A DNA stretch of 63,318 bases, the filler included, from Choristocarpus tenellus KU-1152 (lineage: Eukaryota > Protista > Phaeophyceae): the NCBI GenBank assembly GCA_964200185.2. It is 9 parts of 9 records of this genome, joined end to end, with 100 filler letters (N's around TTAATTAATTAA, not from the genome) between each part and the next. Parts side by side here need not be neighbours in the genome. Positions count along the whole stretch, not along the records: positions 1 to 12,075 come from CAXNAD020001994.1; 8 more parts are not named here. One strand, 5' to 3'. Every line of letters begins with the position of its first letter. Position 1 is the first letter of the stretch. Positions 1-63,318 of this stretch are shown in pieces. A model generated the notes under the pieces. It made no database searches. It worked only from the letters and a program-made list of their open reading frames with translations, and had not been told where the DNA came from. The position numbers were made by a program, and so were the translations under genes.

Positions 1-1040
1 TTCCTCGCGAGCACGGACGGTGGATTTGTTTTTTTTTTTGTTGGGCTCGCCCCCCCCCCCCCCCCCCCCCCCCCTGAATGTAATCTTCATGCCCTCACAC
101 GCAGTCCTACCTACAGCATCTGCCGCAGATGATAGGCGGCAAGAGGGCACCACAGCACACCAGATTACACTAGATTACTTGACAGCCTCCACTACAGTTA
201 CATTACAGTGTTTTCCATTCTTTCCTCCCGTCCTCTCTGACACAATTACTAGACATAACCCTAGAATCGGGACACTATCGGAACTAAAATAAACCTTAAC
301 TCTACAAAAGATGCAATGCTATCAGTCCAAAATGCTATTGGCAAGCACAACCCTAACCCTAAGTTCGAAAACAAACGAAGTTGTAAGAAAAAGAACAAGA
401 ATAGAGGGGAGGGACACGAGCAGACTAGACTCTCCTCCACGCAAAAGGTACTGTTTAGTACGCCAGTTGTCAAACAACCCCCCCCACCCCCGCCCCCCCT
501 CCCAAAGACCATAATTTGATTCAATGAATGACATGCACGAAAAATACTAGCAATTCCGGGGTATGATATTGACCCCTTTCATCTCCAAAGAGGAAGAAGG
601 CTCTGTTTCCTCTTTACATACACGCAGATTGCTTCTGGTACATAAGTACATAAATACATACACAGCACGCACGTATGCGAACCTACCTCAGTCAGTGCAC
701 CACCAGAGGTGTGCTACATATTTTTTTCATTTACTGCTGCGCTTGGAACTGGACCAATCGCAATCCATCATTAAACCGCTCTTTAAAACTCTTCAAAAAA
801 CAAAACAAAACAAAACACAACATGCTCAATAAAAGCACATTTCCACAGCCCCCCCACCCAAATCGGACAAGAACAACAAGAGCGAAAATATGCTCATGCA
901 CATTTCAAGCAAAATAGATTCGTTTGTAAAAAAAAAAAATACCCAACCACACACCTCCTCCCACTTTTAGCAAAACACGCAAGCAAAAAATGGACAAAAG
1001 ACCAAGACCCCCGTCCCCTCCCCTCCCCCGTCCCCCCTAC

Positions 1041-1299
1041 CTCCACTCCAAGATTTCGGGAAATGATGTAGTAGGGTCCCCCAGCCTGGACCTGCCCATT
1101 TGTAGCAATGGCACTCATGGACAAGGTGGTAACCGTTGTTGCAGTTTTTGCAATCATGATAATGAGTGTTGTCAACAGCACCCCCGCCTGACCTGTGATA
1201 TACGGCAGCCGAATGAAGATAATAACACCCATGATGTTCTGAACGCATGGGAGGAAAACGCCTTTTAGGGTTCCCAGCTTCGGCACCGATGCAGCAGCC
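1041..1299 (-). CDS. Internal exon of an SLC12 cation-chloride cotransporter (KCC/CCC-like), TM1-TM2 region
   Basis: Translation KLGTLKGVFLPCVQNIMGVIIFIRLPYITGQAG...TTLSMSAIATNGQVQAGGPYYIISRNLGVE matches the SLC12 signature. Acceptor cccag at 1300, donor gtaggg at 1040. Other exons not resolved. Confidence 0.93.
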
Positions 1300-4107
1300 C
1301 TGGGGGTTTGGAAATCGCATCATGCCATGGGGGATTCAAGAGAGGTGGGGGAGGTAGGACAGGATAGGATAGGGGGTGATACGGATATTCAGCGATGGTT
1401 TCAACGTTTTGTTTTGTTTTGTTTTGTTTTTGACAAAAAGGGGTATATGGTGCAATGAGTTGTCAAGAGAGCACAAAAAAAAAGGTAGAGGGAGATGTGA
1501 GTGTTCTAAAAAGGTACACACACGCACGAGGCTTTGCTGTTATTACTACATACTATACACTGTATACAATACCGGCACGTATTAGTGGTTATCACAGGCT
1601 ATCACATACTACAGGGTGTAGGAGTGGTGCAATAGGCGAAAGTCTACGAGGGGATTCTAACCCTCGCCCCTAGCCCTAACCCTTCAATACTTGTTGTCAC
1701 ATGCAGAAGACAAGCAGCGGCAGTATCACACTGATAAATAAAAAACAACACTTCTCATCAAAGGTGCGTCTCCTTTTGTTACTAACTATAGCCGATACAG
1801 CATAGAGGGCACCTGCCTGGTACCCCCACCCCCCCCCCCCACCCCCCTCCCCACCCCCCCCACCACATCGACAATAACACCAAACAAACAATAACAAANN
1901 NNNNNNNNCAATAGCCGATACAGCATAGAGGGCACCCGCCTGGGACCCCCCCCCCCCCCCCTCTTCAATGTTAGCATCACTCAGTCCATTGAGAGATTCC
2001 CCCCAAAATCACATTATGTTGAATGGGCAAGAGAGAGAGAGAGAGAGACAGAGACAAAACATCATACCAGCAACAAGAGAGGGTCTAAAATGGAATCTAG
2101 TCTCTCAATATTTTTCTGAGGTCTAGCAAAAACCCTTCACAGAGGTTTTCATAAAATCTATGCGACATTTCACCAAAGTCTACATTTTCAACATCGCCTG
2201 CTGTGAAGCCATAAGAAAAGCCTTCCCATCCATGCAAAGTGTTTGAGCTAGTGCTGAACAGAGCAAGCAAAAATGAAAAGGTGGAAACAAAGCTAGATGT
2301 ACACACTCTTATTCCTGCCAATATTTGATCCAGCTAAAGAGATACATCAAAGCCTGAACAGAAGGGTACAGGGTGAGGAGATCTCCTGTGCACAAGAAAA
2401 TGGACCAACAAACCAAAGGTCACTGTCAACAAAAAGCATGATGGGATTAAGAAAATTTTCCGTCAACAACCCCCCCCCCAACAAATTCACCTTATCCCCC
2501 TCCTCCGATCCACCACCCAAGACTCACCAGCTAAACCAAACACCACACAACAATAGAAACCCTTAAGGGTCACCGGATCAAGGTAACTCAACAAAACAAT
2601 GGTACAAAACAAAACGCCTTTAACAGATGTCAAATCCGCTTCACGCCTAGCAAAGATATACAAAACAATTGCCTAGATATTTTTGACCTCGAACGCGAGA
2701 GGAGGCAACCAACCCCCCTGAAAGATGTGTATCTGTTGGGTGAAACCGTCTACTTCACGTGCCCAACGTCTCAGCTTGAACCTATTCAGTGCACCAACAA
2801 AGCTGAAGGTGCCAACAATCGCAACTTCGGATATGCTCCAACGCACATAACATCAATGTCTCAACCTACTAAATGTCAAACTCACAGGGACACGGAATGT
2901 ATGCACATGCCAGAGACTGCCAAATCCAAAAAGAGATAAGGGAGAGTAGACGTCACGCACTGGACTTGAATGTACCTTTCAAATCTTAGACAAAGGACGC
3001 CGACAAAGCACTGCCGAAGAAGCTATAAACCAGCTCTGACATCAACCGTTACATCCAATCAACATTGCAATTCATGCTCCAAAATTGAGGGGCTGACTTT
3101 CAGGATATTTCACACAACACATCTAACCACTTGTACAGATTTTTCTGCTTGTGATGGAGCCTACGGGAACACCATGATGTGCCAGACCAAATCCTGGTCC
3201 ACTACGTCCTACTGCAGTTGATAGTACAAAATCGTGAGAGACAACAGGATGCATACAACAACAACAAAATCGTGAGAGATGCTACTTGCCTTGTTGCCTC
3301 TGCTGCAACAGCCCTGTTCTTCTCACTCATGACATATGCATCGGAACTGAATCAGGTGCCCAAAGTAGTAGTGCATGAGGAGGGAGAGGTAAGAGTGCGA
3401 AGGGGGGAAGGGGTTGAAAGATAGAGACGGGAAAAGTAACCTGGAATATGAGCATACTTGCAGTGATTGGAAGAGCACACAGGACTGCATAAATTGGGAA
3501 AGGAAGAGAATATGCACTATGAACTTTACGATTCTCCTCGATCAAATGTGAGTGGGAGAAATAGGGCTGCCAACGGAGGAGTGGAGATTTTCACCAGTTC
3601 CTTCTAGTCGCCATTACCCCCTACAGAATGCATCTCCATGAGTACATCTCTCTCTCAACCCCTTAAGAGGACTAGGGTTGGAGAAAGGGCCAACTCTAAG
3701 TTTTATCCACTCTTTTCTATAAGATAATCCGAGTCCACGAAGCCCGCTAGCCATGAGCATTACGCAGATACTCCCTGTACACACCGAGACGGCAAAAACT
3801 CTTCGCACTCCCCAAGTTGAAAAAAACGATGCTCAAATACTTGATATGGGAATGATCGATGGACCACTAAACCGAAATGACACAACATCTGATCCCTATG
3901 ACCTCCCTAGGATACAGGGTAGGTTCGGGGGTCGGGTAGTCACAACCAGGCCTCTCTCTGTCAATGAACGTTCATCCTGTATCATGAGTGCACAAAAGAG
4001 TGAGTTTCCACAACGACCCATCGCACTTGCAAGCCAGAATTCCTCTTGAGGACTTTTTCCGTACACAAAATGGCATGGCGATCTTTTAGAACAAACATAT
4101 AATCGTG

Positions 4108-4614
4108 TCAACCTGCCGATAACGGAGTCACTCCTTGCATTAACACTAAGGGGAAGCATAAGCACACAGACCTGTGCATTCCATTCCCATGCTGGCTTTC
4201 TTGTGTAGAATGGTTCATGTGCGGTTCAGCGCCAATACGTGCCCCGACACCACGAGAATGTTCTGGCGGAGAAACGTCCACTTCCGCCATCTCCAGCTCC
4301 GAGACATCTGCACTCTGTAAGACATGAAGGGAAAGAGTGATACATATATTGGAGGGGATGAATAGAAAATAGGGATACACGGATACGGGACCAAATCCAG
4401 CTGGATCTACGGTCAGGTGGGAGAGTGTTGACTCCTGAAATGCATTCCAGTCAACACGAGGTTCAGGGTACGATGTCGTTCGTTTCATCATTCGAATAAT
4501 TGTGCATTGGGAGGCGGTCATCTGGACACTTACATGCGGCACTTCCACATCGACCCAGCTGTAGCGCATGGGTCCATTACCTCTTTCCTCCAGGGTCATC
4601 TCACACAACTTCAC
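4108..4614 (-). CDS. Possible exons of an unidentified gene, perhaps the 5' part of the SLC12 gene
   Basis: 168-codon open frame with an internal pyrimidine-rich stretch and cag acceptor (~4316) and a cacag|gtctgt donor (~4171). No recognisable domain. Confidence 0.25.
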   Translation of the reverse strand: MKLCEMTLEERGNGPMRYSWVDVEVPHVSVQMTASQCTIIRMMKRTTSYPEPRVDWNAFQESTLSHLTVDPAGFGPVSVYPYFLFIPSNICITLSLHVLQSADVSELEMAEVDVSPPEHSRGVGARIGAEPHMNHSTQESQHGNGMHRSVCLCFPLVLMQGVTPLSAG

Positions 4615-4756
4615 TACTTTATACCAACTGAGTGTTGTAAACGTTCTATATCAGTGAAGAAGGCCTTCCATGATTGGAAACACAGTATGATGTGATGGAT
4701 GACCGTAGATTGACTAATCACGGACAATACCATTTCCTGGTTGAACTGGTGTGGCG

Positions 4757-7420
4757 ATGACAGTTGATCACCATATCCCACCCAGTGAACGGAAAGTTGG
4801 GTATCGACAAGGGAAGACTGTAACGGTCCCCAGTTCCTGTACTGTTTGCTTGGAAGAGTTTCCAAGCAGGTGTGAGCAGTGTCAGTTTGTCTTCTCCATC
4901 CAGAATGTACACCTCGATGTTTCATCGTACCTTTTTTCGTTTATTTGACTTCTCTGAACCTCAGACTTTCCATAGACTCATCCACTGTTGAATGCTGTCA
5001 AGCTTCCAATTCCCCATCCCTGATCAACGGTGAACCTCGACCCTTGTGATGGTCATCAGGGGTGCACTATTCAGACATTTGAGAGATACCACAAAAACCT
5101 GCTCAGCATTTGCCGCGGAAAACGATAATGAGGGCGAGAAGTGCTTGATATCTTTCGGCTACAAGTGCAATACCGAGCTGGGCGTTTCCAGCGGTAACGA
5201 TGCTGGTTCTTTGCTCTTCAAAGCTGTGACAAGGGTGTCCACACAGGATACACCATGGACGGGAAACCACACTCGTGTGGGTTTCTCTCAGGCATCATCA
5301 AACCATGCAAGGCGGTGCCCGTGGCTCAATCAAGAGGCTGGAGTCCATGCTATGTGGGTGATCTACACACACATTAGTGTGTCTCCTCATTCCCTCTCGT
5401 TAGGTGTATGTGTAGTTGACGAACAACCTGGCATCCCCGCCACTCGAAGTTGGAAGGGATTACTCCACCACAAATTCACCTCATTGTTCAGATACGATTG
5501 TTTGGTCATGCCTCTACGATATTATGGCCTGACCGTTTACGGCCCACGCTCGGTCCCGAACGTAGGGCCGACACAGCTTGCCTACGCGCTCCGTCGGCTG
5601 TCCCTCCCTCGCAGGTCTTGGAATGGATAAGTGGAATAAATACCCATCTTGAACCCTTTGGGGTGAAGATCTTCGGAAGGATGAAGGTGCCGGCCAGCCT
5701 CCACGCTGAGCTGCATGCTACCAAACGACGGGTGGAATACCTCTTGCCAGCATGGTTAGTTGACCAGGAGGCCAACACCCCCTGGACTGATCAACCCCGA
5801 GGGAAGACATCTCTCTTGCCCCTTCTCCAGCGCCTGAGAATGAATGCCCTCAAACCATTCGGTTCATGTGGTACCGCTAAAAAGGGCGAAAACGGTTTTA
5901 AGCGACGGAGACGTCCTCTCTGGCACAACTTCAGCGCTGGAGCTGTTCCTCACAGCCCCTCTGTCGCCCGCCGCATGTACCGATTCCACTGTCAGGAAAT
6001 GCTGACTGTAAGGGGAGTAGACTACATCTGCCTGTCCATATCTGGTGATGCCTTCCTTGAACAGCAAGTTCGTGCCATGGTGGGGCTGGCTGTTGCAGCA
6101 GTGAGAGGATTGATCGGGGGCAAGGATGGTATTGCTGACAAGATAGCTGCCTGCTTTGACCCTAGTAATGTGGATTCACTCCTCCCCATCCCCCTTGCAC
6201 CCTTGGGAGTGTCATTTCTGGCGGAAAATGGTTATGCCTGGTGGCAGGGAAAACTGGGAGGTGTGCTCCTGTCACCTGGTGCTCCGAAGGTTGGTGGGGG
6301 GGGGAATGCTTCAGCACCTGCTGTCCTTGGTTGGAGTGATGAAGCTGCATACACAGCTGCCAGCGCATGGCGAAGTGATTTGCTCGACAGTGCAGCAGGT
6401 TGGTGGGAGGCAAGAGAGCTTGGTGCTGTTTGGCTGAGGGATGTCCTTGAGCCAGGTGCAGCAAAGCTGAAAGAGGCATTGAGGGTAATGCTATGGAGGA
6501 TGCCAGGAAGAGATGTACGACATGAAACAGTGATGGAGGGGATTGTATCGGTTGGTAAAAGTGATCAAAGTGCCAATGAAAACCTTCAAGCAATCATTTG
6601 CAGCCTGGAGACACCAAAGCCTGTTGTATCAGAGTGGCAAGCAGAAGTAGAACCATGCAACAGAGTCTCACCCCAGCCCCCCATCCGCATGGATGATGCG
6701 CCAGAGGTCTATCGTACAGTCCTGTGTCTACTCCGTGAGGCTGATGCCTCTGGTAAGTGGCCAGCCAGCACTTCAGGACGGCAAATGGTAATGGCCCCGA
6801 CAGCTAATGGCAAGCCAAGAAGGAGTGTGGAGTTGAGAGAGACGGGAGAAGAGGTGATTTATCAAAACAATCCAAGGCGTGGAGGTAAAGCAGGGATAGG
6901 AAAAGGTCGGCGCAGGGTAGGCAGTGCTGTTGAAGGTGTTGGCAAGTCATCTGAACGAAAAGATGATCAAGTCGGGGATGACAATGACACAGGTCGACCT
7001 GGGGGCTCTTTCACTGTGGGGTACTTCCCGTACCCAGCCCCCCCTCCCCAAGGAAACGCCCTCTTCCCTGATCTTGTGAGAGCAGCCTTTGCCCTTGAAG
7101 CTGCACTCATGCCTGATCGCCCTCCATCAAGCACCATTGCCATTAACCGGCACGCACAATTCCGACCACACACAGACAGTGGTGATGGCTCTGGGCAAAG
7201 TCGGAGTTTGATTGTTGGTCTTGGGGACTATGGAGGTGGGGAACTAGTAGTAGAAGGGGGGGAAGTTGACATTCGCTACCAACCACTTGAGTTCAACGGA
7301 TGGACACAGCGGCATTGGACTCTGCCTTTCTGGGGGGAGCGTTATAGTCTGGTGTGGTTCACCCCACGAGGGTGTGAGGACTTCGCTGGGGCTTTCTTGG
7401 ATAGCAGGGAGGTGCAATGA
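4757..7420 (+). CDS. Zinc finger + TruA/Pus1-like pseudouridine synthase domain (degenerate active site) + C-terminal 2OG-Fe(II) dioxygenase; exons ~4757-4869, 5060-5353, 5566-7420
   Basis: Phase-consistent GT-AG splicing gives CTVCLEEFPSR|GALFRHLRDTTKTC (Zn finger). TruA motifs: LISFGY, EAGVHA|MAD, INTHL, KRRVEYLLP, WHNFS, ISGDAFLEQQVRAMVGL. Dioxygenase motifs: H-T-D (7169-7177), LGDYGGGEL, H-W-T, R-Y-S-L-V. Start codon uncertain. Confidence 0.85.
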
Positions 7421-8141
7421 CACCACCAAGATCTTGCTGAGATGATTTTGAGGGTTAATTTCGCTTGATCTTTACAGAGTGTATTGCCACTGCTTCTGTG
7501 ACTCATTAGTTACACTTGGAAGTTTCTTGTGCCCCAACCTGAGTTGTGTTTATCTAATGTGATTATTGCTTCTTTTAATGCAAAGCTAGTGATTACTGTT
7601 TGGTGTGTGATGCTGGTGCACCTTGATAAGAACCGGTTTTTACACATCATGAAAAAATAGCATTCTCCTTGTATGCTAAAGATTTTAAAGTCTTCATTAA
7701 CGTGTTCAAGGCAATACTGTCTATGAGAATAGTCCAAACTCAGTCACATTGCCTTACCCACCTAATGCAGTTGCAAATGGAAAAGGCGTCCTTCCCAGGA
7801 GGGGGAAGAAAATATATGCAACTGGCCTCCTCTCCAGATTTTTACATGAAATGAAATGAGCAGTCTACACAAAAAAAAGCAGAATGAGAGAAAGGCATAT
7901 TGCACCGACAGGAATCCCGTTGCCCACCTGTATTAGTAAAATGCCCTAAAAGACCAGCTTCAGTAAGAAAGGTATTTACCACTAATCCTATAAACATGGG
8001 ATGAAATGGAAACATCTATGCAAGAAAAGTCCATCTGTAAAACCGAATGACTGCTTCTGAAACCTTTCTAAACAATTTCCATCAAAAGTATAAAACAATA
8101 AAATTTATTTTTGTTACATTCTCTGAATATGCGGCATAAGT

Positions 8142-9138
8142 CTAACTGGGTACCTCTCCAGGAAACTTCTCCACTATCTCTGGAGTTCCACCTTCACTGC
8201 TGGGGACGGAATCATTTTCGACAGCAGTTGCCCCATCCAACCCCTGAGCAACGATTGGATCACCATTGGTAACCTCCTCAGTGCCCTCTTCCTTTTCTTT
8301 ATTGAATTGTGGTGCATGCATCAGTGTGCCTACAATGACGGCACCAGTGACCACCTCCAGAAGGCCATATGTGGTGTCTCCTCTGATATGTGCAGTGGGC
8401 CCGAGTGACAAGACATCAGTGCACGTCATTGTTCCCTCCACATTTCCGGAGATGACAGCTGAGGTGCAGACCACTGTTCCTTTGAATTTTCCACCTGATA
8501 GAAATGTTAGGTGGAGAGGAAAGCTGAGTGTTTCTGTGAAAATGTGAGCTGGTGTCCAGCCAATTTTCATGCTGCTTATTGCACGAGGAACTGAGAAGGA
8601 GAAAAACTATTTAATGTTGAACCGTCTCTTCTGCTGCCTGCCAAGTTCATTAACATTCCATTGACTAGCCTTGCGTAGCACTATCTCCATCCTCAAAATG
8701 TGCAGTTACATATTCCTATAGTGGTGTCTCGCAAGGGATATGAAGCAAGAGTGGTTGTTGGCAGATTGAATGAAACAATATCTATTGGAATAATCGTTGC
8801 TACAATTCTGAAATAGTGGCCCACCTTCCTTGAGGACGACGTATTTCGCATTGATGGTCCCATCGAAGTCTCCTTCCACAATTACGGCGTCGCAGTAAGA
8901 CACTTTGCCTTCTACGGTAACTCCGTGACCAACAATCAATAGGCGCTCGGTGCCTAGGGGAATAATTTTTTCCTCGATACAAGGGCCAAATATGTTGGCA
9001 GGGCTCGGATCTGGAAGTGGAGCTCTACTGTTTGCTACGGGCTCTTTTTCTGGCACGGTGATTGGGCTCACCACTCTTGGAGGGGTGGAGGGTTTCCTCA
9101 CAGGTGCTGGTGGTGTCTCCAATCTCTGAGGTGGCGCA
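8142..9138 (-). CDS. Bactofilin (polymer-forming cytoskeletal, CcmA-like beta-helix) domain protein; exons 9138-8825 and 8494-8142; further 5' exons likely (e.g. ~9945-9812)
   Basis: Spliced translation LIVGHGVTVEGKVSYCDAVIVEGDFDGTINAKYVVLKEG|GKFKGTVVCTSAVISGNVEGTMTCTDVLSLGPTAHIRGDTTYGLLEVVTGAVIVGTLMH has bactofilin VxG/IxG periodicity. The phase-1 GT-AG intron 8824-8495 joins the halves in frame. Confidence 0.85.
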
Positions 9139-12075
9139 CTAGCGAGGCAAGAAGATTTAAGGCCAAGAGAGTGTTGAACAAGGTATCGGTGGTGCATTCA
9201 ATCGAGTTCAACTAATCGTGCGTCACCCCCTCACTAAACACAAGTGATCTGCACTTCAATATTCTAGATCTTGTAAGACGGAGGAACACAACGGCTGGGA
9301 GCAAACTATGCTCAGTTCTTTCCAAGAAATATGGGGTGCACTCAACAGGGTCTAGTCGCTGATTCCGGAGCAGCAGGCGAAAATTTGACGTATCTCCCAT
9401 GCTTCTAATCCTGTTGCAATCTCAATGTCTCCCACCAACGAAGATTCAACTTGAGATGGTGCCATCATCGCAAGTCCATTTACTTTCGTCGCAATCCCTC
9501 CACCTCGCCCTCACTCCTGCATTTCCTCTGCCTCCGGCATCTCTCTTCCCATTCCACCTCTCGCTTACATCTCTGTCCATGTTTGTCTTGGTATGCATCT
9601 ATCCATACCATTCAAACTCTGTTTTACACCACACCACCTAAACCTCACAAATATCGCAATACCTCTCACTAAGCCCTCCATAAATTTCATCGATTTTACT
9701 CTGTCCCAAAATTTGACTACCAGAAGACAGAGACTCCGACGGTGTAGTGAAGGGCAAGGAAGGTCAACCAACGCCTCTCAGAATGACGCTACTGTGACAC
9801 GAACATACCTGCCAGATCTCTTCGAGTTCCTCTTCCTCGACCGCATGGCTGGATCCCACGCTCTTTGTAGTATTCAAGGTTATAGGAGATGGAAGATGAA
9901 CTTGGACTCCAGGACTTCTTACAAGTTGATGGGACTTCGATGAGTACACGAGGATAGAGGTAGCGGATACTGAATGTCTAATGCTCATGCATCTATCGGT
10001 AAAAGGGTTCTACTATGTAAATTAATAAGTTTTCATTATGTGATCACTCCTAGAAATTTGAATGGTCGTACAAAACGCAATAATAGTTCAAACCAATACA
10101 ACCAATTTGTACTCCAGACCAAGTCCAAAAAGGTATCAACTATTAGAACCTGCCTGGTTTCAGGTCCAATAGGTTTCCATAATATTTGACTCTTTTGCTC
10201 ATGATTATAGAAGGCTAATTTTCTTGGAAGAATTTCGACATTCCATTAAAAAAAAAAGGTACCTGATACGATCACAGCCTGGTCTGAACTTGATCATTTT
10301 TGTCACCGTGTCGAGGAAGAGAGTGGCTAGACAGATGAAACAAGTGAAAAACGATTATTTCCACAACCTAGATGTATATACTATTATAAACCTTCAGGTG
10401 TTACATTGTGTGCTCACAACCTCATTCTTGTGATCATTTGTGCTTTGCCCATCATGGCAACATACACCCACTCACTCACCTCTATCTCCTATCCGTAATG
10501 CGAGAACCATCTCTACTGCTAGCACATGCATGTATGTGTATCCATATCGACCTTGCATTAAAAATTGATTGTTTGTCTCCCCACCACGACAAAGCAACCG
10601 AAATCAGTCCGTGCACACCTTCCTTGTTACCTAGCAAACAATACACATGCATACATGCACGTCAACTCTTTAAAAGGTGGCTGTATCACCAGCACCCATT
10701 CATAGTTACACAGCACTTGAAGTACAGAATAGTCTTTTACGTCTTATTATTCAGAAGAGGGGTGCGCACCGGCACCTGTTTGAAAATGCAGCTTGCTGTT
10801 AGTAACACACAAATAATGCATTTAGCAACCTGCAACAACAAACGAGAACAGCATATACACTGACGAAACGAGGTACAAAATCTCATAAATACAAAAGCAC
10901 GTAGGTGTACATGGTCAGTGACACACCAGAAGCAACAAGGGGAGGCAGTAACAGTCATGCCTGATGCTGACACGCTATATTTCGCCGTGCAATAGCATTA
11001 CCAATTTGGACAAAAAAACAACTAGGAGATCAATTGTCCGACAGGATTGTTTTCGCCATGACAAGCGTCTGCTCTCTCCTCCTGTATATTGTGCTGCATG
11101 GTAGTAATAGAAGTCGTCTGATCAAGTCACACATGCCAAGAGTTGTAAGGGACATTTTACAAAAAGAAAAATAAGAACACCACCAACAACTTCAAAAGGT
11201 CACGCCCATCAAACAGGATGATGCATTGATTCAACATGCAGTACTAGTCCTCCCTACGCCACTAACACATAGCAATCTTCATTCAATCACGCTAAACCAA
11301 CACGAACTTGCTTCAACAGCAATCGTTGCCCAATTATTCATTTGGGCAGTGCATTAGTTCAAGTCACCACACAACCACTTGACGAAGAACACCGAAGGGC
11401 TCATGAACAGAGTAACAGACGCCTCTTTTGTAAGGCTTTCATTAATACCAACTGTGACGCATGGTTGATGCAACCACTTGCTGCCCCGCAGCAGTTGCTA
11501 CAAATACACATTTACACACGTACACGTAGCACCTTAGAATGTCACTACAACATACACATATTCAAAACTGCATACCAATTGGCAAGTGGGGTACTCTTCA
11601 TTCTACAATCAGCTGACTGATGAACCACCAATCATCCACCCTTCAAGCATGTCAACATCTCTCTGTCCACACCAGTCAGGCCTCCTGCTTCTCCCAACAC
11701 ACAAGCAATCTCTCTTCATGGTTCAGTACCTGCGAGAACCCTCCCAACTCATTCCACCACTAGCAAGCCCTATTTTCTCACCGAGGACTTTAGAGCTCCT
11801 GGGGCTCATCCACTGTAACCAGCATCAATAATCTGCTAACAGTGCTCTACTTGCACCTCAATGACTCAAACACGCTTTGAAGGCTAGGGTACTATTAATA
11901 CTACTACTAATACCCTTACACAATCACCAAGGCCCAGTCCGCAAGAAACTCATCAACCAGCTCCAACCCCAATTACCCAAGAAAACACCCCTGTTCCACA
12001 AACCACTATCCAAGAGTCAACCCCCCCCCCCCCCCCGTAAATGACCCATCCCCCTCCCATCCCAGCTCGACCCCC

Positions 12076-12175
12076 NNNNNNNNNNNNNNNNNNNNNNNNN
12101 NNNNNNNNNNNNNNNNNNNTTAATTAATTAANNNNNNNNNNNNNNNNNNNNNNNNNNNNNNNNNNNNNNNNNNNN
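12076..12175. other. Artificial contig linker (N44-TTAATTAATTAA-N44); identical linkers at 23833, 30026, 34633, 43483, 50322, 55554, 59794
   Basis: Identical 100-nt spacer with stop codons in all six frames. Confidence 0.98.
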
Positions 12176-12199
12176 ATGGACTCAATTCAACACAATAAT

Positions 12200-14200
12200 C
12201 TCATATACACAAAATAAGGTACACCTCACTATTGTCCTATTTTTTACAAGCATTTCCTAATTCCAGGCTATACTCTGATAAGGGCTTAATCACCACCAAC
12301 TGTCTGGATTGTGGTTGTGCCCCCTTAACGAATCCCTTGCAGACTTTGCTGACAAACCCTTCTACATGTTCTACTTCTGATAAAAGCAATTCCCATGGCA
12401 GAGTCCCATCGTCCTCCCACGCTACCTCTACTGGAAGGGGTACTAGACCTGGACTCTAGTGATGTGGTCAAAGGATCCTTGCCCTGGGTAAGATTTATTG
12501 TTTCGATACCTGCCTCTGGATCCACATCTGAGGTGCCTGCTTCTGGATCTACATGAAAAAAACTTGCATGTTCCTTCTCTGGTTGCGTATGTTCACCAGT
12601 TGGAGTACTAGTGCATCTTGGGAATCTAGGAAGTGCGCAGAGGGGGGTTCTCTACATCCAGCTGATCTGAGGTTATTAAGAGGCAGTCTTTGATACTTGG
12701 ATGGTCGGGTTGTGGGTGTAATTGAGCCAAAGTATCTTAGAGGGTAGAGGGGTACATTGTTATCACGAGATCTGGGTGTCACACCTCGAACAAAAGGTAT
12801 CCACGGTGAGTTTGGAGCTGCTCGAAAGCCTTCCCCCTCTCTAAATGACAGTATGCTCTTGTGCTGTCTACAGAATACTGCTCCCAGAACCATCCCGTAA
12901 GGTAAGCCTTCCTCTACTTTAAATGTCACCTTGCGGACTCTATCCCCTGGGGGAAACAATATTGGCAGTATGCAGGACCCTAGTACCTGCATTGGTGGAA
13001 TACTGCATTCTTTCAGGTTTTTCGCGTGCAATATACCTTTACCTGTTTGGTTAAGGTGCGGTAGCCCGGTGCTACCTCCCCAGAGAGTAATATTGCGCCA
13101 AAAAGCAGATGAAATGTAATTCCCACCTCCTGCACCTGTGTCAGGAGTATCAGCACAGGCATTCTCGAGCGGACTTTGCGAGGGTGCCACAGCAGTGCAG
13201 ATAGCCATACTTGACTAGTTCGTTGGGCAGTTGAGTCAAAGTATCTTAGAGGGTAGAGCCGCGTCCATTCGGGGGCCAAAACCCAACGTTGCGATTTTGA
13301 CGTAATTTTGACTATCGTGTTTGTTAGGAAGTGTCAATATCCTTGTTCGGACAGAGTGAAAGTGCCTTAGAGGGTACGAGAGTTCTTGCGTAGTCGGATG
13401 ATGACAATGGGTCTCTTCATATATGACAAAATACTGTTGAAACCTGATTTCTTATGAGTAGTGAGTTGTTGTGATGTGTCTGGTTTGTGACAAGGAGATA
13501 TAGCTCAACAAAGCACTGATGAATTTGTTCTGGTAGGTCTGATGACATGCATTCAGTATGTTTGGTTGTGCTGTGATTAACACGTTTAGAGGCAAGTGTG
13601 TGTCATAGTGCAACAAGACACCTGCGGGTTCGGTCTGGTGCGTCTGAAGGGATGTCTTACTCAATCAGACCTTTTTTTGAGTGAAATGTGTGCTGGTACG
13701 TCTGTGGCATGTTTTACTAAGAGCAGACTGTGATTGATAGAAACTGTGTGGTCATTCATTGAGGGGCTCAAATGAAGAAATTCATCCTCTGTGAAGATGG
13801 TTGTCACCTTGGCAGAGAAGGGTTTCGAAGGATGGTTTTAACTCAGTTTATATTGCGTCCTGGCGTGTGTCTTATACGTGTTGCAGAGTGATGTCTTATT
13901 GAGGGGGCAATCCCAGTCAAGTAAAAAATAAGAATCAACATATGATATGCATCTGATAACTTGTTTGAAAAAAGAAGTAACACAGTAAGAAATAGAACCC
14001 AACCTTGGATCCATACCTAACGTAACTACTGTCACACATAGTATGCCTGTATGAGTGATAGTTAGCGACTGTTCCTACACTTCCTATATACTTTGATCTT
14101 CTGAGTGAGTTGTGATGATGAGCTAATGAGCTAATAATGTAATTGGGAATAGCTACCATTGCAATGGACAAATCAACATTCAGTATGGACTGACGATGCT
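12200..14200 (-). mobile_element. Degenerate Ty3/gypsy-type pol remnant (aspartic protease), interrupted by MITE fragments
   Basis: ORF 12549-13208 contains DTGAGGGNYISSAFW...FKVEEGLPYGMVLG (retropepsin DTG and xLG motifs). MITE ends at ~12724 and ~13233-13378. Boundaries approximate. Confidence 0.55.
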
Positions 14201-14272
14201 ATATCGTATCAAAGCAAATCGAATGAGTAGCCTATGTTTTAACAAACACTACTTCTTCAGTTTCTGAGTGCG

Positions 14273-14640
14273 GTGGGATCTGAATATGACACTAAGGTAC
14301 GCATGATGGCTTCTTGGAGCTCGTTGTCTCCAGCGGAAGTCAGGAAGACGATCTGTGAGAGATGCCCATCAATATCATCAAGGACAGCAGCATTCCACCA
14401 AAAACGCAGAACAGTCATGCTCTCGTTGTTGGAAGTTCAAAGACTGAAAATTTAAGACATGAAAAGAGTCAGCCTCATCGTAACGGCCAAGGCCGTGGAA
14501 GGGGACGTAAATTTCATGGAGGAAAGAAGAAGAACGATTTTAATTCTGATCCTAAAAGTTCGGAGATGAGGAGGTATTTTCACCAAGTGTGGTGGATGTG
14601 CTCATGATACTACAACATATACTTCAGTGTTTATGACCAT
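14273..14640 (+). mobile_element. Remnant of a retroelement gag C-terminus
   Basis: HALVVG...GQGRGRGRKFHGG is typical of copia gag just before the zinc knuckle. Disrupted. Confidence 0.3.
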
Positions 14641-14715
14641 AGTGGTAGCTGGGGAGGGAAAGGATGAGACCGAGGTGGAATCTTCCCACATTACTGTGGA
14701 AAGTGTGATCAGCAG

Positions 14716-17700
14716 TGTCGAATAACCTAGTGTTATCCTTACGTTATCTGTGCTGATCCAAGTAAACAACATAGCTTATATGTACGTTGATCTTTAGTTT
14801 AGTACAATACAAGGTAGTAACGTACACATCGGTATGTTATGGTAAGTTAGTGGGATATTACAGATGGTATAGTGGGACAATAGCATCAAGTGGACAATAC
14901 CTTGTGGATAATAAATAATTCAATGTGTGCTCTACCATGCAATTCAACTGCTAGCTTTCGACGACGAGCCTTACGTGCGCCAAGCTTCTCAACACGCTTA
15001 AGCGTCTAATATAAACTCTAGCTAGGGGAGGCGCAGCCGGACTGGTTTTTGAATTTGGTTTTGCATCACTCATGACTACAGATGGTTTTCGCGCCGAACT
15101 CCTTCAACTTACGGACAACAACTATGCCGATTGGTTTGCTACAACCTGAGCATTTTTGGGGGCGAAGGGGGACATCGATGAAGCATTGGAATACAGAGAG
15201 AAACCAATCAGGGTGGGTGATATTGATTTCATCAAACCTGAAGATGTAGATGAAGATGAGATCACCAAGGCCAAGAAGGCATATGACGTCCTACTGAGGA
15301 GCACCAGTGGAATTTACCGGTGTATAGTCCGCAAAGCTGCCTCACCTTCAGGAGCCTGGAAACAATTGCGTGGACACTTCCTTATTCAGTCAGATGAGGA
15401 AATAGCCAGACTTCAATGGAAAGTAATGACGGTCAAGATGCCAAGGGGGTCAGACCCCCAAATTACCTTCACAATTATGCTGGACTGGGTTGGTCAGATG
15501 GCGATGATGGGGCATGTGATGTCCGAACGGGTTCTTGAAATCGCTATGTTAGACAGTTTGGATGATGACTATCAGATCACCAAACACTATCTTCAGCATC
15601 ATAACAAGAGTGAACGCTCAAGAACTACTATAAAACAAGCTGCTCGCTTGCGCTACTTCTCACTCCAACGAGAGGTAGGATATCGTGGAGAGTCCGGGAG
15701 TGCTCTGGCCGCGAGGACCGTGATAAAGGCTGGCCAAGATGGCAGCCGTGGTACGACTGGTCATCGTATTGACCCTGGGATGACAGGATCCCATTCCAGG
15801 GGGCTTACCAAGATCCGAGAGATTTGTGATATGTGTGGATTGGCGAAGCATTTCGGTTCCTCTACATTCAGTGAATTGTGTTACAGCTGCGGGAAGATTG
15901 GCCACCAGCAAGCTGTTTGCCCTCAGAGGAGGGCACGTCTTCAGAGGAAGGCAAGTCTTCAGAGGAAGGCAAGCCCTCAGAGGAGGGCAGTACCACAAAA
16001 GTTGGTGGTAAATTCATATCGCCAGAGGGCGAACCCGTTAGAGTCAGCGGGAGTACTAGCTGGATCAGAGGAACCAGCTAAAACTGGAAGGAAGTTCAAG
16101 ACCATGTTAGCCACTGTGGCTGATAATGGCAAGGTGAGATTGAATGCTTTCGAAACGTGGAGTTTTGATTCGGGTGCTTCCAATAGTGTAACAAATGACT
16201 CAAAGTACATGTATGACTTCGCTCCATGTCTACAAGGCCACAACATGACCGTGGCTGACGGAACATCACTACCCATTATGGCGTATGGCAAGATTGATTT
16301 AAATTTCAATGTTGGCGGTGATGAGTGGGTGCATGTAATTTTGACGTCTGTTGCATATGTCCCGAAAGAAGCTTTCAATCTTCTCTCTTCACATTCTGCT
16401 GGTAGGGCTAAGGAAGTGAGTATCAAATGGATTGGTGATGAGTATCATATCAGTGATGGGGAAGGTTTTCCACTCGTTTTCAAGTGAAATGGAACCATGT
16501 ACATAGCTAACGCCGAAAGGTTACCACCCCCAGATGAAATACCTTTGGCCGCAACTGTATCTACAACACCCATGCACGTTACTGTTTCCCATCGCATCCT
16601 CAACCACGCTGGTGAGAAAATTCTTCAATACACTGCTAACGAACAAGGAATCACACTGACAGGAAATTTGGCGTCAACAAAGTGCATAGGGTGCGCAAAA
16701 GGGATTAGAATAAGAGACTCTGTCCCAAAACCCACCACTGCACGTGCTAGGGGGCCCTTCACTCGCATCTGTATTGACCTCACAGGACCGAAGAAAGTTA
16801 AATCACGCGGTGGGGCTGAGTACGCCTTGGCTATTGTCGATGGCTTCACCTGGATTCGACTACTCCCAAAGAAGAGCTATGCTACAACAACTCTTAGGCG
16901 ATAGTTTATGACAGAAGTACTTCCAAGTGGACGACGCATTAAATATATTCGACATGATCCAGGGGGTGAGTGGCAGGGGGAGGAATTCCAGGAATTGGTT
17001 ATGGAAATGGGTGCGGTACAGGAAATGACCAGGACAGGGGAACCCCAGTATAATGGTGTGGTCGAACGTCGCATCGCACAAGTGGATAGTGGTGCCAGGG
17101 CCAGCATTTATTCTGCAGGATTGGAGGACAAAATGTGGTTATGGGGAGAGGCATACAACCATTCAACTTACATCCTCAACAGAAGTGCAACTGTCGCCAA
17201 TAAGGAGACTTCCCCTTACAGAGCTTTGTATGGGGAAATTGGATCCCTAGTGAACATCCCAGCATTTGGTACCCCTGGATACTACAAGTCTAGTCCTGGA
17301 TATAAGCTTGAGAGTCATGGACAACAGTGTATCTTGGTTGGTATATCTGAAAATCAACCCCATGGCACTTTCCGCGTCCTAGACTTCACTACAAATCGTA
17401 TCATTCAACGAGCTAACATACATCGGCACCCAACCAAGGATGACAGAGTCCCTTTTCCAATTTCTGATTTAGACCGGGATCAAGATGATTTGGACGACAC
17501 TCCTGGATACATCATCCCTCCCCATGCACGCAGAAGGACTACTGAAGATTTGGATGACACTCCAGGATACATCATCCCTCCATATGCAAGAAAACGGACT
17601 GGAGAAACCCAGGAGATGGGGGGTGAATGTAATGATGATGGAATCACCTGGATTGAAGGCGGACACCTGCGATAGTGATGTACTTGTGGAGGAGAATGAG

Positions 17701-19522
17701 GACAGCATTGATGATGACAACGAGGCGAAGGAGAATGAAGACAACAGTGATGGTGATGATGATGGGATGGATGAAGCCAAGGACAGCCAATGTGAAAGAG
17801 AACTACGACGACTCAGCATTGGAAATGGTGAAGATAACATCCTACCCCATCACACCAGATCAGGCAATACTTCCGCCAAAGCTGCTGTTTTTGACATTTC
17901 AATTTTTTTATGACTTGTTTGTCTGTTTCCATAGAGACTACCCTTGTGATGTGTGCGAGTGATGATTCTATACGAGTGTTAGCGGATGAGCTCCCTCCAG
18001 AACCCAAGACTGTAAGAGCAGAATGTAGCTCTCCCGAATGTGATTTATGGGATCGAGCTAGAGTTGAAGGGATGTCTGGTTTGTTGCTGAATAATGTTTG
18101 GGTGGAGGCCGTATTACCCCCTGGACGCAGGGCTATAGACACTAAATGGATTCACAAATGTAAGACTAACAAATTTGGTGAGGTAGTTAGATACAAGGCA
18201 CGTTTGGTAGCAAAAGGTTTTCGACAGATTGAGGGTTTAGATTATCAAGATACGTTTGCACCAACACCGTCCCCTGCATCTTTGAGAACGGTTTTTGCTT
18301 TAGCTGCAGACAAGGATTGGGAATTGAAACATTGGGATGTTAAACAGGCATTTATACAAGCAGATATTAATGAAGATATTTTTGTTCGTTTATGTGATGG
18401 ATGTGGTATATGGTCCGGAAAGATTGTGCGTTTGATCAAGGCACTTTATGGCACCAAACAAGCAAGCAGAGAGTTTAATAATCTGTTGGTGCACGTTTTG
18501 GAAAAGTGTGGTTTTGAGCAATGCAAAGCAGACCCTTGTGTGTTGCGCTATGTAAGAGATGATGTTGTTTGTGCAGTGATAGCCCCCCACGTAGATGATC
18601 TATTGGTAGCTGGTAAAATTGATGTTTTGATTTGGGTTCGCTCTAGGATCAAAGAGCAATTTTCCATAGAAGACTTTGGTGATCTTGAGTATTATATGGG
18701 TTGTGAGATTTCACGTGACAGAACTGCACAGACTGTCACCATCAGTCAGACTAGGTACATTAAGAGTGTTTGCCAAAGATTTGGTATGGATGGGGCAAAG
18801 AAGAGGTCGGTACCCCATGATTTCTCAAGGACTCTAGACAAGAGTGAGAATAATCGAAGTGTTGATAAAAATGCACCGTACAGAGAAGCAGTTGGTAGTT
18901 TGATGTGGGCATCAGTTATGACCAGGCTTGATATTGCAAATGCAGTTCGTGAAGTTGCCAAGTACAGTAACAATCCCAAAGTCACACATTGGCGTGCAGT
19001 GAAATGTATTTGAGCATATTTGATTACATGTCCCAGTGCTGGATTGAGTTTTGGTGGTTTTGATACTGAGTGTGAGTTGAGTGCTTATGCTGATGCTAGT
19101 TATGCTGGAGACTTGGTAGCACATGAGCAAATACAAATCATTCATGTTAACTCAGATGAGCAGCATGCAGATGTGCTGACCAAGCCTGTAGTAGAGGAGT
19201 CTTTTTGGAGGCATATAGGGGCTTGCTGAATTTAGACTATATTTGGTGGTTTGTTTTTCGTTGGATTTTGAATTCTTCATCTTCTTTTGGATTTTCTTCT
19301 TCATCGAGTTCAGTACCTAGTTATGTCTGGTGACCGCGCTAGGGAGGGCGTTAGAATAGACTCCTCCAGTTGTAACGGACATGCAGTCAGAATACAAGAA
19401 TGATTAGTTAATCCATATTTGTTCTTGTATACGAACGGATAGGTAGGAATTAGTTCCATTAAGCATGGTGTTTTGGGGTTGTATGGTCGCCCCCTCTGCT
19501 TGGTAATACTCGCTCTACAACA
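14716..19522 (+). mobile_element. Ty1/copia LTR retrotransposon, near full length but inactivated
   Basis: Gag from ATG 15072 with zinc knuckle CYSCGKIGHQQAVC; protease FDSGAS; integrase (H-x4-H, CIGC, IDLTGP, HDPGGE, QYNGVVER); RT (KARLVAKGF, DVKQAF, ALYGTKQA, HVDDLL); RNase H (YADASYA, ADVLTKP). PR-IN-RT-RH order is copia. In-frame stops at 15147, 16485, 16902, 19011 and frameshifts near 17670-17910. PPT-like agggaggg at 19341. Outer boundaries tentative. Confidence 0.95.
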
Positions 19523-20799
19523 TTTGGTAATACTCCTGTATTTATCTCTTCTGTCCATGCATGATCTGGGGGATAATTTAACATCGCCATCATGCTATCT
19601 TCACCAGTTTCCTCCGGGTCCCCTGCCAGCAAGCTAAACCAGTTAAGACCTGGATATACGGGCAGGGGCTTCCCTCAGCCTCTGCTCTGCCACCCCTTAC
19701 TGCTCTAGCGAGTCACCAGGGGTGCCTTTGTCTACAGATGTAGACGCGGGAACTTGTAGAGGTTGAGTGTTGGAGTACCTCTCTCTCTTTACCTCCTTCA
19801 GTTGTCGTGCTTGAGGTGGCCTTCTTCCCTTTCCTTGCCGAGGTCTTCTCTTTGTTGGTGGAAATGGAAGTGGAAGTGGAAGTGGAAGTGGGACTGGAAG
19901 TAGTCCCACTTCTCTCTGTATCGTACGTCTCGGTGTGGTCAGACATAAAGTGAAATTGTGATAGCCTCCTTGAACACTCGGCGTGAGCACCACTGTGGAG
20001 GTGTCAAGGTACCAAAGCTCTCTGCAAAAGGGGGCAATCACAATCACCAGAATGAACTCTTCCACCTCACAGGGTGGGACCTATTTTCACAGGTCTTCGC
20101 CCAGCATCTCAGTATCAGTTGAGGAAATCCATAACAGAACCAAAACCTTAATACACAACAGATGTCACAGAATGGCTGAGCGACATCACAGCAGGGAAAT
20201 AGAACAGTCAGAATTGGAATGGGTCTTTGTTCTGACAGTCCTTCTGACTGTTTGGTCAATTCCAGATCTTATGGGTGTGACTGGTTTTGTGGACTCCTCG
20301 GTATGGGCAAGTTCCAATGACGTGGCCGCAATGACGTGGTTGGAGTGCGGATATGTATATGGCCGCACGTCACATCGGCAAAATGTGTGTGTTGGAGATC
20401 CGAAAAAAGGAATCTATCCCTCACATACACGGTTTCAATAAGCTTAGAAAATAACCAAAAAACAAAGACTAACCTAACCCTAACCCTAACCTTGACCATA
20501 AACCTAAACCTAACCTGTTTCCCTCAATCGTCAACCCATCGATCTCGACAATACTGTGTCACTCTGACATCTCGCAGATGGTTCGAACAGAGCACAGATT
20601 GTACGCTAGTGTGGGCATCACAGCAACCTTCTTCATGGTCACACTGTACCCCACTTCCTCTCTCTCTCTCTGATGTCATTACCATCTCTATCCAGCCCCT
20701 TCCAGCAACTTGGTGTTCCTTTCCATCTCCAACAACCACCTTGTCTCCATTGCTATTTTTCCTCCAGCCTCGCACATAGCTAAAGAATTGGTCATGTGA

Positions 20800-22070
20800 T
20801 CACTTGCTCCAGTGTCAAAAATCTATTCTTCAGTATCTGTTGATCTATCCGTTTCGTACGTTGTCTCATCAGTCACTACAAACGCTCCTCCCCTACTCCG
20901 GTGTCTCATGCCAACATTCGTGCCACGCGAAGCACGATCTTATGTGCTCTCGCTTCCATTGGTACCCTCACTGTCCCCACCATTTCCGGTACCCCCACCA
21001 GCCACATGACCACAATCTTCTGGGTCCCTTTGTCTCCCATTGTTGCCATGTTCGCAACCCGTTCATCCATTACGCCCCCGTCTTCCCACAGACCTAACAT
21101 TCCTTGTTCTTGGTAGGATATTTATTTATGAAAAGTCCCTTCTTGCCGCAGGCGTAGCATTTTATTCGCTCCAACCGAAGTGCCACAATTTGCCTTCTAG
21201 CTATTAACACTGCCGTTGTTCTCCCCTGATGAATAGCTATCTCGATCTTCAACGTTCGGAACAGCTTCGCAAGTCCCTGTTAAATCTGCGTCCTCGTTAG
21301 AGTTGTTGTCATCAGCAACATTCGTCATTCTTAACGCGCGAGATATCCTGCTTAGTGTTGTAAAAGCATGAAAATTAGTTTTTCATGCTATCCAATCATC
21401 GATCTCTCCGTTCCACACGGGTACCTCCAACCTGTACGTTGAATCCCTGCTCCTCCACAGGAGTTGTGGTGGTACCTGCTGCTCCTGTTGTACCGGCCGA
21501 CCTGTCGCAGTCTGCCCTCCTTGCTGAGCCAGTGCAGCTTCTACAGTCTTAGCTGTGGCCAAGGCCACACGTTCCCCTAGCTGTGCCTTGACCCTCTCAG
21601 CCACTCTCAATTCAAAGGCGACAACGTTTTCTGCTGCCATGTTTTGGTCACTCCCCGAAGCAATGACGTCCCTGACTCTTCCTTCTGCTGCCTTCTCAAG
21701 TCAAGCAGTTAACGTAGTACCTCCTAGTTTGTAGTGTACGTTTAGGGAAGATTACTCGGTTTTAAAAGTGTTCGCACTCTACCGAAGAGTGTACTGCTTC
21801 ACCACAAAGAAGATATTGATGTAAATTAAGCTATATTAAGTTACCATAAAGAGTGAGTCCTATCCATAAGGAGGGGGTGTTGTCCTACTCTTTATAATCA
21901 TCCTAGCAAATGATCTTAGAAGTTGCCAAACACTATGTTTGCTAGAACATTACTCAAACATCACGATGTTTTAGTGTTCCCTTCCATCACTCCTAAATCA
22001 TTCTAGTCACACTATGTTGCTACAAAGACATTTCTTACTTCATGTATACTAATAACAACATTGAGTGTGT
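20800..22070 (-). mobile_element. Degenerate LTR-retrotransposon 5' end (gag remnant with LTR-like upstream region)
   Basis: ORF 21383-21640 ending RLEVPVWNGEIDDWIA resembles a copia gag N-terminus (P-x-W/F-x-G...W). It continues through stops, and AT-rich sequence lies upstream. Confidence 0.45.
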
Positions 22071-24208
22071 ATTGTACTACAATGCATGTCCCTATGTGAA
22101 CATACTTCTATGGCAGAGCAAGGAAGAGACAAAAGGGAAGAGACGGAATAATGATTATTGAACTCATCAAAGCATGTATGTAGACCTGCCATCAACCTTG
22201 ACCAAAATACATCGTATTCAGTTGGGAGTACATATTAATATCCGAGGGGTTTGAAGCCTGAAGTTTTCGACAGGTTTGGTGCACACTTCTGGTGCTTGAT
22301 GATGCACCGTATCTAACTTCCATAAAAGGTCAATTCCTGCCTTCAGAAACTGTTGCGATTTCAAGACAAAATCTACCTCCTGGGGACCTCTTCCTGCTAG
22401 ATGAGGTCCAAGATAAACTGGGGTACTGGTCGAATTTGTAACCATACCCTTCCAGCAATATCTTGGCTAGTATTACACAACACTGCCAGTCTTGCTCCAC
22501 TTTGCTAATCCATGCCGACTTACTCTTGATACAACCTGGCCCAGGATGACATGGGGCAAAAGCGGGGTACATCATCCAGAGGTAAGTTCAGGGGTGAGAT
22601 ACCAAGGATCTCTGTGAGAGGAATGTTCGGTCTTGCAGAGTGATTCTTACTTTTCGGGAACCAGTGCAAGAGGGCCAGGGTTGGGGTTAGGTACAGAGTT
22701 GGGGTTAGTGCAGACAGATGATGATGGCATCGTTGGGCTGCTTCCTAATCAATGTTGTGTGATGCCATCAATCAATGGTTATTTTTGTTAAGCACTAACC
22801 CTTACCCCAATGGCTTGTTGTGTCCTCATATTTATTCGAGTTGTTAGCAGTAATAAATGGGACATCGATATATATATATATATTATAAGGGCGATTAAAG
22901 TTAGAAATACAGCTGCATCGTAGAAACAGATTATTCACCTGTTCTGGCTAATTTTTGCAAGGGTACAAAAATGCTAACAACTATTTGGGGTTAAAACAGA
23001 TTTTAATTTCTTCCTGCTGAAGATAGATATTGCCAGGTGGGCATAAAACTCTTTGACTTGCCATTACTGTTGAAATCATCAAATTATATTTACTACTATA
23101 TTCTTTAGGCTTGAAGTAAAATTTGAGTTGGTATTCTTGTCTCAGGTATGTCGAAACAGCATGTGTACTTAGTAGGGAAAGAACACACATATTTATGCGA
23201 GTCGATTTTCCCATGGAAGGCTGGACCCCTGGCACACCTTGATTCAAACAAGTACATTGATTTTTTCCTGCGTAGGTCAACAAAACTCAATTCCAGCTAA
23301 TTCATAACACGAGAGGTTGTTTCGATGGCTATGCCCACTTGTTTGTGGCATTTTATGACCTTCGCAATCTCTACTAAGTACATGCAGAGTCTGCCATTGT
23401 TCTTGGGACATGTTATCAGAGCTCGAGGATGAATTGACTAGTTATGTCCCTTTGGTATTGGTCATAGTATTTCCGTTGTATGCATGAGTTGAGTTCTCCT
23501 ATCCTGAGTTGATGTATGCATGACCTTGGACTGTGTGCCTTAAGATTATGCACTCACACTGATGCCTGCTTTTCCTGTACGTTAAGTGATTGGGGTTTCT
23601 TGATTATATTCCATTTTATCATGTTGTGCTTCGTTTATTCTTTCTCAAGTTCATATTTTTCCTCGTCATCATCACTTTGTTTATATTCTTATCTTCTTTC
23701 TGTGCCTCTCTCTTTCCATGTCACCTTCTGGTCATGGGTAGATGAAGATTGGAACTATATTGAACAAAAAATGGCTCAAAGTATCTGGGAGGGGGTGGCG
23801 GCTGTCCATTTAGGGTCAATTTTTGTATGTTGNNNNNNNNNNNNNNNNNNNNNNNNNNNNNNNNNNNNNNNNNNNNTTAATTAATTAANNNNNNNNNNNN
23901 NNNNNNNNNNNNNNNNNNNNNNNNNNNNNNNNCCCCCTCCCAGATACTTTGGGTCAGTACTTCTTCCCAGTTTTGTCATGTTGATTCCCCCTAACCCTAA
24001 CCCTAACCCGAGACTACTCTACATCAGCTGTTATCAACGGGCACGCCAAGGTACTTCCTCTCCACAGCTTCAATGAGATTCGAGTTGTGTCTGCTCCCCA
24101 TGCACCATACCCTCTCCTTTCCTTTTCGGGTTCAGAGCAGATTGCATGGCATTACCCGCACAGATGCTAAAAATATTGTATTTTTGCACTTGCTTGTGCC
24201 TTTTGCAG

Positions 24209-26418
24209 GGAGTAGCTTTCTGGGGAACCACTGAGAACCCTGTCAACTCTCTTGAAGACGGTGGAGGCTCCTGCATCTCCGAGGCAGCAGGCAGTTTCAG
24301 TTCGGCTTACCATGTCTATGCTATTGAGTGGGAGCCAAAGGAAATGAGGCAAGCTTAGTTCATGTGTGTGTTTGTGTTGGGCAATGTGAAACGCCTTGGA
24401 AGGAGTGCACTATAAATGTACTGAAGTATAGGAGGCTTTACTGTTACGTCACCAAGGACCCAACAACCCCCCCCCCCTCCCTCCCCCGTGCCATAAACGC
24501 CTCACTTCCTTAAACAAGTCATACCCTGGATCAGTCGAAGCAGAGTGTGGGCCTATTCCTACACGTCTACCACCTTCTAATTTCACAATGACCTTTTCAA
24601 ACTCCATGGCCACAGTTTCCATCTGTTGTACAACATATTGCAGTGAAAAAACTCCAGCATTTCATTGCTTTAAGAAGAAAAAAATGAGGTTTGCAACCTG
24701 CACTAGAACCATACCAACCTTGCAGATAATGTGTACGGCACGCACGATCTACCAGAAAACATTTTACATTACAGAGGACTGCATATCACTGGGCACCTTT
24801 GCTGCTGCTTTCAGCATGGCCCTGGACAGACCAAAATCACATCCACCCCCTAGGAGGTAGATAGTTTGTTGATCAACCTAAGCACAAGATGCTGTCTTTG
24901 GATTAATTTCAGTTCGTCCCACTTGATGCACCCTCAACCTTGAAATCAAACGAAGACTCATCTTATCACCCGAGTTGTTCATGGCCCTTGCCAACATGGA
25001 GGTACTGGGCGAGCAGTGTCCACTGTTGACTGCTGTCTCTTTCCTGTGCAATCAGCACAGAGGGACTTCTGGGAGCCATGATATGATTTCGAGCCCAGGA
25101 ATTTTTATCGTATTTCCTGTAAGGAAGACTTGAAACTCCACTGTTTTGCCAGATAACGCAAAAGTATCCCTTGGGTGCTATACCTAACACACCCATTCTC
25201 TTTGGCTGAGCTCAAAGATGTTGCTTCAATATAATATCATCATGCCTCTATTACTACCCCATATACCTGCTTTTCGTTTTTTTTAGATATAGATGTTATT
25301 GGTGAAAACCCAAAGACAGAAGTCGAGGTGAACTCTATGTGAATGTATAGATGCTGTTCCTTTTTTATGAGCACCATTCTGTATCTATAGGCATGGAGTC
25401 CTTAGGACTAAGCGTGAAGTGTATTTATAGGATTTTTTTACTGTAGTGAAGCATACTTTCCCGTGCGCTTCTGAACTTCGCACTCAGTACTATTTTTTCC
25501 TCCAAAAAAGCTCCATATTATATTCCAGTAGTGGTCACCTTATCTGAACAAGAATGCACCTATATCAAACATCGCCTTTGTTTCATTTTTGTGCTACAAA
25601 GTTAGTCCCAGTATATCACAAAATTCTCTCAGCTCCACAAGTACAAACACCTCCACCAACTCCACGTTTTTAAGCCTCACAATAATATCGACCTGTAATA
25701 TGTCCCTGTGAACTGTTGGCATTGTTTATCGCTCGATGCAATAAACTTGGTCCAGATTTATCGCTCACTTCAAGATGTTGAGAACGATACTCAAACTAGC
25801 TCAATATCCAGGTATCGTAGGGCTGTGATGTGCAGCGTAACTTTCCTTCATGGTGCCAACCTTGCACCCAATGCCCGCACACATCACCCTAATCCACTGC
25901 AGCATGTGATTGTTCCGCAATAATGCCTTTCATTGCCCACAATGGGAAGGTGGTACGTTGATGGACAATTGTACTGTCGGGAAAATGGCTGGCTTAAGAA
26001 CAATAAGAAAAGAGCAGATGCTCCACCCTTCAACAAGCCTTTCTACCTCGCCATCTTCCTGGCGGTCGGTGGTGATCTGCCATCATTCAGCGTGGGCAAA
26101 GGTCCCTTGCGATCAGTGATGAAGGTGACGACTTAGTGGCAACAAAGGAACTTCTCTCAGTAAGATTAATGTAGAAGGTTGGATATTTTCCTCTCAGAGT
26201 TGTTTCAATGGGAGCATTCGGTTGCTGATGAGAAGCTTCCACTGGCCCTTGTTTTCTTCCCACCGCTAGCAGCAACACCTTGCTTGCTCACTCATCTATC
26301 GGGGAATGTCTGTGCACTTGCCTTTTTCCGTCTACTGCCTACTGGTTACAACTTCCAGGTTGACTATGTTCGAGTGTACCAGCAGCAGTGGCAAATTGAC
26401 GACCACATTTCCACCTGA
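24209..26418 (+). CDS. 3' exons of a GH16 beta-1,3-glucanase (laminarinase-like); exons 24209-24348, 25950-26124, 26359-26418
   Basis: Spliced FSSAYHVYAIEWEPKEMR|WYVDGQLY...APPFNKPFYLAIFLAVGG...SVMK|VDYVRVYQ is the canonical GH16 C-terminal half. The catalytic ExDxxE exon was not seen in this contig. Confidence 0.92.
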
Positions 26419-28429
26419 GCAAGGTGGACTTGATCATCACCATCAAAGGCTTCGGTTGAACCACTTTGTTGCACTCTCTCGGGCATGCCAAATATGTACA
26501 CTGTATAGATGGTATCTTGGCGAAGAAATCTAGCGTACCTTTGTTTCTTTTGCATATGCTGCCTGCTACAGTAGTTACGTGGGTGTATCCACGCCTGCAT
26601 CTACATGATTAGATCGTTAAATCAAAATTTGTAGCGTTTGGTCGACATGCCGATTTTTTATTTATTATGCTCGGAAGTAATCCCTTGGGAGGCTATAATT
26701 TAGCACCTCTAAAGTGTAGTTTAAACGGTTAGATACAGATTGACACACCAAGATATGCAATGGCATATATATCTGGCTGCAATAAATTCTGAGTGAACTG
26801 AAAAAATAGCACATTATGAGTGGGAGCAACGAGGATTTCCCCTCTTTTTATTGGATATCACGCTTCATTTGGACGAAGGCAGAGACCACCAAGAAATAGT
26901 CAATCGATGCTGGCCTTGTGAGAGAAATCACGACTGTTCATGTATGGTTTTGGGTTGCAGCTCTACAAAAGCATTTAAGAGGGTAGGAGTTTTGCCCTGT
27001 TTCCCCGTTCGGGGCTTGGCTTCCAATGGGTTTTTTATACCCTTACTCACTTTTCTGTCTTAGCACAGTTACCTACTCCGAAACATTTTGAAGTGGGAAA
27101 AATGTGCACGACTATGAAAGGCGCAAGGATATTGACACTTGCTAACAAACACGACAGTCAAAATTCGTTAAAATTGCAACATTGAATTTATGACCCCAAA
27201 CGGACGTGGCCCTACGCTCTTAGATGTTTTGGGTCATACAGTCCTATATCATCCCGTACATTTCCCTGCAAATACAGTCAATCGCTAACAGCAGCCTGAA
27301 CACACACACTCCTTTGTCCGGGGTAGCTGGTGAACAATAATGGTAGGGACTACAATTAGACCTATGATTATACGCCACTGAACTACTACTGGGTGTATGT
27401 ATGTATCTATCATAACACACACTCTACCTAAAACAAAAAAAACATATCAACCTAGATACACTGGGACGATGAGCAAGAAGGGGCCTGCAAATTCTTGGGA
27501 TGCCTCCTTAGCTCCTTGATCACCTTCATAAGATCAAGCCAGTGTAGAACCATTGCAGTCTACGCATTACTTTGTAGAAAGGAATCTCGAAGGGCACATT
27601 GTTGTGTTATTAGCTTTTAAAGCAGTACAATTTTAAGGTAGGTGGCTTAGCATTGACCACACAACTCTTACATTTATTTACAGTAGTCATTGTATTATAG
27701 ATGTTTTGGTTGTGGTGTTTCCCTGACATATCTACGAAATGCCAGGGGGAATAATGGAAAACAAGAAGTAATGATAAAACTACATCAAGAAGTTAATCAG
27801 AGTCTTCCTACGCAACCCAGTGAAACTGCATCCTTCACAAGATCTTTTTTGTAATATGTATCGATGACATAGGTAAGGTAAGAATATAGTTTGCGGGGCA
27901 GGAGGAAGAACTTACTACGTGCTAGATGACACATTCTGATTGCTGTAGAATCTACATGGGTAAGGGGCCAACGCACGGGCAACCACCTAACCCCTGGAAC
28001 CAGCAAGGGGGATACTAGTATCCAATGACTATCTGGTGGATGGATGTTGTAGGAAACGAAGAGCAGACTTTTTGATAATGAATGCACATGACATGCTCCA
28101 GGGCTGGAGGGCAAGCCCGGTAGCACTCACCCATGGTCAGGCAACTGGGCAGCGTCTGCAGGTAGATGGGAGTCCCCTCCACCCTGGAAGATGGAGTTCC
28201 CTTCAATATCAACATCGTTATATTTATAGGTGTGGTACTCCATGTTAAACACTCTCGAATACTCCCTCTGCCCCATACTGGGTGGGAAAAGGGATCACTA
28301 CTGGATGAGGCCTTTACTAAGGTTCAAGTAGATTGCCACCTTTGACACTCGTCAGTACTGACAACAAAATTGCTGCTGCCACAACCGAGGCCCAAAATCG
28401 AAATCACTAGAAGGAATATTTCGATCCAT

Positions 28430-28650
28430 CTTAGTTTGTCCTCAACACCTTTGCTGTGGAAAATTACAGAGCAATTTCTGGATGAGCTAGCGACTCATGT
28501 CATCATGGGTGGTAGAGATGCAGAAGTTTTTAGTCCGAAGAAAGCATTGAATGCACGTCTGCAACAGACTGTGCCAGTAACTGCCTAAAAAGCGTTCTCA
28601 CGGTATGTCATGTATTTCAACTGGAGACACCAGGTTGGTAGGGTAGGAGA
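28430..28650 (+). mobile_element. Remnant of the 3' REL-endonuclease end of the CRE-like non-LTR family
   Basis: ctcaacacctttgctgtggaaa and FLDELATHVIMGGR align by eye to 46917-47010 (NTFAVES...FLNELTTHMVGGR). Confidence 0.7.
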
Positions 28651-29040
28651 GGCTTAGCTGATTAATGTGATTGTTCTCTTTCTTCTCGACCGTGTTCATA
28701 GTGCCAATCTAGGAGCAGTCTCAACTGTTGTGGCTCTAGAAAGCTTTCCTCTTGTTTTTCACTACACCTTGTTTTATGGGTGTATATATATGATGACCTT
28801 CACTATTTTATTGTGCTATAGTTGTATTATTTACCTAGTTTTTCTTCCTTCTTTATAGACAATTGGTGTGTTTCTTATATACCTGATGTTTCTTCTTTCT
28901 CCTGCATAATAGCCTTTACAAATATCAGTGGACATAATATGTAACGGATCAGTATAGCAACTAACCTACAGTTTTAGTACCATATTCAAATGTTTCTTTT
29001 ATATTTTGAGTAAAAGATTGGTTACCATATGTAATGTGGC

Positions 29041-29122
29041 GACGACGTGCCCGAGTGGTTAAGGGGATTGACTCGAAATCAATTGCGGTTATCGTGCGCA
29101 GGTTCGAGTCCTGCCGTCGTCG
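29041..29122 (+). tRNA. tRNA-Ser(CGA), intronless
   Basis: Acceptor stem GACGACG/CGTCGTC; D-arm CCCGAGTGGTTAAGGGG; anticodon stem ATTGA-CT CGA AA-TCAAT; long variable arm; T-arm GCAGG TTCGAGT CCTGC; discriminator G. Confidence 0.96.
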
Positions 29123-30881
29123 GTAACTTGCTTTCTTTTGGATATGCATTATATCTTTTGTCTATCTACTACATATCGCAAGCATATTGTAACATATATT
29201 GTGATGCTATGCTCACTGACATTTCGCAGTTTTTGTCATTGAGCGAACATCTTCTATCACGTATAAATTGGCAGTCTATCATCAGAATTCTGTCGATTGC
29301 ACAAGTGGATCCAAAATGGGTTGAGAGGTCAGGTATTCTTCCAGGGAAATTGTTTTTGACGCACCATGTGGCAAGTACATCTCGAAATGGTACAAAATAA
29401 TGTACCAAAACTCTTGTATGCTGGTGCATCAGAGTAAGGTTTTTTTCCTTGAAATACAGAGACTCTATTGCCATTGAATTTGTTGTATTCTCTACCACGT
29501 CATGTTTGATCTTATTGCCTTCATGATAACAACATCTGCACATTATCTGCGGAGACAATAATATAGAGCTCTGTATAAAAACACAATTCATCAGCCAAAT
29601 GTACACATCTTTCTTTAGAGGTCTAATAGCTATGTTCTTCGTTTTAATTAAACGCACGTCACCATGCTTCGGTGCTTTGAGGGGGGTCGACCGTAAATTA
29701 ATTGTGGCTTTGCTGGCAATTTTGAGTCCTTCTTTCGTCGGTAGAACACTTATCCAAGAAAAATGCACACTATGGATCTATCTCGTGTCAAGGGTCAGTT
29801 AATCGTCAGCCTCTGTCAAGAAAGGGTATGAGTCAAAACCTGACCGAGAGGTTAGACTTATTTTAATGGAAAATTGATACTACTTATCATACGATCTACT
29901 GTGACTAACTCTTATGGCACAACGACTAATTGCACTGCCTCCGTCCATGCTTTGGGCTCAAAGTATCTGGGGGAGGGTAGCGGCTGTCCATTTGGGGTCG
30001 ATTTTTTCATATCGCAATTTTTGGGNNNNNNNNNNNNNNNNNNNNNNNNNNNNNNNNNNNNNNNNNNNNTTAATTAATTAANNNNNNNNNNNNNNNNNNN
30101 NNNNNNNNNNNNNNNNNNNNNNNNNTGTGTAGCTAGTACTATGTCAGAACTCCCCCATCAGTCCATTTATATCAAGCAATAAGAAATCGATCATCTGAGA
30201 TTCGACCTCATTACTTTACGCACACGATCACAAGTCAATGACACTTGTTCCACTTAGCCAACATTCCTGTTGTTTAGTGGTGTTCACTAAATGGGTATAA
30301 ACCATATAGACTATCAGCCTATATTGCACATTCACCTGACCTGGCATGCGGTTGCACAGACATATCTCCTGGACTCCGATCCTTCTTGTGCTTGACAAAC
30401 AGAAGTTATGTTATACAATAGGAAAGCGGTATTTTTACTTGAGGATGACTAACTAATCCCCTCCAATACTGAGTAGTCCAGCTAGTACTGAAGCCCTGAC
30501 CACTCTCTCCCTGTCACCTTGTCCCCTCCTTCTCTGGCTCCAACTTTTTATACATATGCACATAGCAGAAGGAGGTGGAGGTGACCACGGTGCACCTCCG
30601 TGTTATGCTGAATCTGTTCAGGCATAGAATGGTGGAAGTGCTTAGGCAGCTCGGCAACTAGAATTTGCCATCATGCAGTGACATTTTTCCCCTTCGTCCT
30701 TTAAGTGATGTATGAGGTTTGCCAGTTTTACAGTTGGGGAAATGATAACTGAACTCTGTGCATTTGTGCAGCATTTTTTGAAGGGTGGTTTGTGACCATG
30801 TCAAAAAAAAATTACTTTATGCCCTTGGTGTTGAGATTCTTTTGTTGGTAAAGATGAACATTGGACTGTCAGCACTATTGA

Positions 30882-31330
30882 GGGCCAAAGTATCTGGGGG
30901 GGGGATCGGGCGTCCGTTTTGTGCCTTTTTTTCAAAAAGGTGATTTTTTGGGTGATTTGCTTGCAAGCATCGGATATTCAATGTTTTCAAAAAGGGTTGG
31001 TGGTTATGGTCAGTTGCTGTTGCGTTGTTGTGAACAGCGCTAAAAGTACTCCATGCTCTTATTTTGGGTTTGTTTTTTGTCCAAAGTTTGGTTTATGGTT
31101 TTAACAACACTAAAATACACGATGTGTTTATTTTGGGTTAGCTTGTGTTCAGACTTGGTGCTGATGAACAACGCTAAATGTATGTATACCGTTATTTTGG
31201 GTTAGGGTTACGGTTAGGGGTTAGGCTTGTTTTACATTAGCGTTCGACAGCAATACACTATGTTTTGTTTTGGGTTATTTTTGTGTTAAGACTTGTGTTT
31301 TCATGAACAACGTTTTAAAAGAAATTGGTG
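30882..31330 (+). repeat. Longer relative of the MITE families with 4-5 imperfect internal ~65-bp repeats
   Basis: Starts gggccaaagtatctggggg. Recurring unit ...aacaacgctaaa...ttattttgggtt at ~31032, 31104, 31166, 31246. Confidence 0.5.
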
Positions 31331-31963
31331 TTCCCAACACTTGTGTATGTCAATTCTGCTTTTTGTAGACATGGGTGACCCAAGTATCTCGGGGGGGGGG
31401 GGAGTCTATGCCACCGGGGTGTCCATTTGAGTCAAAATCAGGAATAGTGCATTTATATTTTCCATTGGACATATGCAACTAATTAATCCAAAATTCGTGA
31501 CATGAGAAACTTGACCGCAATTGGACAGCCACCCCCCCCCCCAGATACTTTGAACCGTAACAATTTGTTGGGTATCAGGCAGCCTTTTCTCGATACTCCA
31601 CTCAATGCGTACCTCAAAGCTCGACTCAATGTTAAGTTCAAGATCAAAGACTGTTTTAAGAGGGGTGAGATGGTTTTTGACCAAAAGCGCTTTTATTATT
31701 TTCATCATCCACACAATTTATTTGGTATTCTATGCGACTGCTCTATACGTACTCCAATCATAAACCTATATTCTGCAACTTCTTAGAGGAACTTTGATGT
31801 TCTCATCTGTAAGTTACGTATGCATTACGAATCTTACTCTGTATCATCTCAGGAATCAGCATTATTTTGTAAGGCTGCCTATGTGCTAATCTTGTATACT
31901 GCTCGCACTTGTTAGAACGGAGAAGAAACGCTCGCGCTATTGGCCTGTAACATCTGTGCCTGT

Positions 31964-32241
31964 GAGCGAAAGCATCTTAGAGGGTATGGCGACGTCTATT
32001 TGGGGCCAAAACCCAATATTGCGATTTTGATGTAATTTTGGCTATCGTGTTTCTGAGGAAGTGTCAATGTTCGAGACACACCTTTCCATAGTCTTATACA
32101 TGAAACAAACTTCAAAATGTATACATTTTACATTTTCAGGAACATTCTGAAGTAGGAAAAAGTATTTTAAGAACCCGTGGGAAGTCAAGCCCCAAATGGG
32201 CAAACAGGGCAAAACTCGTACCCTCTAAGATACTTTTACTC
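31964..32241. mobile_element. MITE family A copy, TSD TGT
   Basis: Ends GAGCGAAAGCATCTTAGAGGGTA ... TACCCTCTAAGATACTTTTACTC, flanked by tgt/tgt. Splits the LINE sequence. Confidence 0.9.
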
Positions 32242-32837
32242 TGTACTTGTTGGTGAGTCTCTAGGCGAAGAAACCCATTGTTACACCCTCCCTTGAAGAA
32301 ATCCGTCGCCTCTGTCGAGTCAGCTACCTCCATTATCCTCTCTAGTGTCCATAAGGAGGTGTAATCTGCTTGCTCCATGGTGGAGCGTGCCAGGAGGGGG
32401 GGAGTGACCCTCACTAGGTAGCCTAGCTGGTAGTAGGAGTCCTGGTAGGGTCTCTGGGAGGACCTGAATGGAAGCCGGGCGACGTACGCTGTTGAAAGCA
32501 TTCCTTCCGTCCAAAATTATGACCCATTCTCCGCACTCATTCCTTAGGCGGATATCCAGGAGTGCGCGTTCTATGCCATTTGGGACCCCGATGCGAAATT
32601 ATCCACTCCCCCGAAAAATTCCTCTAGGTAAAGGCGCCAGTCAGTGCAGAAAGCTGAACCACATGCCCTCCTGAAAAAAGACCCGCAGGCGACCCGGCAA
32701 CACTTCTCCCCAATTGCGGACAGTCTGGAGTTGGTGCGGAGTATCCAGAACTCTTGGGGTAGAAAGTCCGGGAAGGTGTAAGCTAGCTCCCATAGCTTTG
32801 CAAACGCCTCTGCCACTTCTTCTTGACCAAATTCTGT

Positions 32838-33081
32838 GAGTGAAAATATTTTAGAGGGTACAAATGTTTCTCTGTTTGTCCATTTGTGGGGCTTGGCTTC
32901 CCATGGGGTTTTTTATGACATTTTCCGACTCCAAAACGTTTCGGAGTAGGTAAAATGTATACGTTATGAAAGGTGTGTCCGAAATATAGATATTGACACT
33001 TCCTNNNNNNNNNNATAAATCACAACATTGTATTTTGACCCCCAAATGGACGCGGCTCTACCCTCTAAGATACTTTGGCTC
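32838..33081. mobile_element. MITE family A copy, TSD TGT
   Basis: Ends GAGTGAAAATATTTTAGAGGGTA ... TACCCTCTAAGATACTTTGGCTC, flanked by tgt/tgt. The empty site is visible in the paralogous LINE at ~49052-49066. Confidence 0.9.
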
Positions 33082-34351
33082 TGTCGTGATGACTGATCTA
33101 ATGAATCCCGTCAAGGCCTGGTGCCGAGTTGCTGTTAGCCCTCATGAAGGCTTTTCGAAGGGAGGTGGGGGTGTACACCCCTTCAGGGGGGCAGTACCTT
33201 TGTTCCCCATATCTTGCATTCCCTTGTACCCTGTCTTTTGTGTCCGTGATGGCTTGCCTAAGCTCGTCTTGATTCTCACTCAGGTGTTTAGGGACCAATA
33301 TATTGAAAGTCTCCTCCTTCCCTGGGGCTCTGGGTTGTGCTAGGAGCACACTCGCTCCCTTGGAAATTCCTCCATGGTGGTGACCCAGAGCGGCAGCGCG
33401 TTCCTTGCGGGACTTGAGGTCCTCTCCAGGAGCCTCCCTACGTCTGCTGGTCCTCTGGGATCGTTCTAGTAGCCATGCAACTAGCTCTTGGATGTTCCCT
33501 GAAGCCACCCAGGCAAACCTTTCCTTCCTCGAGAACTTTCCATCCTTTGCCAATAAGAGGCCAGAGATCATGTGGAAGGGTTTGGATACTCTGACGACCC
33601 CCTTTTGTTGGTGTCCCCCCTTCCAGCCTTGGGGCAGTTACCTCATGTATCCGGAGATCCACTGTGTGCATGAGGGCGATTGCATGTGCAGTGCGAAGCC
33701 TGCCTGGGACCTTCACCGTGATGATGTTTACCCGCTCCAGGGTCTCTATCTGGACTTGGTCAACGGCAGATGCTACACGTGGAGTATGGACCCCCCCAAG
33801 GCAGAAGTGTATGTGGTGGTAGGTGGCCTAGATTTTCTGTGGAAGGGGGGGGGATAGTGGGGGGAGGTGGTGGAGGTGGTGGAGGTGGTGGTGGTGGTGG
33901 TGATGATTGGGGCAAGGAAGGAGGTGGGGTGAGGTGGGATGGAGGGTGTGGGGTGGCTTATACTGTCATACTGTTATATGTTGTACCGATTGAGGTCCCT
34001 TGTGAAACATCCATGATTCCACTGGCGGACCTTCCGTCAGAATGAAACCATATAATCTCTTCACGAGACCAATCCCATACACTTGACACAGGTCCTCATT
34101 CAGAGTTGCTATACATGAAAGATTCACTTTGCTCTCACGTCTTGACTGGTAGTGATGAAGCCCCCTCTCCGAAGATGTTCATAATTCCTCAACTTTCCCT
34201 ACGTGTCCTTGCAGTCTTGCACTTGTCCAACCTTAACCTCGTACTCTCGGTTACGGTCCGTCTTGGTTCGTCTGGTCCGTCATGCCTGGTGATTCTCTTC
34301 GCCACCCTTACCTGAGTGAACCACGCAGCCACATAATCGCATGATTCGCAT

Positions 34352-34403
34352 TGGCGACACTGGTGAGATTCGAACTCAGGCGTGTGAAGCACAATCAATC
34401 TAG
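34352..34403 (-). pseudogene. 3'-half tRNA-Ser-like fragment ending in CCA (extended primer-binding-site-like sequence)
   Basis: Reverse complement reads CTAGATTGATTGTGCTTCACACGCCTGAGTTCGAATCTCACCAGTGTCG-CCA: long variable arm, T-loop TTCGAAT, discriminator G, CCA. No 5' half adjacent. Confidence 0.7.
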
Positions 34404-36444
34404 AATTTAGATTCTGGATCTCAAGCCTGTTATACTACATATATACATATTAAAACAATTTTTTGACCAATCAAGTTCCTATCGGTGTATACTTTTATAG
34501 AAAGTCCTTCTTCAAAGAAACGGTTCTATATGTGGATAGGAAAATACATTATCTTCAACAAAAACATACCGCAACTTCACTACTGTTACTAATCCACAAG
34601 AATGTTCTATACAAAATATGTTAACACCAATTNNNNNNNNNNNNNNNNNNNNNNNNNNNNNNNNNNNNNNNNNNNNTTAATTAATTAANNNNNNNNNNNN
34701 NNNNNNNNNNNNNNNNNNNNNNNNNNNNNNNNAAAAAAGGGGGAGGGGGGGTGGGGGGGGGGTGGGGGCGGTCTACACGAGGGTGTCCATTTGGACCAAA
34801 ATCGGGAAAAGTGCATTTGCATTATCCATCCGACGTGTGGCAACTAAATCACCCAAAAATCAAGATACGAAAAAATTGACCCCAAATGGACAGCCAAACC
34901 CCCCTCCCAGATACTTTGAGACAAAAGTAGAAGACAACATTCATACGACCACCACAGACACCATCATCAGTGCCAAGGAGATGTGTTGGCAACCTCCATG
35001 GGCTATGCTACTCATCGATGCTCTTGAATCTTAGCGCCACGCAGTTTGCATTAACCCCCCAAAAAAGCCATTTTCACTTCAAGTTGGCTGGTGGTGAACG
35101 CGGAAGTGATGTTGTCAATCTCCTCCTGACTCAACTTACTGTCACTTGCTGTTGATAGACAGAGCTTCTGGGAATTGGGTACAAATTGACCGAGACATTG
35201 GGCCGATATACAGCTTCTTACTATGAGATATGAGGTAAGGTTATTATCTTGCATTCTTCAAGAATTACATAGGGATTTTCAAGGGTAACTTCAGTAAGCG
35301 AGTCCGAAGCTCAGGTACAGGTTCTCCTGACCCAAGCCTGGACCCAAGACCTAATACTATGGGATAAGCAGCCCTCAGCCCACATGGAACTATTGCTGTG
35401 GAGGACTGTGGGAGACGTAAGAGCTGGGCAACCAAGGAACCACGTGGTGTTTGAGAGAGGACTATCTACGGCCCAAGCACTCCACATATTGTGCCCACGA
35501 CATGATAATATGACAATACGAAGAGGTGGTGAACTTTATATTTCCATATATTACACAAGGTGTAAGACTTGTGTTACCTGTTTTCCCAACAGGGGCGGTG
35601 TCTGCTCCTAGATGCATTACTTTCAACAGGATTCGGACCTGGACCTTTCCCTGGGCAAGACCATCCTTAGACCAAACCTGGAGTCGGGAATAGAGGCTTA
35701 GACCCAAACTGAACCCTGAACTGCGGTCTAGGTGTCCGCCAGAAGCCCTAAAGCGATTACTCCTTTTAGTATTTCCTTGTTATTGTGCGATCGGACAGAG
35801 TGCCAAATAGAACAACCCACTGCTCCTATGCCCAAACCCAGCTTAAGCAAATACAGTTCTTCACCAAATTGGGCCACAAACCAGATCCCTTTAACCAGAG
35901 TGTTGCTTACACTTTCTTTGGGGCCATGCAAACTATTCAAAATTTGTATCTTGTTCACCTTGACTCGGACACTCTAACTTCGGTTGCCTATGCACGACAT
36001 TTTGCACCATCTCATACCTTGCAAAATTAATCTCAACAGTGACCATCTATTTTTCTATCTCTTGCTCAGGAGACGTACTTCCCCCAATTCAAGATACCCT
36101 CATCTCTTTGAAAGTGCAGCGGTATCATTAATATGTGAAGGGAACTCAGGAGGACCTTGTGCGAAGGGGAATGTGGCTGCTTCTTCCTTTCTTCAGGCCC
36201 TTCAAGATGATTTCGTACAGCCGAATGTTCCTATCCATGCAATGGCGGTCTCCGTATCTCCCCTGCAGGCCAGTTTCCCCCCTAGAAGGGTCTGCCTTTG
36301 TTTTCCTTCCAGTGGTACAAGTAGCTCTTAAGGCTTCAGTTCGTGGCAATCTCATGTTGTATTAAAAAGTGAAAAATTGGATTTCTGATTGACATGTGAG
36401 CTCCAGAGTACACAATTGAACATAGCAGTCTCTACTCTTGACAG

Positions 36445-36971
36445 GTGAACATTTATGAAAGGTGCAGCGAGAAAATCACAAGGGCTTATGTTTTGCACAA
36501 CATTTCGACCATTAATGCCACCAGTGCATCCCAATCTCTAAGAGATGGCTTCACCATTATTGATGATGACCACCTTGAGCCCTCTTCATCTTGTGCGAAG
36601 TCGGCACCAAGGGGTGGAAATGGCAGCTCCCGCGCACCCAAGAGACACAAGAAAGATCCAAATCGCCCGCGCGGTTACATCAGTGCGTTCAACTTCTTTG
36701 TCCAGGATAAGAGGCCAGCATACATTGAGTTGCACCCTGAAGTCCAGGTATTCCCATTCAGCCTTCTTTCCTGCTCACGCATATTTATTTGATATATGCA
36801 TGGCTGGATAGAGCATACTCTAAAATATTATCTCAATGGTAACAGGGGCACTCACTTGAGCACAATAATGCAATAAACAAGACACTAGGAAAGCTGTGGA
36901 AACTGGCCACTCAGGAGGAAAGGAGATCATACGAAGAACTGGCAGACAAGGACAAGCAGCGCTACCTGCAG
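36445..36971 (+). CDS. HMGB-type HMG-box protein; exons 36445-36747 and 36846-36971, other exons unresolved
   Basis: Spliced KKDPNRPRGYISAFNFFVQDKRPAYIELHPEVQ|GHSLEHNNAINKTLGKLWKLATQEERRSYEELADKDKQRYLQ, with a phase-0 GT-AG intron. Confidence 0.92.
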
Positions 36972-39799
36972 GTACGAATATTGTTCATGAAAAAGAGCCG
37001 TCCTATCAGTGTCTATTTGGGCTTTAGTCATTCTTTTGCATAATTCCTCATTTCCATGTTTGAAATGTAGTTGGTGATTCCTCTTCGGTGTCTGTGGCAG
37101 TAGAAAAGAACACAGAAGTTTGTCCCATAACCGCAAAATCTCTGTCGAGAGTGCTAGAAGCATGTGTACCTGCAGGCAGTCAGTCGCATGGGCCCCAAGA
37201 AATCCTCAGTGGCATCCCTCTCTACGAAAGTATGGCTCAAAACAAAGCACAGGGTCCAAGCGTGACTGCTGTTTGACTCCTCCTATCCCCATTCATGTCC
37301 TAAGTGCTCCTCTAAACACCTACATTTATAGATAATAAACACAGTCATTCTTCAGCTTTGCTGGAATATGGAGTCCTGTGACTTCCAGTGGGTGACAAAT
37401 CTGAACTTACCAATCTATCAGACAACCTCCCATCAGCAGTAGCCTTTTTCAAAATTGAAATTGCTCTAGTTTTTATATTTTGTCCAGAACTGATGGAAGT
37501 TCTGAAATTTGTATTTCGTGGGAACGTATCTGGAAGTATGCGCAACCATGATTACTTCCGTGCAATCAAGTCATGACAAGATTGTAGTGTAGAAATCCAA
37601 CAACAATAAGTGTCAGCTGGAGGGGATTCACTGCTGTAATAGTGGTGTACTGGGCAAACATCACCACTACCTTGACTCTGTACTGTAAGGTAGGGTATTG
37701 ATTTCTTGGTTACACCAGGCAATGGGGAGGCTTTTCCATGAAAGGGTGAGGTTTTGCTAGACAAGTGTTTATCTACATTGCAGTATTTGGCATTGTCTTA
37801 CTACTTTAAATTGTCCTGAAGGTTTACCCAAAGTATAATGGAAATCTATTTTGAGCTGAAGATACTCACGGCGTGGGGAGGAATTAATTATGGGTAGTGA
37901 TGATTCGGGACAGAACTGGAGCATCCATTTATCCTTCATGCAAAGATGTTAAGAGTGTGAGGTCACCCTCTATACCTACAGAGCATATGCTGTGCAGTGT
38001 TTTCCCCAAACTTACATGTATATAGTTCCAGACGCGCGAGGAGCAGGTTTTCCCACGCATGTTAGTTATTTCTGCGTGCACTTAGCTTCCTGAAATATAC
38101 TGGAGAGAACCAAAAAAACTTCAACAGACCAAAAAATATCAAATCAGGGGAGGCGTTCAAAACTATCATATGTTGGATTTCTTTATGCCCAACGGCAACT
38201 TTGGTACGTCATATGAGCTTTAATTCGCATTTAACGTTTAGCCTTTCATGCTTTTGGCACAAGGTCTGAGGAAAAATCAGGGCTATGGTCAAAACAGACG
38301 CCAGCACCCCCCCCCAGATACTTTGATCCTATGAATAGAAAAAATACCCAGCACGTACCTCTTTTAGAAGAAAAGCAGGAATTCCCGCTATCAAACATGA
38401 GGAGCAAGAGGCAAAGCCACCGACAGGATAATATCTCCTGCTGACCATTTTCTTACTGAATGCCCCAAAACTGTGACACTCTATATATAGCACCTAGGCA
38501 TCCCTGAGCAAAGGTGTCCATATGCAAAGCCCACCCCTCATATATATATGTGCGCGTGTGCGAAACTAGGTATACTCACATGTAAGCATATACACTTTGA
38601 GCGTCTTTGTAGTTTAGAGGTAGTGTACGAGACTCCTATATTGGAATGCACAGGTTTGAACCTGGTTGGGGTAAGACTTTCCGTTCGAAAAATCCTTGTT
38701 TCGATAGACCATTATGGCAACCACATCGGAAAGTCGATAGACCATTCTCTCTGTTGCTAAAGTCACAAAAATGAGTGCTGAAATCTGAAGCGTGTTGGCA
38801 AGACTTCATTGCCGGCAGATGAGTGGTGGGACGGCCGAACCCAATGGATGAGAAAAACACAAGACATGCATGAGACAGTGCAATTTGTCATTATGCAGCG
38901 GTTCTTACTTATACAAATGTAGCTAAGTGAGTAGTACCTCTGACCACTTGTCAGGGCTACATATAGGGTTGAGGTGGTGGTTCTCAGACTAAAGTGAGAC
39001 AGAATTTTGAATAGTAATAGCAATATTTTGTACGGCTTTTGATACTTACAATACCATTGTGCCCACAGGAAGGGCGTTCTCTTGTGTGCATGCCACGAGT
39101 GGGCTGTCAACCAGATTGTGCACACACTGCAAACGATCAAGAAAACCACCCCAATAAACACGTTTCAAACACCTTGGCAGGTGCTCATGTGCATGTTCAG
39201 TTGTACATACATTGCCTCTTCATACTTACATACTCGGAATATATGCTTAAGTATAGTATTATACCCTCTGATATTTTGCATTTGTGTCGGGGAAGAACCT
39301 AAACCAAACCAAAGTTATACAACAAGGTCTACGGTGTGTTGTTCGTAGTAGAAATTTTCTGGACAGTACGGTGTAGTACCATGAAAAGAACCCCTAGGAA
39401 CCCAAAATATGGTTGGGAAATTCTGATGATTTTTCACCGTTTTTCAATATCTCCTCTGATGCCAAAGGTGCAGAGCAGATTTCCGACGTAACGGTTGCCG
39501 CACAGGTTGACTTTGGACATGACTTCTTCCGGCGGCCTTATCTATAAAAATATCGCAAATTTTATCGCGTTATTTCCGACAGTGTAGTCCACCCCAAAAT
39601 TCTGATCTGGTTTCATATGTGCACATCTTGACGCCCTATGTTGTCCCCACGATGCAATTCCGGATGGTGGACACGCAGGAGCCAAAGTCCTGACCACAGC
39701 CACGTATTTTCTCCAGGGTGAGTTCTGAGTCCACAAAGGCAATCTCTAGGTGCTTGTATCTAGTGCTATATTTCAAAGTGTCTGGTTAGGGCCAAGTCC

Positions 39800-41000
39800 C
39801 CCTGCCAGCCTTCGAGGTCATGTCGAGGTACTGTGCATGGCCACCCAATCCAGGCTGGTTTTCCACGACTGATAACCAGTCTACCTCACTTGTATGTTGT
39901 AGAAATTGAGAACCACAGTCGATCCACTGCTGCAGGGACGCTCCCCTCAGTAAGCAGGCATTGCAATCTATATTCTTCATCCAAAGTACTTTGTACTCTG
40001 AACTACAATTTTTTTTTTGAGAGTGACCCTTGATGGTGATGTCCACCCAGAGTCGAGATATCCAAATCATGATCAACACAACATACACATTTGCCCTCCA
40101 ACCTGGGTCTACAACATGGCCAGCGTCCAGGAACTAGCAAAGTGCAACCTCAACAAGGCACGGATCTAGTTCCTCGCGCTAGTCCAAGATGCCTCCAAAT
40201 ATTTTCATTATTGCAGGAAGCACCTCAAAAGCCGACTCAGTAGAACTACACCAAAGTCAATATCATTGTGCACAGGAGACTGGACAAGCTTGGCACAAGA
40301 CTTAGTACAAGCAAAATCCCAATGCTATGGCTCAACACAGGACATATTACAAGTATGAAAGTAACAATTAAAACATCCCTTACCCGAATTTTGGGTGCAG
40401 TAGAGTCACTACCTGTCATGCATAATATATTCAATACCCTCGTGTGTCCCTTTACCCTCCACAAAACCCTAGCCAATCTACGAAAAAATGGTTTCCTTGA
40501 GAAAGAAATAAGAGACGAACAATGCTCTGAGAAGAGCCTGTTCCTTGATGAAGAATGTAAAACAAAGTGATGGATGTTGGCATATCTGTCTAGGCTTGAA
40601 AGGAAATCGAAGCTACACAATATATCTGGTGTTGAGATTTCCGGATTTTCGTTTCTTCCAAATTCTTGTTGAATCTCACCCCTCAGAGCCTATGGGACAC
40701 CAAGCTATCCGGTATATCACTTTAGCAATTTACTCAAGTCTATCTGCAGATTCAAATGCAAACCCTGTGGCTCAATTACAAAGACAACTCACCTTCGCTG
40801 TCTGAATATAAAGTTCAACACCAATAACCCTTATCGCCAACCGATCAATTCGCGTAACTGCTTCAGGCAACTATGTGCGTTCAGATATGTCTCATGATGC
40901 AACGTGGTCACACGACTCCAAACAACTACTAAGGTTGGGCGAGTATTGCAAACAACACTACCCGGGCTTCAAATTCAACTTTCCTCACCACACACCACTC
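39800..41000 (+). mobile_element. Possible highly decayed retrotransposon pol remnant
   Basis: Fragments such as MLAYLSR and HQAIRYI, in different frames, weakly resemble gypsy RNase H. Confidence 0.25.
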
Positions 41001-41771
41001 TACACAGAGTGATCACATAACAATGGAGTATTAGCCCAACTATTACTATACTTGGTATGGTCTTTGCAACTGAGGCCTAGTCGTTGATAAATTTCTATAT
41101 TTAGTTTTGATTCTTGAACCCGCAGCACGTAGTGGCTGTGAGGAGTGCAGTGAGTTAAAGAGATTATTAAGAGTTCATTCCTTGTGAGAGTGGAAAAAAA
41201 ATAAAAAGGACTTGCACTGTGCTGTTGGTTCCAAGAATCGGTTGGATTGTCTCCATCTTTTTCTTTGGGAGAGGGCTTAGGATGTTGAGATTGAGGATGG
41301 AGGTTGCAATAAATAGAAAACTTGTTTTCAGGCAGGTTGCAGAAGATTCTAACTAATACATATTTCCTTGCTTTTAGGGAGCAACTCCTTGCCATTATGT
41401 TGGGGCAGTTCTCAAGAATAAATGGTGCTCACCCTTAGGTTTGGATAATGGTCTGACAATGACTTGCTATCACCGCTTCAGATCCACTCCAACCTGTGGC
41501 AAGCTTTAAGACGGTGTTTAGTGCATATGGCACTTGCGCCTCATTTAAACTAGTACTCCACCATACCATACAAGCATGATGGGGCTCTGGTATCATCAAC
41601 GTTAGGAGCAGATTGTTCTCAGCCACTTCTCAGGTAGCAGTCAATCCTACCTTGGGCAGGAGCTTTCTTACACACAGTGAACCTCACAGCCAATTTGAAG
41701 GAGAGGTACCTAGATTTTAGCTATTTTGCATTTTAGGCCACTTTTTAATCTTTTGCATTTCACCCTTATTT

Positions 41772-42588
41772 CTACAGATGAAGTGCTAAGAGTGAATTAA
41801 GAGCATCGAGTTCTGTATTTGTTCCAGGAATTTCGACAGAATCCGGCAAAGTCCCTGTCAAATATTTGTACAATTCGCTGAATTTTGTGAATTTGTCAGC
41901 ATTTAAAAAAGGCAACCCTGGGTACCTCTCGTTTACCTTGGCGGTGAACTGATTGCAACTACCAGAAATCTCGGAGGCACAGTATGTGGAGCTCAACACC
42001 ATATCATTGCTGCCATTAAATCGCTCGTGAAAGCATATCCTTGTGATCAAATCTTGAAGAAGTGGACAACTGATAACATGCATATACTTTTTTTCGTTGT
42101 TCAAAGAACAACGCAGGTATTTTTCTGCTCAATGCCTTAACCCACATTATACAATTGTGTACCGCTATTGGAGCCTTTTGTATTGCACAAGGACAGTTTT
42201 TGGGGGTGAGATGAAGCGCCCTTTGGGCTTCATGGACGTGCGACTGTAGCAACCCTAGAAAAATCGATGTCCGTCTCTGGGGTGGTAGGTCACTTACTGG
42301 GATCATTGTTTGTGCTTTAAATCGCGTGCATGACCGTGGGTGGCACGATCTCTTCGTAAATCTAAAGGTAGTAGTGGTCTGACAACGAACTCTAAACGAT
42401 TTATTGATTACTCGCAATCTCTTCAAACAATTATAATGCAGGTGGTAGAAGAGAGAGGTGTGGAACACAGTATTCAACAAGGCATCCAAATCGTCAAACG
42501 GACGATTTTGAGGCGAATCATAGATTCCCGTTATACAGATATTGGGGGGATGGACGGACCAGTATGAAGTTTTGAGGTATACCTCCAA
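41772..42588 (-). CDS. Unknown intronless ORF pair (190 aa + 110 aa, overlapping, likely one frameshifted ORF)
   Basis: Long open frames in AT-rich DNA with an ATG at 42588. Weak F-box-like LKRLRVINKSFR. No firm homology. Confidence 0.3.
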
Positions 42589-45459
42589 TATATATATACA
42601 TGTTTTGATGACATATATTCAATACGTAATTCTGTCAGCAGTTTATTTCATGGTCGTAGTGTTACAGTCATAACAATGTTCTATTTGTATTAATCCTGTG
42701 TGGAAAAATGATATTTACGAGTAGTTACAATATAGCTACTAGTAAGACATAACTTATCACACAGACATATAATCTCTAACCCCCCCTCTCTCCCGCTCCA
42801 TCAGCAATATGCAGTAGTTGCAACAAGTACATGAGAATGCCGCACAACTGCTCTGGTCTTGGTAGTGTTTCGTGTAAGACAGATCAGGGGGGTTCCGCCT
42901 AGTCTTCTGTTTGACTGGAGCGACTTCTAGCTTCATCTTCTTCTTCTCCCTATTCTTCCTCTCATGTGACAGCCTACCTTGTTCTGCTGCCGTTGCAACT
43001 TTCCTCCAGTCCTCTCCACAGGGTGACCCCCGGAAATGCTTTTTCTGGTGTCACCCTATGTGCCACGACCACATCTTCCCCCTCTCTGTCATTGACTTGA
43101 GGCTTCACCCCCACCCACCCACAGCTCAAACATGTGTCAGCACATCTCTGACTGCACTGTTGCAAAGTTGAGGTCTCGGCATGTTGTGAGCACCCCGCAA
43201 CCACGATCAACTGTAGCAGCTCACCTTTTCCTCTCCCAGTTGGTGGAGATTGGGGTGACAGAATGGTGCCAACAGTTGGAGCAAGGAAACGGACGTGGAA
43301 GCTCTAATATTGAAAAGTGCTTCTGCACCTTAGACAAAGTCCAACCTACAGTGTTCATCACATCTGCAGGTTCAAGTTCTAGCTTAGCTTGATTGAGTCA
43401 GCATTGTGGGGCTCAAAGTATCTGGGAGGGGGTGGCGGCTGTCCATTTGGGGTCAATTTTTTCATGTCGCGATTTTTTAGGTNNNNNNNNNNNNNNNNNN
43501 NNNNNNNNNNNNNNNNNNNNNNNNNNTTAATTAATTAANNNNNNNNNNNNNNNNNNNNNNNNNNNNNNNNNNNNNNNNNNNNTTTAGTATGTTAATTTTT
43601 TGAAGTAATTTGAATTTTTCTGAAGTTTATTTACTCAAGGTATCTTGTGGTGGGGGGGGGGGGGTCTACGCCAGGGTGTCCATTTGGTCCCTGACCAGGA
43701 AACGTGCACTAACATTATCCATCTGACACATGCAACCAAATCACTCGAAAATTGCGACATGGAAAAATGGACCCCAAATGGACAGCCGCTAACCCCCCCC
43801 AAGAAAATTTGAGACTATTTGGCGTACAAGGCATGAAAAGTTAAGAGAGCACACACAAGCAACATGGTGCATTCTGCAGTGGGAAGACAAGAAATATTAT
43901 GAATATCTGCATGTTACTGTGTGTGAATGATCTTCATGGATTTATTCATTGATATTTGGGTCACTGAATAATTTAAGCACTGAAGTGTTTTCTGCTCAAT
44001 CACGTACATTATTTCTACAAGTCTCTATACAGGCCGCCATCTCCCCATCCACCTCTTCGTCCACATCTTTCTCCTACTCTCCATCACCATCATCTCCTAA
44101 TTTCCTCCTCAATCTCTATCAACTCAATAATGCCATCCTCTGCCCCAGGGGGGACAACGATGTTCCCCACCCTCAGGTCGCTCTACTCATTCTCCACCGC
44201 CACCTTCAGCTTTAAATTGTTCATCCGACCACAATTTGCACCTTCACTCAAGGCTAACAAATCAGCCTTCTTCTTCTTGTCCCTTAAGGGCATTCGGCTT
44301 CTTGCCTACCTTTCGAACTTTCACTTCCCAATGAGCCCGTCACAAAGTTCTCAGAACCCCAATTGTGACACCCCTATGCAGAATTACTCGTGTCTCGTGA
44401 ACGGCTTTGAACTGTAATGATCTAAGACCATGGGGCACCCCTCACAATACCCAAGTACCTACTACATATGGAAGAAGAACCCGTTGCTTCATTGGGCATC
44501 AAGGTCGAGATTATTCCCAACCTGATATAGGTCAATCTCAAAACTGACCTCTCAACTTCTAAGCTACACTGTGCAACCTATTTGGTTCTGATCTTTCCAA
44601 TGACCATTCATAGTCGATATATTGCGACGGTTGACTTTCACTTGTCATAATCCAAACTACTGTCACTCCTGCCAGTAAAAGTAGTCGGAACCAACCCATC
44701 TGTCATATCTGCATGCAGGATTACATGCATCTCGTGAACGATTTTGAAAAGCGGAAAATCTCACATAACCCGAATTTTGAGATCCCAGACTTCCTCATGG
44801 GAGAATCCGTTGGTTTATTTGAGGTCATTAGGTTAACATCGTGTTACGGCAAGCTCCAGAAGCTTACCTCTACAGGATGTATAGCTCCAGTCCACAAACC
44901 TATAGATGACGACGATGCACGTACAGGACCCCTAATGCACAAGTCGTCAAGTATGCTGGATCTCTCGCTTGGATTATTCCCTCCATAAGTATCAATATCA
45001 TCATATAAAAGGAACCGGCAACTATGTACCAATTGGGGGCATGATAATAACTAAACATTTTTTTTTTTATCAAGAAGTACAAATATATAAAATCTAGGAC
45101 TTCAAGGTCATAATGGTGTTTATGAAACCCCCATCAAGACATATCGCCTCCAACATGCCCCCCTAGCATGAAACATAACTGCTTCGATGTGATAAACAGG
45201 CGATTGAACAAGGAAACATATTGTAATCCTTATCTTATCATGAACGTAGCAGAAATGAAATGAATGTCATTTCCAGGTCCTAACATATCAGTAGGCAGCG
45301 TTGGGGATCCAGTGGAGGAGGAAACCTGGAGGAAAACCCCCCTTCCAACGCTTGCCCTGACAGCAGCTGTGCTAGTATGACACTCGCACCTCACAGCACT
45401 CACTCTGCGTCTGACTAAAACGTCCAACAGAAAACCTCATACACCAGAGTCTGACACAC

Positions 45460-46270
45460 ACGTCGAAAGTAGGGCATTGTCTAAAAATACTCCACTATCC
45501 CTAAGCTTATAAACACAAATACAGACACAAAACCATAGTAGCACTGAACTTGGGTACTGCCATAGGCTTTCCCCCTCCAGAACTACAACACAGCGACTAC
45601 AGGACACCAAGACAATGTCTCAAAAGAGATTGAGTGCTGCCATGGAAAGGCTTACCATCCCTAGGAGCTATGAGCATTTAAAAAAATACAAACGTCTTAC
45701 AATAAAATAAAATAGGGAGTGTCTCAGACACAAGTCTCTCCCTCTTTTCACAACTAACAACACAAATTAATACAGGCACAAAATTACAATAGCACTGAAA
45801 TAGGGAACTGTCATACACTGTCCCCCTTCGCAATTATAAACACAAACTACAGGACACCAAGAGAGTGTCTCGCACTCACACACAAAAAAAGGTATTGCCA
45901 TAGAAAGGCTTGCCCTCCCTTCGAACTAAGAACATATAAACAAAAAGTCTCAAAATAACATAAAATAGGGAGTGTCATAGCAAGACTCTCCCCCCTCACA
46001 AATATCAACACAAATTAATATGGATACAAAATCACAATAACACTGAAATAGGGTGCTGCTACGGAAAGACTTATCCTCCCTAGGAACTATGAATATACTA
46101 AAAATGAAGACAAACGTCTTACAATATCATCAAAATAGGGAGTGTCATAGCAAGACTCTCCTGCTTCACACCTATCAGCACAAAAAATACAAGACAAGAA
46201 TAATGTATCAAAATACAGACAAAAATGTCTAAAAATCACATAAAATAGAGAATGTCATAACAAGACTGCT
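45460..46270. repeat. Higher-order tandem repeat (~60-bp monomers, ~250-bp period)
   Basis: aaaatagggagtgtc at ~45710, 45962, 46132 and a variant at 46242. actacaggacaccaaga at ~45596 and ~45845. Confidence 0.85.
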
Positions 46271-46739
46271 CACACTGGTTAGAATGCGAAAAGGCAGACA
46301 TGCTATTCGCCTGTAACATGCCCCCAAGGGTGAACTAGGAATGCATGTTTCACACTTACCACAGGCGATTATCACGGGTCAGGACAATAAATATAATCCA
46401 TAACCTCAAATTGTGCTGCGGCAGCATGTATTAATTGCCACTTGGTGACATATCGCCTGTAACACATTGCACTCCTTATTTGACCGCCCTAAAATAGGCG
46501 GCTTAGCTTCTAAGCGCTACTGTCCAACCGTCAGGAGACGACATATATGTACACCCGTGGACACCAGGATCTCGTACTTTTCAATGCACTTCTTATCGTC
46601 AATATTTTTGTGAGGGTTTCGTATTGATCAGCGAAATGTGTGCAAAATGAAATATTTTACCTCTCAAAAAAGTGAAAACGTCGTGTACTATTTTTTTAAT
46701 GTTCTTACTTGTTTGTACTTTTGTCTTTACATAATATTT

Positions 46740-47210
46740 TGTTGACGTCGAGCCCCCTACAACAACAAAGACCTTCTGCTAGATGTCACCTTCGCAGAGG
46801 TACAGGTAACCTCCCACCTAACCCACTCATCCATCAGCAATGGTGTAGCTGCTGCTGCAGCTGAGGCGCGAAAGAGCACCCACTACGTGGGCTCCTTTGA
46901 TCCTTGTAGATATAACCTCAACACCTTTGCAGTGGAAAGTTTTGGGCGCCTCAGCAAGCAAGCGGAATGCTTCCTGAATGAGCTGACTACTCACATGGTA
47001 GGGGGGAGAGGAGCGGGAGGATATAGCAGGAAGAGAGTAGTTAAATCCCAGCTACGCGAAATTGTTTCGGTGACTACGCAAGTGGCACTGTCTAGACGTG
47101 TCATGCGTTTTATGCTGGAATCACCAGGGAGATGGGCACGGAGGGGTTTATTGTATTCTTGGGATGCCTCCCTAGCTCCCCCCCCCAGGACACAAATATA
47201 GGTAGATTGG
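46740..47210 (+). mobile_element. 3' end (restriction-enzyme-like endonuclease) of a CRE-like non-LTR retrotransposon
   Basis: LLDVTF...AAAAAEARKSTHY...FAVESFGRLSKQAECFLNEL...LREIVSVTTQ matches the REL tail pattern (DVT, E-x-x-K-x-x-x-Y, E-S/T-x-G). Confidence 0.8.
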
Positions 47211-47349
47211 AGACACAGGAGGGCAGTAATATAACATAGTGGTGAAGCAATAAACTAGGGTTTTTCACATTTTTGATATTTTATTTCTTTAGGGTTTGTA
47301 CTGACAATGTGTATAGTTTTCATTGATTTCCCCCTAACACATCTGGAAG

Positions 47350-50321
47350 ATGTCAGACGACGATAGTAGCAGGGAGAGGGATCCGCCCCTACACGGCTAC
47401 AAGGAGAAAGAGGCAGGAGAGGAGGTAGCAAGAAATATTACCGGGTTTCAAAGGCCATCCTCCCCCAACAGGGACCCCAACCCACGCCCATACCAACAAC
47501 CACGTCAGCTCGCACCAGAACACTGTGCGATATGTTTTTCCGAGATACAACAGTCAGTACTCCCTTTCTCCTGCATACACTCACTGGATCTGGGCTGTGC
47601 CTCGGCTCTATCTATACCTCCACGCCAAATCCCTACATCCCATCCCGTGCCCCACCTGTTGTACCCCTACCAGCCCCAAACACTACTACGCCACCATAGA
47701 GGGGAGTGTGGGAACCGAAGCAGTGCTGGAATCCATCCGCTCACAATCGTTTTCCACCCCTTTTGCCATCCCACCATTCCGCCTACTCTCCATCCCACGC
47801 CCCCACGCCCCAGCCCCTCCTCCTTTTTTCTCTCTCTGCCCTGGCTGTCTAGAGCCTCTCCCCTCAGACCACCAAGGCAACCCTTCCCTGTGGGTGCTCA
47901 CTCCACCTCAACTGCATGGGCAACCTCTGCGAAGATGCCAACCACCCTCTCACATGCTCCTACTGTGAACCACACTTACCCATCCCCACACTTTCCAATT
48001 GCACCTACACCTACACCACCCTAACCACCCAAAGATCACCTCCTGGGGGGCTCATAACCCGTCTGAATAATGCCACTGCATCCCAAATCCACCTTTTTTC
48101 ACCACACAATATCCCAGGCCAAAACTCACACCCCACCCACCCCACTCCACAGATCGGAGCACCCCCTACCCCCACACCCCAGCCCACCTTACCCCCTCCT
48201 CCACTCCAACCCATTTCACCCCACCTCCTACCCTAGTCACCACCACCACCATCACCTGCCCCCACTACCTCCTCCTCCTCCAAAGAAAATCTAGGCCACC
48301 TACCCCCACATTCACGTCTGCCTTGGGGGGTCCATACTCCAAGTGTAGCAGCTGCCCTTGACGAAGTCCAGATGGAGACCCTGGAGCGGGTAAACATCAC
48401 CACAGTGAAGAAGGTCCTAGGCAGGCTTCGCACTGCCCATGCAATTGCCTTCATGCATACAGTGGATCTCCTGACACACGAGGTAACTGCCCCAAGGCTG
48501 GAAGGGGGGACACCAACAATAGGGGTCATCAGAGCATCCAAACTCTTCCACATGATCTCAGGCCTCTTACTGACAAATGATGGAAAGTTCTCGAGGGAGG
48601 AAAGGTTACCCGGGTGGCTTCAGGGAACATCCAAGAACTAGTTGCATGGCTACTAGAACGATCCCAGAGGACCAGCAGACGTAGGGAGGCCCCTGGAGAG
48701 GACCCCAAGTCCCGACAGGAACGTGCTACAGCTCTGGGTCACTACCATGGAGGATTTTCCAAGGAAGCGAGCGTGCTTCTAGCACAACCCAGAGCCCCAG
48801 GGACGGAAGAGACTTTCAATATATACTGGTCCCTAAAACACCCGAGTGAGAACCAAGATGAGCTTAGGCAGGCCATCACGGACGCAAAAGACAGGGTACA
48901 AGGAAATGCAAGATCTGGGGAACAAAGGTACTCCCCCCCTGAAGGGGAGTACGCCCCCACCTCCCTTCGAAAAGCCGTCATGAGGGCTAACAGCAACTCG
49001 GCACCAAGCCCTGATGGGATGCTGTTCCCAAGCCACATCAGATCAGCCATCACGACAGACGTTGGTCACGAGGAAGTGGCAGAGGTGTTTGCAAAACTAT
49101 CCTACACCTCGCCGGACTCCCTACCCCTAGAGTTCTGGACACTCCACACCAAGTCCAGACTGTCCGCAATTGGGCAGAAGTGTCGCCCAGTTGCCTGTGG
49201 GTCTTTTTTCAGGAGCACATGTACTTCAGGTTTCTGCACAGACTGGGGCCCCTACCTAGAGGAATTTTTCGGGGGAGTAGGACGTCGGGGTCGCAAATGG
49301 CATTAAACGTGCACTCCTGGATATCCGCCTAAGGAATGAGTGCGGAGAATAGGTCATCAGTCTGGACGGAAGGAATGCTTTCAACAGCATACGTCGCTCA
49401 GCCTTCATCCAGGCCCTCCCAGAGACCCTAACCAGGACTCCTACCTTATGTCTCTAAGGTGCATGGGAACACAAGGAATCTTCTTTTCCCCCTAGATGAG
49501 GGAGGGATAGAGATTCTACCATCGAGATCTGGGGCCCAACAGGGGGACCCACTGGACCCCCTCTTATATTGCATGGCAACACATAAGGCCTTGCAACAGA
49601 TCCAATCAGTCTTCGGACCCCAAGGGGTTTCCTCCCGGAGCTATCTGGATGACACGTCCATTTCGGCGAGGGGGGTCAACCCTATCACCATAGCTGCTTT
49701 CGAGCAGTTAAAAACTAATCTCTATAAGGTAGGCATCAACCTAAACATGGACAAGGCCTTTGCCGCACACCCCCAGAGCCATTAACCCACGCCCTCGGAA
49801 CTAGAGCTCCTCTCTACAGCGGGAATCAACCTAGCCCCGAACCCCAGTGGTTTTGACACTCTAGGGGGTCCAGTAGGAACAGATGACGTTATTCGAGCTC
49901 ACATGGCGGAGGTTGATCGAGAGCTCTGGGACACGAGCTTTAGCCACACACCTCAGCGAGATGGAGGACAAGCAGGTAACCTGGTTCTTTAACTCCTGGT
50001 CCCTCTCCCCCCGGCTAGGCTATCTTGTGAGGGTCACTCCCCCTCTCCTGGCACGCTCCACCATGGAGCAAGCATATAATACCTCCTTATGGACACTAGA
50101 GAGGATAATGGAGATAGCCGACTTGACAGAGGCAACAGATTTCTTCGAGGGAGGGTGCAACAATGGTTCTCTCCGCCTAGAGACCCATCAACAAGTATAT
50201 GCACAGATGCCTACAAGTACGGGGGGTCTGGGCCTCTCCTCTATGAAGCACCGCCAACATGCGGCTTTCATAGGATCACTGGTGGCTACTCTCCCCACCC
50301 TCCTAGCAAGGAAGCAAGGGC
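47350..50321 (+). mobile_element. CRE-like non-LTR retrotransposon ORF (Cys-rich N-terminus + RT), frameshifted and cut by contig end
   Basis: RT motifs SAPSPDG, CRPVACG, DGRNAFNS, GAQQGDPLDPLLYC, SYLDD, GINLNMDK, LGGPVG and GGLGL. ATG at 47350. Several frameshifts and stops. Confidence 0.92.
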
Positions 50322-50887
50322 NNNNNNNNNNNNNNNNNNNNNNNNNNNNNNNNNNNNNNNNNNNNTTAATTAATTAANNNNNNNNNNNNNNNNNNNNNNN
50401 NNNNNNNNNNNNNNNNNNNNNACGTTACGTGAATGATGTACGGGCTACCAGGGAAATGGACAGGCTCGCATACGAGAAGTGCGGTATGCACGAGCTCTGG
50501 GTCAAGCGCCATTATGAGGAGAGGAAGGCGGAGGTGGCCCAACTTCTGCAGAAGGTTTCATCTGGTGACCAACAGGCGGGGCCCGTCCGCCAACTGAGGG
50601 AAAACATCCCCACGATTGTCGAAATGAAACCTCTGCAACAGATCAGAGCCGTGAGTGTGCCTCCCATGTTCGTAACTACAGCTGAAATGGCTTGTACCGA
50701 AAAAATAGTTGATGCTTGGTAGGATTGGTTGTGGATCTTCTTCGTGATTCTGTGGTGACAAGGTTGCCTTCCATACTACAAACTTTGCTGTTTTGTCAGT
50801 CCTAGTCTTTCGCTGCTAATAGCGGGAATAGCAAATCGTTTTCTTCCACAGTAGAAAACGATCTTGGTCAATCTCCACCTCGTTTCT

Positions 50888-51150
50888 GAGTGAAACTATC
50901 TTAGAGGGTAGGAATTTTTCCCTGTTTGTTCATTATTTGTGGGATTGGCTTCCCATGGGTTTTCTTATGTCATTTTCCGTCAATATCTATTCTTTGGAGT
51001 AGGTTAAATGTGTACGTTATGAAAGGTGTGTCCGAAACATAGATAATGACACTTCCTAACAAACACGATAGCAAAAATTACATCAAAATCACAACATTGT
51101 CTTTGGACCCCCAATTGGACGAAGCTCTAGTTTCTAATATACTTTGGCTC
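50888..51150. mobile_element. MITE family A copy
   Basis: GAGTGAAACTATCTTAGAGGGTA ... ATACTTTGGCTC; flanks ttct/ttct. Confidence 0.85.
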
Positions 51151-51390
51151 TTCTGCCTCAAATACGCGTCACTGAAAAAAAATGTATATGATTGGCGTCC
51201 TCGACATTGACTTGTTTCAAACTATTTCGCCCCGCAAGCCGCCTCCATTAAACACGTTCACCACGTCAACCATATCGTTTGCCCTGCCCGATTGACATGC
51301 TATCGTACTTCCATTACACTCTACCATTTTTTTACGTCACCACCGTCCCCTCCTCTCCTCAACGACGTCCTCCACCGTCTCCACTACTAG

Positions 51391-54300
51391 ATTATCGAGA
51401 AGGACTCGTCTCTACGCGCTTACCTCACCACCTGGGATGGTAAATACCAGGATGTACTCAACCGGGTCAACCTCCACCAGGTCCACAGCGGGCGGGGCTG
51501 TGATGGCGGTGGCGCAGAAGTGGAGAGGTCTTTTGGATCGGCATCAAATGACCGTGAGAAAGAAGACGAGGGAGTGGACAAAGACGTCGAAGATAATGAA
51601 GACGTCAGAGGGAACGGACTACCAGAAAGGGAGGATGCGGGCGAAGGGGGTTCTGTCGGCAGTGTTCCTGGTGCTCCGGAAGAAATGCAAAACGAAGAGG
51701 GAGGGTGGAACGTGGGCATTTGCTGTACTGAATGCAATCCTCCACCAACGTCTCGGTGAGTAATGTAGTTGTAACGGTACACGTGTAGGGCGGAGTGAAA
51801 TTAATAGCGTAAGATTGGTTTCCATCCAATCCCCCGAACGGTTAGATACGTTGTATCTTTTCAGCGGCACACGCCATTGAACCGGTGGAATGTTGCGGGG
51901 TCTCCCTGTGTGCAGTGCTGCGGTAGTTACCCCCTTTGTCTCTTTACTTACCACAGTCCGATTGTGTGTTAATAATGCATGTACATCACCGACTGTTGTT
52001 TCTCACCTGTACTGTTTTGCGCTGCCAATTTCGTGATCCTTCGTAACCGTAGATTCCCGCGCTGCGTTGTTGTGCCCAATTGGTTATTTGGAAAAATACT
52101 ATCCTGTCTGTTTAATGCTCTCGTCCGATGACACGCGCGACAGGTATTCGTGCCCAAGGTGCTCAATCACGCATATGGGCGAATGTGCCAACGCGGAGAT
52201 TGTAGGCGAGGAAAGGGACAAGGATCGATTATGTAGCAATTGCCCCATGGCACAGGAGGGCAGTGAAGGGTCTGGATCGGTGGGGAAGGAAGCGGCGGAT
52301 CGGGACAGGGGCAAGGGCAAGGGTAAGGCTCGCGCAAGGAGCGTGGGCGGGTCACCCACTAACCAAAGCCTTTTAGGTCCCTCCTCACGCAGTGAAACGA
52401 CCGACATGGAGAAGTACATGTGGGTATCGGCGTTGTTGCACATTATACAGACACATAAGTCGTCTCTGCGTGTTTGTTTTCACGTTGGTTTGCACATAGG
52501 TCTTGGCTGCTTGTACATCAAGTGAATTGCTCATCTTTTGTACCTTAGACGTGTCGCTTTTTTTGGAGGGTTCCATGGGCCATGGAACTTAGTGTTTTGA
52601 CATCTACCCTCCTTCCACGATCTGTATCTGATGAGTCTGGCGTTGTGGAGGGTACGGCCTGATATTTTGTAGATGCCGTGGAAATATTGTCACTCACTTA
52701 ATGAAAAGATTGCCTGCACCGTAGCTTACTATGCCGTCCTTCTTGTCGTGCTGTCTGTCTACTGTGTCGTGTGTCATGATGTCCAAGCAGGAATGAGAAC
52801 ACTGCACTACACGACCTTTGCCCTCTCGACCCCACTATATCACAAGACCAACTTGGTGATTTCGCCTTCCAAAGCTCGCCATAGTGTCCATTGCCGCCGA
52901 GCCAAGACTCCTCATCGACGAAGAGGCGACCAACACACACCTGCGCGAGATGCTTCAATGCTTGCAGGGTAAGATGCATCCTCAGGGCACCATCGCGCTC
53001 ACTGTGCCCCACCCGTGGAAGGTGCATTTACACCGCCTAAACGGTGAGTTGCAGAGTTCGCCAGCGCTGAAATACAGGGGGTATTGCGGGAGACTATTGA
53101 AATCCACCATGACTGTTATCATTCCGTCTGTGTGCTGATCGAATATTGTGCCACCGTTCAGGAGATACGGATTAGGTTGTGTGTATTCCTATATTTTCCA
53201 CTTTCCCCATGTTGTTTCATGTCCTTCGTACCTTCCACTTCCTTTTGTGTCGCTTGCCCTTTCCCCCCGGCAACTACGTACTTTTTTGTTTCATTGTCCA
53301 TTTTTTCGCATGCTGGCATTACTCGTCTTCACTACATTTTTTTGCCATATTTACTTCTATTCTTACTTCATCTCCTATTGTTTGCAAATTTTGCATTGGT
53401 TATTTGCCTTGCGTTCAACACTCATTGTACTATTATAATGTTAGTGGTATGAGATTTCATGAATCCCTACGATAACTACTTGTTTGATGTCACTGTCAAG
53501 TTTGACGCATGCTGGACCCACGCGCTCACTCCCGCCTTCTCTTCATTCAGAGGCCCTTACTGCGTTGAAGGTAGGCTTGATTGTGGAGGATCATCCCCTA
53601 ACCCTAATATACACGACGAGGAGGGGGGGGCGCCCTCAATTAGGCACAGATACCATCTCAGATGTTGTCAGGACATGATTCTTCTCGCGCACAACGATGG
53701 GACTATGTTCACATGCAACAAGCGAGTCACCGTCGACGACATCTTTGGCCACGAGCGTGATGCATCTCCTCCGGTACTCCAAACCATGTTGGACGTCGAA
53801 TACGAAGGTGCTGCCTCGGACATCCCCATGAGGGCCCTCCTCTTCCTCCTTAACAGGTTCGTTAATGACGTCACACACATCCTTCATCACTGGAGCATTG
53901 GTTTATTTGTTTTTTGTAGAAGGTGTAGGACATCGTTAAACAGTAACAGAACGAGCCAGGTGACGGTTCAGGGGCGTCAATCCATCCCTTGAGTTTGTTT
54001 CCCGAATCGGTACGTTAAGCGTCGAAACACACAAAGAGAATGTTGCCCTGTATCGGAACGTACTGCATACACTGCGAAATGATGAATCCGTGCGCAATAC
54101 AATATACCACATTAGGGCTAATTTACAAACTGCCTCCCACGCTAGGTACACGAATGCTGGGGACACCGTCGTCTCCTACAGTGCAGAGAGGCACAATGTG
54201 ATGGAGGCGGCCCTTGAACGGAGCAGGAGGGTGGAGGTGTTCGTGTCCAACGCGGCGTCAAAGGACGAGGTGAAGGAGAAGATGGACACGGCCTTTGGCC

Positions 54301-54906
54301 AAGCCTACGAGGACGGCAAGTGAAAGGTAAGAAGGGTGTGCTGGCTTCTTTTTCCATTGCTTTCCAACTTGTTGTTTGCCTACTAACCCTATGGATAGGT
54401 CTCGGGCTTGCAATTATACTGATGATGTTTCCTTGTAGATGTTTACACGTTGCCAGCAGAGTGCATGCAGTTACCCACACCACCGCTGGAAATCGCGAGT
54501 CCCCAAGACTTTGCTGCGATCGTCGGTACGTCGTAATGTCCTCCATCCCCGCGCGAACAAAAAATAAAAAAAACGTGCTGCAGTACATCACAACATCTTT
54601 AACCAACTAACCCTAATCCATACATATATGACAAAACCTTATCGCATGGCTAACCCACTTCACTGCGACATTGTTGGACTGTCACATGTACGCACGTAAT
54701 GCTACAGGTAGCCACGTCTCTCGCTCAAGAACGCGTAATAGGCCCTTCCTGCCTGACGAGAGCCTTAGGGCAGACCCTCGTCCCAACAGAGATGCATCGA
54801 TGTTTTGCTGAGGCCGTCCATCCTCAGGGAAAGGCGATGGGATTCGATGAGGCGACCATTTTCGTTGCGAAGGCGGTGGCGACGGACTTTGGCTACCAGA
54901 TCGAGG
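51391..54906 (+). CDS. Multi-exon gene or pseudogene: PHD-like finger + degenerate beta-class N4C/N6A DNA methyltransferase fold
   Basis: Exons 51391-51755, 52144-52419, ~52549-52651, 52885-53043, 53454-53856, 54146-~54315, ~54439-54521, ~54708-54906. CTEC..SR|YSCPRCSITHMGEC...CSNC; LREMLQCLQGKMHPQGTIAL; IPMRALLFLLNR|YTNAGDTVVSYSAERHNVMEAALERSRR. Exon 3 does not splice cleanly (TGA at 52598 or a frameshift). Confidence 0.6.
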
Positions 54907-54923
54907 TGAATGTGGTATAGAAC

Positions 54924-55266
54924 GAGTGAAACAATCTTAGAGGGTACGAATTTTTCCCTGATTGTCCATTTGTGGGGCTTGACTCCCCATGAGTTTTTTA
55001 TGACATTTTCCGACTCCAAAATGTTTCGGAGTAGGTAAAAGGTATACATTTGTGGGGTTTGGCTTCCCATGGGTTTCTTAATGACATCACCCGGCTCTGA
55101 AAATGTTTCGGAGCATGTAAAACGTACACGTTATGAAAGGTGTGTCCGAAACATAGATATTGACACTTCCTAACAAGTACGATATCCAAGATTTCATCAA
55201 AATCGCAACATCGTGTTCTGACCCTCAAATGGACGTGGCTCTACCCTCTATAAGATACTTTGGCTG
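54924..55266. mobile_element. MITE family A copy with an internal duplication
   Basis: Same termini as other copies. The cattt-gtgggg...aaaatgtttcggag block occurs twice (~54967 and ~55047). Confidence 0.85.
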
Positions 55267-55897
55267 GAATGCGCTAACGTACGTATTTTGTGAAGATCGA
55301 ACGGCAGAGTTTAGTTACCCACACGCAGAAAATACTATTTTTTTTAATTCCCGAGTCCTAACCCACCTAATGCGGCACCCAAATACATCACGTACAAAAA
55401 TATGGACCTTACAGGTAAGTATTACATCGGTAGTGTGTTCGACTTTTTGTCACAATAAGGTTGCCATCTTTGCACCACCTTCTTCAGACGATATTACCTC
55501 CAATTCACGAACATTCATGAATCGCCGTACTCTAACCCCTCACCTACGCACCCNNNNNNNNNNNNNNNNNNNNNNNNNNNNNNNNNNNNNNNNNNNNTTA
55601 ATTAATTAANNNNNNNNNNNNNNNNNNNNNNNNNNNNNNNNNNNNNNNNNNNNCCCCCCCCAGATACTTTGGGCCACACAAATGCCAAGCAAGTAGGGCA
55701 TTCAACTACTTTGCCCCACTGCCGTTTCCCTACCTGGTTCCACTACAACCCTGTATAGGGGGATAGATCGTCCCTACTCCTCCAGGCCCTTCAACATCAT
55801 ATACCATGGCGGTACATACACAACAGCGAAACAAGGAGGTTGGGCTGTGGTTCAACTCCCTTGGGGGTGCAGGACCCAAACACCTGCCCTTTCTCAC

Positions 55898-58800
55898 CTG
55901 CAGCTTTTCCATTGGGATCGGATAGAAAGTAAGGAGGTAGTCAAAGTCTTCCTTGTTCAAGATTAGCATCTCCACTCTTGTTGATGCGCGTACCTCGACC
56001 AATACTTGAAACCGAATATTGTCGGGCACCAGCAGAGTTGCATGCCCAAGATGTTGGCCCTCCCTGATTTGGACGAACACAGGCACAGCAAAGGTACACG
56101 GTGCAGGGCAGCATGTAAGCGACAAGTCAAATCACTTCAGAAAGGGGTGCTCTTCTTCCAACCCAAAAAAATACCCCTCCGAGAGGGTGAGGCTAGTGGT
56201 GCATTGTGAATACATTTCCTGCCAGTTGCCATCCTATTTATCGAACAAGTCTGTCGTGCAAAGAACGAGGGAGGTCTGTCCCCATCTTCCCCTCATCTGT
56301 GTTCTCAAGGACACATTCTACTTGATGTGGTAAGTAAACTGTATTTATTATTCTTTACCATACACGTTTCGCTTCTTTTTCCCTCCATAATGACAATGTC
56401 GGCAAAATGTCAGTCGGCAGAATAATATATATTGTGTACCAGGACCTCGCCCGTAGGTTTATTAGTTATTTAGAATGATTATTTGTCAGAAATGTATTGC
56501 AGGTAGCAAATTTTCTTCAAACATTTTCCTGAACTTTTCCTCACTTATCAGGAGAAGTAGAGGATTGAAGAGTTGTTGAACTTGAACATTTTTCATGAGC
56601 AAAGATTTGTTCCTACCACGTACCAACACAACAATACCTTATCCAATTTCATCCGCTTATTAGCCACACACAGTCAACCACAGCAGGATCACTCTGCCCC
56701 AACCACTCAATCATGCAATTAATACAGCAGCAAGGAGAGACTGCTACTACCAGCTCAATTGATCTCAGCAGGGGTATTGACCCCGCGTAAGCACCAGTAC
56801 TCAGCAGTTCTTTGAGCTTATCAAGGAAAACAACCTTGAGGTGATCATCTAAGTGTATGACACTTTCATCTATAATCTCTGACAAGGACGTGACATCTAG
56901 AGTTCTCAGCTATTAATAGCTTTGGAGATGTAATTTATCTATGTAACCCCACTACTGCAGCTATGTAGACAGGGTGCATTAAATATTGCATGACATAGTC
57001 ACCTCGCCAGTTACCCACAGCACAGCGACTGCTAAAAAAAATAAGGAAACACAGTGCTTGAATATTGGAGTGTTTCAGGACCAAACCATGGTGAAACACC
57101 ACGTTCCTGTACGCAGGGGTCTCTATACATGCTGCTCTTCTGAGACAGGTATATGTGCGGACTAAGAAACAGGATTGGTTGGAGGGAAGTTCTGGTCTTC
57201 ATTTTCTCCTGTTAAAAAAATGAAAGAAAGAGGTGTTCATGAAACAGAAGGTTTCGACATGCATAAATTCACATACCTTATAGGCTACAAAGTCATGATG
57301 TCTGCATGCATTGCTTCTTTTATTTTGTCATCCTTCTACCTTATAGTGTGTTCGGAACTCCGTAGTTATAAAGGCCGGTTCCTTTCTGAGGTCTGCAGGG
57401 TCCGAATCTGCCCCTCGGTCGATTCCTTCCCAGGGGGAAAAGAATCTGGTCCGATGATTGACATATATATATATATATTGTACATCTCTACTCTCTTATT
57501 TGGTCACTACACACCACAAAAATGCAGGAACTCCGAAACAAGGTGGCAAGGTTATACTACAGACTGACGATAAGGTGAGTATTGCACAAGGTCAAAGGGA
57601 TGAGGCTGAGGGACAAGAGGTGGGATGCCTGAAACCCAATGTGCAAGAAGCAAGTTATGCATACAAACAGTACATTTAGTCGCAGTACTACATCTAGGTA
57701 CTAAGTGCATGTTATACTTCGTAAAAAGTAGTGGCACAAGTGTTTAATTACTCTGACCATGGGTTGGGCTAATCCCCAGCCCGAATGTGAAAGGCATTGA
57801 GAAGAACCTAACGATAACATCACCAGCACCTGTAACAACACAAAATTGCCCCGGTCTTGGCTTCTCTGCACTCGCAGATCCCATGAAGCAAAAAAAACAT
57901 CTCCCGAGCCCCTAAACGTGGCGATACCACCATGTCCCCCTTAACATACTCCCCTGGTCTAAGCCGCGGAAGCTGTGGGGAGTATGGCAGGACAGGGAGA
58001 GGGATGGAAGGGTATGAAAGGGTGAAAAAGAAGGGCCAGAAGGCGGCATTGCCAAAGACAATGAATGCTTCAAAGGCATTATGGTGGAGATGACTGTTGC
58101 TAGACACTTGTTTATCCTGTTCGAAATGGTCAAGTCCTTCAGAGATACATGCATCTTCACCAAATTGCATCCCTGTTCTCACTCTATCGATTTGACAAGC
58201 TAATGCAAAGAATTATGCCAGAGCACCAAACTCATCCCCGTCGCCCCCCTTAACCCTATATGACAGGCTCAAAGTATCTGGGGGGGGGGTGACTGCTTGG
58301 GGTAAAGTTTTTCATGTCGCGATTTTTGCGTGGTTTGGTTGCATACGTCGGACGGATAATGAAAGTGTACTTTACCTGGTTATGGCCCAAATGGACACCC
58401 TGGTGTAGACCCCCCCCCCAGATACTTTGGGTCACATAGCCCCTACCCTTGCCGTTCGTTGTGTGGTTGAGATCCTTACCCCAACCCATTATTGTCCTTA
58501 AGAGGGGCGTATGAGGACTGTATCAGACTCACCACAATGCTCAAGAAACCAGGGAATAAAACCTCTATTCCACACAGAAGAGGCAGCCTTGGTAGTGACC
58601 CTCGGTAGACGTAAAGAATTGCAGGTATACGAAGAAAAGGTGGAAGGGCAGACAATATTTCACTTTCAGGAAAGACCTGGACAGGTTCCGAGGAGGGGGT
58701 GGTGAGGGAGAGTAAAATGTTTACAGCAGGCATCAGTACACAAGGAAATCTCATGTTGAAGAGGCGGCCAGCTCGCTCCTCAAAGAGTGATAATGGAACA

Positions 58801-59362
58801 AAGGGTGCCTATTAATAACTTCCTATTTCCAAGAATGCAAGACCACACCATTGGTCGTTGAGCTCTACTGGTGTAACGAGACATATGAAATACTTTGGCA
58901 TTATTACCGAGTTAAAGTGGAGCTTGAAATTGAAGTGCCTCTTCATCCCTGCCTTCTGCCCTTGGGTCAGGTTCAAATCCCGCAAGTATTCAGAGAGGTA
59001 TTCCACCTGCCCAGGAAAAAGTATAAATTGAGAAAATACCGTATAGAAAAAATGGGAGACGACGAGAACAATAATGGTACAGTCACAGCAGTTAGATACG
59101 AAATCCGTTCCATACCAACACCATAGGTTCGCCAGGGTGTCAGAATTCAATTAAGGCGAAGTCAAACTGAGAGTGACACCCCCCCAACAAAGTTTTTCTG
59201 AGCTGGTCCTTCAATCTGTAACACACACCTGTTGCTTGCGCAATCGCTCCTGAGGGTCCAGGTTGAGTACAATGCTAACGAGTGCACCAATAACATATGC
59301 AAACAGGGTTGTACCCGCTACCTGACTGATGATCGCCGTCATCATCTCCAACACATTACTAG
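55898..59362 (-). CDS. Cyclic-nucleotide-binding-domain cation channel (CNG/HCN/EAG-like): S6, C-linker and cNMP exons
   Basis: SQVAGTTLFAYVIGALVSIVLNLDPQERLRKQQ|VEYLSEYLRDLNL...|VFPESEILSALPPFLR...|LPRLRPGEYVKGDMVV...EMFFLLHGICEC...CYR|EGQHLGHATLL...VRASTRVEMLILNKEDFDYLLTFYP. Partial gene bounded by contig ends. Confidence 0.88.
58266..58433. mobile_element. MITE family B complete copy (168 bp), TSD ACA
   Basis: GGCTCAAAGTATCTGGGGG ... CCCCCAGATACTTTGGGTC, flanked by aca/aca. Other full or partial copies at ~23772, 23933, 29955, 31376-31555, 34740-34922, 38310, 43410, 43633-43815, 55654. Confidence 0.9.
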
Positions 59363-60313
59363 CTGCTCGTTGCATGTTATCATTGGTGTTGTCGTGGGGA
59401 TAGAGGGAGAGAGGTGAGATGTCAAGGGGTTAGAACCGACAAGAAAGGTCAACTTTCTCGTAAGCATGCAAGAACATTGCGCACGTCCCTGGCTTACTAA
59501 TATAGTAATTTACTTCATACTACTTGGACAGCAGAACAAGAAAAGCAAGCAAGCAGGCTCCTGCATGCTTCAGGCCCGCTCATCAATGTCCTTGAATGTG
59601 AATTGAAAGGGCACTATGTCGAACAATGCACGGGTGTGTTGTACACACACTTGATACATACACATGCATGCATTACAATAGTGTTCCCTCAATAATCCAC
59701 TGATAGCATACCTTGTTTTCAAAACACCCGAGAGCCAAAGTATCTTAGAGGGTAGGGCCTCGTCCATTTGGGGTCAAAATCCAATGTTGTGATNNNNNNN
59801 NNNNNNNNNNNNNNNNNNNNNNNNNNNNNNNNNNNNNTTAATTAATTAANNNNNNNNNNNNNNNNNNNNNNNNNNNNNNNNNNNNNNNNNNNNTTTTCGG
59901 GGGTTTTCGGTTGGCTTAGATTGTGCGTAGGAGGGGGGGGGTGGGGGTGGGGGGGGGGGGGAGGGGGGGGGGGTAGGACACACCCCAAGTGAAAAAGTAC
60001 TGTTGAGATTTGTTGGGTATGTAAACGTGCTGATTGATCAAGGGATCTTGCGGACAGTGCTGATAGGACAATTGATGTTGTGAACCATAGGCTGTGACCC
60101 AGAGTATCATAGAGGGGGGGACAAGCGTCTATTTGGGACCTGTGGGAACATGGAGTGAATTTCATGTTATATGAGTGAGCGTGTCAGGTGTAATGGCGAT
60201 TTCCTTTAACTGAGCAGGTTGTACTTTTCCACTCCTCCGCCTGAACCAAATCCTAAGAAAAATTGCCCACAAAAATGGGCATCAAACGGGAGTATCCTAC
60301 AACACACCATTAA

Positions 60314-60571
60314 GAGCCAAAGTATCTTAGAGGGTAGGGCCGTGTCCATTTTGGGGGCCAAAATCCAATGTTGCGATTTTGATGTAATTTTGGCTATCGT
60401 GTTTTTTAGAAAGGGTCAATATCCTTGATCCGGACACACTTTTTCATAACATACACATTTTACCTACTCCGAAGCACTTTGGAGTAGAAAAATGCCATTA
60501 AAAAAACATGGGAAGCCAAGCCCCAAATGGATATACAGGGCAAAACTTGTACCCTCTAGATACTCTCACTC
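60314..60571. mobile_element. MITE family A complete copy (258 bp), TSD TAA
   Basis: GAGCCAAAGTATCTTAGAGGGTA ... TACCCTCTAGATACTCTCACTC, flanked by taa/taa. Confidence 0.9.
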
Positions 60572-61227
60572 TAAGCTCAAGATGGACAACATGACCTAAA
60601 CAAACACCCCTCTAAGATACTATAGGTCTGGTGTGTGCATGCACCATGAATTCACGTCTTGTCATTAGTCAGAAACGTTGCCTTTGGGAAACCAACAAAT
60701 TTTCCATCCTGAAAATTTCGCATGAATTGTTTCTGGGAATACTACCAAACTGAGTGCGTATCGTGTGGATTTGAGGGTGTTTGGTTTGAGAGCAATAGTG
60801 TGCGCGTCTATGGCAGCTGGGTGATCTAATGCGAGAAGAGAATGCAACATCTTATTGGGATATTTTTACAAAGAGGTAAGCTGGGGAGATACTCTGGGGG
60901 GTACATGTCTGTGACTGTGGTTGACAGATTGGGGTATGGCGATTAATTTATTTTCACAAGAGGGTCTTGATTCTCTTTGATGGTAGGAGAGAAAGAAGAA
61001 TGGTGCGGAATGCCTGACGGCACTTTTGGAGAGACATGGAGGATGGAGATACGTTCCTAAGAAGTGTACAGAGACGATGATTTTGCACACCTGCCGCCTC
61101 TATTTCGGTGATGCTTGTGCGCCACAGTGCAGGATATACTACCAATCTATAGCATTTTTTATGCCCTGTTATCGCAAGGCCAACTCTCAAACTTGATCGA
61201 TACGACTACGCATACTGTTAGGAGAAG

Positions 61228-61228
<1 letters not shown>

Positions 61229-61272
<44 letters not shown>
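61229..61272. repeat. Compound microsatellite (TA)n(TG)n(TA)n; also (GAGC)n(GA)n at ~62447-62485 and (GGAAGT)n at ~19860-19902
   Basis: Directly visible in sequence. Confidence 0.9.
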
Positions 61273-61500
61273 GTTAAGAACGAAGTGTGGCGTGTACCTG
61301 CCTCGAATACAAAGACTTCATACCTTGGGAGTGACACCATGTAACAGAGACACACCTAGTGAATATACACATAGATGGATGGGCGTGATGACTCTGCTTG
61401 CCCACTGGGACATATCTCTTCTGGCAACGACGGGAACTGGAGACGATATTAGCTCGACCGCACGCACAGGGTTTTAGATGCGACGAGATGCAACACGCAC

Positions 61501-61640
61501 ATGTCTGCCAGGAGTTGAAGGGGATCAACAGGTCGGATATCAGCGATAAGACCAAGGGCACTCTCCAATGCTGCTGACACTCCGGTCTGTTCCAAGTACT
61601 CCTTAGCAGAAAGAGATCTGAGAAATCTTGACCTCGTCAA
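61501..61640 (-). CDS. Exon encoding an RIIa/Dpy-30-like dimerisation-docking domain (TPGS1-like N-terminus possible)
   Basis: SAKEYLEQTGVSAALESALGLIADIRPVDPLQLLAD fits the YL...V...L..AL..L...RP.DP...LA pattern. Donor gtgcgt at 61500; a plausible next exon lies at ~61191-61071. Confidence 0.65.
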
Positions 61641-63318
61641 TCGCTCGTCACTTTGCTCTTGTGGTAGCTCACGCTCGTGCTGCTTGCAATCATAGGCGAT
61701 TGGTCAAGGCCATAACAGCACAAAACACTTCAGTACAACAAATCCATATCATCATGGAAAAGTGAGCAAAGATGCACACTCCATTCAATCGTCAAGTAAT
61801 GCATTCCTTATCTTCTTGACTTGGATGCACTTTTTGTCACATATGAGTGCAATGATCGTGATAGTGGAGGAAATGATCGTCGATCTCTCTACTTTCGAGG
61901 GACGAAATTAATGATATATACGAAGAATGAGATAGCACGGACAAGGCGGACGCCGTGTAACAACCCTAGTGTCGTACACGAACTCATAAGCAAGGAATTT
62001 TTATTAACATACCTGATCATCCACCTTTGCTTCCACCTCTTGCATTGCTCACGACCAGAAGGTTTTAAAAAAATGTATCAAAATGAAACGAACCCTTCTC
62101 TACACTAATTTAACATCCAACACACAACAGGAAAAATGACATCACCTGGGGAAGGCATCCTTGATTATTAGATTAAGACGTATATAATAAATATACATAA
62201 GATGTCGTATGAGACCTGCGGCTTTCTTCTAACCAACACACCAGGAACCTCGGAGTTCACCACAAGGGAGTGACAAAGAGCACAGCGCAGGCAGAGCGCA
62301 CAACCGTAGGCTTGTACGCCAACTTCCAAACGTATTGCATAATTCAGGCGGAGCCTGTGGGGTGGGACGAAGTGCACCTGCCCTTGCATAAATCAAGAGT
62401 GTTCCTGAGTTGGGAGGCCTTGTTCCGTCAAGCAATTTCCTGTACGGAGAGCGAGCGAGCGAGCGAGCGAGAGAGAGAGAGAGAGCTTGCCCAAAAAACC
62501 AACGTGGAAGTTTGTGATTGGTTGAACTTCGTTGCCATTCACTTGCTAGCTCTCCCTATTGATTCCACATCTAGAGAGGCCCCATCGGCTCGGACAAGGA
62601 ACTAAGCTATTATGGTGAGCAAGAGCATACATTGCTTCCTGAGACTGTTCAAGAGTTTATTATGCAGCTGTTGGGTTTCTTGACAGAAATGGACCGACAT
62701 AGCCCGCTTGTGTTTTTCCATCTTTGGCTGCACCCGAGGATTCATGGGTTGCACAAGCATCTCACAGTTTGATTCGGTTGCTAGACCTGCTTTTCTCAAT
62801 AGTCGCGGTCGTTGCATGCGAATTTTCTGAGTTTCGTTATCATCTGACAACGTTACTCGGTTGCTAGACCTAGGCCTTTCATTTGGCACGGTCGTCGTAC
62901 GTGAAGGCACACCCCTCGTCGGTGATAGCTGGAGTCAAGGAATGACTCACTTCGATTGGGTCCGAGGTTTGTCCTTTCATCCAAAATCATGCCACACTTT
63001 GTATGATGCATCCCATATGATCTGGTTGGCATGTTCATTTTCTGTGTAGCGCTCACAAAGTTGTAGGTAGTGCCGCACGCGCAGCCCACCTGTTAATTGA
63101 TAAATTTGCTCCATCTGAAGTATCATGTCATCGATGATTATGAGCCTGGAGAAGTCTATAGCTGTAGGTCTGAATGCCGTCTCTTCTTCCTATCATCTTG
63201 TTTTCGCAAGTTGAGGGTTCCTCAATCTTCCTACCGATGGAACAAATCCTTATGTTGCTGTGTGCCCCTACAACGTTTCACGGCGAACTAACTCACCATC
63301 TAGTTTCGCCCCCCGCCC

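Follow-up and report, generated by a model that had tools for sequence, protein, structure and literature searches.

What does a protein do that joins a pseudouridine-synthase-like fold, altered at catalytic positions, to an intact 2OG-Fe(II) dioxygenase? The question is raised by a plus-strand gene of the brown alga Choristocarpus tenellus, located at positions 4757–7420 of the window (the whole stretch of DNA analysed, 63,318 nucleotides). A sequence-only reading had given the encoded domain order as zinc finger, TruA/Pus1-like domain, basic linker and 2OG-Fe(II) oxygenase, and we find the order to be as described.

Gene structure, expression and N-terminal finger

The gene is composed of three exons and two introns, as follows.

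4757–4869 (+): exon 1, with the start codon, the N-terminal tail and the first half of the zinc finger (C28, 4838–4840; C31, 4847–4849); residues 1–37; GT at 4870; joint to 5060 in an RNA-derived contig
4870–5059 (+): intron 1, 190 nt, GT..AG, phase 2; absent from an X2 contig of depth 295
5060–5353 (+): exon 2, with the second half of the C2HC finger (H44, 5076–5078; C52, 5100–5102) and the N-terminal part of the Pus1/TruA-like domain as far as NQEAGVHA; residues 39–135
5354–5565 (+): intron 2, 212 nt, GT..AG, phase 2, partly retained in some transcripts; spliced contig of depth 95, retaining contig of depth 52
5566–7420 (+): exon 3, with the remaining Pus1/TruA-like domain, a conserved middle region, a basic linker, the 2OG-Fe(II) dioxygenase and the TGA stop; residues 137–753; RNA contig from 5566 onwards
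6284–6979 (+): conserved middle region (GWSDE...AAGWWE...LEPGA; YxxVLxLLREADASGxWP) followed by the variable basic linker, from alignments with relatives

The three-exon translation is exactly the 753-residue NCBI protein recorded as 'unnamed protein product [Choristocarpus tenellus]' (P0001). By identity of translation, the whole codons at 4757–4867, 5061–5351 and 5567–7417 yield residues 1–37, 39–135 and 137–753, and the codons split by the introns yield R38 (AG/G) and M136 (AT/G). The junctions proposed from the sequence, 4869/5060 (skipping 190 nucleotides) and 5353/5566 (skipping 212), are both confirmed by Logan contigs of run X2, which was judged to be RNA-derived from its spliced contigs alone, no RNA run being on record for the species. 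The fusion gene is expressed and spliced. A further X2 contig (5325–5595, depth 52) keeps intron 2 in the transcript, which leads to a stop at 5630.

It is highly improbable, in our judgement, that the gene is decaying or mis-annotated and that its odd residues represent lineage-specific degeneration or an artefact of the gene model. The intron-retaining transcript would fit such an account, as would a Tyr-to-Val change (described below) that is seen only in Choristocarpus among the brown algae sampled, but spliced contigs support both junctions, the 753-residue reading frame is unbroken and the same exon 2 motif recurs in orthologues. Moreover, the family comprises 342 word-search matches and 1611 representative clusters at 50% identity, with a C-terminal domain that is very highly conserved.

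The N-terminal segment displays the C2HC pattern CxxC-x12-H-x(3–7)-H/C and folds as two strands and a helix (ββα) in the AF2 model; C28, C31, F35, F42, H44 and L45 are invariant in 17 relatives and C52 is nearly so. The finger gave weak profile matches to zinc-finger chains (PDB code 2lvh; E = 0.006) and the fingers of relatives weakly match zf-met and zf-C2H2_4. The Choristocarpus finger itself has no Pfam match, and a Pfam search with exons 1 and 2 returned nothing even at an E value of 10. The middle region, with an identity of 53–54% to diatoms, likewise gave no match in Pfam or NCBIfam.

The Pus1/TruA-like domain and its altered pocket

5130–6283 (+): Pus1/TruA-like domain, residues ~62–375, split by intron 2, with HNF (256–258) and QVR305xMVG; from PF01416, phmmer, TIGR00071 and Foldseek
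5334–5336 (+): GAG codon, Glu130 of NQEAGVHA, where pseudouridine synthases have their catalytic Asp (D60 in E. coli TruA, by alignment)
5732–5734 (+): GTG codon, Val192 of RRVEYLLP, where the synthases have their active-site Tyr (Y118 in TruA), by alignment with PUS1 and TruA

The domain scores 25.2 bits against PF01416, above the cut-off of 23.3, and human PUS1 was matched by phmmer with an E value of 7e-9. TIGR00071 aligns over residues 131–316 with an E value of 1.8e-10, but at 40.9 bits against an equivalog cut-off of 142.85. A Foldseek search with the AF2 model of residues 25–400 gave human PUS1 (PDB code 4nz6) as the top match (E = 1e-14, TM by target 0.67, ~315 columns), with PUS1, Pus1, TruA and PUS3 all matched at E values of 1e-14 to 1e-8. 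A PDB search with a profile of the N-terminal half gave no match, and hhalign of the family profile with E. coli TruA as a lone sequence recovered the C-terminal motif only (probability 22%). By its modelled fold and its sequence, the domain is a member of the TruA/Pus1 family, the two-lobed fold being that expected from the initial reading. It has this fold in common with human PUS1 (4nz6, 4iqm), yeast Pus1 (7r9g), E. coli TruA (1dj0) and human PUS3, together with the motifs FGY, GVHA, RRxEYxxP, HNF and GxxFLxxQVRxMVG; FGY, HNF and GDAFLEQQVRAMVG are present in the Choristocarpus protein, and the structural motifs first described as retained (FGY, HNF and GxxFLxxQVRxMVG) are indeed there. It departs from these synthases in having Glu for Asp, Val for Tyr, no Arg at −2, long inserts, and a finger and a dioxygenase fused to it. 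The nearest solved relatives are of the Pus1 type rather than the TruA/Pus3 type and lend no support to the anticodon-arm specificity suggested earlier; Pus1-type enzymes are multi-site. The genome also encodes a canonical paralogue with SGRTDQGVHA, so that ordinary TruA-family activity is supplied elsewhere.

The placement of the altered residues follows from several alignments. The counterpart of EAGVH in E. coli TruA is DAGVH (D60), and that of QEAGVHA in T. thermophilus TruA (PDB code 1vs3) is TDAGVHA, in agreement with the Glu originally read at the catalytic-Asp position. In the family profile RRvEYllP aligns with ARTYCYLLP of human PUS1, and RRVEY aligns with RRYRY of E. coli TruA; the Val read at the Tyr of the RxY motif thus falls opposite TruA Y118 and the RTYCY of human PUS1. 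On these alignments, the Choristocarpus protein lacks both the catalytic Asp of (G)RTD-x-GVHA and the active-site Tyr of RxY(x)Y. The Arg of RTD is also absent at −2, and ~8 extra residues follow the conserved R122. The active-site Arg is present, since R305 in EQQVRAMVG aligns with HQIRKMVG (PUS1) and HMVRNIVG (TruA). An alternative exon supplying the Asp was rejected because RTD leaves no trace in any plus-strand frame of 4700–5700 and the two joints are the only ones seen in the RNA contigs.

Among 86 relatives the acidic column holds Asp in 65 and Glu in 21, and is therefore acidic throughout. The Glu is common to other brown algae and to chrysophyte/synurophyte relatives, on which ground lineage-specific decay was rejected; diatoms have Asp and lack the Tyr. 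Thus, of the two substitutions that the sequence-only reading had proposed to follow in orthologues, Asp to Glu is shared outside Choristocarpus, whereas Tyr to Val is not, most brown algae keeping the Tyr. Asp and Tyr occur together in none of the 86. A canonical RTDxGxH motif was found in two of the 258 proteins retrieved, the distant relatives P0163 and P0199, which carry both RTD and RxY ahead of the same oxygenase. The TruA-cleft residues R190, R191, HNF and R271/R272/R275 are invariant, which fits a kept RNA-binding surface; the QVR Arg (R305) persists in brown algae and is shifted by one position in diatoms, and D297 is a family-specific invariant Asp in the active-site strand. The active site had been described as dead, but with an acidic residue in all 86 relatives and many cleft residues invariant the former synthase pocket looks remodelled and constrained, and appears to be under selection. 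The tree of the oxygenase domain is too poorly resolved to order the loss of RTD.

Since the acidic residue is never lost, two relatives are canonical and R305 is kept, residual or altered isomerase activity is conceivable. The protein might then be bifunctional, its Pus1-like domain still a pseudouridine synthase with Glu (Asp in diatoms) as the catalytic carboxylate of a rebuilt active site, and its oxygenase acting on that nucleotide, which could be pseudouridine itself, or on one next to it; we regard this as unlikely. It would account for an acidic column that stays entirely Asp or Glu although its neighbours vary, for the retention of R305, HNF and the RR motif, for the invariant D297 and for the canonical fusions P0163 and P0199, which suggest that pseudouridylation and the oxygenase were coupled in some lineages at least. 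It is harder to reconcile with the absence of the RTD Arg at −2 from all non-canonical members, the mutual exclusion of Asp and the Tyr118 equivalent, the displaced QVR Arg of diatoms and the TruA halves evolving approximately three times faster than the oxygenase. Huang et al. reportedly found in 1998 that the D60E mutant of TruA binds tRNA and is inactive, which also counts against it. The same holds for the behaviour of TruB, in which even R181K lowers the rate 2500-fold (PMC3973310).

The oxygenase domain and its partners

6980–7393 (+): 2OG-Fe(II) dioxygenase, residues 608–745, from invariant motifs; H671 (7169–7171), D673 (7175–7177), H719 (7313–7315), R728 (7340–7342)

The HxD...H...R set that had been read as complete is intact in Choristocarpus and invariant in 89 diverse relatives; with S730 also present, the protein has the HxD...H iron triad and the 2OG-binding Arg (RxS) expected of this class from its sequence. 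The domain is single copy in the genome and is the best-conserved part of the protein, with an identity of 71–75% to the diatom and chrysophyte versions (71% for diatoms) compared with 24–31% for the TruA halves.

Its assignment to a named family is less direct. No Pfam match was found for the C-terminal 150 residues, even at an E value of 10, or for the oxygenase in NCBIfam, and PHROGs gave no match to the oxygenase or its small relatives. PF12851 (TET/JBP) was matched below threshold by 36 of the 89 relatives (best E = 3.3e-4), none of which reached the Pfam gathering score of 34.9 bits, and P0001 itself gave no match to it at E values up to 10. PF13640 (2OG-FeII_Oxy_3) was matched below threshold by six of the 89 and AlkB (PF13532) by none at E values up to 10. 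TET/JBP is thus the nearest family on sub-threshold profile matches, short of membership by profile threshold. An AlkB-type assignment was rejected in the absence of PF13532 matches and with non-significant Foldseek rows only, and a hydroxylase resembling TET/JBP is more probable than the AlkB-type demethylase considered earlier.

The AF2 model of the oxygenase, built from a shallow alignment, is too poor to use (pLDDT 51) and gave non-significant Foldseek rows; the top ones are mostly 2OG oxygenases, headed by NgTET1, and ALKBH8 (PDB code 3tht) appears only among these. An ESM Atlas model of residues 605–745 showed TM scores of 0.75–0.84 to clusters with 2OG-family domains in the smaller part of their membership, its structural neighbours being small viral 2OG proteins and clusters with a minority carrying Tet_JBP or 2OG-FeII_Oxy_3. 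Neither tblastn against 50,697 phage genomes nor a pattern scan of IMG/VR found a viral relative, so the viral 'neighbours' are alike in structure or features only. PDB sequence searches with oxygenase profiles gave chance-level rows only. The domain has the HxD...H...R set in common with TET/JBP enzymes (PF12851; TET, JBP, NgTET1, phage 5mYOX, CryTJ1/AmpTJ1), and the sub-threshold matches cover the catalytic core of the profile; it differs in being much smaller, in its own HxDSGxGxGQSxS signature and in a 2OG Arg located nine residues after the second His.

The fusion is found in brown algae, diatoms, chrysophytes (golden algae) and dinoflagellates. In other architectures the oxygenase is combined with R3H, a RanBP-type zinc finger, a zf-met-like finger, ankyrin or an aldo-keto reductase. 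The last, of the small-molecule aldehyde-reductase type, lies C-terminal to the oxygenase in dinoflagellates and Picozoa; no aldo-keto reductase is present within the window. Iyer, Tahiliani, Rao and Aravind reportedly predicted, in Cell Cycle in 2009, an algal family of RNA-modifying 2OG-Fe(II) dioxygenases with diverse architectures. The present family is probably the same, with a similar algal/protist spread and similar partners (TruA-like, R3H, RanBP zinc finger, ankyrin, aldo-keto reductase). We know of no earlier description of the catalytic changes in the Pus domain or of the pattern of Asp/Glu against Tyr.

The TET/JBP affinity raises the possibility of a DNA base dioxygenase, hydroxylating thymine or 5-methylcytosine in the manner of JBP, TET, phage 5mYOX or dinoflagellate TJ1, with the finger and Pus-like domain targeting DNA or chromatin. 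TET/JBP enzymes characterised to date act mainly on DNA (PMC11572971, PMC13229309), and divergent homologues make 5hmU in dinoflagellate DNA (PMC11572971). The presence of the family in dinoflagellates, the C2H2-like finger, and Atlas neighbours that include phage proteins and a cluster with TAGT in one-fifth of its members are consistent with such an activity, but the partner domains (R3H, RanBP-type, zf-met-type) are typical of binding to RNA or single-stranded nucleic acid, and we consider it quite unlikely. It is further disfavoured in that, to our knowledge, the Pus1/TruA fold is solely an RNA-binding fold, and neither 5hmU nor 5hmC is known to us to be abundant in brown algae or diatoms.

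It appears very unlikely that the oxygenase hydroxylates a protein or a small molecule in the way of prolyl hydroxylases, with the Pus-like domain holding it to RNA or to the ribosome (cf. ribosomal prolyl hydroxylases). The six PF13640 matches, Atlas neighbours that include giant-virus clusters with PF13640 in a minority of members, an H-x8-R-Y-S spacing that reads like that of prolyl-hydroxylase-type enzymes and the type of the fused aldo-keto reductase could be taken to indicate it. However, six times more relatives prefer Tet_JBP, the domain is minimal (~135 residues) and devoid of recognisable peptide-binding additions, and nothing else in its context points to a protein substrate.

Proposed function and significance

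We give about an even chance to the proposal that the gene encodes a nucleic-acid base oxygenase, most likely acting on RNA or tRNA, with the Pus1-like domain as a targeting module. The R3H, RanBP-type and zf-met-like partners are RNA-binding modules and were counted in its favour. The C2HC finger and the Pus1-like domain would recognise structured RNA, and the remodelled pocket would probably still hold a flipped-out pyrimidine, without canonical pseudouridine synthesis. The minimal TET/JBP-like domain would then hydroxylate a base C–H group in the bound RNA using Fe(II), 2-oxoglutarate and O2, the group oxidised being, by analogy with TET/JBP, the 5-methyl or 5-substituent of a pyrimidine. 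The product would probably be an oxidised RNA base, undescribed so far. We infer the RNA substrate, the loss of the isomerase and the chemistry alike. Counting against the proposal are the acidic residue that is never lost, the two canonical relatives, the retained R305, an oxygenase that matches no family above threshold and no PDB entry significantly, and the mainly DNA-directed action of the TET/JBP enzymes characterised to date. The literature searched contains no description of a Pus1-like/oxygenase fusion and no biochemistry for any member.

Synthase-like proteins of the Trypanosoma brucei mitoribosome assemblosome (PDB codes 6sga and 9hny, chains FB and FC; Foldseek E = 1e-9 to 3e-7), which we take to be non-catalytic structural or assembly factors, employ the TruA fold as an RNA-binding scaffold; they are stand-alone factors, whereas the Choristocarpus scaffold forms one protein with an intact enzyme domain. 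ALKBH8, which combines an RRM, an AlkB-like 2OG oxygenase and a methyltransferase, hydroxylates mcm5U at the wobble position of tRNA. The likeness that we draw to it is one of logic only, namely a 2OG-Fe(II) oxygenase that is brought to tRNA by fused RNA domains and hydroxylates a uridine C5 side chain; the oxygenase here is not AlkB-like (nearest Tet_JBP) and a Pus1-like fold stands in place of the RRM.

A more speculative scheme, which we put forward tentatively and think improbable as it stands, is that the RNA of algae that dominate ecologically contains an undescribed oxidised nucleoside. The D/E pocket (Asp with an aliphatic residue, or Glu with Tyr) would present a pyrimidine, the TET/JBP-like domain would oxidise its C5 substituent and, in dinoflagellates and Picozoa, an AKR5-type reductase would then process the aldehyde or ketone, an oxidise-then-reduce pathway evolved from a synthase–dioxygenase fusion.

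RNA-acting 2OG-Fe(II) oxygenases are few (ALKBH1/3/5/8, FTO, TET on RNA and TYW5) and each has opened a new layer of RNA biology. The present family is large, strongly conserved and uncharacterised, occurs in diatoms, brown algae, chrysophytes, dinoflagellates and Picozoa, groups that include major marine primary producers, and combines a 2OG domain without a Pfam model with a fusion partner indicative of RNA. The gradation of states in its Pus domain (canonical RTD with Tyr; Asp without Tyr; Glu with Tyr; Glu without Tyr) offers a natural series from an enzyme active site to a binding module. As diatoms are genetically tractable, the question of function is directly testable.

Gene structure, transcription and neighbours

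The P0001 gene lies on a 12,075 bp contig from the brown alga Choristocarpus tenellus.

897–1286, minus strand: exon for the N-terminal part of an amino-acid-permease/SLC12-like transporter (PF00324, E = 4e-11)
4111–4614, minus strand: ORF with no Pfam match
4757–7420, plus strand: gene for P0001 (753 residues; 'unnamed protein product' at NCBI)
8145–9197, minus strand: bactofilin-like gene (PF04519), tail-to-tail with the P0001 gene, in two ORF pieces (E = 2e-11 and 4e-4)

Exon-by-exon comparison agrees with the three-exon model of the sequence-only reading: residues 1–37, 39–135 and 137–753 of P0001 are the translations of the exons in order, with the split codons AG/G and AT/G giving R38 and M136. 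Both introns have GT..AG ends and the TGA stop lies at 7418–7420. Logan contigs from sequencing run X2 jump exactly 4870–5059 and 5354–5565, confirming the junctions 4869/5060 and 5353/5566, so transcription and splicing of the gene follow that reading. One X2 contig covers exon 3, running from 5566 past 8000, and another, of lower depth, keeps intron 2, where read-through would meet a stop at 5630. X2 is taken as RNA-derived from its spliced contigs, no run of C. tenellus being registered as RNA; X1 and X3 are genomic runs.

An 801 nt RNA-derived contig with the exon 1/exon 2 joint also skips 4315–4533 with CT..AC ends, which corresponds to a GT..AG intron on a minus-strand transcript (window 4314–4534). 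Given this minus-strand intron in the same contig, either the 5' end of the P0001 gene is overlapped by a head-to-head neighbour or two transcripts were merged in assembly. Since the RNA contig of the plus-strand gene extends past 8000, its 3' end probably overlaps that of the bactofilin-like gene. A bactofilin gene adjoins the orthologue at the same place on another brown-algal contig (L001, 5539–5769, minus strand), so this synteny is conserved.

The zinc finger and the Pus1-like domain

Residues 28–52: zinc finger, CxxC-x12-H-x7-C
Residues about 62–375: complete Pus1/TruA fold (PF01416, phmmer, TIGR00071, AF2 with Foldseek)
Residues 608–745: 2OG-Fe(II) dioxygenase domain (H671-x-D673, H719, R728-x-S730)

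Across 17–18 full-length relatives the finger ligands show little or no variation; the finger is modelled as β-β-α in the predicted structure and otherwise draws weak profile matches to C2H2-type fingers. For the Pus-like domain, the PF01416 score marginally exceeds the cut-off, phmmer matches human PUS1 (E = 7e-9) and TIGR00071 aligns over residues 131–316 (E = 1.8e-10), yet scores far under its equivalog cut-off. An AF2 model of the N-terminal half (pLDDT 68, pTM 0.70) bears out the proposed fold, with human PUS1 as the top Foldseek match (E = 1e-14, TM by target 0.67), followed by yeast Pus1, bacterial TruA, human PUS3 and Pus-like chains of the trypanosome mitoribosome assemblosome. This ranking and the PUS1 matches thus identify the nearest relatives as Pus1-type rather than the TruA/Pus3 type specific for the anticodon arm, contrary to the earlier proposal of an anticodon-arm-binding module.

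The substitutions proposed at the RTD Asp and the RxY Tyr were both recovered. In local alignments E130 (codon 5334–5336) falls on D60 of Escherichia coli TruA (EAGVH versus DAGVH) and QEAGVHA pairs with TDAGVHA of Thermus thermophilus TruA, while in the family profile D60 is matched by the acidic column, T59 by Q and R58 by a non-basic residue; each of these alignments is weak, but they agree with one another, with the fold match and with the significant TIGR00071 alignment starting at residue 131. V192 (5732–5734) lies opposite Y118 of TruA and the Tyr in RTYCY of PUS1, and R305 is retained in QVRxMVG. An alternative exon supplying the Asp had been considered; RTD is absent from every plus-strand frame of 4700–5700.

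The strand leading into the QVR motif holds D297 (6047–6049), invariant in all 18 full-length relatives. P0001 reads SGDAF here, against GQSF in PUS1 and ANAF in E. coli TruA, and D297 may represent a second cleft acid specific to this family.

A canonical TruA-family paralogue (SGRTDQGVHA) is present on another contig of the Choristocarpus genome, C263 of G000 (locus L004, locus position about 756), where it reads SGRTDQGVHARGQTVHF. Contig C21328 holds a third PF01416 match.

Constraint on the altered pocket

The Glu is common to other brown algae, Mallomonas and Chlorochromonas, ruling out private decay of the Choristocarpus gene. Two brown-algal orthologues have ...RRCPLLEQEVEVSA and ...RRCPLLAQELGVSA in their counterparts of exon 2, and annotated Ectocarpus proteins have AQEEEVSA at the motif. 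Most of these Glu-bearing relatives retain the Tyr (RRYEY). Diatoms have Asp at the acidic position (xQD..TGAITEV), with Val, Ile, Ala, Asn or Met for the Tyr and the QVR Arg moved by one position. Across the 86 relatives that cover this region, 65 have D and 21 have E in the acidic column, which is hence always acidic, while adjoining columns vary. Acid and Tyr-column residues pair as D+V (35), D+I (20), E+Y (13), D+A (4), E+V (3) and others, with D+Y in none of the 86, a pattern confounded by phylogeny, so that co-variation is not taken as demonstrated.

Canonical RTD occurs in only two of 258 retrieved proteins, P0163 and P0199, ahead of the same oxygenase (SRTDRGLHS or GRTDKGAHA, then RRRYE or RKRYEY). 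The tree of the oxygenase domain is a bush that gives no order for the loss of RTD. Our reading of these sequences is that the fusion began with a working Pus1-like enzyme whose pocket, in ochrophytes and dinoflagellates, would now be remodelled and still constrained. The 'dead active site' proposed earlier is likely for canonical chemistry, but sits less well with the uniformly acidic column; a bifunctional enzyme with a still active Pus-like domain is a rival explanation.

The oxygenase, its partners and a possible function

The oxygenase is the best-conserved part of P0001 (71% identity between Choristocarpus and diatoms, against 24–31% for the TruA halves and 44% for the finger) and is present in one copy in the Choristocarpus genome. 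Its HxD...H...R set, described earlier as complete, is invariant across 89 diverse relatives, as is a family-specific loop, HxDSGxGxGQSxS. No significant match was found in Pfam, NCBIfam, PHROG families or PDB sequences. Scanned singly, 36 of the 89 relatives matched PF12851 (Tet_JBP) below threshold (best E = 3e-4) and six PF13640. A poor AF2 model of the oxygenase alone gave no significant Foldseek match. The ESM Atlas model for the domain comes close (TM 0.75–0.84) to small uncharacterized viral proteins and to clusters that have Tet_JBP, 2OG-FeII_Oxy_3 or TAGT in a minority of their members; no viral homologue turned up in direct searches. We therefore classify it as a putative 2OG-Fe(II) dioxygenase, divergent and minimal, that stands closest to TET/JBP, without placing it in that family. 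A less likely rival on this kinship is a DNA thymine or 5mC dioxygenase, comparable to the dinoflagellate TJ1 (PMC11572971) and phage 5mYOX (PMC13229309) enzymes.

A word search retrieved 342 proteins with the oxygenase domain (66–79% identity), often automatically named 'TruA', from taxa including Ectocarpus, Hapterophycus, Cyclotella, Pseudo-nitzschia, Nitzschia and Mayamaea; an exhaustive search gave 1611 representative clusters. The finger, Pus-like and oxygenase core also occurs in dinoflagellates (Symbiodinium natans, Gymnodinium smaydae) and Picozoa. An AKR5-type aldo-keto reductase directly follows the oxygenase in 19 of 258 proteins (dinoflagellates, Picozoa, environmental sequences), among relatives such as P0159, P0056, P0181, P0199 and P0200; its nearest solved relatives are trypanosomatid prostaglandin F synthase and YvgN, and none is encoded on the Choristocarpus contig. 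Other architectures are R3H ... oxygenase with the reductase, and RanBP zinc finger, oxygenase and ankyrin repeats; one reductase-fused form combines R3H at its N-terminus with a Pus domain of the canonical RTD kind.

From the fold, the fused partners and the closest enzyme family we infer that the zinc finger and Pus1-like domain would dock on structured RNA, of which the oxygenase would then hydroxylate a base substituent; a tethered protein hydroxylase is a further rival to this RNA-directed activity. In other lineages, the reductase fused to the oxygenase suggests downstream formation of an aldehyde or ketone.

For algae, Iyer et al. (Cell Cycle 2009) reportedly predicted a 2OG-dioxygenase family of architecturally diverse RNA modifiers; we take it to be probably the P0001 family. 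Full-text literature searches retrieved neither a description of the Pus-like and oxygenase fusion nor biochemical work on it. P0001 and its relatives represent uncharacterized, widely conserved enzymes for which a clear and testable hypothesis can now be offered.
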